Shown: piece by piece, positions 1-36,837 of the stretch | Layout: every line of letters starts with the position of its first letter | How positions within the stretch are numbered: the first letter of the stretch is position 1 | Source: a virus | Taxonomy: Duplodnaviria > Heunggongvirae > Uroviricota > Caudoviricetes | Virus record (IMG/VR): IMGVR_UViG_2541047941_000005 | DNA: 36,837 nucleotides | Reading direction: 5' to 3' (one strand) | Made by a program: the position numbers and the translations under genes | The notes under the pieces: generated by a model | What the model was told of the DNA's origin: nothing | The model's database searches: none | The model's input: only the letters and a program-made list of their open reading frames with translations

Positions 1-1284
1 TTACAGACTTCTGGAAGGTTGCGCAGCTCTTACAACACGCGGTTGATCTTCCGCAGCGTCTTCCAGCGCACTTAAATCACGGTCTTTCACCTCTGGCATT
101 TTCAGCGCAGAGATTAAACCAATTACTGAATATGCCATGATCATAATGGCGATCGGATACCAGGATTCCGTCATGGTGCAGAAAATACCCGCCAGGATAG
201 GACCAAAACCGGAAGCGATAAGACCACCAATTTCTTTAGAAATAGCCATCCGGGTAAAGCGGTTTTTACAGCCGAACATTTCTGCCATGGTAATGTTTTC
301 CAGAGCAAATAATCCCAGCACCGCACAGTTATGAATCACAATCAGTGCAACCATAATGGTGCTCGGGGCATAGCTTTTATCTACAATGATAGAAAGCATT
401 GGCCATGCCAGCACAATCGCGGAGGTATTCATAATAATATACGGGATCCGGCGACCAATTTTATCGGATAACCAACCAAGGAACGGAATGGTCATAAAGC
501 CGAGAATCGAACTAATCATCAATGCATCTGTTGGAATTGCTTTGTTAAACAATAACGTCTGCACTAAATAGCCTGCAAGGAAAGTCTGAATTAACCCGGA
601 GTTACCCGCCTGACCAAAACGCAGCCCTGTTGCCAGCCAGAAGGATTTGCTCTGGAACATGCTACCAGCAGGTGCAGGTTTTGCTGTGGGTTGGTTGCTG
701 TCATTAACCTTCTCAAAGACCGGGCTTTCTTTCAGATTCATACGTAACCAGATAGCAAAGACCATCACGACAACGCTCGCCAGGAACGGTATACGCCATC
801 CCCACGCCAGCAGTTCCTCTTTACTGAGAATGAAGAACATAAAGGCCCAGATTGCCGTTGCGCTCAAGGTTCCGCAGTTAGTTCCCATAGCTACAAATGA
901 GGAGATAATTCCGCGCTTACCTTTTGGTGCATATTCCGCCAGCATCGTACCGGCACCGGAAATTTCCGCACCTGCACCCAACCCCTGAATAATACGCAGC
1001 GTCACCAGCAAGATGGGGGCAAAAACACCAATCTGTGCATAGGTCGGTAACACACCAATTAAGGTGGTACAGATCCCCATCATGGTGATGGTAATAAAGA
1101 GCACTTTTTTACGCCCTATTCTGTCGCCCATTTTGCCGAAAATAAATGCTCCGACAATACGCGCCACATAACCTGCACCGTAGGTTCCCATTGCCAAAAT
1201 TAACGCCATTGCCGTTGATGATTCAGGAAAAAATATTTCATGAAACACCAACGCTGCGCCGAGCGAATATAACTGGAAATCCAT
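1..1284 (-). CDS. ydfJ: MFS transporter (ProP/metabolite:H+ symporter-like), 5'-truncated by prophage insertion
   Basis: 427-aa ORF with MFS motifs (GDRIGRKK, multiple TM helices); translation starts inside TM1 (MDFQLYSLGAALVF...FFP) and an in-frame stop lies directly upstream at 1288-1290. Confidence 0.75.
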   Translation of the reverse strand: MDFQLYSLGAALVFHEIFFPESSTAMALILAMGTYGAGYVARIVGAFIFGKMGDRIGRKKVLFITITMMGICTTLIGVLPTYAQIGVFAPILLVTLRIIQGLGAGAEISGAGTMLAEYAPKGKRGIISSFVAMGTNCGTLSATAIWAFMFFILSKEELLAWGWRIPFLASVVVMVFAIWLRMNLKESPVFEKVNDSNQPTAKPAPAGSMFQSKSFWLATGLRFGQAGNSGLIQTFLAGYLVQTLLFNKAIPTDALMISSILGFMTIPFLGWLSDKIGRRIPYIIMNTSAIVLAWPMLSIIVDKSYAPSTIMVALIVIHNCAVLGLFALENITMAEMFGCKNRFTRMAISKEIGGLIASGFGPILAGIFCTMTESWYPIAIMIMAYSVIGLISALKMPEVKDRDLSALEDAAEDQPRVVRAAQPSRSL

Positions 1285-1887
1285 AATTCACAGGTGTTTT
1301 TTCCCATCCTGTGGTTTCCTTGGCGTTTTCTAGGTTTTTTCAGATAGTTGCATTTTTTAAAAAGCATCCTAAGTTCGATCTCAGTGTCTATCTGGGGCCT
1401 ATTTCTGTCCCATATATGCCCCAAAAAAACTCCCCAACAGATAAGTAGTTTTTTCATGGATTTATGCGTAAAATCAAGAACGGCTGGAAATCATTCAATA
1501 CTCACACTATCGAAAAATTTACCAGCCAACCGCAGCACGTTCTTGCATAAGGCGTGTCTGCGGTTTTTCAACTATTCAGATACATCACTCCCATCACATT
1601 CATTCCTCCGCATCAAAGGCATATAGGCTATATCACCTTGATATTTTTCTTTTTCAGATAAAAACTGTTATCTATGTATACTTTTAAACCCAATCCGTGT
1701 AGAGTCTCTGCATAAGATAGTTTGCAGTTGCCGCTTCAGCTTGCGCCATAAACCGCCTGATTTTTGCTGCCACCTGTTAGCATTCCTGTATACCTGAAAC
1801 GACAATGTTTATCTACGAACTTTAAGAACACCCAAGATAAAAATTGTCAACTATATCATATATAACACATTACTAATTCGAGGCTAT

Positions 1888-2001
1888 ATGAACAGCATAC
1901 TGATAATCACTTCTCTCCTTATCATATTCAGCATTTTTAGTCATGCCCTAATAAAATTAGGGATTGGCATATCCAATAACCCAGACAAAACCGATGTATA
2001 A
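1888..2001 (+). CDS. Candidate small hydrophobic protein (37 aa, [37 protein letters not shown])
   Basis: ATG preceded by GAGG at 4-nt spacing; hydrophobic N-terminal stretch; in AT-rich prophage-terminal DNA; no homolog recognised. Confidence 0.25.
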
Positions 2002-2069
2002 GTCAACATATCCTGAATCAGACATACAATATCGCAATGAAAATCAATAATATTTTAAGGAATATCTTC

Positions 2070-2303
2070 ATGAAATCAAAAGACACCCTAAAGTGGTTCC
2101 CTGCGCAGCTTCCTGAAGTAAGAATTATCCTAGGGGATGCTGTAGTGGAAGTAGCAAAACAGGGAAGACCTATCAATACCAGAACATTGCTTGATTACAT
2201 TGAAGGAAACATAAAGAAAAAATCATGGCTGGATAACAAAGAATTATTACAAACAGCGATATCAGTTCTTAAAGACAACCAAAATTTAAATGGTAAAATG
2301 TAA
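2070..2303 (+). CDS. ydfK: YdfK/YnaE-family small prophage protein (77 aa)
   Basis: Translation MKSKDTLKWFPAQLPEVRIILGDAVVEVAKQGRPINTRTLLDYIEG... matches my recollection of K-12 YdfK; sits next to pin as in Qin. Confidence 0.7.
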   Translation: MKSKDTLKWFPAQLPEVRIILGDAVVEVAKQGRPINTRTLLDYIEGNIKKKSWLDNKELLQTAISVLKDNQNLNGKM

Positions 2304-2619
2304 TATAATAAACTTACTTTTTTATCATTTTTCCACTTTAACAACATTTTGCTCCACTTTTCCACGATCAAACAACTTGAAATCTGGTTAAAATAACACG
2401 CAACACTATTCTTCTTCCTTGAGTCCGCCCGGAACTCGAAAAACAAACCGAGTTAAAGCCATTTTTCACAAAATCGATTTTGGGTCTCACCAAAATTACG
2501 GGGTTGCATACGCATTCGTTTATTTTCGAACGTGTACATACAAATATGCACAAAAATAATCAAAATTATTTTCTGAGATGCATTATGATATGAACACCAA
2601 TTTCGTATAGAGTCTCACT

Positions 2620-3210
2620 ATGTCTCGAATTTTTGCTTACTGTCGGATATCAACGCTGGATCAGACCATCGAAAATCAACGCCGGGAAATCGAAAGTGCA
2701 GGTTTTAAAATCAAACCTCAGCAAATAATCGAAGAACACATTAGCGGCTCAGCAGCAACCAGTGAGCGTCCTGGTTTTAACCGGTTGCTTGCTCGCCTGA
2801 AATGTGGTGATCAATTGATTGTGACAAAACTGGATCGCCTTGGTTGTAATGCAATGGATATCAGGAAAACAGTGGAACAACTGACCGAAACAGGTATCAG
2901 AGTGCATTGCTTAGCATTGGGGGGCATTGACCTGACCAGTCCAACAGGAAAAATGATGATGCACGTAATTTCAGCAGTCGCTGAATTTGAACGAGACCTT
3001 TTACTTGAACGCACTCATTCCGGGATAGTAAGAGCCCGCGGCGCAGGGAAACGTTTTGGTCGACCACCTGTGTTAAATGAAGAACAGAAACAGGTGGTAT
3101 TCGAACGAATTAAGTCAGGTGTAAGTATAAGTGCCATTGCCCGGGAATTCAAAACCTCGCGGCAAACCATTTTAAGAGCCAAAGCAAAACTTCAGACACC
3201 TGACATATAA
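2620..3210 (+). CDS. pin: Serine DNA invertase (Pin/Gin/Hin family resolvase-invertase), 196 aa
   Basis: N-terminal catalytic motif [10 protein letters not shown], resolvase core, C-terminal HTH; length equals K-12 PinQ. Confidence 0.9.
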
Positions 3211-3307
3211 AAAATAATCTCGGTGTGAGATGCTTTACGTCTTCCAAGCCCCCTTCCTTGCCGTAAATGGAAAGATACATCTAATTATAGAATTTATATG
3301 TTTTACC

Positions 3308-3883
3308 CTACGGCAGTGCTGGCCATTCAATATCCTGTGCAGTTGACGTATCAACACGGTTCAGCAACACCCGATACTTTTTCCAGGCTTCCAGCAACAA
3401 GGTTTCTTCCTCCGTTGCGATTTCCAGATCTACAGCATCCTGAAGTGGCGCAATATGCTCACTGACTACCTGCATCAGGCTGTTTTTTGTTTCTTCCGCC
3501 TCTCGGATCCGGAACAGTTTTTCTGCTTCTGCATCTTTCACCCAGGCTGTGCCGTTCCACTTCTGAAACTCCCCTTCCGGCGATAACCAGGTAACATTTT
3601 CCGGTAACGGACCGAGTTCAGAAATAAATAACGCGTCCCCTGACGCTACGTCATAAACCGTTTTACCCCGATGGTCTTCAACGAGATGCCACGATGCCTT
3701 ATCACTGTTGAAAACAGCCACAAAGCCAGCAGGAATATCTGGTGGTGCAATATCGGTACTGTTTGCTGGCAGACCTGTATGAGGCGGAATATATGCGTCA
3801 CCTTCACCAATAAATTCATTAGTTCCGGCCAGCAGATTATAAATTTTTATGGTCCGTGGTTGTTCACTCATTCTGAATGCCAT
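3308..3883 (-). CDS. tfa: Tail fibre assembly protein Tfa (191 aa)
   Basis: [39 protein letters not shown]... closely matches lambda/Qin Tfa; start overlaps stf stop. Confidence 0.9.
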
Positions 3884-6843
3884 TATGCAAGCCTCACAAT
3901 ATAGTTAAATGCGATGTTTTTGACGGTGTTTTCCGCGTTACCAGCAGCGTTAACGGTGATGGTGTGTCCATGTGAACCAATCGCAACGGAGTGCGTATGA
4001 GCACCAATACCGACAGTATGCGCGTGTGCACCTGCAGATGCTGCTGTGCCGGACAGTGAATGGCTATGATTACCATCTGTACTGGTATTCGCTAACCACC
4101 CCGTAGACATACCTACTGAGCCTTGTACACCCCAGGTATTTTGACCTGAGCTTGTATAACCATATTGATAAGTATCTTTAAAAACACTGGGGTTAAATCG
4201 ACGGCCATCTCTATGGCTGTGATTACCAGCTGCATTCGTGCTGCCACTTAAACTATGGGTATGCGCACCAGTGTTATTCGTGGATTTAGTGCCGTAATCA
4301 AACGACGATGTGGTTTTCGTCCCCAAATCCGTACTGGATGCGCTGGCGCTGTGGGTATGCGATTTAATGCCGTCCTGTTCCTGAGACAATACGGCCCGAC
4401 CACTGGCAGGTTTGCCCTTAATCGTCCAGCCACGCATATCAGGGATCACGCCTGACGGATAAGCGGCTGCAAGTTTCGGGTATGCAGATTTGTCAAAAGT
4501 CTGCCCCTGCATCAGGGCATAGCCAGACGGAACGGTATCTGATGGCCACGGGATTGGTGCGCCAGGCGGATAAAACTGCTCTGATGGCGTATAGAGTGAA
4601 TAAACTGTACCGTCCGTTAACCCTTCCGGCTTATTAGCAGAATATGCTGGTGACGTATGAATCGTCACGCTGGCATTACTGGTATAATCCCATTGAATAT
4701 TTACACCAGTCGCATAATTTCCGATTGCAACGTAAATATCGTAAGTATCACCAGATGTATTGACCCAGGCAAAATTTGTAAACCCTGTCGATGTGCGCTG
4801 CCATAAAGCACCAGTAATCCCCTTCGGATTACCATTACCTGCACGTAAAACAAGTTCAGATATACCTGCCTGTTGAGGTGACCCCACGTTAAATCCAGCG
4901 CCACCAATCAACGTAATTGAAACAACAGAACTCGCCTGTGGCATGGTTACCGTTGCTAATTTGAACCAACCAGCACCACCGCTGAATGACATTGTTGTTG
5001 AGTTAAGCGTACCAATATCTTTCGGCGTCAGTGTTATATCCGCTGAAAGCGCCTTACCATTCACCTTACGGGCAGAAGGTACCCGACCATTCGCATTGTC
5101 ATTAGCTGCTTTCACTGCTTTCGGTGTCGCAGCAAGCGTTTCAGATGTGCTGTTGGTTGCACTACTGAGCTGGACAATTCCTTTTTGTGCTGTCGTAGCG
5201 TCCTGTGCGGTGTATTTCCCGTTAGCCAGGTCATACGCGGCCTTAACGGCTTTTGGCGTTGCCGCCTGTGACTCGGAAGTGCTGTTAGTCGCACTGCTGA
5301 GCTGAACTATCCCTTTCTGTGCTGTCGTTGCATCCTGTGCGGTGTATTTCCCGTTAGCCAGGTCATACGCGGCCTTAACGGCTTTTGGCGTTGCCGCCTG
5401 TGACTCGGAAGTGCTGTTGGTCGCACTGCTGAGCTGTACTATCCCCTTTTTCGTCGTGCTCGCATCCTCAAGCGCCACGGCGGATGCAATATCCTCTGCC
5501 CGTTTTGCTGCTGTCTCGGCGCGCGTTGCCGCGGATTCCGCCGTACTTTTGCTCTGTGCTGCCGCTGCCGCACTGCCAGCAGCCTCTGTCGCCTTCGTGG
5601 ATGCCGTCGTGGCGCTGCCCCTCGCTGCTGACGCCTGTCTGGTCGCCTCATCTTTTGAAGCAGACGCAGATGATGCCGATGACGCCGCCGAACTGGCGGA
5701 CGATGCGGCAGCCGTTTTTGAGGATTCTGCGCTGGTTTCCGACGCTTTCGCGTTCGTTTCGGATGTCTTCGCTGCGGAAGCAGACCTCGCTGCTGCGCTG
5801 GCCTGTTCAGTGGCTTCGCCAGCCTTCGTTGTGGCTGTTGAAGCGGATGATGCGGCGCTTTCTGCCGATTTTCCGGCGGCGGTGGCACTGACTGCTGCCT
5901 CCTCTGCCTTAATGGACGCCTCACGGGCCGATGATGCAGCTGCTGTCTCAGAGTCTGCCGCAGCTGAGGCGCTCTGTTCCGCTGCCGTTTCAGAAGACCT
6001 GGCATTCGTCTCGGACGTTTTTGCCGCCTTCACGGAATTTCCTGCCGCCGTTGCCGAGGAGGCTGCACTGCTGGCGCTTGTGGAGGCGTTCGTTTCTGAT
6101 GATTTTGCCGCCTCTTTGGAGGCCGCCGCATCTCTGGCTGAAGTGGCGGCTTCTGACGCTTTCGTCGTCGCAGTGGATGCAGAAGTGGCTGCTGATTTTT
6201 GTGACGCTGCAGCATTCGTTTCTGACGTTTTCGCCGCACCGGCACTGGTGGCCGCCGCGCTTTTTGAGGACTCTGCAGCGGCAGCACTTTTTGATGCTTC
6301 AGTGGCCTTTGTTGATGCCGTTCCTGCGCTGGAAGACGCCTCCTGAGCCGAAGTCGCGGCCTGTCCGGCTGACGTGCTGGCTGCACGCGCTGAGCCTGCA
6401 GCATCAGTCGCATGGGTTGCCGCCTCACGGGCAGATGTGCCGGCATCACTGGCTGACTTCTTCGCGGCTGCCGTGTTCTGTGCCACCGCGGACGCGTTAC
6501 GCGCCACCTCTTCCACCATCAGTTCAAAACGGCGCAGAGCCTCCGGACGGGCATCATCCTCCGTCATGGCACCGAGAAAATCATTCAGCGTACCGGGTCG
6601 GGAATCTTCATACACGGTGATGGTCCCGGCATGTGACGGCGGGAATCCTTCCACCAACAGAATAACGCTGTACTGACCGTACTCAACGTCCATGCTGTAA
6701 CGCCCGGCTTCATCCGGATTTTCAGATGCCACCGTGTTCACCACCACCGTGGTGCTGTTACGTTTTGCTTTCAGCTGGATTGTGCAGTTCTGTACCGGTT
6801 TACCTGCACCGTCTTTCAGTACACCTGAAATCTTTACTGCCAT
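3883..6843 (-). CDS. stf: Side tail fibre protein Stf (about 986 aa)
   Basis: N-terminus [26 protein letters not shown]... as in lambda Stf; long Ala/Ser/Thr-rich region; 3 tandem 44-aa repeats; C-terminal HxH-rich tip domain ending [14 protein letters not shown] at 6843 (the tracker start at 6849 is GTG). Confidence 0.9.
5095..5448. repeat. Tandem 132-bp repeats (2 full copies + 1 diverged partial) inside stf, encoding [44 protein letters not shown]
   Basis: Same 21-mer gtgtatttcccgttagccagg at 5210 and 5342 (period 132); protein repeat seen three times. Confidence 0.85.
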
Positions 6844-6854
6844 ATTCACCCCAC

Positions 6855-6881
6855 AAAAAAGCCCGCCTGAACCGGCGGGCT
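6855..6881 (-). terminator. Rho-independent terminator between lom and stf
   Basis: Minus strand agcccgcc-ggttca-ggcgggct followed by TTTTTT. Confidence 0.6.
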
Positions 6882-6907
6882 GTCATAACACTGTGTTACC
6901 TGGCTAA

Positions 6908-7507
6908 TCAGAACTTATAACCGACACCCACGATGAAACCGTCAGTGCGCCAGTCGCCACTGCCGGAGCCTTCATAAGCGACATCAATGGCCACGGATTC
7001 GGTCGGGTTAAACTGCACGCCAGCCCCCCACGCCAGAGACATGTTGCTGTGGCGACCGTCATCACTTCCGGTCAGCACATCGTGCGTTTTCCCCTTGTTG
7101 TCAGTTACGCGGAGATAATCCCCGGAGAAAGTCGACACACGGCTGTAAGCCACACCCGCCATCGCATACGCGCTGAACCATTCATTCACGCGCACAGACG
7201 GCCCCGCCATTACGCTGAACCAGCGGTTACGAACGGAATCTTCATGCCAGCGGGTATCGCTGTAATGGGTCAGCTGGCGATTCTTGTCTCCTGCATAGCT
7301 GAATGACGTCACCAGCCCCAGCGTATCCGTAAACTCATAACGGTATTTCACGTTAATCCCGTTCAGATCATCACTGCCGGGAACGTTGGTCCGGGCATGA
7401 AGATACCCCGCGCTCAGCGTGGACTGATGTTCAGACGCCCATGCAGGCGCACCGGATACGGCCAGACAAATGGCTGCGGACAAAATGGCGGCACAAACTT
7501 TACGCAT
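6908..7507 (-). CDS. lom: Lom outer membrane protein (Ail/Lom/PagC family), 199 aa
   Basis: Signal peptide, and C-terminus ...DVAYEGSGSGDWRTDGFIVGVGYKF as in lambda Lom. Confidence 0.9.
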   Translation of the reverse strand: MRKVCAAILSAAICLAVSGAPAWASEHQSTLSAGYLHARTNVPGSDDLNGINVKYRYEFTDTLGLVTSFSYAGDKNRQLTHYSDTRWHEDSVRNRWFSVMAGPSVRVNEWFSAYAMAGVAYSRVSTFSGDYLRVTDNKGKTHDVLTGSDDGRHSNMSLAWGAGVQFNPTESVAIDVAYEGSGSGDWRTDGFIVGVGYKF

Positions 7508-7531
7508 AATTACCTCTCGCTTTTCTGCAAT

Positions 7532-7555
7532 AAAAAAGGCGTCATTCCTGACGCC
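7532..7555 (-). terminator. Rho-independent terminator downstream of J
   Basis: Minus strand ggcgtca-ggaa-tgacgcc followed by TTTTTT. Confidence 0.6.
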
Positions 7556-7577
7556 ATTTATTGGGGTTATAAATATT

Positions 7578-10500
7578 TCAACGAATACTGATGCCGGAAG
7601 CCGCTTTTTTGGTCACAATCACCGTACAGTCGGTGATATTGCCTGCCCCCTGATTGCCTTTCTGGAAAATCTTAAACTCCAGAGTGACGCTACCACCACC
7701 ACTAGGCATATCAATAACTGCACTGTAACTACCGGGAATGGCCCCTTTAGTTTCTCTGGATGCGATTAATACGCCGTTTTTGCGAACTTCAAAACCATAA
7801 CCCGTGTATCGCGTGCCTCCCGGGTTATTTCCGCTCCCCGGATCGTCATACGCTATACCGTTAAAAATAATGGGCGGAATAATAATCTGGCGGTCAAAGT
7901 TATGATCATCGCTGATGGTGACTGTAACCGTACCGTTTGGTGTTTCCGTGTTACCCCACGTACCGACTTTTTTCGGGAAGGCTTTTGATACAGCTTTAAC
8001 GAAATCCCCTCTGACCTGGGTCGCCTCCAGCATGCCCTTAATCGTACAGTTCTGGTTAATCGTGACATTGTTGAGCGTTCCTGAGTTCGCATTCACACTA
8101 CCACTGATATCCGCATTTTTAGCGGTCAGCTTTCCGTCTGATGTCAGGGAAAATACCGGAGGACTGCCACCGCTGGTAATGGCGGGGGCTGTCAGGCGCT
8201 TCAGGAACACGTCGTTCATGAATATCTGGTTGCCCTGCGCCACAAACATCGGCGTTTCATTCCCGTTTGCCGGGTCAATAAACGCGATACGGTTAGCGGC
8301 AACCAGAAACTGGCTCAGTTTGCCTTCCTCCGTGTCCTCCATGCTGAGGCCAATACCCGCGACATAATGTTTGCCGTCTTTGGTCTGCTCAATTTTGACG
8401 CCCCACATGGCATTCCATTTATCGTTAGCGTCCTGCCACTCTTTCGAAAACTGATCCAGTCTGCTGGCGTTATCCTCCGTCAGATCAACTTTTTCCAGCA
8501 GCTCCTTGCCGAGATGGGATTCGGTTATCTGGCCTTTGAAAAAATCCAGGTAACCTTCCGCATCATCGCTCGCCCGACCGACGGCCTCCACGAATGCCGA
8601 TTTGCCAACGGTGTTCACACTGCGGATATAAAAGTAATAATCATGGCCCGGTTTGATATTGATACTGGCGGCTATCCAGTACAGCGCCGTACCAAGATAG
8701 CGGGCTGTGGTTTCTACCTGCCTGATATCGGTAATCCGCGTTTCCGAGAACCAGAACTCAAACTGTACCGTCGGGTCATAAACGGCAAGATGTGGCGTGG
8801 CGGTTATCTGAAAATAGCCCGGCGTCAGCTCAATCCGCGACGGCACTGCAGGTGCGGCAATCCGGAACGATACCGATGCCGGATCGCCCTGCTGCCCCCG
8901 GGCATTTACCGCCCGGACTGTCAGCCTGTAGTTCCCCAGCGCCAGTTGTGTGAAGCGGTATGTGGTTTCCGCCGTCCGGGCTGTGCTGACCAGCCGCTCA
9001 CTGCCGTCATCCGCTGCCACGGTCAGGCGAAGCATGAAACTCACGCCCTTCACCACCTTCGGCGTATCCCAGCGGGCCAGTACCTGATACTCCCCGCTGT
9101 CTGCGGTAACTTCGGCAGTCAGGTGCTGCACTGCTGGCGGCGTGACACCATTCACCGTGCCGCTCTGGTCGCCGTCAAAGTGCGCCCCGTTATCCACGAT
9201 GGCTTCTTTTTCCGGTACATGCTGCACGGCGGTGATGGCATACGTGCCGTCGTCGTTCTCACGGATACTCACGCAGCGGAACAGGCGCTGGCGCAGCGTC
9301 GGCAACTTCAGCCCCCACACACTGTATTCTGCAACGCCGTCAGGAACCCGGTTCACTTTCACCTTAAGTCCGTCGGTGACGGACTGGACCTCCACGCTGA
9401 CCGGATTACCACTTCCGTCAACCAGGCTTATCAGCGTGGTACCGGAGGATGGCAGCGTGATTTCACGGTCGAGCGTCAGCGTCCGGGTCTGGCTGTTCAC
9501 CGCCAGCACGCGACCACCGGTGCTGATACCGGCATAGTCATCATCGCAGATTTCAATGACATCGCCCGGTACATGGCGAAGCCCTTCAGCACCCACGCTG
9601 AAATCCACGGTCTGCGTCTCCAGCAGTTCCGTTTTAATCAGCCACAGCCCGGCGCGGTGTGCCTGCCCCCGGCTGGTACAGCCAAAGGCATCCATCTTCG
9701 TGACATTACGACCGTAACGGGCAATGGCCTGCGTATCTTCAACAAGCTCTGTCGCCGTCTCCCAGCCGTTGTCCGGGTCAATCCAGTTCACCTCAACGGC
9801 ATTATGGCGGTCCTTCAGGGCGCTGAAGCTGTAGCGGAACGGCGCGCCATCATCCGGCATCACCACATTACTGCGGTTATAGGTCCACACCTTATCCGAC
9901 GGTCGGTCCTGCACGAACGTCAGCGTCTGCCCGTTCCATACCGGCATACAGCGCATCGCCGAGCAGAAATCACTGAGCACATCCCACGCCTTGCGCTGTG
10001 TGGTCAGGTACGCATTACAGGTGATGCGCGGCTCCGTGCCGCCAAAGCCGTCCGGCACTGACTGGTCGCAGTACTGGCCGATGACATACAGCGCCCATTT
10101 GTCCACATCCGCCGCACCAAGACGTTTCCCCATGCCGTAGCGTGGATGGGTCAGCATATCCCACAGACACCAGGCCATGTTATTGCTGTATGCCGGTTTT
10201 AACGTTCCGTCCCAGATACCGCTGTATTGCCGCGTCTGCGGGTTATAGTTCGACGGCACCTGCAGAATGCGCCCGCGAAGATGATAATTACGGCTCACCT
10301 GCTGGCTGCCGAACTGCTCCGAATCCACCTGTACGCCGACCAGTGCCGTATTCGGGTAGCACTGTTTCACATCGATGATTTCGGTGTATGACGACCAGAG
10401 CGTTTTGTTCTGCAGCTGGTCTGTGGTGCTGTCCGGCGTCATCCTGCGCATCCGGATACTGAACGGGCGCGGCGGCAGGTTATCCACCACCACCGAGGCC

Positions 10501-10991
10501 AGATACTGCGAGGTGGTTTTGCCCTTAATGGTGATGTCTTTTTCCGTCACCCAGCCACCATTACGCTGTATCTGAACCAGCAGGCGAACTTCCGACGGAT
10601 TCCGGTCCCCCTTTGAGGTGGTTTCCACCAGTGCCTGCACACCGAAGGTAAAGCGCAGTCGGTCAATGTTTGCCGACGTGATGGTCCGGGTGATCGGCGT
10701 GTCGTATTTCACTTCCGTACCCAGCACCGTCTCGGAGCCGGAGGATTCAAATCCCTCCGGCGGTGTCTGCTCCTGCTCACCGGCCCGGAACACCACCGTG
10801 ACGCCGGAGATGTTGGTATTCCCCTCACTGTCCAGCACCGGCGTACTGTTCAGCAGCACGCTTTTTAATCCATCCACCGGACCTTCAATCGGCCCTTCGC
10901 TGATGGCATCGATCACACTCAGCAACTGCGTGGACTTCAGGTTGTCCTTCGTTTCGCGCGGAGTATGCCCCTTACTGCTGCCTTTACCCAT
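7578..10991 (-). CDS. J: Tail tip / host specificity protein J (1137 aa)
   Basis: Size and position match lambda J; N-terminus [26 protein letters not shown]...; fibronectin-III-like central repeats; divergent C-terminal receptor-binding region. Confidence 0.95.
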
Positions 10992-11051
10992 TCCTCACGC
11001 TCCATAAACGACAAAACCGCCCGGAAGCGGTTTCACATAAAACGTTTTTCA

Positions 11052-11699
11052 TCAACGACCAATCACCACAACCTGACCACCGTCCCCTTCGTCTGCCGTG
11101 CTGATCTCCTGAGAGACCACCCGCGACCCCACGCGCATTTCACCGTACAGAACGGGCAGAACATTGCCCTGGGCAACCATGTTATCCAGTGAGGAGAAAT
11201 AGGTGTTCTGTTTGCCGTTATCTGTACTTGCTGCCGTGGGCGTCCTGGCTTTCGGTGCCAGCATCTGCGCCACTCCGCCCAGGATCATACTGGCCCCTGC
11301 CGCATACATGCCCGATACAGCCGCGGCACCCAGCCAGCCCACAGGGTTCCACCATGACACCGCAATCAGCGCCGCCCCCAGCACCACCTGAAACACACCG
11401 CCACTTTTAGCTCCCGCCAGACGCGGCACGATGTGGATCACGGCACCATTTGCCAGCGGCTCATTCAGACGGGCAGACAATTCGGTTTCACCTGCATCAC
11501 GCCCGGCAATGCGTACCTGGTACCAGCCGTCGCTCAGTTTCTGACGAAACGCCGGGATCTGCATGGCCAGCGCCCGGATGGCTTCGGACCCCGTTTTCAC
11601 TCGAAGGTCGATGCGGCGGCCAAATCGTTGTAAATCCCCGTAAAGGCAGATGCGTGCCATGCCCGGTGACGCCAGAGGGAGTGTGTGCGTCGCTGCCAT
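11052..11699 (-). CDS. I: Tail tip assembly protein I (215 aa)
   Basis: MAATHTLPLASPGMARICLYGDLQRFGRRIDL... and C-terminus ...VVSQEISTADEGDGGQVVVIGR as in lambda I. Confidence 0.9.
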   Translation of the reverse strand: MAATHTLPLASPGMARICLYGDLQRFGRRIDLRVKTGSEAIRALAMQIPAFRQKLSDGWYQVRIAGRDAGETELSARLNEPLANGAVIHIVPRLAGAKSGGVFQVVLGAALIAVSWWNPVGWLGAAAVSGMYAAGASMILGGVAQMLAPKARTPTAASTDNGKQNTYFSSLDNMVAQGNVLPVLYGEMRVGSRVVSQEISTADEGDGGQVVVIGR

Positions 11700-12349
11700 T
11701 TGTCGGTGTACCTCTCTCGTTTGCTCAGTTGTTCAGGAATATGGTGCAGCAGCTCGCTGTCACCACAGTAAATGGCGGCATGATTCGGCACCGATGAACC
11801 AAAACAGCACAGCAGCACATCGCCCGGCTGCGCCGCTGACAACGGCACCTGATACAACCCTGTGGCCTCCAGATTATCCAGATAGAGATTCTGACCGTGA
11901 CGCCACCAGTCATCCTCGCGATGAAAATCCGGCATCTCAATCCCCGCCAGATGGTAAGCATCCCGGAACAGCGTGTAACAGTCCGTCACCCCGTGCTCAA
12001 AGCGCCGCCCGGAAAGATGTGGCACACAGCGGAACTTGTGAATCGCCCCCCGGCAAACCAGCCACCACGGCAAATCACTCTGCACCTGCAGCCGCCGGTC
12101 GGTCTCACTCAGCCAGGGCAGACCACCGGGGTGGCTGTGGACCAGCGCCACAATCTCACCCTGCATCTCTGCCCGCAGCCAGTCCTCCGGCGACATCCGG
12201 AAATACGCCTCCGGCTCACCGGAGATATTCACGCAGGGAAAATATCTTTCCCCCTCCGGTGTTCTCACCACGAAGCCGCACGACTCTGCTGACGCACATC
12301 GCCGGGCGTGCGCCAGAATCGCTGATTCTGTCTCTGTCATGGGATTCAC
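11597..12349 (-). CDS. K: Tail tip assembly protein K (JAB/MPN + NlpC/P60-like), up to 250 aa
   Basis: Lambda K-like sequence (HSHPGG... metalloprotease motif, CGDSELLHH); ATG overlaps L stop (ATGA); 3' end overlaps I by 103 bp as in lambda. An internal start at M52 would give the lambda-annotated 199-aa form. Confidence 0.85.
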   Translation of the reverse strand: MNPMTETESAILAHARRCASAESCGFVVRTPEGERYFPCVNISGEPEAYFRMSPEDWLRAEMQGEIVALVHSHPGGLPWLSETDRRLQVQSDLPWWLVCRGAIHKFRCVPHLSGRRFEHGVTDCYTLFRDAYHLAGIEMPDFHREDDWWRHGQNLYLDNLEATGLYQVPLSAAQPGDVLLCCFGSSVPNHAAIYCGDSELLHHIPEQLSKRERYTDKWQRRTHSLWRHRAWHASAFTGIYNDLAAASTFE

Positions 12350-13044
12350 TGCGAAAGTTTGTTAATGGAAAGGAAGCCGCCAAAGTTGCCGACGTTATTG
12401 CGGAACTTACAACCGCTCAGGCATTTGCTGCATTTATCCTTCGTGATATCGGACGTTGGCTGGTCATATTCATCCGCGACCGCCGGACCGTGATAACCGC
12501 ACTCATCGCCGCGATAGGTCCAGGTGCAGGTGTTGGCCAGCATGATACGTCCCGGAAAAACAGCGCCGTCCGTTTCCGTCGGCGTGGACAGTACAAAAGA
12601 GGCACTCACCGCGCTCAGTTCGCTGCACTGCTCAATGCGCCAGCGGCTGATCACCTCCTGCTCCGGATCGGCGTCACTGTTTCCGTTGACGAAGTTCACC
12701 GCATCCAGAAAACGGGCGTAAACCTTACGCCGGACCACCGTTCCTCCGACCAGACTCTGCAGGTCTTCCGCCATCCCGGTGACCATGCCGTGCAGGTTAG
12801 AAACCGTCAGTGTCGGACGGGCAGCACTGCCTTTGCCGTTCAGTTCAAATCCCGTCCCCTGAATGGGATACGCCTGATACTGTCGCCCCTGCCAGGTGAC
12901 CGGCTCACCTTTATCGTTCTGCTCATTACAGAAAAAATAACGTTCTCCACCGACCACTGTCAGATCGATTTCCCAGAGCACCACCTGGGCTGACTGAGTG
13001 AGGCATGTCGTCTCATGATGTGTTTCCTGTGGAATATCCTGCAT
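12346..13044 (-). CDS. L: Tail tip protein L (232 aa)
   Basis: Length and sequence as in lambda L, with C-terminal Cys cluster CSKCLSGCKF. Confidence 0.9.
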   Translation of the reverse strand: MQDIPQETHHETTCLTQSAQVVLWEIDLTVVGGERYFFCNEQNDKGEPVTWQGRQYQAYPIQGTGFELNGKGSAARPTLTVSNLHGMVTGMAEDLQSLVGGTVVRRKVYARFLDAVNFVNGNSDADPEQEVISRWRIEQCSELSAVSASFVLSTPTETDGAVFPGRIMLANTCTWTYRGDECGYHGPAVADEYDQPTSDITKDKCSKCLSGCKFRNNVGNFGGFLSINKLSQ

Positions 13045-13053
13045 CAGAGACTC

Positions 13054-13383
13054 CTATGCCACGACCTGTTCAAAATCTGCCGTTATGGTTACCCACAACG
13101 CCCCCACGCTTGCCGACCATTTACGACAAACCACCCTGATCGGCTTCCAGTCATAAGGTGGCGTCCACTGAAATGCGCGGACGCCACCGTGCCGTTCCAG
13201 AAAGGCTTTTAAAGATGGGTGTTCACATTTACGAACACGTATCGTCACGCTGTAAATCGACAACTGGTTATTCAGTCCCGCCGCACGACGCTGTTCATAA
13301 CCATCGCCCAGCTTCACTGTCACCACTTTCGGCTCTGATACCACATTCATATCCGGGCGCACTTTCCAGTGAAACGTCTCCAT
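13054..13383 (-). CDS. M: Tail tip protein M (109 aa)
   Basis: Length and position as lambda M; start overlaps H stop. Confidence 0.9.
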   Translation of the reverse strand: METFHWKVRPDMNVVSEPKVVTVKLGDGYEQRRAAGLNNQLSIYSVTIRVRKCEHPSLKAFLERHGGVRAFQWTPPYDWKPIRVVCRKWSASVGALWVTITADFEQVVA

Positions 13384-16300
13384 TACCGATATGCTCCACT
13401 TAACCGACCACCATCACGGGCCTGCTGTTGCATAAAGTCCGCTGCCGCTTTTTTCCCAAGGTCATAAACCACCTTCAGGGCAGCCGGACCTATCTGCCCG
13501 TTCGTGCCATCGTTATTGATCTCGATGTTGTACTGCGGGGCAAACATCGCCATACCTGAACCACCAATATCCGCCACAACCCCCAGCTTACCGTCAGCAC
13601 CACGACGCAGTGGCAGAATGGCTTCAGGTCCAGCTTCCCCCATCACACCCGCGCCTTTTGCAAAAGCAAAAAACGTCGGACGGTTAACCACCGTGCCACT
13701 GTAACGACTCAAATCAGCAGACTGATAAATCCCCCCATTGGCATTCAGGGAAAGGCTGCTGAGATCAAATCCCAGTACACTGCCAATCCCTTTTATCGAT
13801 TTCATCATGGTTGCCTGCGCCAGGATTTTCGCCATATCTGACAGCACCGAAGAGGTGAAGGATTTGAAGTTGAGTTTGCCGGTAGTGACAAAAGTTGCCA
13901 GGCCATTTCCCATGTTGCTGAAGGCTGACGAGAACACCTGTTCTGCTGTTCCTGCCGTATTATCTGCATCCACGGTAAAATCCTGAAATGCACGCAGGAC
14001 TCCGTTTTTCCAGTTACCCTGCACAACTTCAAGCTGTTGCCAGTAACGGCGATTCTCATTCAGTTGTCGGTTCAGGCTCTCCGTCAGCGCCTGCTCGGCC
14101 TTTCTGTAGTCATCCGTGTTATATGTCCCTTTCTGCTCACTATCCCGCCTCAACTGCTCCAGCTGTTGCTGGTATTTCTGGCGAAGACTCAGTTGTACCT
14201 GATATCGCTGCCGCTGCTGATCACCCATACCCACCGTGGCGATATCCAGGTCATGTTGCTGGCGCTGAGCGCGCTCTTCTTCAGCCAGTTGACTGGTCAG
14301 CTGAATTGTTTTTTTCTTCAGATCGTTGAGTGCCGTCTGTTTCTGAAGCTCCTGCTGTTTTACATCCAGCAGCGTCAGTGCCTGAATCAGTTCATCTTTA
14401 CGGGCCAGCACACTCTTTTCATCTGCCGTCAGTTTTTTCCCGTCCAGATCGCTGATGCGCTGCTGCAGAGCCAGAAGCTGTTTATGCGCTTCTGTCATCT
14501 TTTCAGTGGCAATGCCTGCTGACTGTCTTGCAGCAGCAATCTGTCCTTCCACCTGTGCCTGTTGCTGACTGTACTGCAGCAATAACCGGGTGGCCTCATC
14601 ATTACGGGTTTCGCGTGTTTTTTTCTTACCGGATGCCAGGGCTTTCTCGTAACGTTCATTTTCACGTTGTATCGCTGCATCCCTGACAGCCTGATCGGCG
14701 TACTGCATGGAATTAATACGCGCAATTTCACGCTGATGTCGTGCTGCTTCCGTTTCATTCATCCGGTTCAGAGCAGCATTTTCAGCATTACGTCGTTTCT
14801 GTTGCTCCTGATAATTCCGCTCTGCCTGCTCTTTTGCATCCTGCAAATCCTTCTGGCGTTTTTTCTCCTGAAGATCGTTAAGACGCTGCTGATCGTATTC
14901 AACCTGAGAAGATGATGCCGTCCAGGGGAGTCTTTTCGCCCGCGACACTTTCTCCTGTAAAGCGGCAATCTGTTCATCCAGCGAGTCTTCACGACCAATA
15001 TTCATGGCCGCATCCCAGAAACGACTCCACAAATCAGACAGATACTTCAGCGTACTGCCAAGCGCATTGAGGTTATTATCAATATCCGCAGTACGCCGAC
15101 CGGTTTCCTCTGCCAGTGCAGACATGGCTATCCGTGCAGCATCACTGGACCGCCCCTGCTCCCCAAGGACGCGTATCTGCTCAAGCTGAGTGGCAGTAAG
15201 AAAATGCAGCTCATTGTCCAGAGCCTTCGCGGCATTTACAGGATCATCCTTCAGCCGCTTAAACTGATTTATGGTATCGCTGACCGACTGGCCAACCGAT
15301 CGCTCCATCTGTGCGGCAGCTCTCGCCACCATACCGATATCGTTTCCACGAAATGCACCACTCCCCACCACCTGAGCCAGCGCACCGGCTGCAGCATGTT
15401 GCGTGATACCATTCCCGGAAATAGCACGACTGAGCGTCCACAGCTGCCCGGCAGTGACTCCGGCATAATGCCCCGTCAGCGACAACTGGCGGTTAAATTC
15501 TTCCCCCTCCTTCTGACCGTCATACCAGGCTTTACCCAGACCATAGACGGCCGCGGCAATACCGCCAATAACCCCGCCAAGCATCATGCCTTTCGGTGAC
15601 ATCAGTGTGTCTATCCATCCGGCACGGTTAGCCAGCGTTATCCCGGATCCCCTCAGCGCCCCTAAATTGCCGCGGGCCAGTTCACCTATCAGAACGCCTA
15701 TCTCCTGGCGGGCTGCTGCACTTTTCAGACCCAGCGAATGCGTGGCTTTTCCTGCCTGCTCCATTTTGCGGATATACACTTCTGCAGCACTGCTTACCCC
15801 CAGCTGGGCTGCCTTGGCACGAAGCAACTCAGAAGATGAAAGATTCTGGCGGGTTGCCTGCTCTTTAAGCTGACGGATAAACGCCACTTTCTGTCGGGTA
15901 GCCTCTTCCTCAGCCTGTGTAAGAACACGGGTTTTCGCAGTAACCTCAGAAATCAGCGCCAGATAATCCTGCTGACCAATCCCGCCACTGTTTCTGGCCT
16001 GTCGGATCTGCTGCTGAATACGCTGTAATTCCTGCAGCCCCGCACTGGCCTGTTTCACACTGTCAATCTGACGATAAAACGCAGCAGCCGCTTTATCCTG
16101 AGCCTCCGCCAGAGCCATGGCCTGCGCCTGTTCCTCGCGCATTTTCTGGCTCAGCGCCTCCATGCGCTGGCGGGTTTTCTCCACCTCGCGGGCCATGCGT
16201 TCATGAGCCTGTGCGTTCTTCTCCACCGTCTGCGCATGGACGGATGCGGCTGTTGCAGCCGAAGAAGCCGCCTGCGTTGTCTGCCGGGCGGCCTGAGTCT

Positions 16301-16448
16301 GACGCTCCATAAAACGCTGCATACGGGCAGAAGACCGTTCTGCATCGCTGGCTGCACCATTCAGAAGGTTTTTGATACGGGGAATTTCATTTTTAAACTC
16401 TGCCGCATCAATCCCCAAATCAATGACCAGGTTGGCTATCTGGTCCAT
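13383..16448 (-). CDS. H: Tail tape measure protein H (about 1021 aa)
   Basis: Start MDQIANLVIDLGIDAAEF resembles lambda H MAEPVGDLVVDLSLDAARF; long coiled-coil region; C-terminus NNDGTNGQIGPAALK... as in lambda H. Confidence 0.9.
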   Translation of the reverse strand: MDQIANLVIDLGIDAAEFKNEIPRIKNLLNGAASDAERSSARMQRFMERQTQAARQTTQAASSAATAASVHAQTVEKNAQAHERMAREVEKTRQRMEALSQKMREEQAQAMALAEAQDKAAAAFYRQIDSVKQASAGLQELQRIQQQIRQARNSGGIGQQDYLALISEVTAKTRVLTQAEEEATRQKVAFIRQLKEQATRQNLSSSELLRAKAAQLGVSSAAEVYIRKMEQAGKATHSLGLKSAAARQEIGVLIGELARGNLGALRGSGITLANRAGWIDTLMSPKGMMLGGVIGGIAAAVYGLGKAWYDGQKEGEEFNRQLSLTGHYAGVTAGQLWTLSRAISGNGITQHAAAGALAQVVGSGAFRGNDIGMVARAAAQMERSVGQSVSDTINQFKRLKDDPVNAAKALDNELHFLTATQLEQIRVLGEQGRSSDAARIAMSALAEETGRRTADIDNNLNALGSTLKYLSDLWSRFWDAAMNIGREDSLDEQIAALQEKVSRAKRLPWTASSSQVEYDQQRLNDLQEKKRQKDLQDAKEQAERNYQEQQKRRNAENAALNRMNETEAARHQREIARINSMQYADQAVRDAAIQRENERYEKALASGKKKTRETRNDEATRLLLQYSQQQAQVEGQIAAARQSAGIATEKMTEAHKQLLALQQRISDLDGKKLTADEKSVLARKDELIQALTLLDVKQQELQKQTALNDLKKKTIQLTSQLAEEERAQRQQHDLDIATVGMGDQQRQRYQVQLSLRQKYQQQLEQLRRDSEQKGTYNTDDYRKAEQALTESLNRQLNENRRYWQQLEVVQGNWKNGVLRAFQDFTVDADNTAGTAEQVFSSAFSNMGNGLATFVTTGKLNFKSFTSSVLSDMAKILAQATMMKSIKGIGSVLGFDLSSLSLNANGGIYQSADLSRYSGTVVNRPTFFAFAKGAGVMGEAGPEAILPLRRGADGKLGVVADIGGSGMAMFAPQYNIEINNDGTNGQIGPAALKVVYDLGKKAAADFMQQQARDGGRLSGAYR

Positions 16449-16770
16449 AACGCACACCTCCGGAAATACCTTCCCCAAGATGCATCAGTTCTTCGTCCGT
16501 TCGCTCCGGTATCCCGTTCTCTTCCGGTAAAAGGCTGAAATCAGCCACCGCAGCATCACTGCTGCCGGACACCATTCTCACGATCAATGCCTTCAGCGAG
16601 GCAAACTGCGCATCCATCCACACATCACTGAAGCTCTGCATCCGGAAATAATCGCCCCACTCACCAAGCTCAGTGGCCGACATTTCCGACAGCATCCGCC
16701 GCCAGTCTGCCCGCCTGAACTCCCGGGCAAGCCGCATGACAAACTGCATTTCCCGCGTCAGGACTTTTCC
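16420..16770 (-). CDS. T: T reading frame (tail assembly chaperone G-T extension, made by -1 frameshift from G)
   Basis: This frame is -1 relative to G, opens just upstream of the G stop and overlaps the H start, as for lambda G/T. Confidence 0.65.
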   Translation of the reverse strand, partial: GKVLTREMQFVMRLAREFRRADWRRMLSEMSATELGEWGDYFRMQSFSDVWMDAQFASLKALIVRMVSGSSDAAVADFSLLPEENGIPERTDEELMHLGEGISGGVRYGPDSQPGH

Positions 16771-17144
16771 GGCGTCAGCACCTCATGCTCCAAATCCCCG
16801 GCATTCTCAATGGCTCCCATACCGCTCAGCGACAGAACCATCTCCGCCCCCGTTCCCAGGGCATCATACGACCATGTTGTAATAACGGATGCGCAAAGCG
16901 TCTCAACATCCTGAGACTGTTCCGCATTCCACAGTGAGCGGGAAACCAGCCAGGCATTGATATCCATCCCCATCCGCAGAAAAGCAATCTGTCGTTCAGC
17001 CTCCGGCAGTTCTCCCTCTTCGGCATCAAACTTTGCCGTTCGCTGCTGAACAAACGCCAGATATTCAATTCTCTGCAGCCCGGACAGCTCACTGAGCACC
17101 ACGGACTGCTTTTCATAATTAAACGTGCCCTGTTTCAGAAACAT
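16758..17144 (-). CDS. G: Tail assembly chaperone G (about 128 aa)
   Basis: MMFLKQGTF...VVLSELSGLQRIEYLAF resembles lambda G; GGTGGAG Shine-Dalgarno upstream; tracker start at 17186 is TTG. Confidence 0.8.
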   Translation of the reverse strand: MFLKQGTFNYEKQSVVLSELSGLQRIEYLAFVQQRTAKFDAEEGELPEAERQIAFLRMGMDINAWLVSRSLWNAEQSQDVETLCASVITTWSYDALGTGAEMVLSLSGMGAIENAGDLEHEVLTPEKS

Positions 17145-17160
17145 CATGTTCTCCACCTGC

Positions 17161-17184
17161 AAAAAAGCCCCGGATAACCGGGGC
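17161..17184 (-). terminator. Hairpin/partial terminator between V and G
   Basis: Minus strand gccccgg-ttat-ccggggc followed by TTTTTT. Confidence 0.5.
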
Positions 17185-17204
17185 AAATGATGAGTATCGT
17201 CCTG

Positions 17205-17948
17205 TTAACCTGCGGCGCTGACAGCCACCGTAGCCACTGCCACAAAATCGCCGTCAGAAGTCATGCCCACAATGCTGACACTGCCCTGCTTCACGCCTTT
17301 CACCGTGGCCACAAGCCCGTTCAGGGTCACCGTGGCAGTCTGTGGATCTGTCGAATGCACACTGATCGCTTTGTCACTGGCTCCGTCAGGTTTTACTGTA
17401 AAGGTCAGCGTGGTGGTTGCTCCCACTTTTACACTGGCAGATGCCGGTGCCACCGTCAGCCCGGTAACGCCCACGGTTTCAGTGCCTTCCTCTGCCAGAT
17501 ACGGACGCCCCACACCGCTGATTTTCACTGTGCGGGTCATCACGTCTTTTGAAGCAATGGTTTTACCCAGTGAACTCAGCCAGCCACGGAAAACATCAAC
17601 AGTACCGTTGGGATATTTGATACGAAACGCGCAGACTTCACCGGAGTCGAACAACTGAACCAGTTTTTTCTGCCCGCTGTCCCCCGGACGCCAGGCCAGC
17701 GTCGCCGAAGTATCACCGACTGATTTCTGCCCCTGGGTTGTCGTTTTCCAGTCTGCATCTTCATCATCGAGATAAGTGTCATCTTCTGCATCAGCGGTCA
17801 TTTCGCCAGGTTGCAGATCCTTCACCATCGCAAGACGCAGCCAGTCAGTGTCCGATAAAGGGTTCACAAACGCATCGCCCTTGCCGGTATACATCCAGAA
17901 CGTCGTTCCCGCACCTTTCGTTTTTGCCAGTGGATTTGGTGTGGTCAT
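17205..17948 (-). CDS. V: Major tail protein V with C-terminal Ig-like (Big_2-type) domain, 247 aa
   Basis: AAGGAGG Shine-Dalgarno 5 nt upstream of ATG at 17948; lambda V-like core plus C-terminal Ig-like segment (TVAPASASVKVGATTTLTFTVKP...). Confidence 0.9.
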   Translation of the reverse strand: MTTPNPLAKTKGAGTTFWMYTGKGDAFVNPLSDTDWLRLAMVKDLQPGEMTADAEDDTYLDDEDADWKTTTQGQKSVGDTSATLAWRPGDSGQKKLVQLFDSGEVCAFRIKYPNGTVDVFRGWLSSLGKTIASKDVMTRTVKISGVGRPYLAEEGTETVGVTGLTVAPASASVKVGATTTLTFTVKPDGASDKAISVHSTDPQTATVTLNGLVATVKGVKQGSVSIVGMTSDGDFVAVATVAVSAAG

Positions 17949-17958
17949 TACCACCTCC

Positions 17959-18360
17959 TTAATTCGTGTACGTGATCTGGTACGTGATTTCCGCCATCGC
18001 CCAGGTGGCCATCTCATTATCACGTTGATAGTTAAAACCGAGTGGGATCAGGGTGTCGATGAGTCCGGAAAGTGCTGGTACATCATTCAGGGCCGGGAAA
18101 ATGGTGCTCTCCATCCACATATCCAGCTCTGAATCCGGTGCCTGTGCCCGGATGAAGACAGCAATATGCAGAACAGCCTGCCAGTCATCTTCATCCGTCA
18201 TTTTTCCGGTGTACTGAGCATCACTCAGCCACACCGCCACGGCAGGCAGTTCCTGCGCATCAACAAATGCCGGAAGCCCGTCAAAAAACGTGGCGCTGTC
18301 TCCACACTGTTCCCGAAGGCGTGCCAGTACGACCTGGCGGATTTGTGTATGTCGGTTCAT
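17959..18360 (-). CDS. U: Tail terminator protein U (133 aa)
   Basis: ATG overlaps Z stop (ATGA); sequence similar to lambda U (TFFDG...PAVAV...YTG...ELHI). Confidence 0.85.
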   Translation of the reverse strand: MNRHTQIRQVVLARLREQCGDSATFFDGLPAFVDAQELPAVAVWLSDAQYTGKMTDEDDWQAVLHIAVFIRAQAPDSELDMWMESTIFPALNDVPALSGLIDTLIPLGFNYQRDNEMATWAMAEITYQITYTN

Positions 18361-18935
18361 CGGGTCAGCCATAACCTCAGTTGTTGTTTCAGTGCATACC
18401 CCAGCTGTTTCGGCATTTCCGCAGCAATGATGTGGTCGCGGGCATCTTCAAATGCCTGTGTCAGCGGTCCGGACAGCGGGATTTTCACCACATCAATGGG
18501 GTAACGATTTTTGCCATCAATACGTCGCATCACATGCCAGCGACCATTCGCCAGTTGCTGAATAAACGCATCCCGGAAAAGATATTTACCCACCTTCAGC
18601 ACACTGCCACGGTACTGCAGTTTTCCACCACGCCGGGCCAGTCTGACCCGGGCTGTCCCCAGCTTAATGGCGGGCAGATTGCCCCGGTTAACGCGGATCC
18701 TGGCCGTCATTTTTCCTGACGGACTGGCTTTAAACACCCGGACACGCTGACGTACCAGTTTCAGGGGGATCCCTTTCACCTGGTTATCTCCCGCAACGGT
18801 ATTCCCGGCAACCTGCCGGGTGGCAACCGAGACCGCTTTCTGTGCCACACGGTTTATCGCCCATGCGCTGGCCTGTGGCACCATACGGGTATCAAGGCTG
18901 TTCAGATTGCGGATGGCATTCTCAAGCCCCTTCAT
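18357..18935 (-). CDS. Z: Tail completion protein Z (192 aa)
   Basis: Start MKGLENAIRNLNSLD with GAGG Shine-Dalgarno; position between FII and U. Confidence 0.85.
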   Translation of the reverse strand: MKGLENAIRNLNSLDTRMVPQASAWAINRVAQKAVSVATRQVAGNTVAGDNQVKGIPLKLVRQRVRVFKASPSGKMTARIRVNRGNLPAIKLGTARVRLARRGGKLQYRGSVLKVGKYLFRDAFIQQLANGRWHVMRRIDGKNRYPIDVVKIPLSGPLTQAFEDARDHIIAAEMPKQLGYALKQQLRLWLTR

Positions 18936-18946
18936 CCCACACCTCA

Positions 18947-19222
18947 TTACTCAATAAAGATCATTGGCTTACCGTTAAAACGTTCATGCCGTGTGACCGT
19001 CCATTGTTGTCCGTCATAAACAACGCGATCCCCGCGCCGTGGGCGGTATCCCGAAGAAAACACCACCAGAGAGACCGCAGGTCCGGACAGAGCATTCAGC
19101 TCTGCCAGTGTTTCTCCCGGGATCACAGTCATATCGACATCATTAATCGAGGCTGTCTTTCCCATCTTTCTGACCGTGATCGCATCCATACGCGCTGCCA
19201 GCCGGGAAAAGGGATCAGACAT
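18947..19222 (-). CDS. Head-tail joining protein (FII-like), 91 aa
   Basis: Size and position between head genes and Z; weak resemblance to lambda FII. Confidence 0.55.
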   Translation of the reverse strand: MSDPFSRLAARMDAITVRKMGKTASINDVDMTVIPGETLAELNALSGPAVSLVVFSSGYRPRRGDRVVYDGQQWTVTRHERFNGKPMIFIE

Positions 19223-19538
19223 TGAGTTTTACCGGCACTTCTTCTGCACTGGTTCCGGCATCTGCCCAGACAACCCCGACCAGCGGATCAGAGCCGCTGT
19301 TAGTCAGCTGAACTTTTCCTGACTTCAGATAAACCTTCTTACCCGTTTTCATGTCATCCGTTTTCAGCTTAGGCAGCATAAACACACCTTCGGTTATGCC
19401 GTCGCCTGTTTCTCCCTGTGGAATATCGGTCAGCGCCACCGCAAAAACATCACCCACCTGCACCAGATCTCCGCTGCTGATGGCTGCACTTGCAACAATC
19501 GCCACCGTTTTTCCTTCTTCTACAAAATTCTTTGCCAT
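19215..19538 (-). CDS. Small phage head protein (DUF2190-like; decoration/connector candidate), about 107 aa
   Basis: ATG at 19538 with GGAG Shine-Dalgarno; directly downstream of capsid gene. Confidence 0.4.
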   Translation of the reverse strand: MAKNFVEEGKTVAIVASAAISSGDLVQVGDVFAVALTDIPQGETGDGITEGVFMLPKLKTDDMKTGKKVYLKSGKVQLTNSGSDPLVGVVWADAGTSAEEVPVKLNV

Positions 19539-19581
19539 AACTGTCTCCGCACAGCCCCGTTCAGGGGCTGATTTCAGGTAC

Positions 19582-19600
19582 AAAAAAAGCCCTTACGGGC
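19582..19600 (-). terminator. Short hairpin + T-run downstream of capsid gene
   Basis: Minus strand gccc-gtaa-gggc followed by TTTTTTT. Confidence 0.4.
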
Positions 19601-19624
19601 CATCAGAGTTGTTGTCTGCGACGT

Positions 19625-21583
19625 TTACGCCGTACATTTCACCAGGCCGCGGTGATCAACTGGCGCAACACCAGCGTCAATACGCACTTTCGTTGTCACG
19701 CCATCCACACTGAAGCCCTCCATCTGATCAATATATGGCGTATCCACACCGTTGAGATAAGCCACTTCAATCGTATCGGAGCCTTTGGACGCAGCCAGGT
19801 AGAAGGTGGTCTGGCTGTTATCATCAAGACGAGGCTCTGCAATAACGGTCGCAAAATCTTTCACCGGGTTAATAATACCGGCGTTAATGTCAGCCCCCTT
19901 GACACTTGAGGAGCGAATGACCTGGTTAGCAACAGACTCCATCGCCGTCGGTACCAGTACGAACGCAGGACGAATATTCAGATGACGCTCACCCTCTTTC
20001 TGAACGCGCATCAACTGGCGGGCTTTATCCAGCGATGCCACGTCCATTGCCGCGCTCTCCAGTACGTTTGCATGTTTCGCTTTATCGAACAGACTTACAT
20101 TATCTGTGGAGATTTTCGGGTTAGACGTCAGAATGGCATAAACCAGATCGGCAATAGTGGATTTCGCCGCACGGCCCAGCTTCATCGGGACATCGGTCAG
20201 CATATTCAGATCATCATTGATAATGGCCTGACGGGTGATACTGAACAGCTCGCCATAGGTCGCCAGTGCAATAGTGGCCTGTTTATCTCCGGTGGTGACG
20301 TATTTATATTCTGCCCCTTCACGCACCTGACGCAGAGCACTGAAGCCCCCCATACCCACACGATGGGCAATTTTAAAATCAGACAACTGACCTTTCCGCG
20401 TCCACTGTTCATAGGTTTCAGGGGCATCTTCCCAGCCCTGCAGAATGGCTTTGTTCGCAACATCCAGCAGAATATTACCGAAGTCAGACGTACTGTGTAT
20501 GAACGCCGCACCGACCATCTGCATCGGGTTATAACTGGAAACACCAATACCACGTTCAGTCAGTGACATACGGGCATATTCACGCAGGGTCATCCCGTTG
20601 TAGACATTATCACGTTCAGTTTTTTCAAACCCGGCGCGCGCCATCAGCGCCTGGCGGATCCCGTCCCCCACAAAATTACCGTTACCGGCATAAATATGAG
20701 CCGGGGTATTTTTATTGGATGGCGTGGACTCGCGCCCCATCTCGTTCAACAGCTTTTCGCGGGCCTGCTCCAGCGAACATTCAGGATCGGCAAGACACTG
20801 AGCCTGCAACGACTGATAACGCCCGCCAAACATGGCAAACAGATCATTAATACCGTTTACACGCGCTTTTTGCTCTGCCAGGACCTGCGCACGGATGCTG
20901 TTTTCATCCACCACGGGTGCTGCTGCCTGCACTGGCGTCCGGGAGGCTGCAGGTCCATCATCCTGTACGCGTGGAGCACTGTTGCGTGGCGGAGTAATCA
21001 TATTTCGAATGGATTCCGGCATCTTTTTAAATTCCTCTGTACGTTTTGACTGAATACATGCCATTGCCTTAACGGCTGGTGTCACCTGATCAGCAAATCC
21101 CTGTGCCAGACATTCGGCACCGGACATCCAGGTCTCATCCGCCAGCATGGCAGCAATTTCATCGGTGGTTTTCCCGGTTTTCTGTGCATAAGCGGGTAAC
21201 AGAACCGCCTCAACTCTATCGAGCAGGTCGGCATAGGTGCGCATGTCCTCCGCATCACCGCCCGTAAAGCCAAATGGTTTATGAATCATCATGAAGGTGT
21301 TTTCCGGCATAATGACCGGGTTTCCTACCATCGCAATGACCGACGCCATTGACGCCGCCACACCGTCGACATAAACGGTAATGGACGCACCATGTGTTTT
21401 CAGCGCATTAAAAATGGCGATGCCTTCAAAGACATCGCCACCCGGTGAATTAATATGGAGATTAATGTGGGTGATATCGCCCAGTGCATTCAGATCACTG
21501 ATAAACTGCTTCGCTGTAACACCCCAGAAACCAATCTCGTCATAAATATAAATATCCGCGTCACTCTGGTGACCAGCCTGCAT
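19625..21583 (-). CDS. Prohead protease (ClpP/S14-like)/major capsid protein fusion, about 652 aa
   Basis: N-terminal ClpP-like region (DIYIYDEIG...INSPGGDVFEGIAIFNAL...ASMASVIAMVG), then Ala/Pro-rich linker, then a roughly 350-aa capsid-like domain; directly follows portal. Confidence 0.8.
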   Translation of the reverse strand: MQAGHQSDADIYIYDEIGFWGVTAKQFISDLNALGDITHINLHINSPGGDVFEGIAIFNALKTHGASITVYVDGVAASMASVIAMVGNPVIMPENTFMMIHKPFGFTGGDAEDMRTYADLLDRVEAVLLPAYAQKTGKTTDEIAAMLADETWMSGAECLAQGFADQVTPAVKAMACIQSKRTEEFKKMPESIRNMITPPRNSAPRVQDDGPAASRTPVQAAAPVVDENSIRAQVLAEQKARVNGINDLFAMFGGRYQSLQAQCLADPECSLEQAREKLLNEMGRESTPSNKNTPAHIYAGNGNFVGDGIRQALMARAGFEKTERDNVYNGMTLREYARMSLTERGIGVSSYNPMQMVGAAFIHSTSDFGNILLDVANKAILQGWEDAPETYEQWTRKGQLSDFKIAHRVGMGGFSALRQVREGAEYKYVTTGDKQATIALATYGELFSITRQAIINDDLNMLTDVPMKLGRAAKSTIADLVYAILTSNPKISTDNVSLFDKAKHANVLESAAMDVASLDKARQLMRVQKEGERHLNIRPAFVLVPTAMESVANQVIRSSSVKGADINAGIINPVKDFATVIAEPRLDDNSQTTFYLAASKGSDTIEVAYLNGVDTPYIDQMEGFSVDGVTTKVRIDAGVAPVDHRGLVKCTA

Positions 21584-21596
21584 CCTGAACCAGGAA

Positions 21597-23105
21597 TTAT
21601 TCTTCGGACTGGTCGTCGGTGTGCTGCGGCTCCTGTCGTTTCGTTGCGGCACTACTGCCTCCTTTATCACTGGCCGGATCGGTATCAAATACCAGATCCA
21701 GATTGCGGTTTTCATCAATTTCGGCCTTGCGCCGACGTTTGACATCATCCGGATTACGACCACCAGCACGTACCCAGTCTGATTCTGTCGCCGCTCCACC
21801 ACGAATCTGGATTTTCCAGGCCTCAGCCTCCTTAACAGGGTCAATCCACGGCATCACTGGTCCGGAATACACCGCGGTATACAGTGAAGAACGGTCAAGA
21901 TCGCGGGGTAGCCTGATAACACCGGATGCCACAGCCTGTTTCAGCCATGCACGATACATCGGGCGGGTGACGGCACCAATAAACCAGTCCTGCAGGATCA
22001 GGTAGCCATCAGTGGATTCAACCAGCTCCTGACGCTGGGCGCTGTAAGTGCCGTTATAGTTGCGCGCTGTACTGGAAAAACTCAGACGACTGCCCGCCGC
22101 CACGGCACGCAACTGACCATTACGAAAAGTTTCAAGGTTAGGATTGGGGCGATCCGACTTCACCATTCCGATTTCTTCGCCGGGTTTCAGATCGTCGTAA
22201 ATAATGCCCGGCTGAATGGTAAGCTCACGTTCATTCTCCTTTCTGCCATTACCATCCGGTTCATAGCTCTGCCCGTCGCCTTTCCGGATGTACATCCCCA
22301 GAGCAGCGGCGATCCTTGCTGCAGTCAGCTCAGAATCTTCATATTCTTTCAGGGCACTGAGGCGGATCAGCACACCGGACAACAAAGACGTCCCGCGCAT
22401 CTGGTGCAGACGGCGAACAAATTTAAGATGCAGCATTCGCTCTGCATCCACTTCTTTGGTTTCCATCTGCCGTCCGGATACGGGACGGCTTTTATACACC
22501 AGATATTTTTCGGGACGCCCCCAGTCATCAACAAACACGCCCTGATTCAGCCTGTTGCTCTCATCACTGGTCATGGGAATAAAGTCCGGCTCGAGCGCCT
22601 CCAGCCAGAAATGAACACCGGCAGAAGGCGCCAGGCTGTTTATGCGCCCGGAAACCATCTGGGCAAACACCTCACCATCGCGCAGCCAGGTACGAAGCAT
22701 CAGACGTTCCAGCATCGGACGGGTAAACTGCCCGGTGACTTCCGGGCTGACAGACCATTCATTCCATCGGGTGCGAATCTCCGCAGCCAGGTCACGGGCA
22801 ATGGCCCCATTGCGTAATACCGGATGTGGCTCGACAATAATCCCGTTTTTCCCCACCACCCGTTCTTCCAGCTTGTCAAATACACCAATAACCAGATCGT
22901 GGTTGTTATCAAGGTAACGGGCCTGCTCACGTAACGACACGGCCCCGTACTGGCTTAACTGGTCGGCAGTTCGGTTCTCCCGTCGGGCTTTGTGTGTCCG
23001 CGTCGTTTTTACGGCCTCATAAGCCTGGATCACCGCACGGGAACGCAGCCTTGCCGCTTTCCATCCTGGTGAAAAAACGCCAATCACATCATCAAGAATT
23101 GCCAT
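21597..23105 (-). CDS. B: Portal protein (lambda B-like), about 502 aa
   Basis: Position after W; ATG overlaps W stop (TGATG); lambda-portal-like sequence. Confidence 0.9.
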   Translation of the reverse strand: MAILDDVIGVFSPGWKAARLRSRAVIQAYEAVKTTRTHKARRENRTADQLSQYGAVSLREQARYLDNNHDLVIGVFDKLEERVVGKNGIIVEPHPVLRNGAIARDLAAEIRTRWNEWSVSPEVTGQFTRPMLERLMLRTWLRDGEVFAQMVSGRINSLAPSAGVHFWLEALEPDFIPMTSDESNRLNQGVFVDDWGRPEKYLVYKSRPVSGRQMETKEVDAERMLHLKFVRRLHQMRGTSLLSGVLIRLSALKEYEDSELTAARIAAALGMYIRKGDGQSYEPDGNGRKENERELTIQPGIIYDDLKPGEEIGMVKSDRPNPNLETFRNGQLRAVAAGSRLSFSSTARNYNGTYSAQRQELVESTDGYLILQDWFIGAVTRPMYRAWLKQAVASGVIRLPRDLDRSSLYTAVYSGPVMPWIDPVKEAEAWKIQIRGGAATESDWVRAGGRNPDDVKRRRKAEIDENRNLDLVFDTDPASDKGGSSAATKRQEPQHTDDQSEE

Positions 23106-23317
23106 CAGAACCTCGCCAGCCGGTACCCGGGATGCCCCCGTCGTCGTGTAATCAGAGCCGCAAGGCGGCGCTCCCACTCCTGCCGTCCCTGCCGGATCTC
23201 AGATAAGTTTTCCATGGTCATCTGCTGACCATTAAAGGTGACGGATTTTCCGTCCAGCACCGCCATTTCAGCTTCCGTATAACGCTGAATCATGGCTTCG
23301 ATATCATTCTGGTTCAT
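23105..23317 (-). CDS. W: Head-tail joining protein W (70 aa)
   Basis: C-terminus ...ITRRRGHPGYRLARF resembles lambda W ...RRRGPAGFYV; GGAGG Shine-Dalgarno; ATG overlaps terminase stop (ATGA). Confidence 0.8.
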   Translation of the reverse strand: MNQNDIEAMIQRYTEAEMAVLDGKSVTFNGQQMTMENLSEIRQGRQEWERRLAALITRRRGHPGYRLARF

Positions 23318-25413
23318 AACCATCCTCCGGAAGTCAGCCAGGGGTTAACATCGTCAGTTACTGTTTTCTTCCGTTTTTGTTTTTTAACAGGCGTGGATAC
23401 CGGTTCCGGTGAGGATGACGGTTCGGTACTGTCCTGGACACACTCCAGCCAGGTCTCCCGGCTCGCCCACTCCGGTGCATCCGGCCAGCGGATCTTTTCG
23501 TATCCATGCAGAATGACCAGAGCCTCGGCATACACCATCAGGTCAAAAGCTTCGTTGGCACCGCGACCCGGCTTACTCCATTTCCCGTCACTGCTCCGCT
23601 CTTCATACATCAGTTCGTCGTAAAACCAGCTCCCCAGCCAGTCAGGGAAATGCACATAGCCTGGACCTGGCGAGTCACGCCATAACGCGTTATTCACCCG
23701 GTCTTTCAGGGCATCCGTCTGAAGAAGCCAGAGCGGCACATCACCTGCGGCCTGCGCCCGGCGGCCCGTTCGTCCGGTGTTATCAGGGAATGTACGGCTG
23801 ATCAGTTTTGCGCGCCGGATGCTGTCACCCTTAAACAGGTAAATACGTTTACCAAGGCCATCACGACGGCAACGACGCCAGAATTTATAGGCATTATCAG
23901 TGACCCCGTCTTCACCGCCGGAGTCCACCGCCATTGCCATCAGTCGCATTTGTTGAGAAGGATCGGAGGCCAGCGGCCAGCTTTTATGAAAAACATCCGT
24001 CAGCAGGACATCCCAGTCTTCCGGATAGCTGGCCGGATCAATTCGCTGGCTCTCCCCGTCGCAGTCACTGCGCAATGACTGCGTGATGTTGTAACGATCA
24101 ATAATCCAGCGTTCGCCACGACTGCCATAGCCCGTTACCTGAACCACAAAACGGCGATGACGTCCCGCCTGCACATCCACTGTCGCCACAAGGAAATTAA
24201 CGCCATCCGGCACACTGCGGGAAGGAACTGGCTCTGCCCGCTGCTCAAGCAGTTCACTTTTTCGTTGCTCCATGCTGGCACGAGGAAGATAAGGCAATCC
24301 CCAGTCGGTGTTGATAACCGCCCTGAGTGTTTCTTCGCTTCCTGTCGCTTCATACTCCTGTTCTGCAGTCAGTAATTTGTAAACCAGTTGCGCCCAGGTC
24401 TGATACGCAGCAGCTGGCCCTTCCATCCAGAAACTGGCGATACGGGAGCGGCGCGGTTCACCGGAAACGTTGCCGTTACGATCAATGACCTGACCTTCAC
24501 GCAACCAGACTCCTGCACTATTGAGCTCACGCTTTTTCTCCGCAGTGATAATGCCGCTGCAGTGCGGGCAAAGTAGATACGCCGCCTCACTGGCTTTAAA
24601 GGGATCCGGTTCATTACGGTAGCCGGTCATGGCATCCATGGCTGGCTGAAAATATTCACCGCAGTGCGGACATGACCAGTACCAGCGGCGGCGGTCACCA
24701 CGATTGTAAAGGGAAAGAATACCAGTCGTCGGTGGCGCTTCATGAGGCGACTTACGTCGCCATTTGCTGTCGCAGATGTCACGTCCCGGCGAGCTCTCCA
24801 CCAGAGTCATCCCGGCGGACATAAATGTGGTGGTACGTTTTGAGGCCAGGGAGAAACCATCACCCTCGCTGTCGATATTCTCCGGAAAACGGTCGTAATC
24901 GGTTAAGGCGACAAACCGGTAATCCGACGACGACATAATGTTGACCGAGGGCCAACCAATTTTAAGGAACGAGCCATCCCTGAACGTCTTATCATGGACA
25001 TTATTGTCGTTACGACGTGGACTCATTCTTTTCTTTACCGCCGCACTGCTTCTGAACGTTCTGTCGAGGCGCTTTTTAGAATGCTCGCGGGCCTTATCTT
25101 CGGTCATCTGCACAACGAGCATGTCCGAAGGATCGCAAACGATGGTATAGACAATCCATCCATCGATCAGACCAATGGTCTTCCCTGTTCGCGCAGGACC
25201 AACAAAAATCACCGCATCGTATTCACGCGATGCCAGGCAGTTCATGGGCTCAATGATGTAGGGTGTCAGTTCAGGATCCCATGGCACCGAGTTACCAGCC
25301 CCCTTGGGAACACGCATGAATTTTTTAACAGCCTCCGAAATCGGCATGCGACGTGGTGGGGAAAATCCTGCCGATATGTCCCTTCCCAAATTTCGGGCTG
25401 ATGAAAAACCCAT
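23314..25413 (-). CDS. A: Terminase large subunit (lambda A-like), 699 aa
   Basis: AGGAGG Shine-Dalgarno 4 nt upstream of ATG at 25413; Walker A-like VGPARTGKT; lambda gpA-like Cys cluster (CPHCGEYF...CPHC). Confidence 0.95.
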   Translation of the reverse strand: MGFSSARNLGRDISAGFSPPRRMPISEAVKKFMRVPKGAGNSVPWDPELTPYIIEPMNCLASREYDAVIFVGPARTGKTIGLIDGWIVYTIVCDPSDMLVVQMTEDKAREHSKKRLDRTFRSSAAVKKRMSPRRNDNNVHDKTFRDGSFLKIGWPSVNIMSSSDYRFVALTDYDRFPENIDSEGDGFSLASKRTTTFMSAGMTLVESSPGRDICDSKWRRKSPHEAPPTTGILSLYNRGDRRRWYWSCPHCGEYFQPAMDAMTGYRNEPDPFKASEAAYLLCPHCSGIITAEKKRELNSAGVWLREGQVIDRNGNVSGEPRRSRIASFWMEGPAAAYQTWAQLVYKLLTAEQEYEATGSEETLRAVINTDWGLPYLPRASMEQRKSELLEQRAEPVPSRSVPDGVNFLVATVDVQAGRHRRFVVQVTGYGSRGERWIIDRYNITQSLRSDCDGESQRIDPASYPEDWDVLLTDVFHKSWPLASDPSQQMRLMAMAVDSGGEDGVTDNAYKFWRRCRRDGLGKRIYLFKGDSIRRAKLISRTFPDNTGRTGRRAQAAGDVPLWLLQTDALKDRVNNALWRDSPGPGYVHFPDWLGSWFYDELMYEERSSDGKWSKPGRGANEAFDLMVYAEALVILHGYEKIRWPDAPEWASRETWLECVQDSTEPSSSPEPVSTPVKKQKRKKTVTDDVNPWLTSGGWL

Positions 25414-25421
25414 TATTCCTC

Positions 25422-25949
25422 CTAGAGACTCTCTCCTTCCTCATCAGGAATTAATTCAGCAGCACAAGCCTCGTAGGATTTTTCCTGAAGAGTGTATCGC
25501 AGGTCATCAATGGCCTGCTGTACAACGCCGACGGCCTGAGGAGTCAGGGCGCAATCGCGTTCAAGAACATCCGGAATTGTCTCCAGAACCTGGACGACAG
25601 CCTTTCTCATGGACGAATAGACGATGACTACTTCATCAACGGGGATGAGTTTTCGCTGCTCCTTTTCCAGCTTGATCCTTTCATTTTCAGATTGGTACCA
25701 GTCCTTTCTCTCTTTCGGCTCCATACGGGATGGATCATGAACAGAGTCTGCTGCCTCATGCTTCACACTAAACAGGGCTGGCCCGACATGCTGCAGGGCG
25801 TAAACGGGGTTCCCCCTGATAGTCGCAGCCACAGGAGTGTTGGCCGCGAGGAGCCGTTTTTTTACTGTGTCCCGGTGAAGCCCAAAGGCCTCAGCGATTT
25901 TAAAAACACTCCAGTAATAAGCATCACCGATCCCGCTCACATTTGACAT
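25422..25949 (-). CDS. Terminase small subunit (Nu1-like), about 175 aa
   Basis: Position directly upstream of terminase large subunit; N-terminal HTH-like segment; GGAG Shine-Dalgarno before ATG at 25949 (longer ORF to 25979 also possible). Confidence 0.75.
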   Translation of the reverse strand: MSNVSGIGDAYYWSVFKIAEAFGLHRDTVKKRLLAANTPVAATIRGNPVYALQHVGPALFSVKHEAADSVHDPSRMEPKERKDWYQSENERIKLEKEQRKLIPVDEVVIVYSSMRKAVVQVLETIPDVLERDCALTPQAVGVVQQAIDDLRYTLQEKSYEACAAELIPDEEGESL

Positions 25950-26133
25950 AAGCAACTCCATCTGGCAGGTGAAAATCATGTTTATTTATATATTTCAATT
26001 AATTGCAAACTGGTCTAATGACAGGGAGAAAAAAATATTGTACAGGTGAAAAGAGAAATAACTTTTAATTATCAATAAATTACCAAACATGCTGCCGCCG
26101 CCATGGAAATGCAAAAACTAGCCTTTTTCCGCG

Positions 26134-26145
26134 ACGCTCCCGCCC
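26134..26145 (-). other. Candidate cosN cohesive-end site
   Basis: Minus strand reads GGGCGGGAGCGTCGCGG, resembling lambda left end GGGCGGCGACCTCGCGG; lies ~190 bp upstream of the Nu1 start, as in lambda. Confidence 0.4.
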
Positions 26146-26174
26146 CGTGGCAGGGGCCCCCACCGGGAGGACCC

Positions 26175-26198
26175 GACAGCCTGACAGCCTGACAGCCG
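26175..26198. repeat. Three tandem copies of GACAGCCT adjacent to cos candidate
   Basis: gacagcctgacagcctgacagcc read directly. Confidence 0.6.
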
Positions 26199-26333
26199 TG
26201 ATGAGCATCTGATACAGCGCTTTACATAATGGCATAGGAATAATTCAGAAGGACATCACAGCATGCCCACACAAATTAGTGTGAGTGTCCTGTTTCTTCC
26301 TACGCACAGGACTGACGAGCATGAGGGGAAAAT

Positions 26334-26501
26334 ATGCGAACCATAAATGCCTCATCTTCAGCAATGCAACCGGCATCCGAACAGGACGATATTGTAAATT
26401 CACCTAATTACGAGGACATTGCAGTAGTTGAATTGCAGCTCTGTATTAGCCTGACAGTGACAGAATGCGATATTGACTCTGTCACAGGTGAAATAGTTTG
26501 A
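26334..26501 (+). CDS. Hypothetical small acidic protein (55 aa)
   Basis: ATG preceded by GAGGGG at 5-nt spacing; convergent with the next ORF. Confidence 0.3.
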   Translation: MRTINASSSAMQPASEQDDIVNSPNYEDIAVVELQLCISLTVTECDIDSVTGEIV

Positions 26502-26521
26502 ATGATTAGCAGTTATGGTGC

Positions 26522-26728
26522 TCAGTCAACCACCAGGGAATAATCCTTCGAATTCTTATCGTGCTTCACCAACGCTGCCTCAATTGCCCTGAATGCTTCC
26601 AGAGACACCTGATGTTCTATACATGCAATTACAACATCCGGGTAACTCATAGAAATGGTGCTATTAAGCATATTTTTTACACGAATCAGATCCAACGAGA
26701 GTTCATCAGCAGATTGTTCTTTATTCAT
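26522..26728 (-). CDS. Hypothetical protein (68 aa)
   Basis: ATG with GGAG Shine-Dalgarno at 7-nt spacing; no homolog recognised (could correspond to Qin ynfO). Confidence 0.45.
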
Positions 26729-27028
26729 TTTGTCGCTCCATGCGTTTGCTCGTCATCTAGCGGTTAAAATATTACTTCAAATCTTACTGCATAAAAGAGG
26801 AAAAGTATGAAAGTTTGAGTACATCGACCTTACATACATCTGTCGGTTGCATATCCCTCCTGGATGCCAGCAAGGCTCAATTTTGTTACGCAATCAACAC
26901 TATTCATCAAAAACAGGCTTAATATTTGACATAAATCATCAACAAAACACAAAGAGGTCAGACCAGATTGAAACAATAAACACGATAATGCTAACTACGC
27001 GCCATCGTATCACATGGAAGGTTTACCA

Positions 27029-27439
27029 ATGGCTCAGGCTGCCATTTTTAAAGAAATATTCGATCAAGTGCGTAAAGATTTAAACTGTGAATTATTTTAT
27101 TCTGAGCTAAAACGTCACAATGTCTCACTTTATATTTACTATTTAGCCACAGATAATATTCACATTGTGTTAGAAAACGACAACATAGTGTTAGTAAAAG
27201 GACTCAAAAAGGTTGTAAATGTTAAATTCTCCAGAAACAAACATCTTATAGAGACCTCCTATAATAAGTTGAAATCAAAAGAAATCACATTTCAACAATA
27301 CAGGGAAAATCTTGCTAAAGCAGGAGTTTTCCGATGGGTTACAAATATCCAGGAACACCAAAGATATTACTATGCCTTTGATAACTCATTACTATTTACT
27401 GAAAGCATCCAGAAAACTACACAGATCTTACCACGCTAA
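27029..27439 (+). CDS. ydfO: DUF1398-family prophage protein YdfO (136 aa)
   Basis: Length and position between packaging and lysis modules as in Qin; GGAAGG Shine-Dalgarno. Confidence 0.7.
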
Positions 27440-27447
27440 ACCATAAC

Positions 27448-27476
27448 GTCCGGCTTCTCTCACTCCTGAGCCGGAC
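27448..27476 (+). terminator. Hairpin downstream of ydfO (weak terminator)
   Basis: gtccggct - 13-nt loop - agccggac; poor T-tract. Confidence 0.3.
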
Positions 27477-27590
27477 TGCATTGGTTTAATAAAAACCATC
27501 AACAATTGTGATTTAGATATTCGGAACCATTCAAATATAACAAAACCCCGTAAAAACGAGGTTTATGGATAAATTTTATTATTGAATACA

Positions 27591-27764
27591 TCAGATTAAA
27601 TTAATCTTGACATCATAGCTTTCAAGACCCGTCATTTTTTCCCGTGCGGTAAACTGAATACTGGTAACTTCTTTCCCGGTCTTTTTCTTAAGTTCAATAA
27701 TTTTTTTTGTTATATATTCAGAAATATCTGCTTCTGCTTTTGTTTTTAAGTTTTCAATATTCAT
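27591..27764 (-). CDS. gnsB: GnsA/GnsB-family protein (57 aa)
   Basis: Translation MNIENLKTKAEADISEYITKKIIELKKKTGKEVTSIQFTAREKMTGLESYDVKINLI; AAGAGGAA Shine-Dalgarno; below the 60-aa cutoff of the ORF track. Confidence 0.8.
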   Translation of the reverse strand: MNIENLKTKAEADISEYITKKIIELKKKTGKEVTSIQFTAREKMTGLESYDVKINLI

Positions 27765-27935
27765 CATTTCCTCTTTTAGTCTGTTATGACTTTCCAGTTA
27801 CACAGTAAGTCGATTATATGGTGCAAACGTGTAAAAGATAAGATGAAACATCGCAATAATCAACATACGATAGTCTAAATTTTACACAAACAGACAAAGA
27901 GAATTTTCCTGAATTATCAATACAATAGCATCAAA

Positions 27936-28166
27936 TCAACTCAAGAGCCTTATTGCTGCTTCCAGAATTTCTTCTGAAGTAACATGTCGATCCGCGGCTA
28001 CATAAATGACTTTATGATCTCCGGTCAGAGATGGAAACCCTGCGGCCATTACAGTAAGGTGTGTTTTTTCGCCATTTGGATATTCACGCATGATGGTGTT
28101 AACTCCAGTCATCGCTGGCACTACCACTGCTGGTTCAGAGTTAAAAAAAACTATGATTTTTTTCAT
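27936..28166 (-). CDS. Hypothetical protein (76 aa from ATG; tracker TTG start gives 90 aa)
   Basis: Protein-like composition (MKKIIVFFNSEPAVVVPAMTGVNTIMREYPNGEKTHLTVMAAGFPSLTGDHKVIYVAADRHVTSEEILEAAIRLLS); weak Shine-Dalgarno. Confidence 0.45.
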   Translation of the reverse strand: MKKIIVFFNSEPAVVVPAMTGVNTIMREYPNGEKTHLTVMAAGFPSLTGDHKVIYVAADRHVTSEEILEAAIRLLS

Positions 28167-28210
28167 GATGTTACCGTAGTATGTGAGTATCCATCGAATA
28201 GATACCAAGC

Positions 28211-28231
28211 AAAAAAGCTCCCGAAGGAGCC
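28211..28231 (-). terminator. Rho-independent terminator downstream of cspI
   Basis: Minus strand ggctcc-ttcg-ggagc followed by TTTTTT. Confidence 0.55.
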
Positions 28232-28437
28232 TTCATTTTCACTTTTTTAAATCCAACGACAGACGGCTGGCATTTAAGTATTGTGAAATATTATCAAATG
28301 TAATCATCATTGATTTACAAAAGATACATTTTGCCCCGAAAGGATTCATGTCAGAAACATCAAAAGATGATGTTCTATACTGGGAACCATGACAACACGG
28401 GCATCTAAAGTGAATATGGTTTGTAATATTGTCTACC

Positions 28438-28650
28438 TCAAAGCGCCACTACATGAACAGCGGCAGGACCTTTAGGTCCGTTCTCAATACCAAATTCAAC
28501 TTCCTGATTCTCAGTTAATGTTTTGAAATCGTTGCTCTGAATTGCTGAGAAATGGACAAACACATCTTTGCTGCCATCTTTCGGCGTGATGAAACCAAAA
28601 CCTTTTTCAGGGTTAAACCATTTCACTAAACCAGTCATTTTGTTAGACAT
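28438..28650 (-). CDS. cspI: Cold shock protein CspI (70 aa)
   Basis: [38 protein letters not shown]... canonical cold-shock domain with RNP motifs. Confidence 0.9.
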
Positions 28651-29012
28651 AATTATTACCTTTTGAAGAAATTAGCCCTTGGGCAGAATGGTCCGAAAAA
28701 AAATATCAGAGAGAAAAACCAACAAGGAAATCTCAAGAGGTACAAATAATAAAATTATAACAATGACTGCTTCAGATAAATTTGTAACAAACCAGAACAC
28801 CATTAACGCATGATTAACCACCCATAGCAAGGATTACTTTTGTAAAGAAAAACACAGCAATGAAAGAATAGCTTTATTTATTAATAAAACGTGTCATTCT
28901 GATTAAGACCTTTTATCTTACCCTTAAGATTTCAGGAATTTTGGCTCATGGAAGAGTCCTTTTTATTTAAATTTTACATTCCGCGATGTAAATGTTCCGA
29001 TTTAATATTACC

Positions 29013-30036
<1,024 letters not shown>

Positions 30037-30040
<4 letters not shown>

Positions 30041-30348
30041 ATATATTTATGATGAGGACGCTCGTGCTTATTGGCAGGATTTTCAATCTTAAAGGAGTAC
30101 TGATGCTGCAGATAAGACTCAACTTTTTCTGACAATTTTTCTGCTACTTCCAGGAAGACTTGCCGGACGCTCCTTCTGGCTGCTGCCTCATAAAACTCCA
30201 GCGCAGCTCCTTCAACACGGTCCATGGCGACATCCAGGTCAAAAATTTCACCGTCAAAGCGTTCCTTGTCCTGTAAGGCTACAGTTACCGTAACTTTATT
30301 CTCAAAATTACGGACTCCTTTCACAACCAGTTCATAGTCTTGAGTCAT
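30037..30348 (-). CDS. ydfR: DUF1327-family protein YdfR (103 aa)
   Basis: Length and position between holin and endolysin as in Qin. Confidence 0.65.
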
Positions 30349-30352
30349 TGGA

Positions 30353-30568
30353 TTACTCTCCTCTCGCAGCCTTACGCCTGTCTTCTTTAATCTTGAAATA
30401 AAGATTTGTCAGATACGTCAGCAGGCCAAAAACCAGGCTACCCAGCACACCGATTGCAGCCCACTGTGACGGAGTTACTTTATCGAGTAACTGTAATGCC
30501 CAGAAACCAGCATTACCCGCCGATGTGCCATAGGCAACACCTGTTGTTAACTTATCCATTGATTTCAT
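30353..30568 (-). CDS. Pinholin (phage 21 S-type holin/antiholin, 71 aa, dual start MKSM)
   Basis: [71 protein letters not shown] closely resembles S21. Confidence 0.9.
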
Positions 30569-30788
30569 ATCCTCACCCCGATGTACACGGATGGTGCAAT
30601 ATGTTTGAAAAAGATCGGAGTCTACGGGGTAGTTTTGACAGCACACGTTGTTCTCAACGGCGCTAAAGAAACATACACATTAAAAATGTGAGTAATTATT
30701 TTGAAAGAAAGTCATATATAAAATAATAATACGAGAAATGTTTTCATATTTAGTGTACTGTATACGGCCATTTATACAGGAAAAGCCT

Positions 30789-30959
30789 ATGTCAGAACGT
30801 AAAGACTCAAAATCACGCCGTAATTATCTCGTTAAATGTTCCTGCCCAAACTGCACCCAAGAGTCAGAACACAGTTTTTCAAGAGTACAAAAAGGTGCCC
30901 TTTTGATCTGCCCTCATTGCAACAAAGTATTCCAGACAAATCTTAAAGCTGTAGCCTGA
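30789..30959 (+). CDS. Small zinc-ribbon-like protein (56 aa; CSCPNC ... CPHC)
   Basis: ATG with AGGA Shine-Dalgarno; two Cys pairs; followed by terminator; antisense to the late operon. Confidence 0.4.
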   Translation: MSERKDSKSRRNYLVKCSCPNCTQESEHSFSRVQKGALLICPHCNKVFQTNLKAVA

Positions 30960-31020
30960 TTGATTTTATTAGTAACAAGTATTTTTTATATTTTAATAAT
31001 ATATTTAAAGCAGATAATAA

Positions 31021-31042
31021 AAAACCCGCCTGAGCGGGTTTG
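31021..31042. terminator. Rho-independent terminator (strong on minus strand, weaker on plus)
   Basis: aacccgc-ctga-gcgggtt; minus-strand copy is followed by TTTTTTATT. Confidence 0.6.
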
Positions 31043-31322
31043 AGATTGTGGTGCTTTTTGTGGGAGTCATCCACTTACGCACTTTGTTTTGCGATGCCAG
31101 CAGTTAGCTTCTGCTGTGAAACTATTCATGCAGCAAACCTGCACTTCACCACAATGGTTAGCATACTTTTCCTGATTAAGATTTTGCCAAATATGCTAGC
31201 CATTGTTTCATGTATTGGACCTCCTTACTTTTTATTAAAGAGATCCAATATTCACTACTCTGTCCGTATCTCTACTCAGGCATCAGCCTTCTTCGTTATC
31301 GTATACAGACGAGCGATGAATT

Positions 31323-31538
31323 TTAATCAGTAATGATGACATTTGCTGCTGCAGGACCTTTAGCACCACTCTCTATAGAGAAGGTAACCTTTTGACCTTC
31401 AAATAAGGTTCGATAATTATCATTCTGAATCGCAGAAAAATGCACAAACACATCTTTACTACCATCAACAGGAGAAATAAAGCCGAAACCTTTATCAGCG
31501 TTAAACCATTTTACTAAACCAGTCATTTTATTTGACAT
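31323..31538 (-). CDS. cspB: Cold shock protein CspB (71 aa)
   Basis: [38 protein letters not shown]... canonical cold-shock domain. Confidence 0.9.
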
Positions 31539-31848
31539 TCTACATTCCTTAACTTGAGCCTTTCGGCATAAATGGTTTGCATAACAGAAACGACTTCGTA
31601 CTTAATTGGAGAGACTCAAAGAAGGAATAAGTGAATAACACCTGAAATGAGAACTGCTTTAGTAAACTACTTCGTATATCGTCTGTTCTTCAAACCGACG
31701 CAGTCATTAACTCATAGTTGAACATATGAAGCAATGTTTATTTTAGACATCCAGCCACCTTCAATCCTATCAAAAAAGTAGTTTTCTCCAGGAACGTGTG
31801 TATGGTGCACCAGGTTATCAGTATTAAGGAGTTTTTCTGTCCCCTAAA

Positions 31849-32045
31849 ATGACAGGAATTGTCAAAAACTTTGACTACAAAAGCAGCAAAGGTCTTATAT
31901 TCCCATCCGATGGCGTATCGATGCCCAGCTTCACGTTTCAGCTCTCAATCTTCGAGATGCAGAAGAAATTACCACAGGATTACGCGTGGAATTTTGCTGG
32001 ATAAATGGTTCGCGTGGACCTTCAACTGCCAATGTTTATCCCGGG
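31849..32045 (+). pseudogene. cspF: cspF-like cold shock gene with internal frameshift
   Basis: Cold-shock domain N-terminus ([22 protein letters not shown]) in one frame and its continuation ([42 protein letters not shown]) in another; a 1-nt indel near 31913-31917 and loss of the expected stop. Confidence 0.6.
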
Positions 32046-32083
32046 ATGAGATTCAATATCTCTATTGCCCCATTTAAAGCACA

Positions 32084-32112
32084 AAAACCCGCTTATAAGC
32101 GGGTTTTCTACT
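32084..32112. terminator. Bidirectional rho-independent terminator (candidate tR' on minus strand; also ends cspF on plus strand)
   Basis: aaacccgctt-ataa-gcgggttt flanked by A-run upstream and T-run downstream. Confidence 0.6.
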
Positions 32113-32153
32113 TTTTTCTAAACGTCGGATACACAAAGCCCATCGTTGAGAAA

Positions 32154-32182
32154 ATCTTATCCATGTTTTTTGAAAAATGCAA
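32154..32182 (-). promoter_or_regulatory. Candidate late promoter pR' (TTGCAT-N17-TAAGAT) just downstream of Q
   Basis: Sigma70-like -35/-10 on minus strand; terminator about 50 nt downstream. Confidence 0.4.
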
Positions 32183-32213
32183 ACATCATGTCGCCATCTT
32201 CAGCAAAAATCAT

Positions 32214-32966
32214 TTATCTCGTCACCTTCCTCAATTGCGCTTCCGCGTATGCTTCTTCCTGCCAGCACTTTGTTACCAGTTTACCAATGACGTCCGCATA
32301 CCCCTTATACCACTGATAATCGGTCAGGTCTGGTACCAGCTTCTGGACATGACGTCGTGCCAGCGTGGTCGGTAAACGACTAAACCGGTTTCCATTACAA
32401 CGCCCACAAATCTTATATACCGGTACGCCATGAAACCGGGTTCTTTTTTCATCCAGAACAATCCCTTTACCCTTACACCCTCTGCACGCTGTGCTGACTT
32501 CGCCCTTACCATGGCAATGCTGACATAGTTCCTTCACCCATTCTTCCTTGATTACAGATTCCCCGCGTCTGTAGTGTTTCACCACTTCGCGCAATACATT
32601 ATAAAATCCCGTACCTGAACAATGCTCACAGCGAGCCTTACTTGCCGCAGACCTGGAGTAATCAGCAAAGGCAAAATTCACGAGGTAAGGAATAATCTGT
32701 AACCGGATTTCTTCACTCAATTTGTTCAATGTCGGGTTATCCAGTGCCATCGCGTAATTTAGCAGGCCTTCAATCGCAAACTGAGCGTCCTGAACACCAA
32801 CTTTTGCCAGAAATAAGGCCAACCCAAGTGGTGCTTTCGACTGCACCATCCCCTGCGCTGCCATTACATCCGTAATTGTTAAACAACCGGTGCCTGTCGC
32901 TGGAGCGTCATCGCTCAATTTTGGAGATTTTGGGGAGTAATATTTTGGTAAGGCTTCAAGGTTCAT
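32214..32966 (-). CDS. quuQ: Late antiterminator Q (250 aa)
   Basis: Zn-binding Cys clusters ([32 protein letters not shown]); GGAG Shine-Dalgarno; position upstream of the lysis genes; length equals K-12 QuuQ. Confidence 0.85.
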
Positions 32967-32979
32967 GCTCGTTCTCCAC

Positions 32980-34029
32980 TTACGCCAGTACGCCAATTGC
33001 CAGCGCGCGATCGATAAAACGAAATATCAGCTCCAGTTGGGAGCCATACTTCTCTTCAAATGCCACTGTATCCGTATGCAGCTCGTTGTGATGCTTTCTG
33101 CACAAAGGCAACACAAAGAGATCATGTGCTTTTGTTCCCATTCCGCCCTGCCCGTGACCAATCAGATGATGCGGATCGTCGGCTGGCATACCGCAGCAAG
33201 CACACGGCTGTGTCTTAACCCAACGTGTGTATTTCTCCTTAACCCAGCGGCGACGTTTAGGCAGCTTCATGAAAGATTCCGGAGACTCTGGATCAACGGT
33301 GATGCTTACCACCGTCTTTTCCTGTGGTGTTTTTTGTTGCTGGTGGGCGTAAGGCAACGGTGCAAGATTTTTTGTGCGTTGTTTCAATATGCTGGTGGCG
33401 GTCTGCTCTCCCGGTACGATGTCGCTTTCGCGGTACACCGAGCAGATTTTTTCCGCTGGTAATCCCAGCGAACGACGCGATACAGCCTCAGGTAGTGCAT
33501 CCACCACCTGATTGCAGACCGCCCACCAGGATAATTCAGCCAAAGATAATTCCCGCTCCTGCGTACCGCTTATTGCGTGACGGATGACGTCAATCACCCA
33601 TGCTGTCAGATTTTGTTGAGCAAGCAGCTCCAGTGATTCCGATGTCTGGTCACGCAGTTGGTTGTCGCAGTGCCAACACAACACCATTGCGCCGGTACCA
33701 TAACGGTGAATGACTGTTTCAGAGTGATGGTAATCGCCATTAGGCCACTGGCAGGATGTAACATGACGTAATAGCCAGTCAGACAATGCGCCAACACCGC
33801 CAGCAGCACGAATCACCCGTTCGTTACTAAAAAACGGCAGCAATGTTTTGTCTTCCGCCAGCGACTGGCGAACGGCAGGAACGACTCCGGATGGCAGATT
33901 ACGCATGCTTTTTGGTTCCGGTTCCACCAGCACTCGAGGATTATGAAATATCTGTATGGATTCACGGCCCGGCTTAAGGACCACCAGCCCAAGCTCAGGC
34001 ACCAGAACAGGTCTAAGTAATACCCGCAC
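32980..34029 (-). CDS. ydfU: DUF968-family protein YdfU with C-terminal HNH-like Cys/His motif (349 aa from GTG)
   Basis: GGAGG Shine-Dalgarno before GTG at 34029; C-terminal CACCG...HHL...CRKHHNELH. Confidence 0.7.
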   Translation of the reverse strand: MRVLLRPVLVPELGLVVLKPGRESIQIFHNPRVLVEPEPKSMRNLPSGVVPAVRQSLAEDKTLLPFFSNERVIRAAGGVGALSDWLLRHVTSCQWPNGDYHHSETVIHRYGTGAMVLCWHCDNQLRDQTSESLELLAQQNLTAWVIDVIRHAISGTQERELSLAELSWWAVCNQVVDALPEAVSRRSLGLPAEKICSVYRESDIVPGEQTATSILKQRTKNLAPLPYAHQQQKTPQEKTVVSITVDPESPESFMKLPKRRRWVKEKYTRWVKTQPCACCGMPADDPHHLIGHGQGGMGTKAHDLFVLPLCRKHHNELHTDTVAFEEKYGSQLELIFRFIDRALAIGVLA

Positions 34030-34030
34030 G

Positions 34031-34309
34031 TTACCTCCAGATCCGTTGCTGGAAAGTGCGGGACGCACGTGGTGGGCGTTCGGAGTAAGGCAATCTGACT
34101 GAGATTATCCAGTGACGGTAGTCGAGGCTAAGGGCTTTCTTAACCTCGTATCCGCGCCTGCGGTAACACTGAATTATCCATTCAGCCTGCTCTTCAGTGC
34201 ATGGAGGGTGTTGGAACCATTCAGACTTGAATGCGTGAGAATACCGCTCGTGCGTGCAGACAAGAACGGGCGAATTATCAGAATTGTAATATTTTACGTT
34301 GCGTGCCAT
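34031..34309 (-). CDS. Hypothetical protein (92 aa) translationally coupled to ydfU
   Basis: ATG with GGAG Shine-Dalgarno; stop abuts ydfU start. Confidence 0.5.
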   Translation of the reverse strand: MARNVKYYNSDNSPVLVCTHERYSHAFKSEWFQHPPCTEEQAEWIIQCYRRRGYEVKKALSLDYRHWIISVRLPYSERPPRASRTFQQRIWR

Positions 34310-34375
34310 CGGTTTTCTCCGGTGGCACGGTGTTACTCAGCGGGAGTTCAGCCCCGCGCAAGATTGTAGATGAGT

Positions 34376-34627
34376 TTATTCTTCTGCAAAAGCTAAAAAG
34401 CCTGCTTTTATTCCGATCTCTTTCAGTGCCTGTAATGAAGTGACAAACTCACCTTCGCGCAAGATAAATCCGTCTGTCACTCGACCATCCACAAAATTAA
34501 TTAACGCAGCCCCATTCTTTCGCAAACACATAATGCGGTAATGACTAACAAGATTTCCATTTTCAACGCACACAGCATAGAGGCCATCTTCACAAAAAAT
34601 TTTACGCAATTCTTCGATGTTCATCAT
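34376..34627 (-). CDS. rem: Hypothetical prophage protein (83 aa), likely Rem homolog
   Basis: GGAAGG Shine-Dalgarno; length and position between ydfU and hok as in Qin. Confidence 0.45.
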   Translation of the reverse strand: MMNIEELRKIFCEDGLYAVCVENGNLVSHYRIMCLRKNGAALINFVDGRVTDGFILREGEFVTSLQALKEIGIKAGFLAFAEE

Positions 34628-34744
34628 CAGAATCCTTCCGGATAATTAGCTCTCCCCTTTAAGGGACCATCCCTCTTATCCCTGCGCGCTACTTAAGTAT
34701 TTTTGATTCTATTCCGGCACCGTCCAGAACTTCAAACGCGTTGA

Positions 34745-34773
34745 AAATAAAAACAAAAACCCGCCGAAGCGGG
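34745..34773 (-). terminator. Rho-independent terminator of hok mRNA
   Basis: Minus strand cccgc-ttcg-gcggg followed by TTTTTGTTTTT. Confidence 0.7.
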
Positions 34774-34843
34774 TTAAGTGCGGGTGCGTTGAGGATGCCT
34801 GCCACATCAGAGGTGGCGAGGGATTTCTCCCTCGCCGGGTTTC

Positions 34844-34999
34844 TTACTCCTCAGGTTCGTAAGCTGTGAAGACAGCGACCTCCGTCTGGCCGGTTCGGAT
34901 TCGTACCTCGCAGAGGTCTTTCCTCGTTACCAGTGCCGTCACTATGACGGTTAAACAGATGACGATCAGGGCGATTAACATCGCCTTTTGCTGCTTCAT
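34844..34999 (-). CDS. hokD: Hok-family type I toxin (51 aa)
   Basis: MKQQKAMLIALIVICLTVIVTALVTRKDLCEVRIRTGQTEVAVFTAYEPEE matches my recollection of HokD/RelF. Confidence 0.9.
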   Translation of the reverse strand: MKQQKAMLIALIVICLTVIVTALVTRKDLCEVRIRTGQTEVAVFTAYEPEE

Positions 35000-35056
35000 A
35001 GCCTGCTTCTCCTTGCCTTTCGGCACGTAAGAGGCTAACCTACATATGTCTAGCAT
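34844..35056 (-). CDS. mok: mok-like overlapping leader ORF of hok (70 aa, same frame)
   Basis: ATG at 35056 opens the frame that continues into hok. Confidence 0.5.
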   Translation of the reverse strand: MLDICRLASYVPKGKEKQAMKQQKAMLIALIVICLTVIVTALVTRKDLCEVRIRTGQTEVAVFTAYEPEE

Positions 35057-35210
35057 GAAATTGGCCTCAGATTAATGTTAAGCGTCTTGCAGGACGCGTA
35101 ATGTTAACTGGGGCTTTTCTCTATCTGCCGTTGGTGTTCATGCCCGAGGCAGATAGCCTCAAGCACCCGCAGCCATTCTACTTAACTACCGTTACCTCGC
35201 CAATGTGAAA

Positions 35211-35300
35211 TCAGTCAGAAAGGCGATCCATAAGAACAATAGCAAGACAATAAATCGCCATTACAGCCGTAATAGCCAGCGCACATTTGAGAACCAGCAC
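35211..35300 (-). CDS. Candidate small hydrophobic peptide (29 aa, MLVLKCALAITAVMAIYCLAIVLMDRLSD, GTG start)
   Basis: AGGAGG Shine-Dalgarno 5 nt upstream of GTG; single predicted TM helix; in AT-rich island. Confidence 0.3.
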   Translation of the reverse strand: MLVLKCALAITAVMAIYCLAIVLMDRLSD

Positions 35301-35673
35301 CACAACCTCCTGTATTGGACGTAGACCAGTCCTGATGAATATGAGGCTGTCTCGTCAGTGATTCAATACAACTATTGGGTATAGTTTCTCTGATTTTTTC
35401 TGTGGAAATGGGGCACAACCACTAGTCACCACCAGCACTTCTTTTAATACGCAAAGTCCGACACAAGCTAACCTTCTAGTCCGCTTTGAGCGAAAAACAG
35501 CCATAATTTAGTGCCACGTATATAATGATAGAGCTATTCAAGCTAGCAATTCACATGTAAAAATTCAGAGGGTAGAAGCACATAGTTATAAATGTTGGCT
35601 CCATCGACAAATTGCGGTCTCAAGTACATTTATTAATGTTGCCCCCGCATTAACAAATCATCAAGGTGACGAC

Positions 35674-35788
35674 ATGGACGATATTAATATCAGCCTCGAC
35701 GAACTTAACACTATTGATTTATCCCCCTTAATCCAGAGTAAGCTGCCAGTTACCTGCTTTGATATCACAAAGTATCTTTCTAGCCTAG
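35674..35788 (+). pseudogene. 5' fragment of an unknown gene cut by IS5 insertion (MDDINISLDELNTIDLSPLIQSKLPVTCFDITKYLSS...)
   Basis: AAGGTGA Shine-Dalgarno 4 nt before ATG; reading frame runs straight into the IS5 terminal repeat at 35789. Confidence 0.45.

Positions 35789-36837
<1,049 letters not shown>

Follow-up and report, generated by a model that had tools for sequence, protein, structure and literature searches.

Two uncharacterised small genes in a low-GC accessory segment of a Qin/Tritos-type Escherichia coli prophage

Which of the small open reading frames (ORFs) between the packaging end and the lysis cassette of a lambdoid prophage are genes, and what kind of cargo do they represent? 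The question arises for a 36,837-nucleotide stretch of Caudoviricetes DNA (IMG/VR record IMGVR_UViG_2541047941_000005; hereafter the window), in which a first-pass annotation of positions 26200–28437 recognised a DUF1398 (ydfO-like) gene (27029–27439, plus strand), gnsB (27591–27764, minus strand) and the adjoining cspI (28438–28650, minus strand), along with three small ORFs of 55 aa (26334–26501, plus strand), 68 aa (26522–26728, minus strand) and 76 aa (27936–28166, minus strand), to which no function was assigned. These were interpreted as an accessory cluster in mixed orientations, independently expressed and typical of lysogenic-conversion or defence cargo. The named neighbours are right and all three ORFs lie exactly at these positions; two of them, encoding YbcW and YnfN, are real, uncharacterised genes, and the 55-aa ORF is no gene.

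The region is a low-GC accessory stretch of a Qin/Tritos-type E. coli prophage, and it is already annotated. Positions 26000–28700 match many E. coli chromosomes at 100% identity and, over 95% of this 2.7-kb query, phage Tritos of strain LF82 at 99.8%, Tritos being an intact relative of the K-12 Qin prophage. The linear Tritos genome as deposited ends at window position 26146; the position of cos in the window is one that we only infer. RefSeq features at these coordinates cover every gene in the region, leaving out only the 55-aa ORF, and include two that the first-pass inventory had missed, ynfQ (28239–28427) and ynfR (28171–28236). GC content is 0.32–0.39 across 26500–29000, 0.50–0.56 in the terminase genes and 0.45–0.50 in the lysis genes. 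The block from cspI to ynfN was found in 2147 of 5426 complete E. coli genomes (at least 80% of the block in 2114), and comparisons among related phages show accessory modules that are present or absent in a modular fashion and swapped between phages as blocks. Low GC content, block exchange, transcription in the Tritos lysogen and PdhR-dependent ybcV/ybcW mRNA (both described below) all agree with the label ‘accessory cluster’, and support the view that the cargo between lysis cassette and packaging end is accessory and non-structural. ‘Mixed orientations’, however, was an overstatement: cspI, ynfQ, ynfR, ynfN, gnsB and ybcW all lie on the minus strand, in the same direction as the lysis and terminase genes, and once the 55-aa ORF is removed only the DUF1398 gene runs against the late operon.

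From position 26951 rightwards the window shares 96% DNA identity with K-12 Qin, as well as its gene order and orientation (ydfO-gnsB-ynfN-ynfR-ynfQ-cspI), although the ynfN allele of the window is intact (76 codons) and that of Qin is frameshifted. To the left of 26951, the window has a ybcW-type gene whereas K-12 Qin has ynfO (DUF3950). A further resemblance is to phage lambda (bor, lambdap78, lambdap79) and the DLP12 prophage (bor-ybcV-ybcW-ylcI), in which the DUF1398/ybcW pair is alike (89.5% DNA identity over 26376–27458) and ybcW likewise lies beside the packaging end, in late-transcript orientation. In contrast to the window prophage, lambda and DLP12 carry bor in place of the cspI-to-gnsB unit, and ylcI with a Nu1/NohD-type small terminase gene in place of other DNA with a DUF1441-type one. 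The chromosomal cspG-ymcF-ymcE-gnsA cluster also resembles the window in its succession of a csp gene, a 10-bp gap, an AUU-start gene for a 62-aa zinc-ribbon protein, a hairpin and a distal gns gene, with 73–74% DNA identity over the csp+ymcF and gns parts; the middle segments are unrelated, consisting of ynfR+ynfN (~508 bp) in the window and ymcE (~227 bp) in the cspG cluster.

The 55-aa ORF is a chance reading frame. ORFs of at least 55 aa are expected in a 2.2-kb region of this kind (mean 2.1; at least one in 90% of first-order Markov simulations), and in the closest alleles (89–92% identical) the ATG is lost or the frame shifted: the 89%-identical alleles of HannyBb and strain 18KM2445 carry an ATG-to-ACG change and two 1-nt deletions, and the CFT073 allele has one 1-nt deletion. 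Homology to lambda and DLP12 starts only at 26376 and carries +1/−1 indels. Protein-level matches are limited to 41 E. coli ORFs that are either nearly identical or frame-shifted, and the RefSeq annotation of the related genomes that we checked never includes this ORF. Its full-length PHROG match stems from gene calling on phage DNA that is nearly identical, and is no sign of conservation. Broken alleles, chance expectation and the absence of conserved homologues thus rule it out as a gene. The 3′ two-thirds of the ORF (26376–26501) is conserved non-coding DNA downstream of ybcW; this segment is common to lambda and DLP12. The first-pass annotation had itself named a lack of purifying selection as grounds for rejecting the small ORFs, and since the 55-aa ORF is non-coding, this applies to it; YbcW and YnfN are both under purifying selection.

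YbcW (26522–26728, minus strand) is a homologue of DLP12 YbcW and of lambda lambdap79, with which it shares 62 of 68 residues (91%), and it matches phrog_657 over its full length (residues 1–68, 5.2e-47). The gene is intact at 68 codons, without indels, in all eight alleles examined. Substitution rates are dN 0.008–0.05 versus dS 0.06–0.28 in residues 16–68, and the first 15 residues are variable (dN/dS ~0.6–1.2, without a clear non-synonymous excess); YbcW as a whole is evidently under purifying selection. An AF2 model depicts a small helical bundle of moderate confidence (pLDDT 70.7), the structure matches of which are generically helical. True homologues are confined to lambdoid phages of Escherichia; what a scan of genome contigs recovered was largely contamination of unrelated assemblies by lambda control DNA, and the scan thus shows only that true homologues stay within this genus. 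The gene is usually divergent from the DUF1398 gene, but as the latter is absent in CFT073 and 18KM2445, this pairing is not obligatory.

The DUF1398 product (YdfO/YbcV family) is matched by Pfam PF07166 (1.7e-43) and by PDB 2HH8 (YdfO, 8e-67). A strong hairpin follows its gene (27448–27476; −21.9 kcal/mol, z = −6.2), and the first pass was right that the region has terminator-like hairpins; downstream of ybcW, the predicted hairpin folds no more stably than shuffled controls do (z = −1.2 and +0.1). Between the two divergent genes lies a control region (26729–27028) containing a PdhR-box-like site (26951–26967), whose core, TGGTCTGACC (26956–26965), is an exact match and the only one in the whole window. 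The K-12 ybcV/ybcW PdhR site, AtcTGGTctgACCtcTT, contains the same core, and in a K-12 pdhR mutant ybcV mRNA falls 10-fold and ybcW mRNA 8.9-fold (PMC7660256). In K-12, where the prophage that carries ybcW is cryptic and lacks a lytic cycle, expression of the gene depends on the host regulators PdhR and Hha. In lambda, lambdap79 is located within the late transcript, and CRISPRi against it is polar on late genes; the gene itself is non-essential, including for plaque formation (PMC10695390). Positions 26522–27439 would then form one module of the region, a divergent ybcW-like/DUF1398 pair common to lambda and DLP12, with a putative PdhR box in the shared control region.

The other module appears to be a cold-shock transcription unit on the minus strand, running from 28796 to ~27543. 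It would start from the cspI promoter and a cspA-type thermosensing 5′ UTR (28651–28796; Rfam RF01766, full match 28411–28796, 112.8 bits against a gathering score of 78, E = 3.9e-29), followed by cspI itself (28438–28650; identical to K-12 CspI; Pfam CSD PF00313, 1.6e-31) and ynfQ (28239–28427). The latter, with an AUU start and 62 codons, encodes a YmcF-like CxxC...CxxC zinc-ribbon protein (Pfam PF23641, 1.3e-11, C-terminal part), and its DNA is 74% identical to cspG-ymcF. Just after ynfQ, an intrinsic-terminator hairpin followed by U6 (28213–28234; −14.9 kcal/mol, z = −2.6) overlaps the RefSeq-annotated ynfR (28171–28236, 21 aa). The hairpin stem (GGCTCC/GGAGC(C)) recurs, with differing loops, in loci of the Citrobacter type and at the chromosomal cspG-ymcF, whereas the ynfR ORF is disrupted in CFT073 and lacks an ATG in L007; the terminator is thus conserved where the ORF is not. 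Beyond ynfN and a 171-bp spacer, gnsB (Pfam PF08178, 3e-35; GnsA crystal structures 4XO1/4XO2), with DNA 73% identical to chromosomal gnsA, precedes a terminator-like hairpin with a 9-bp stem and the U-tract UUUUGUUAUAU (27543–27564, minus strand), at which the unit would end.

We infer the operon structure of this module, and read-through of its internal terminator, from co-regulation in K-12 and one RNA-seq table for LF82. YnfR-SPA is strongly induced by cold shock (PMC6001520); cspI, ynfQ and ynfN are co-induced (6.5-, 5.9- and 5.8-fold) and similarly dependent on SspA (38-, 42- and 51-fold) (PMC11228462). The K-12 source of these co-regulation data carries the frameshifted ynfN. In the Tritos prophage of an uninduced LF82 lysogen, cspI stands 93-fold and ynfN 27-fold above the prophage background, and ybcW, the DUF1398 gene and gnsB are not among the genes listed at least 5-fold above it (PMC9928086), a graded fall from cspI to ynfN to gnsB that fits partial termination. 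A promoter scan of the region yielded 6 sigma-70-like sites versus 11.7 in shuffled sequence, and says nothing for or against separate promoters of ynfN or gnsB; the promoters of the region are implied by literature alone. Wang, Yamanaka and Inouye are said to have shown in 1999 that cspI itself is cold-induced, and antiterminator activity is known for CspA-family proteins. Expression of ynfR, ynfN and perhaps gnsB would depend on read-through of the internal terminator; cold would promote this read-through, possibly via such antiterminator activity, and it would also take place under Q antitermination in lytic growth. With four or five genes in one co-oriented unit, ‘independently expressed’ is not an apt description of this part of the cluster.

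YnfN, the product of the third gene of the csp-ymcF-ynfN trio (27936–28166; RefSeq WP_000720962.1, ‘protein YnfN’), matches phrog_3425 over residues 1–76 (7.2e-54); we define the family by this RefSeq name and by phrog_3425/4911. Low dN/dS (0.08–0.20) and a steady ORF length (73–78 aa across the family) mark it, on comparative grounds, as a real and strongly constrained coding sequence. Residues 26–76 are identical to K-12 YnfN, which, owing to a T8-to-T7 frameshift, is annotated from Met26 (51 aa) and lacks the first 25 residues, and with them roughly two and a half of the five predicted strands; screens in K-12 are accordingly poorly informative about YnfN. The predicted fold of this slightly acidic protein is confident, but matches no solved structure, and neither a Pfam match nor a recognisable motif was found (Pfam scans of 23 family members gave chance hits only), so that any suggested function in RNA or translation is only a guess. 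The family is small (44 cluster representatives among 1.84 billion proteins). The closest YnfN relatives are always preceded by csp and a gene for a YmcF-like zinc-ribbon protein. The order csp–YmcF-like–YnfN is kept at loci, non-prophage sites included, whose YnfN proteins are 76%, 60%, 52% and 43% identical, and other family members adjoin a divergent csp gene, a ydfK/ynaE cold-shock gene or an HSP20 gene. More distant YnfN-like genes (31–47% identity) follow prophage lysis cassettes or lie on a plasmid, with no csp gene nearby, and the cold-shock link may thus be lineage-specific. Within that link, YnfN would act together with Csp and YnfQ in adaptation to cold or temperature stress.

The idea of three unassigned ORFs therefore survives in part: no function can be assigned to YbcW or YnfN, although both belong to long-named families and the third ORF is non-coding. 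Nor did the defence reading gain ground, as profile searches of PADLOC, Pfam and NCBIfam revealed no defence-system signature in, and no match for, any of the three small ORFs (in PADLOC-DB 2.0, none for the 55-aa ORF and YnfN, and one chance-level match, 0.021, for YbcW), and searches of PHROGs matched only families of ‘unknown function’. A related explanation is that YbcW/lambdap79 is a phage protein that triggers or inhibits host immunity, for example the DUF4062/‘NIR’ NADase, rather than a lysogenic-conversion or housekeeping factor. A preprint of September 2026 on NADase immunity of the DUF4062/NIR type names lambdap79 six times, and uses “expression of lambdap79” and “lambdap79 is a...” once each (10.64898/2026.09.04.749371), and a small, non-essential protein of Escherichia lambdoid phages only, with a variable N-terminus on an invariant core, would suit an immune conflict. 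We consider this unlikely, given that PADLOC has no hit, that the substitution rates of the N-terminal 15 residues give no clear non-synonymous excess, and that in a sister preprint it is the phage portal, instead, that activates a DUF4062 system.

About equally improbable is that YbcW and YnfN are mainly late lytic accessory proteins, made by Q-antiterminated read-through rather than expressed as cargo of the lysogen. Both genes point the same way as Q and the lysis and terminase genes, lambdap79 belongs to the lambda late transcript, and distant YnfN-like genes without csp recur right after lysis cassettes and before the terminase in the same orientation; yet without induction the lysogen clearly transcribes ynfN and cspI (PMC9928086), ybcW answers to PdhR and Hha where there is no lytic cycle, YnfN-like genes also occupy non-prophage chromosomal sites, and lambdap79 is dispensable for plaques. 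There is very little, finally, to recommend a YnfN-GnsB toxin-antitoxin pair with YnfN in the antitoxin position, modelled on the reported YmcE-GnsA pair. Pfam and RefSeq do label GnsA/GnsB an addiction-module toxin, ymcE-gnsA is among the listed E. coli type II systems (PMC8484670), and ynfN lies upstream of gnsB where, in the other cluster, ymcE lies upstream of gnsA, each gene encoding 76 aa. However, YnfN and YmcE give no BLASTP alignment at E values up to 100; ynfN and gnsB do not overlap and are separated by the spacer described above; YnfN-like genes often occur without any gns gene, and gnsA without ynfN; ynfN but not gnsB is listed in the lysogen (PMC9928086); and GnsA/GnsB overexpression rescues growth and does not kill (bioRxiv 2024.03.27.586906). 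For want of similarity and of co-occurrence we reject YnfN as a YmcE analogue or antitoxin.

The explanation that we favour, and consider probable, is an intact Qin/Tritos-type lambdoid prophage whose low-GC accessory region is assembled from the two exchangeable modules described above. Morons, in the sense of Juhala and Hendrix, are insertions in late operons that differ in composition from their surroundings and are expressed autonomously. The region is moron-like in its dip to 32–39% GC between flanks of 50–55%, its flanking terminators, its modular presence and absence and, in Tritos, its expression in the lysogen; unlike morons, most of its genes are linked in one unit in late-operon orientation, and are not single promoter-gene-terminator cassettes. 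A bolder proposal, which we put forward tentatively and with some doubt, is that csp-ymcF-ynfN is a conserved temperature-stress operon of three genes, with YnfN gated by a Csp-sensitive internal terminator, and that, independently, YbcW/lambdap79 is possibly a phage protein that a DUF4062/NIR NADase immune system senses or that is used against such a system. The zinc-ribbon protein and YnfN, with a fold unlike any solved structure, would then work with the Csp RNA chaperone, and their function would have been missed because the knockout and overexpression collections derive from K-12, whose ynfN is frameshifted.

The region itself is nothing new: ~40% of complete E. coli genomes contain it, with its genes already named and annotated. 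YbcW, however small, is a gene of phage lambda itself, and one that the 2026 NADase-immunity preprint appears to have examined. For YnfN, the ties of its closest family members to csp and ymcF-like genes offer a concrete hypothesis to test.

Region 26000-28700 of the window matches many E. coli chromosomes at 100% identity and is 99.8% identical to Escherichia phage Tritos (the LF82 prophage), and part of it is contained in 3407 of 5426 complete E. coli genomes; it is ordinary and already annotated. In the identical chromosome of strain D3, RefSeq annotation shows that the Qin locus (ydfJ) is occupied by an intact lambdoid prophage, with late genes on the minus strand throughout: the Q-like antiterminator gene ydfT (32214-32966), the lysis genes (29013-30568), and the genes for the DUF1441-type small terminase (25422-25949) and the large terminase (23314-25413). 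The accessory interval (26200-28437) sits between the lysis genes and the small terminase (the first-pass annotation had placed it between cos and the lysis cassette), and GC content falls to 0.32-0.39 across 26500-29000 vs. 0.50-0.56 in the terminase genes. As deposited, the linear genome of Tritos terminates at 26146, which fits the presumed cos just left of the interval. In the GC-rich segment beside this presumed cos, GACAGCCT is repeated perfectly in tandem (x 2.9; 26175-26197), possibly a terminase-recognition element, with one copy fewer in 89%-identical alleles (HannyBb, 18KM2445). The prophage harbors four cold-shock-type genes (ydfK, 2070-2303; cspI, 28438-28650; cspB, 31323-31538; a frameshifted cspF, 31837-32039), as well as ynfQ and a YnfU zinc-binding gene adjoining cspB; genes resembling YnfU are found beside csp in unrelated loci too (L007 and L056, two of the compared YnfN loci).

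The three small ORFs listed as unassigned in the first-pass annotation are all present, and the DUF1398 gene (27029-27439, plus), gnsB and cspI had been identified correctly. Two of the three ORFs are real, and belong to known families of unknown function; the 55-aa ORF (26334-26501, plus) is spurious, as it is not conserved as coding sequence. Alignment of the window with five other alleles reveals ACG in place of ATG plus two 1-nt deletions in the ∼89%-identical alleles (HannyBb, 18KM2445) and one 1-nt deletion in CFT073, while homology to lambda and DLP12 starts only at 26376, with a +1 and a -1 indel. RefSeq calls this ORF in none of the annotated genomes compared, and its 41 matches among 5.8 billion proteins are exclusively from E. 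coli, either near-identical or partial frame variants. The DNA beneath its 3' two-thirds is a conserved stretch downstream of ybcW, where convergent ybcW and ylcI transcripts overlap in K-12 DLP12 (PMC12288877). ORF length alone is weak evidence here: first-order Markov simulation of the region yields, on average, 2.1 ORFs that begin with ATG and reach 55 aa or more, and of the six actually observed, two (this one, and an 88-aa ORF antisense to ynfN) are not genes. In lambda, an intact 64-aa ORF of the YlcI/YnfO family (DUF3950) lies between lambdap79 and cos (L002, the lambda locus, 200-394, plus; lambda ∼48109-48303, complement), antisense to the late transcript and absent from the NC_001416 annotation.

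By sequence, the 68-aa ORF (26522-26728, minus) is YbcW: it matches phrog_657 across its full length, and shows 91% identity to both lambda lambdap79 and DLP12 YbcW. All eight alleles examined retain 68 codons without indels; the first 15 residues vary, and there is almost no change across residues 16-68 (dN 0.008-0.05 vs. dS 0.06-0.28). When the genomes of 185,579 species were scanned, E. coli and E. ruysiae alone yielded genuine relatives, and the family thus seems restricted to Escherichia lambdoid phages. The remaining matches were rejected as lambda control-DNA contamination: dozens of unrelated assemblies (Pseudomonas, Streptomyces, Flavobacterium, Bacillus relatives, various MAGs; L019-L055) carry the lambda right end on ∼3.5-kb or ∼48-kb contigs, almost certainly leftover sequencing control DNA. 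The AF2 model shows, at moderate confidence, a small bundle of helices and gives generic matches only. Divergently oriented, ybcW and the DUF1398 gene share a 300-bp control region containing TGGTCTGACC (26956-26965), the core of the PdhR site that has been mapped in K-12 in the ybcV-ybcW interval; loss of pdhR in K-12 lowers the mRNAs of both genes ∼10-fold (PMC7660256), and Hha induces ybcW 17-fold (PMC2408971). CFT073 and 18KM2445 have no DUF1398 gene, so the two genes need not occur together. In lambda, lambdap79 is non-essential; a dCas12a roadblock placed there has polar effects on the late genes, which locates lambdap79 within the late transcript (PMC10695390).

The 76-aa ORF (27936-28166, minus) is full-length YnfN, the name also used by RefSeq. 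The 51-aa K-12 protein, annotated from Met26, reflects the loss of one nucleotide from the T8 run spanning codons 6-8 (28141-28148; T7 in MG1655, about position 4660 of the K-12 Qin locus, L005) that frameshifts ynfN; most other genomes have the intact 76 codons. Residues 1-25 (MKK.IVFFN...) are kept in homologs down to 28% identity, synonymous sites are saturated, and dN/dS lies at 0.08-0.20. YnfN belongs to a small family: word-indexed searching returned 60 matches, an exhaustive HMMER profile search found 44 members among 1.84 billion representatives, and no Pfam domain was found in its members.

Rather than scattered independent cassettes, as first proposed, the region comprises a cold-shock unit and the lambda-type ybcW/DUF1398 pair. 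The first-pass annotation had overlooked ynfQ (28239-28427, minus; 62 aa, CxxC...CxxC, AUU start, Pfam YmcF-like) and ynfR (28171-28236, minus; 21 aa), both of which are annotated in the stretch from ynfN to cspI. The order is cspI, a 10-bp gap, ynfQ, a 2-nt gap, ynfR, ynfN, a 171-bp spacer and gnsB, and the cspI leader matches the RF01766 thermosensor of Rfam (112.8 bits). At least 80% of the cspI-to-ynfN block is present in 2114 of the 2147 E. coli genomes possessing any of it, a distribution indicating inheritance as a unit in this species. Chromosomal cspG-ymcF-ymcE-gnsA has a parallel order, with DNA 74% alike over cspI and ynfQ and 73% over gnsB, but an unrelated middle segment. The csp, YmcF-like, YnfN order recurs in several loci: Citrobacter-type prophage loci of Enterobacteriaceae, where YnfN identity is 76%, a pair of non-prophage loci (60% and 52%) and one locus adjoining rplY (43%). 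Other YnfN-family genes neighbor a divergent csp, a ydfK/ynaE-type cold-shock gene, or an HSP20 gene (gns 2.6 kb off); remoter members (31-47% identical) follow prophage lysis cassettes, with no csp beside them, or lie on a plasmid. The family is duplicated around csp genes, as two non-prophage loci bear a second, divergent paralog upstream of the same csp (L012, 3037-3264; L015, 725-952), 35-55% identical to the window's YnfN.

The YmcF-like ORF is often uncalled owing to its AUU start, missed by gene callers in metagenomic loci as well, and was detected by translating intergenic gaps. This start (window 28425-28427; L007 3739; L012 about 3752; L015 about 2518) is kept in orthologs to ∼67% identity, 7-10 nt after a GAGG/AAGG Shine-Dalgarno sequence overlapping the csp stop codon; in the more distant L056 the gene starts with AUG. 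Conservation of a non-canonical start suggests translational control.

Directly 3' of ynfQ lies a hairpin (28213-28234; 9-bp GC-rich stem, then U6; -14.9 kcal/mol, z = -2.6) whose stem is conserved across the window, Citrobacter-type and cspG-ymcF loci despite different loops (TTCG, TTAT and CTCGT, respectively). The ynfR ORF is no more than the reading frame spanning this internal terminator: in CFT073 it stops prematurely, and in L007 it lacks an ATG. The annotated YmcE N-terminus (..IRLPRGAFFIS..) is likewise a translation of the homologous hairpin and T-run (K-12 chromosomal locus L006, 2375-2400, ymcF/ymcE junction), which makes the annotated start of ymcE, or even its existence as a gene, doubtful. 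The terminator, not the peptide, is therefore the conserved feature.

Levels of YnfR-SPA increase strongly upon cold shock (PMC6001520), so transcripts must cross the hairpin in the cold. Under AZT treatment cspI, ynfQ and ynfN respond together (6.5-, 5.9- and 5.8-fold), with similar SspA dependence (PMC11228462). In the LF82 lysogen, Tritos cspI and ynfN stand 93- and 27-fold above prophage background, with gnsB, ybcW and ybcV not among the listed genes at least 5-fold above it (PMC9928086). Such expression in lysogens, together with homologs at non-prophage loci, contradicts a purely lytic role for the YnfN/YbcW region. A toxin-antitoxin pairing of YnfN with GnsB is unlikely, as no similarity was detected between YnfN and YmcE, which occupies the antitoxin slot. 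PADLOC gives no support to defence cargo, suggested in the first-pass annotation; one possible lead is a preprint of September 2026 about NADase immunity of the DUF4062/NIR type, which names lambdap79 six times, including "expression of lambdap79".

A single cold-inducible transcript would start at the cspI promoter, part of it stopping after ynfQ and part reading through to ynfR-ynfN, and perhaps gnsB. CspA-family proteins reportedly have antiterminator activity (work attributed to Bae and colleagues in 2000), which could plausibly aid this read-through. In the lytic cycle, the late transcript modified by Q would likewise pass the terminator, running in the same direction through cspI, ynfQ, ynfN, gnsB and ybcW to the terminase genes. 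Gene identities, conservation, the thermosensor match, the conserved terminator and synteny form the observed basis of this structural and transcriptional picture, which we consider probable; that YnfN truly works in partnership with Csp and YnfQ is possible, though less likely than not. Overexpression of GnsA or GnsB increases the content of unsaturated fatty acids and rescues defects in growth at low temperature (bioRxiv 2024.03.27.586906, citing Sugai 2001), so that the cold-shock unit makes functional sense as a whole in adaptation to cold. Within it, YnfN may act in adaptation to temperature stress.

Follow-up and report, generated by a model that had tools for sequence, protein, structure and literature searches.

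In E. coli, AcrZ, MgtS, MgrB and CydX are small proteins that cross the inner membrane once and modulate larger proteins of the membrane; they belong to the core genome, and their partners are known. Other short, hydrophobic single-helix peptides are the type I toxins, exemplified by Hok, TisB, ZorO, DinQ, ShoB, Ibs and Ldr. Turning to larger proteins, Anantharaman et al. 2013 (PMC3710099) counted DUF4209 among the HEPN families, and PDC-S39 is one of 145 predicted candidate systems (Payne et al., bioRxiv 10.1101/2024.01.29.577857). In a different HEPN candidate, HEC-08, a mutant of the motif histidine loses defence (bioRxiv 10.1101/2024.01.29.577857).

We analysed positions 35057-35788 of a prophage-derived stretch of 36,837 nucleotides (the window; IMG/VR record IMGVR_UViG_2541047941_000005), between hok and an IS5 copy. 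The window resembles the Qin prophage of K-12, with the backbone genes rem, ydfU, ydfT, cspB and essD in unchanged order and, up to window position 35013, a hok gene of 99.4% identity. At that point the homology ends and relE starts in K-12, in agreement with an earlier first-pass annotation of this DNA, which had noted that relBE is absent here. In Qin, relBE is fused where the hok leader, sok and promoter would be, whereas the window keeps a complete hok/sok locus; Qin also differs in having neither the peptide gene nor the DUF4209 gene described below.

The mok/hok reading frames, taken from the ORF list, lie just outside the interval and anchor it (34844-35056, minus strand). The hok coding sequence (34844-34999, minus strand) matches the NCBIfam Hok family, and this copy is named hokD in ATCC 25922, where the region is identical. 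Next to these frames, the full Rfam model RF01794 'sok' matches the hok mRNA 5' leader/sok antisense region at 34994-35168 on the minus strand, of which 35057-35168 fall inside the interval, scoring 112.7 bits (gathering score 59; E = 1.6e-26). The stretch homologous to the hok leader carries the annotation sokW in phage 933W, and the leader was matched in 4365 genomes. A promoter scan returned TTGGCG-17-TAGAAT (35175-35203, minus strand; 9/12 matches), a pattern match only, which lies 6 nt upstream of where the Rfam leader match begins and is kept across the aligned hok-carrying loci (n=9). The first ~150 nt of the interval (35057-35203) are not spacer DNA but the hok/sok control region, with a hok mRNA leader overlapping sok and a hok promoter-like site.

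The same annotation had described the entire 0.7 kb as an AT-rich island. This description clearly fits only positions 35498-35788 (38-39% GC). The AT-richness of the interval as a whole is unremarkable: it has 42.8% GC vs 50.1% across the window, and among windows of equal size from the same prophage, 17.5% have a GC content equal to or below that value. Between hok and IS5, three unrelated units lie side by side within 0.7 kb. The interval is likely to be a junction of mosaic segments in a Qin-like lambdoid prophage, in which hok/sok control sequences, a small peptide gene and an IS5-cut cargo gene are independent of one another. Largely ordinary overall, it is of modest interest for its widespread, unannotated small-protein gene.

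This 29-codon gene lies on the minus strand (35211-35300), as defined by its ORF and its conservation, with a GTG start codon at 35300-35298 and a TGA stop codon at 35213-35211. A perfect Shine-Dalgarno sequence, AGGAGG (35306-35311, minus strand), is found 5 nt before the GTG, and AGGAGG or AGGAGA is present in every divergent class of peptide locus. The ORF and its ribosome-binding site are as first annotated, the start codon being GTG rather than ATG. Another GTG, at 35303, is not conserved. The product, (M)LVLKCALAITAVMAIYCLAIVLMDRLSD, is predicted to form a single membrane helix (residues ~6-24); its GRAVY score is 1.74, with a mean hydropathy of 2.58 over a 19-residue window. A7, T/A11 and A15 form a small-xxx-small face, two cysteines are invariant, and the C-terminal tail is charged.

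The peptide was conserved in all ten of the first loci collected, one of which, at 77% DNA identity, differs by 10 synonymous and 5 conservative changes. Among the fetched loci, the ORF is intact in 126 of 130 copies, which represent 20 distinct intact DNA versions. In these 20 versions, the variable sites are distributed 6/2/16 over codon positions 1/2/3, pN/pS is 0.16, and all replacements are conservative hydrophobic swaps. The bias persists in the half of the peptide that was not part of the search pattern (4/1/12). The single-helix hydrophobic peptide gene is therefore real, and the purifying selection on its protein sequence indicates that the product is the target of selection.

Could the small ORF nevertheless be untranslated, its conservation reflecting a function of the DNA or RNA, such as control of the hok promoter from upstream, or a structured segment of the early rightward phage transcript? 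Its end lies only 8 nt before the hok -35 hexamer, RefSeq/PGAP annotation of the gene is absent from every listed match among its 1952 carrier genomes, and the phage record HannyBb annotates opposite-strand ORFs instead. However, the 6/2/16 pattern and the pN/pS value are what is expected of a translated frame, and we detected no excess RNA structure in the ORF region. Furthermore, the ORF, its Shine-Dalgarno sequence and its start codon persist where hok is absent, and the variable positions correspond to the first codon positions of the opposite-strand ORF, which suggests that the latter is not under selection. We thus regard a non-coding explanation as very improbable and retain that of a translated gene.

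Other coding possibilities in this region were discarded. A 39-aa ORF overlapping the peptide gene on the plus strand was rejected as a gene because the variable sites fall on its first codon positions, and overlapping minus-strand ORFs of 49 and 67 aa were rejected because of 1-nt and 14-nt indels in the block upstream of the peptide gene. The peptide does not appear to be a truncated Hok duplicate either, since it has no Pfam or NCBIfam match at E <= 0.1, whereas the adjoining true Hok does match.

The peptide gene may have its own promoter (35338-35366, minus strand), with TTGAAT at 35366-35361 and CATATT at 35343-35338 separated by 17 nt, which would place the transcript start near 35331 and give a predicted 5' UTR of ~30 nt. 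CATATT is the most conserved element of the upstream 70 nt (entropy of 0.17 bits vs 0.45-0.79 elsewhere), and four divergent classes, with differing spacers, retain both hexamers at the same 17-nt distance. This putative promoter scores 8/12, below the scan threshold, and its -35 hexamer is conserved no better than the spacer. Positions 35211-35366 probably constitute a self-contained small gene, with a putative sigma-70 promoter, the AGGAGG sequence, the GTG start codon and the coding sequence of a 29-residue, presumably single-pass inner-membrane peptide.

Of 5426 complete E. coli genomes, 1952 (~36%) carry the gene, among them those of the reference strains ATCC 25922, BL21 and REL606, and it is unannotated in every RefSeq match listed among the carriers. 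Annotation has a gap here: about one in three sequenced E. coli carries this 29-codon gene, on which purifying selection is clear. As K-12 lacks the peptide at the homologous Qin position, it was probably missed by the small-protein surveys performed in that strain. Homologues were sought by exact look-up, degenerate DNA pattern scans and a 30-aa phmmer search; with the peptide, all three returned near-identical copies only. No relatives were detected outside Escherichia/Shigella by the degenerate DNA pattern scans or by the phmmer search of 1.84 billion representatives, and the peptide has no match in Pfam, NCBIfam, PADLOC or PHROGs. A literature search for small proteins already named at this position upstream of hok yielded nothing specific. 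Of note, hok is missing downstream of the gene in 17 of 128 peptide copies.

Most, but not all, peptide carriers share a conserved block (35367-35478) directly upstream of the gene. The block contains 1-nt and 14-nt indels, and is therefore non-coding; it has no match in Rfam and is absent from the class comprising loci L007, L010 and L011.

The peptide had been proposed to be type-I-toxin-like. In that reading it would be the toxin of a new type I pair, which would depolarise the membrane and whose translation would be curbed by an antisense RNA. Its resemblance to known type I toxins is evident: with 29 residues, one helix, pronounced hydrophobicity and a charged tail it fits their size and character, it is preceded by a strong Shine-Dalgarno sequence, and it is encoded in chromosomal, prophage accessory DNA adjoining a true hok/sok locus. 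The conserved non-coding block of 110 nt directly upstream might also harbour a divergent small RNA. However, the peptide has no detectable sequence relation to these toxins, and neither an antisense signature nor an mRNA sequestering the Shine-Dalgarno sequence was found. A consensus scan revealed no opposite-strand promoter-like site in 34700-35800, which does not prove that an antisense RNA is absent, and Rfam reports only sok. The predicted transcript, at -40.9 kcal/mol, is no more structured than its shuffled versions (-39.9 +/- 3.8; z = -0.26), and synonymous sites are free to vary: across the 29 codons, 16 third positions are variable. One carrier class lacks the upstream block, and in phage mEp460 the block carries a 14-nt deletion. 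Complementarity with the start region of the mRNA is limited to 8 nt; it is lost in mEp460 and, in another variant, changed with no counterpart in the mRNA. We thus discarded a divergent small RNA in 35367-35478 that would pair with the peptide start, given that these 8 nt are deleted in mEp460 and show no compensation elsewhere. The toxin-like label holds for size and hydrophobicity, but none of the computed RNA, promoter or mRNA-structure features backs it, and we consider a new type I pair to be improbable.

The peptide shares its size, its single helix and its small-xxx-small packing face with AcrZ, MgtS, MgrB and CydX, and its gene was likewise missed by automatic annotation, but it differs from these proteins in being prophage-borne and restricted to Escherichia/Shigella. 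It may work in the membrane, where it would bind a membrane partner or self-associate, and it would fulfil a prophage accessory ('moron') function that need not be that of a toxin. A more specific proposal, which we put forward tentatively as it is rather unlikely, is that it represents a new, Escherichia/Shigella-restricted family of prophage membrane effectors at the fixed edge of a lambdoid defence hotspot, either as a toxin under unrecognised RNA or protein control or as a superinfection-exclusion factor that would block phage DNA entry.

The edge in question is marked by a hairpin (35479-35502) with the consensus GTCCGCT-N10-AGCGGAC, situated exactly where the conserved block gives way to variable cargo. 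In the window, this hairpin is imperfect. In 29 of 35 distinct versions, 6-7 of the 7 pairs are kept, and in the L010 class two pairs are changed on both sides. Beyond the hairpin, the sequences diverge completely, and matches past ~35500 are limited to the 151 genomes with the DUF4209 gene. From ~35503 onward, the window would thus carry variable cargo, lodged between the conserved hairpin and the replication genes. In other prophages, the occupants of the same slot include PD-T7-1 (E = 4e-157), PDC-S15/FRG (3.5e-99), SIR2-like, TPR plus DUF262 and QueH genes. Lambdoid prophages thus have a hotspot of variable cargo and defence genes here, flanked by the replication genes on one side and the peptide-hok block on the other, which could be mined for further defence candidates.

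In the window, the cargo begins with a specific upstream region (35503-35673, plus strand; ~38% GC), in which no plus-strand promoter-like site was found at the scan threshold. It is followed by the first 38 codons plus 1 nt (35674-35788, plus strand) of a gene for a 595-aa DUF7380/TPR-like/DUF4209(HEPN) protein. This truncated ORF is as initially described, with an ATG at 35674 preceded by AAGGTG (35663-35668), and it is cut by IS5. It is 100% identical to the start of WP_000340969.1 of ATCC 25922, whose intact gene occupies 3486765-3488552 of NZ_CP009072.1.

The insertion occurred at a CTAG target site (35785-35788), where the intact gene reads ...TCTAGCCTAG/GTGATGG. The left end of IS5, GGAAGGTGCGAAC, begins at 35789, directly after CTAG, and occurs only once in the window. 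The element (35789-36837, plus strand) comprises the left inverted repeat and a complete 326-aa transposase that matches the IS5-family model NF033581 (366.8 bits, E = 7e-110). The terminal inverted repeat, the transposase and the CTAG (YTAR) target identify it as IS5; the window ends within the element, and its right end and the target duplication lie beyond. This IS5 junction is absent from 5426 complete E. coli genomes. As the junction of the source strain has no complete-genome match, the interrupted gene was read from IS-free alleles, the intact 595-aa gene being present in 151 genomes. Transposition of IS5 into CTAG after codon 38 has left the gene dead in the source genome, which in practical terms has lost a defence candidate and keeps a complete hok/sok locus.

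Domain and motif analyses were performed on the intact ATCC 25922 allele, of which the window holds residues 1-38 only, outside DUF4209. The protein consists of DUF7380, a TPR-like repeat region and DUF4209, with Pfam PF13910 matched at residues 484-573 (33.9 bits, cut-off 22.3). The PADLOC PDC-S39 models match it almost end to end (PDLC05012, E = 2.1e-102, residues 43-581; PDLC05011, E = 7.3e-102). The intact allele thus shares with PDC-S39 both its Pfam architecture and its stand-alone organisation; it differs in that the window copy is cut by IS5 after 38 codons, and PDC-S39 is itself a predicted family. The C-terminal domain adopts the all-alpha four-helix HEPN fold and carries an Rx4H motif, R546-N-Q-L-A-H551, whose R and H do not vary across 35 homologues, the most distant at 24% identity, or in a C-terminal alignment of 18 sequences. 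The suggestion that the IS5-cut gene is of an accessory, defence type, and not a structural or regulatory phage gene, is supported by the PDC-S39 match (E = 2e-102) and by the HEPN fold and motif.

By analogy with HEPN defence proteins, the intact DUF4209 protein is most likely an RNase switched on during phage infection, and its N-terminal DUF7380 and TPR-like parts would serve as a sensor or regulator. Sequence identity to the HEPN/MNT toxins, Csm6, the C-terminal domain of AbiA, RnlA/LsoA and HEC-08 is 6-16%, with RNase activity predicted for the DUF4209 protein. Unlike these HEPN RNases, it is accompanied by neither an MNT-type antitoxin nor a partner gene and has no CARF domain; they, in turn, have no counterpart of its N-terminal 400 residues (DUF7380 plus TPR-like repeats). 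In the literature, we found no demonstrated defence or RNase activity for any DUF4209 protein.

It is conceivable, if unlikely, that the DUF4209 protein has no role in defence and serves the phage or host in RNA processing or regulation, or is a HEPN scaffold without activity. PDC-S39 is a predicted candidate only, the phage families to which PHROGs assigns relatives are of unknown function, and C6orf70/ERMARD, the DUF4209 protein of eukaryotes, does not act in immunity (PMC3710099). The homologues are widespread, including in Vibrio, Pseudomonas and cyanobacteria, and those examined in Vibrio cholerae and Pseudomonas trivialis stand alone as single-gene islets amid housekeeping genes with no recognisable defence island. 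However, the invariant Rx4H motif suggests that catalysis is probably kept. The gene is opposed to the phage early operon and AT-rich, as is typical of morons, its distribution is patchy and islet-like, and sister prophages hold PD-T7-1 and other defence candidates in the same slot. We therefore favour an RNase-type defence candidate, for which the intact ATCC 25922 allele would be a handy clone in a first functional test of the PDC-S39/DUF4209 HEPN family.

Finally, the first-pass annotation had located the features of this interval correctly and had suggested that the peptide and the disrupted gene could belong to a single accessory module, a grouping that does not stand. The two genes are divergent neighbours ~370 bp apart, here and in 151 genomes, which is the arrangement that a two-gene accessory or defence module would show. 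Nevertheless, the distribution data already contradict this reading, which we consider exceedingly improbable. The peptide is found in 13 times more genomes than the DUF4209 gene (1952 vs 151) and adjoins at least ten unrelated cargo genes, and a sharp homology break at the hairpin separates the two. No relative of the peptide was detected outside Escherichia/Shigella, whereas DUF4209 homologues reach Vibrio, Pseudomonas and cyanobacteria, where they include the single-gene islets mentioned above.

The window holds a Qin-like lambdoid prophage that has full modules for tail, head, lysis and Q antiterminator and is 99.9% identical to prophages of many E. coli genomes; the chromosome of E. coli ATCC 25922 matches positions 29057-35788 at 99.94% identity. 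All features listed by the first-pass annotation around the interval between hok and IS5 (35057-35788), i.e., mok/hok, a small ORF, a plus-strand ORF and the left end of IS5, were found, and their coordinates were largely right. The description of this interval as an AT-rich island holds only in part. Its GC content is 42.8% and that of the window 50.1%; values this low or lower occur in 17.5% of the prophage's segments of equal size. Only the segment 35498-35788 is clearly AT-rich, with 38-39% GC.

The first 150 nt of the interval are part of hok/sok. The mok/hok reading frames are located on the minus strand (34844-35056), and the Rfam sok/hok-leader model matches at full length on the same strand (34994-35168) with 112.7 bits, for a gathering score of 59. 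A promoter-like site, TTGGCG-17-TAGAAT (35203-35175, minus strand), is found six bases upstream of this match. The homologous stretch of phage 933W is annotated sokW, and the hok leader was matched in 4365 genomes. The homology between K-12 Qin and the window ends at 35013, where relE begins in the former, and the earlier statement that relBE is present in Qin and missing here is therefore correct. Qin has relBE at the position of the hok leader, whereas this prophage carries a complete hok/sok without relBE. At the 3' end of the hok transcript (34754-34841, minus strand), we noted weak, sub-threshold Rfam matches to isrK (25.7 bits) and rsmX (22.2 bits), as well as a terminator-like hairpin at 34775-34758. 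These hairpins most likely represent the hok terminator and fold-back region rather than a separate small RNA.

Both hok/sok and the IS5 insertion are ordinary here. Modest interest attaches only to a widespread, lineage-restricted gene for a small membrane protein, which lacks annotation in all RefSeq matches listed. It corresponds to a hydrophobic minus-strand ORF of 29-30 codons (35211-35300/35303) with AGGAGG ahead of its start, and judging from its substitution pattern it is a real coding gene under purifying selection, as the first-pass annotation had proposed for the ORF itself. In a first alignment, it was intact in ten of ten loci. One of these, with only 77% DNA identity and no adjoining hok, has 10 synonymous differences from the window and 5 conservative ones. 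Scanning IMG/VR with a degenerate pattern yielded 120 further loci, and the 130 copies include 20 different DNA versions with an intact ORF. In these, the sites that vary are distributed 6/2/16 over codon positions 1/2/3 (4/1/12 in the 15 codons outside the search pattern), and the Nei-Gojobori pN/pS is 0.16. Replacements are hydrophobic swaps (A/T/V, M/V/I, I/V, A/V) or D/E. The second GTG (35300) is the conserved start, while the GTG at 35303 is variable. The product, (M)LVLKCALAITAVMAIYCLAIVLMDRLSD, harbours a single predicted helix (residues 6-24) and has a GRAVY score of 1.74. We commit to its being a prophage-borne, predicted single-pass membrane peptide that would act in the membrane and whose amino-acid sequence is preserved by selection. 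It has a small-xxx-small face (A7, T/A11, A15), consistent with helix-helix binding.

A plus-strand ORF overlapping the peptide gene is annotated in phage HannyBb, but the variable positions fall on its first codon positions, so it is not the selected frame. Two deposited HannyBb ORFs lie on the plus strand in this region, one antisense to the hok leader (HannyBb locus 2545-2652, window 35101-35208) and the other antisense to the peptide gene (2649-2834, window ~35205-35390). The substitutions fit the peptide frame on the minus strand better, so both calls are probably spurious.

The peptide gene and its upstream 60 nt are present in 1952 of 5426 complete E. coli genomes. GenBank has a few entries for the peptide, as 'hypothetical' or 'membrane protein', including in REL606 and BL21. 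Beyond E. coli, the only matches in a pattern scan of 185,579 species genomes came from E. albertii, E. ruysiae, Shigella flexneri and a single MAG scaffold that is probably contaminated, and phmmer, run against 1.84 billion representative proteins, retrieved only copies at 83-100% identity and nothing more distant. The scaffold in question (3.3 kb), labelled as an actinobacterial Collinsella sp. MAG, harbours a peptide gene of the E. coli type and, after it, the promoter and leader of hok (2965-3150), almost certainly a binning contamination from an Escherichia prophage. In 111 of 128 copies, the hok leader lies 42 nt past the peptide stop codon (41 nt in one copy), and in the other 17 unrelated DNA takes its place. 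The peptide gene is separable from both of its neighbours, hok and the plus-strand gene.

The most conserved element upstream of the peptide gene is CATATT (35343-35338), with an entropy of 0.17 bits versus 0.45-0.79 elsewhere. It is preceded at 17 nt by TTGAAT or TTGAAG in four divergent sequence classes with differing spacers. This pair, an 8-of-12 match, would constitute the gene's own sigma-70 promoter, giving a 5' UTR of ~30 nt. Further upstream is a conserved non-coding block of ~110 nt (35367-35478), which has no Rfam match and no clear promoter. Indels of 1 and 14 nt occur in it, and one class of peptide carriers lacks it. The peptide had been likened to type I toxins, which its size and hydrophobicity fit, but nothing else that we computed does, and we thus retain this as a minority, rather improbable reading. 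Scanning the opposite strand of the gene revealed no promoter-like site, the Rfam search found no RNA family except sok, synonymous sites vary freely, and the fold of the predicted mRNA is no more stable than those of shuffled controls (z = -0.26). The sole complementarity seen to the peptide start region, of 8 nt, is lost with the 14-nt deletion that phage mEp460 carries in the upstream block, itself absent in one carrier class.

Homology among peptide-carrying prophages breaks off sharply at a hairpin with a 7-bp stem (consensus GTCCGCT-N10-AGCGGAC), of which the window has an imperfect copy (35479-35502), with equivalents in the comparison loci L003-L011 and L012-L131. Six or seven of the seven pairs are kept in 29/35 distinct versions, and in a divergent class two pairs are changed on both sides. 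A U-tract is lacking after the hairpin on both strands, which is therefore no standard intrinsic terminator; it may be a recombination boundary, an RNA end or a processing site. The cargo between this hairpin and the DUF977/ren-like and O replication genes varies from prophage to prophage (loci L001 6442-8620, L004, L005, L006, L008-L011 and many of L012-L131). It includes the DUF4209 gene (PDC-S39), FRG-domain proteins (PDC-S15, E = 3.5e-99), PD-T7-1 (E = 4e-157), a SIR2-like protein, TPR plus DUF262, QueH, a HAD-like hydrolase and other unnamed proteins. Several abundant cargo families have no PADLOC match and could be new defence candidates. The plus-strand gene of the window is thus one of many alternative cargoes in a lambdoid-prophage hotspot, with the peptide-hok block as its fixed border. 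Mainly for this reason, we reject the proposal that the peptide and the interrupted gene are parts of one module.

The interrupted ORF (38 codons, 35674-35788, plus strand, ATG at 35674) is identical to the start of a 595-residue protein, of which 151 complete E. coli genomes carry an intact copy (e.g., WP_000340969.1 in ATCC 25922); the gene is inactivated in this genome. The protein harbours the Pfam domains DUF7380 (residues 4-166) and DUF4209 (residues 484-573), and both PADLOC PDC-S39 models match it almost end to end (E = 2e-102). The suggestion of an accessory, defence-type gene was right in spirit, and its candidate family had been catalogued before. The PDC set comprises 145 untested systems, put forward as candidates on the ground that relatives occur embedded in known defence systems (bioRxiv 10.1101/2024.01.29.577857). 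DUF4209 has been placed in the HEPN RNase superfamily (Anantharaman et al. 2013, PMC3710099). In our check of this assignment, R546 and H551 of the Rx4H motif (RNQLAH) did not vary among 35 homologues with identities as low as 24%, and neither did Q482, E484, S486 and R488. The full-length AlphaFold model (pLDDT 89.3) gave structural matches to TPR-like repeats only. By analogy, the intact protein would most likely be an infection-triggered RNase, its DUF7380 and TPR-like parts serving as sensor or regulator. Homologues of the same architecture are found in Vibrio, Aeromonas, Shewanella, Pseudomonas and cyanobacteria, as single-gene islets in both contexts examined.

The left end of IS5, GGAAGGTGCGAAC, starts at 35789 (plus strand) directly after CTAG and is followed by a complete IS5-family transposase gene (E = 7e-110). 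This junction is absent from the 5426 complete E. coli genomes of the collection. The last position of the window (36837) is in the transposase stop codon and still lies within IS5. If the element has the standard length, which we take to be ~1195 bp, the window stops ~146 bp short of its end. The assembly seems to have been interrupted here by a repeated IS. In two other prophages, IS421 or ISEc8 lies within 1-2 kb of the same hok locus (L004 871-1983 and L006 1-1397), which together with IS5 here points to a build-up of insertion sequences in the surroundings of this hok.
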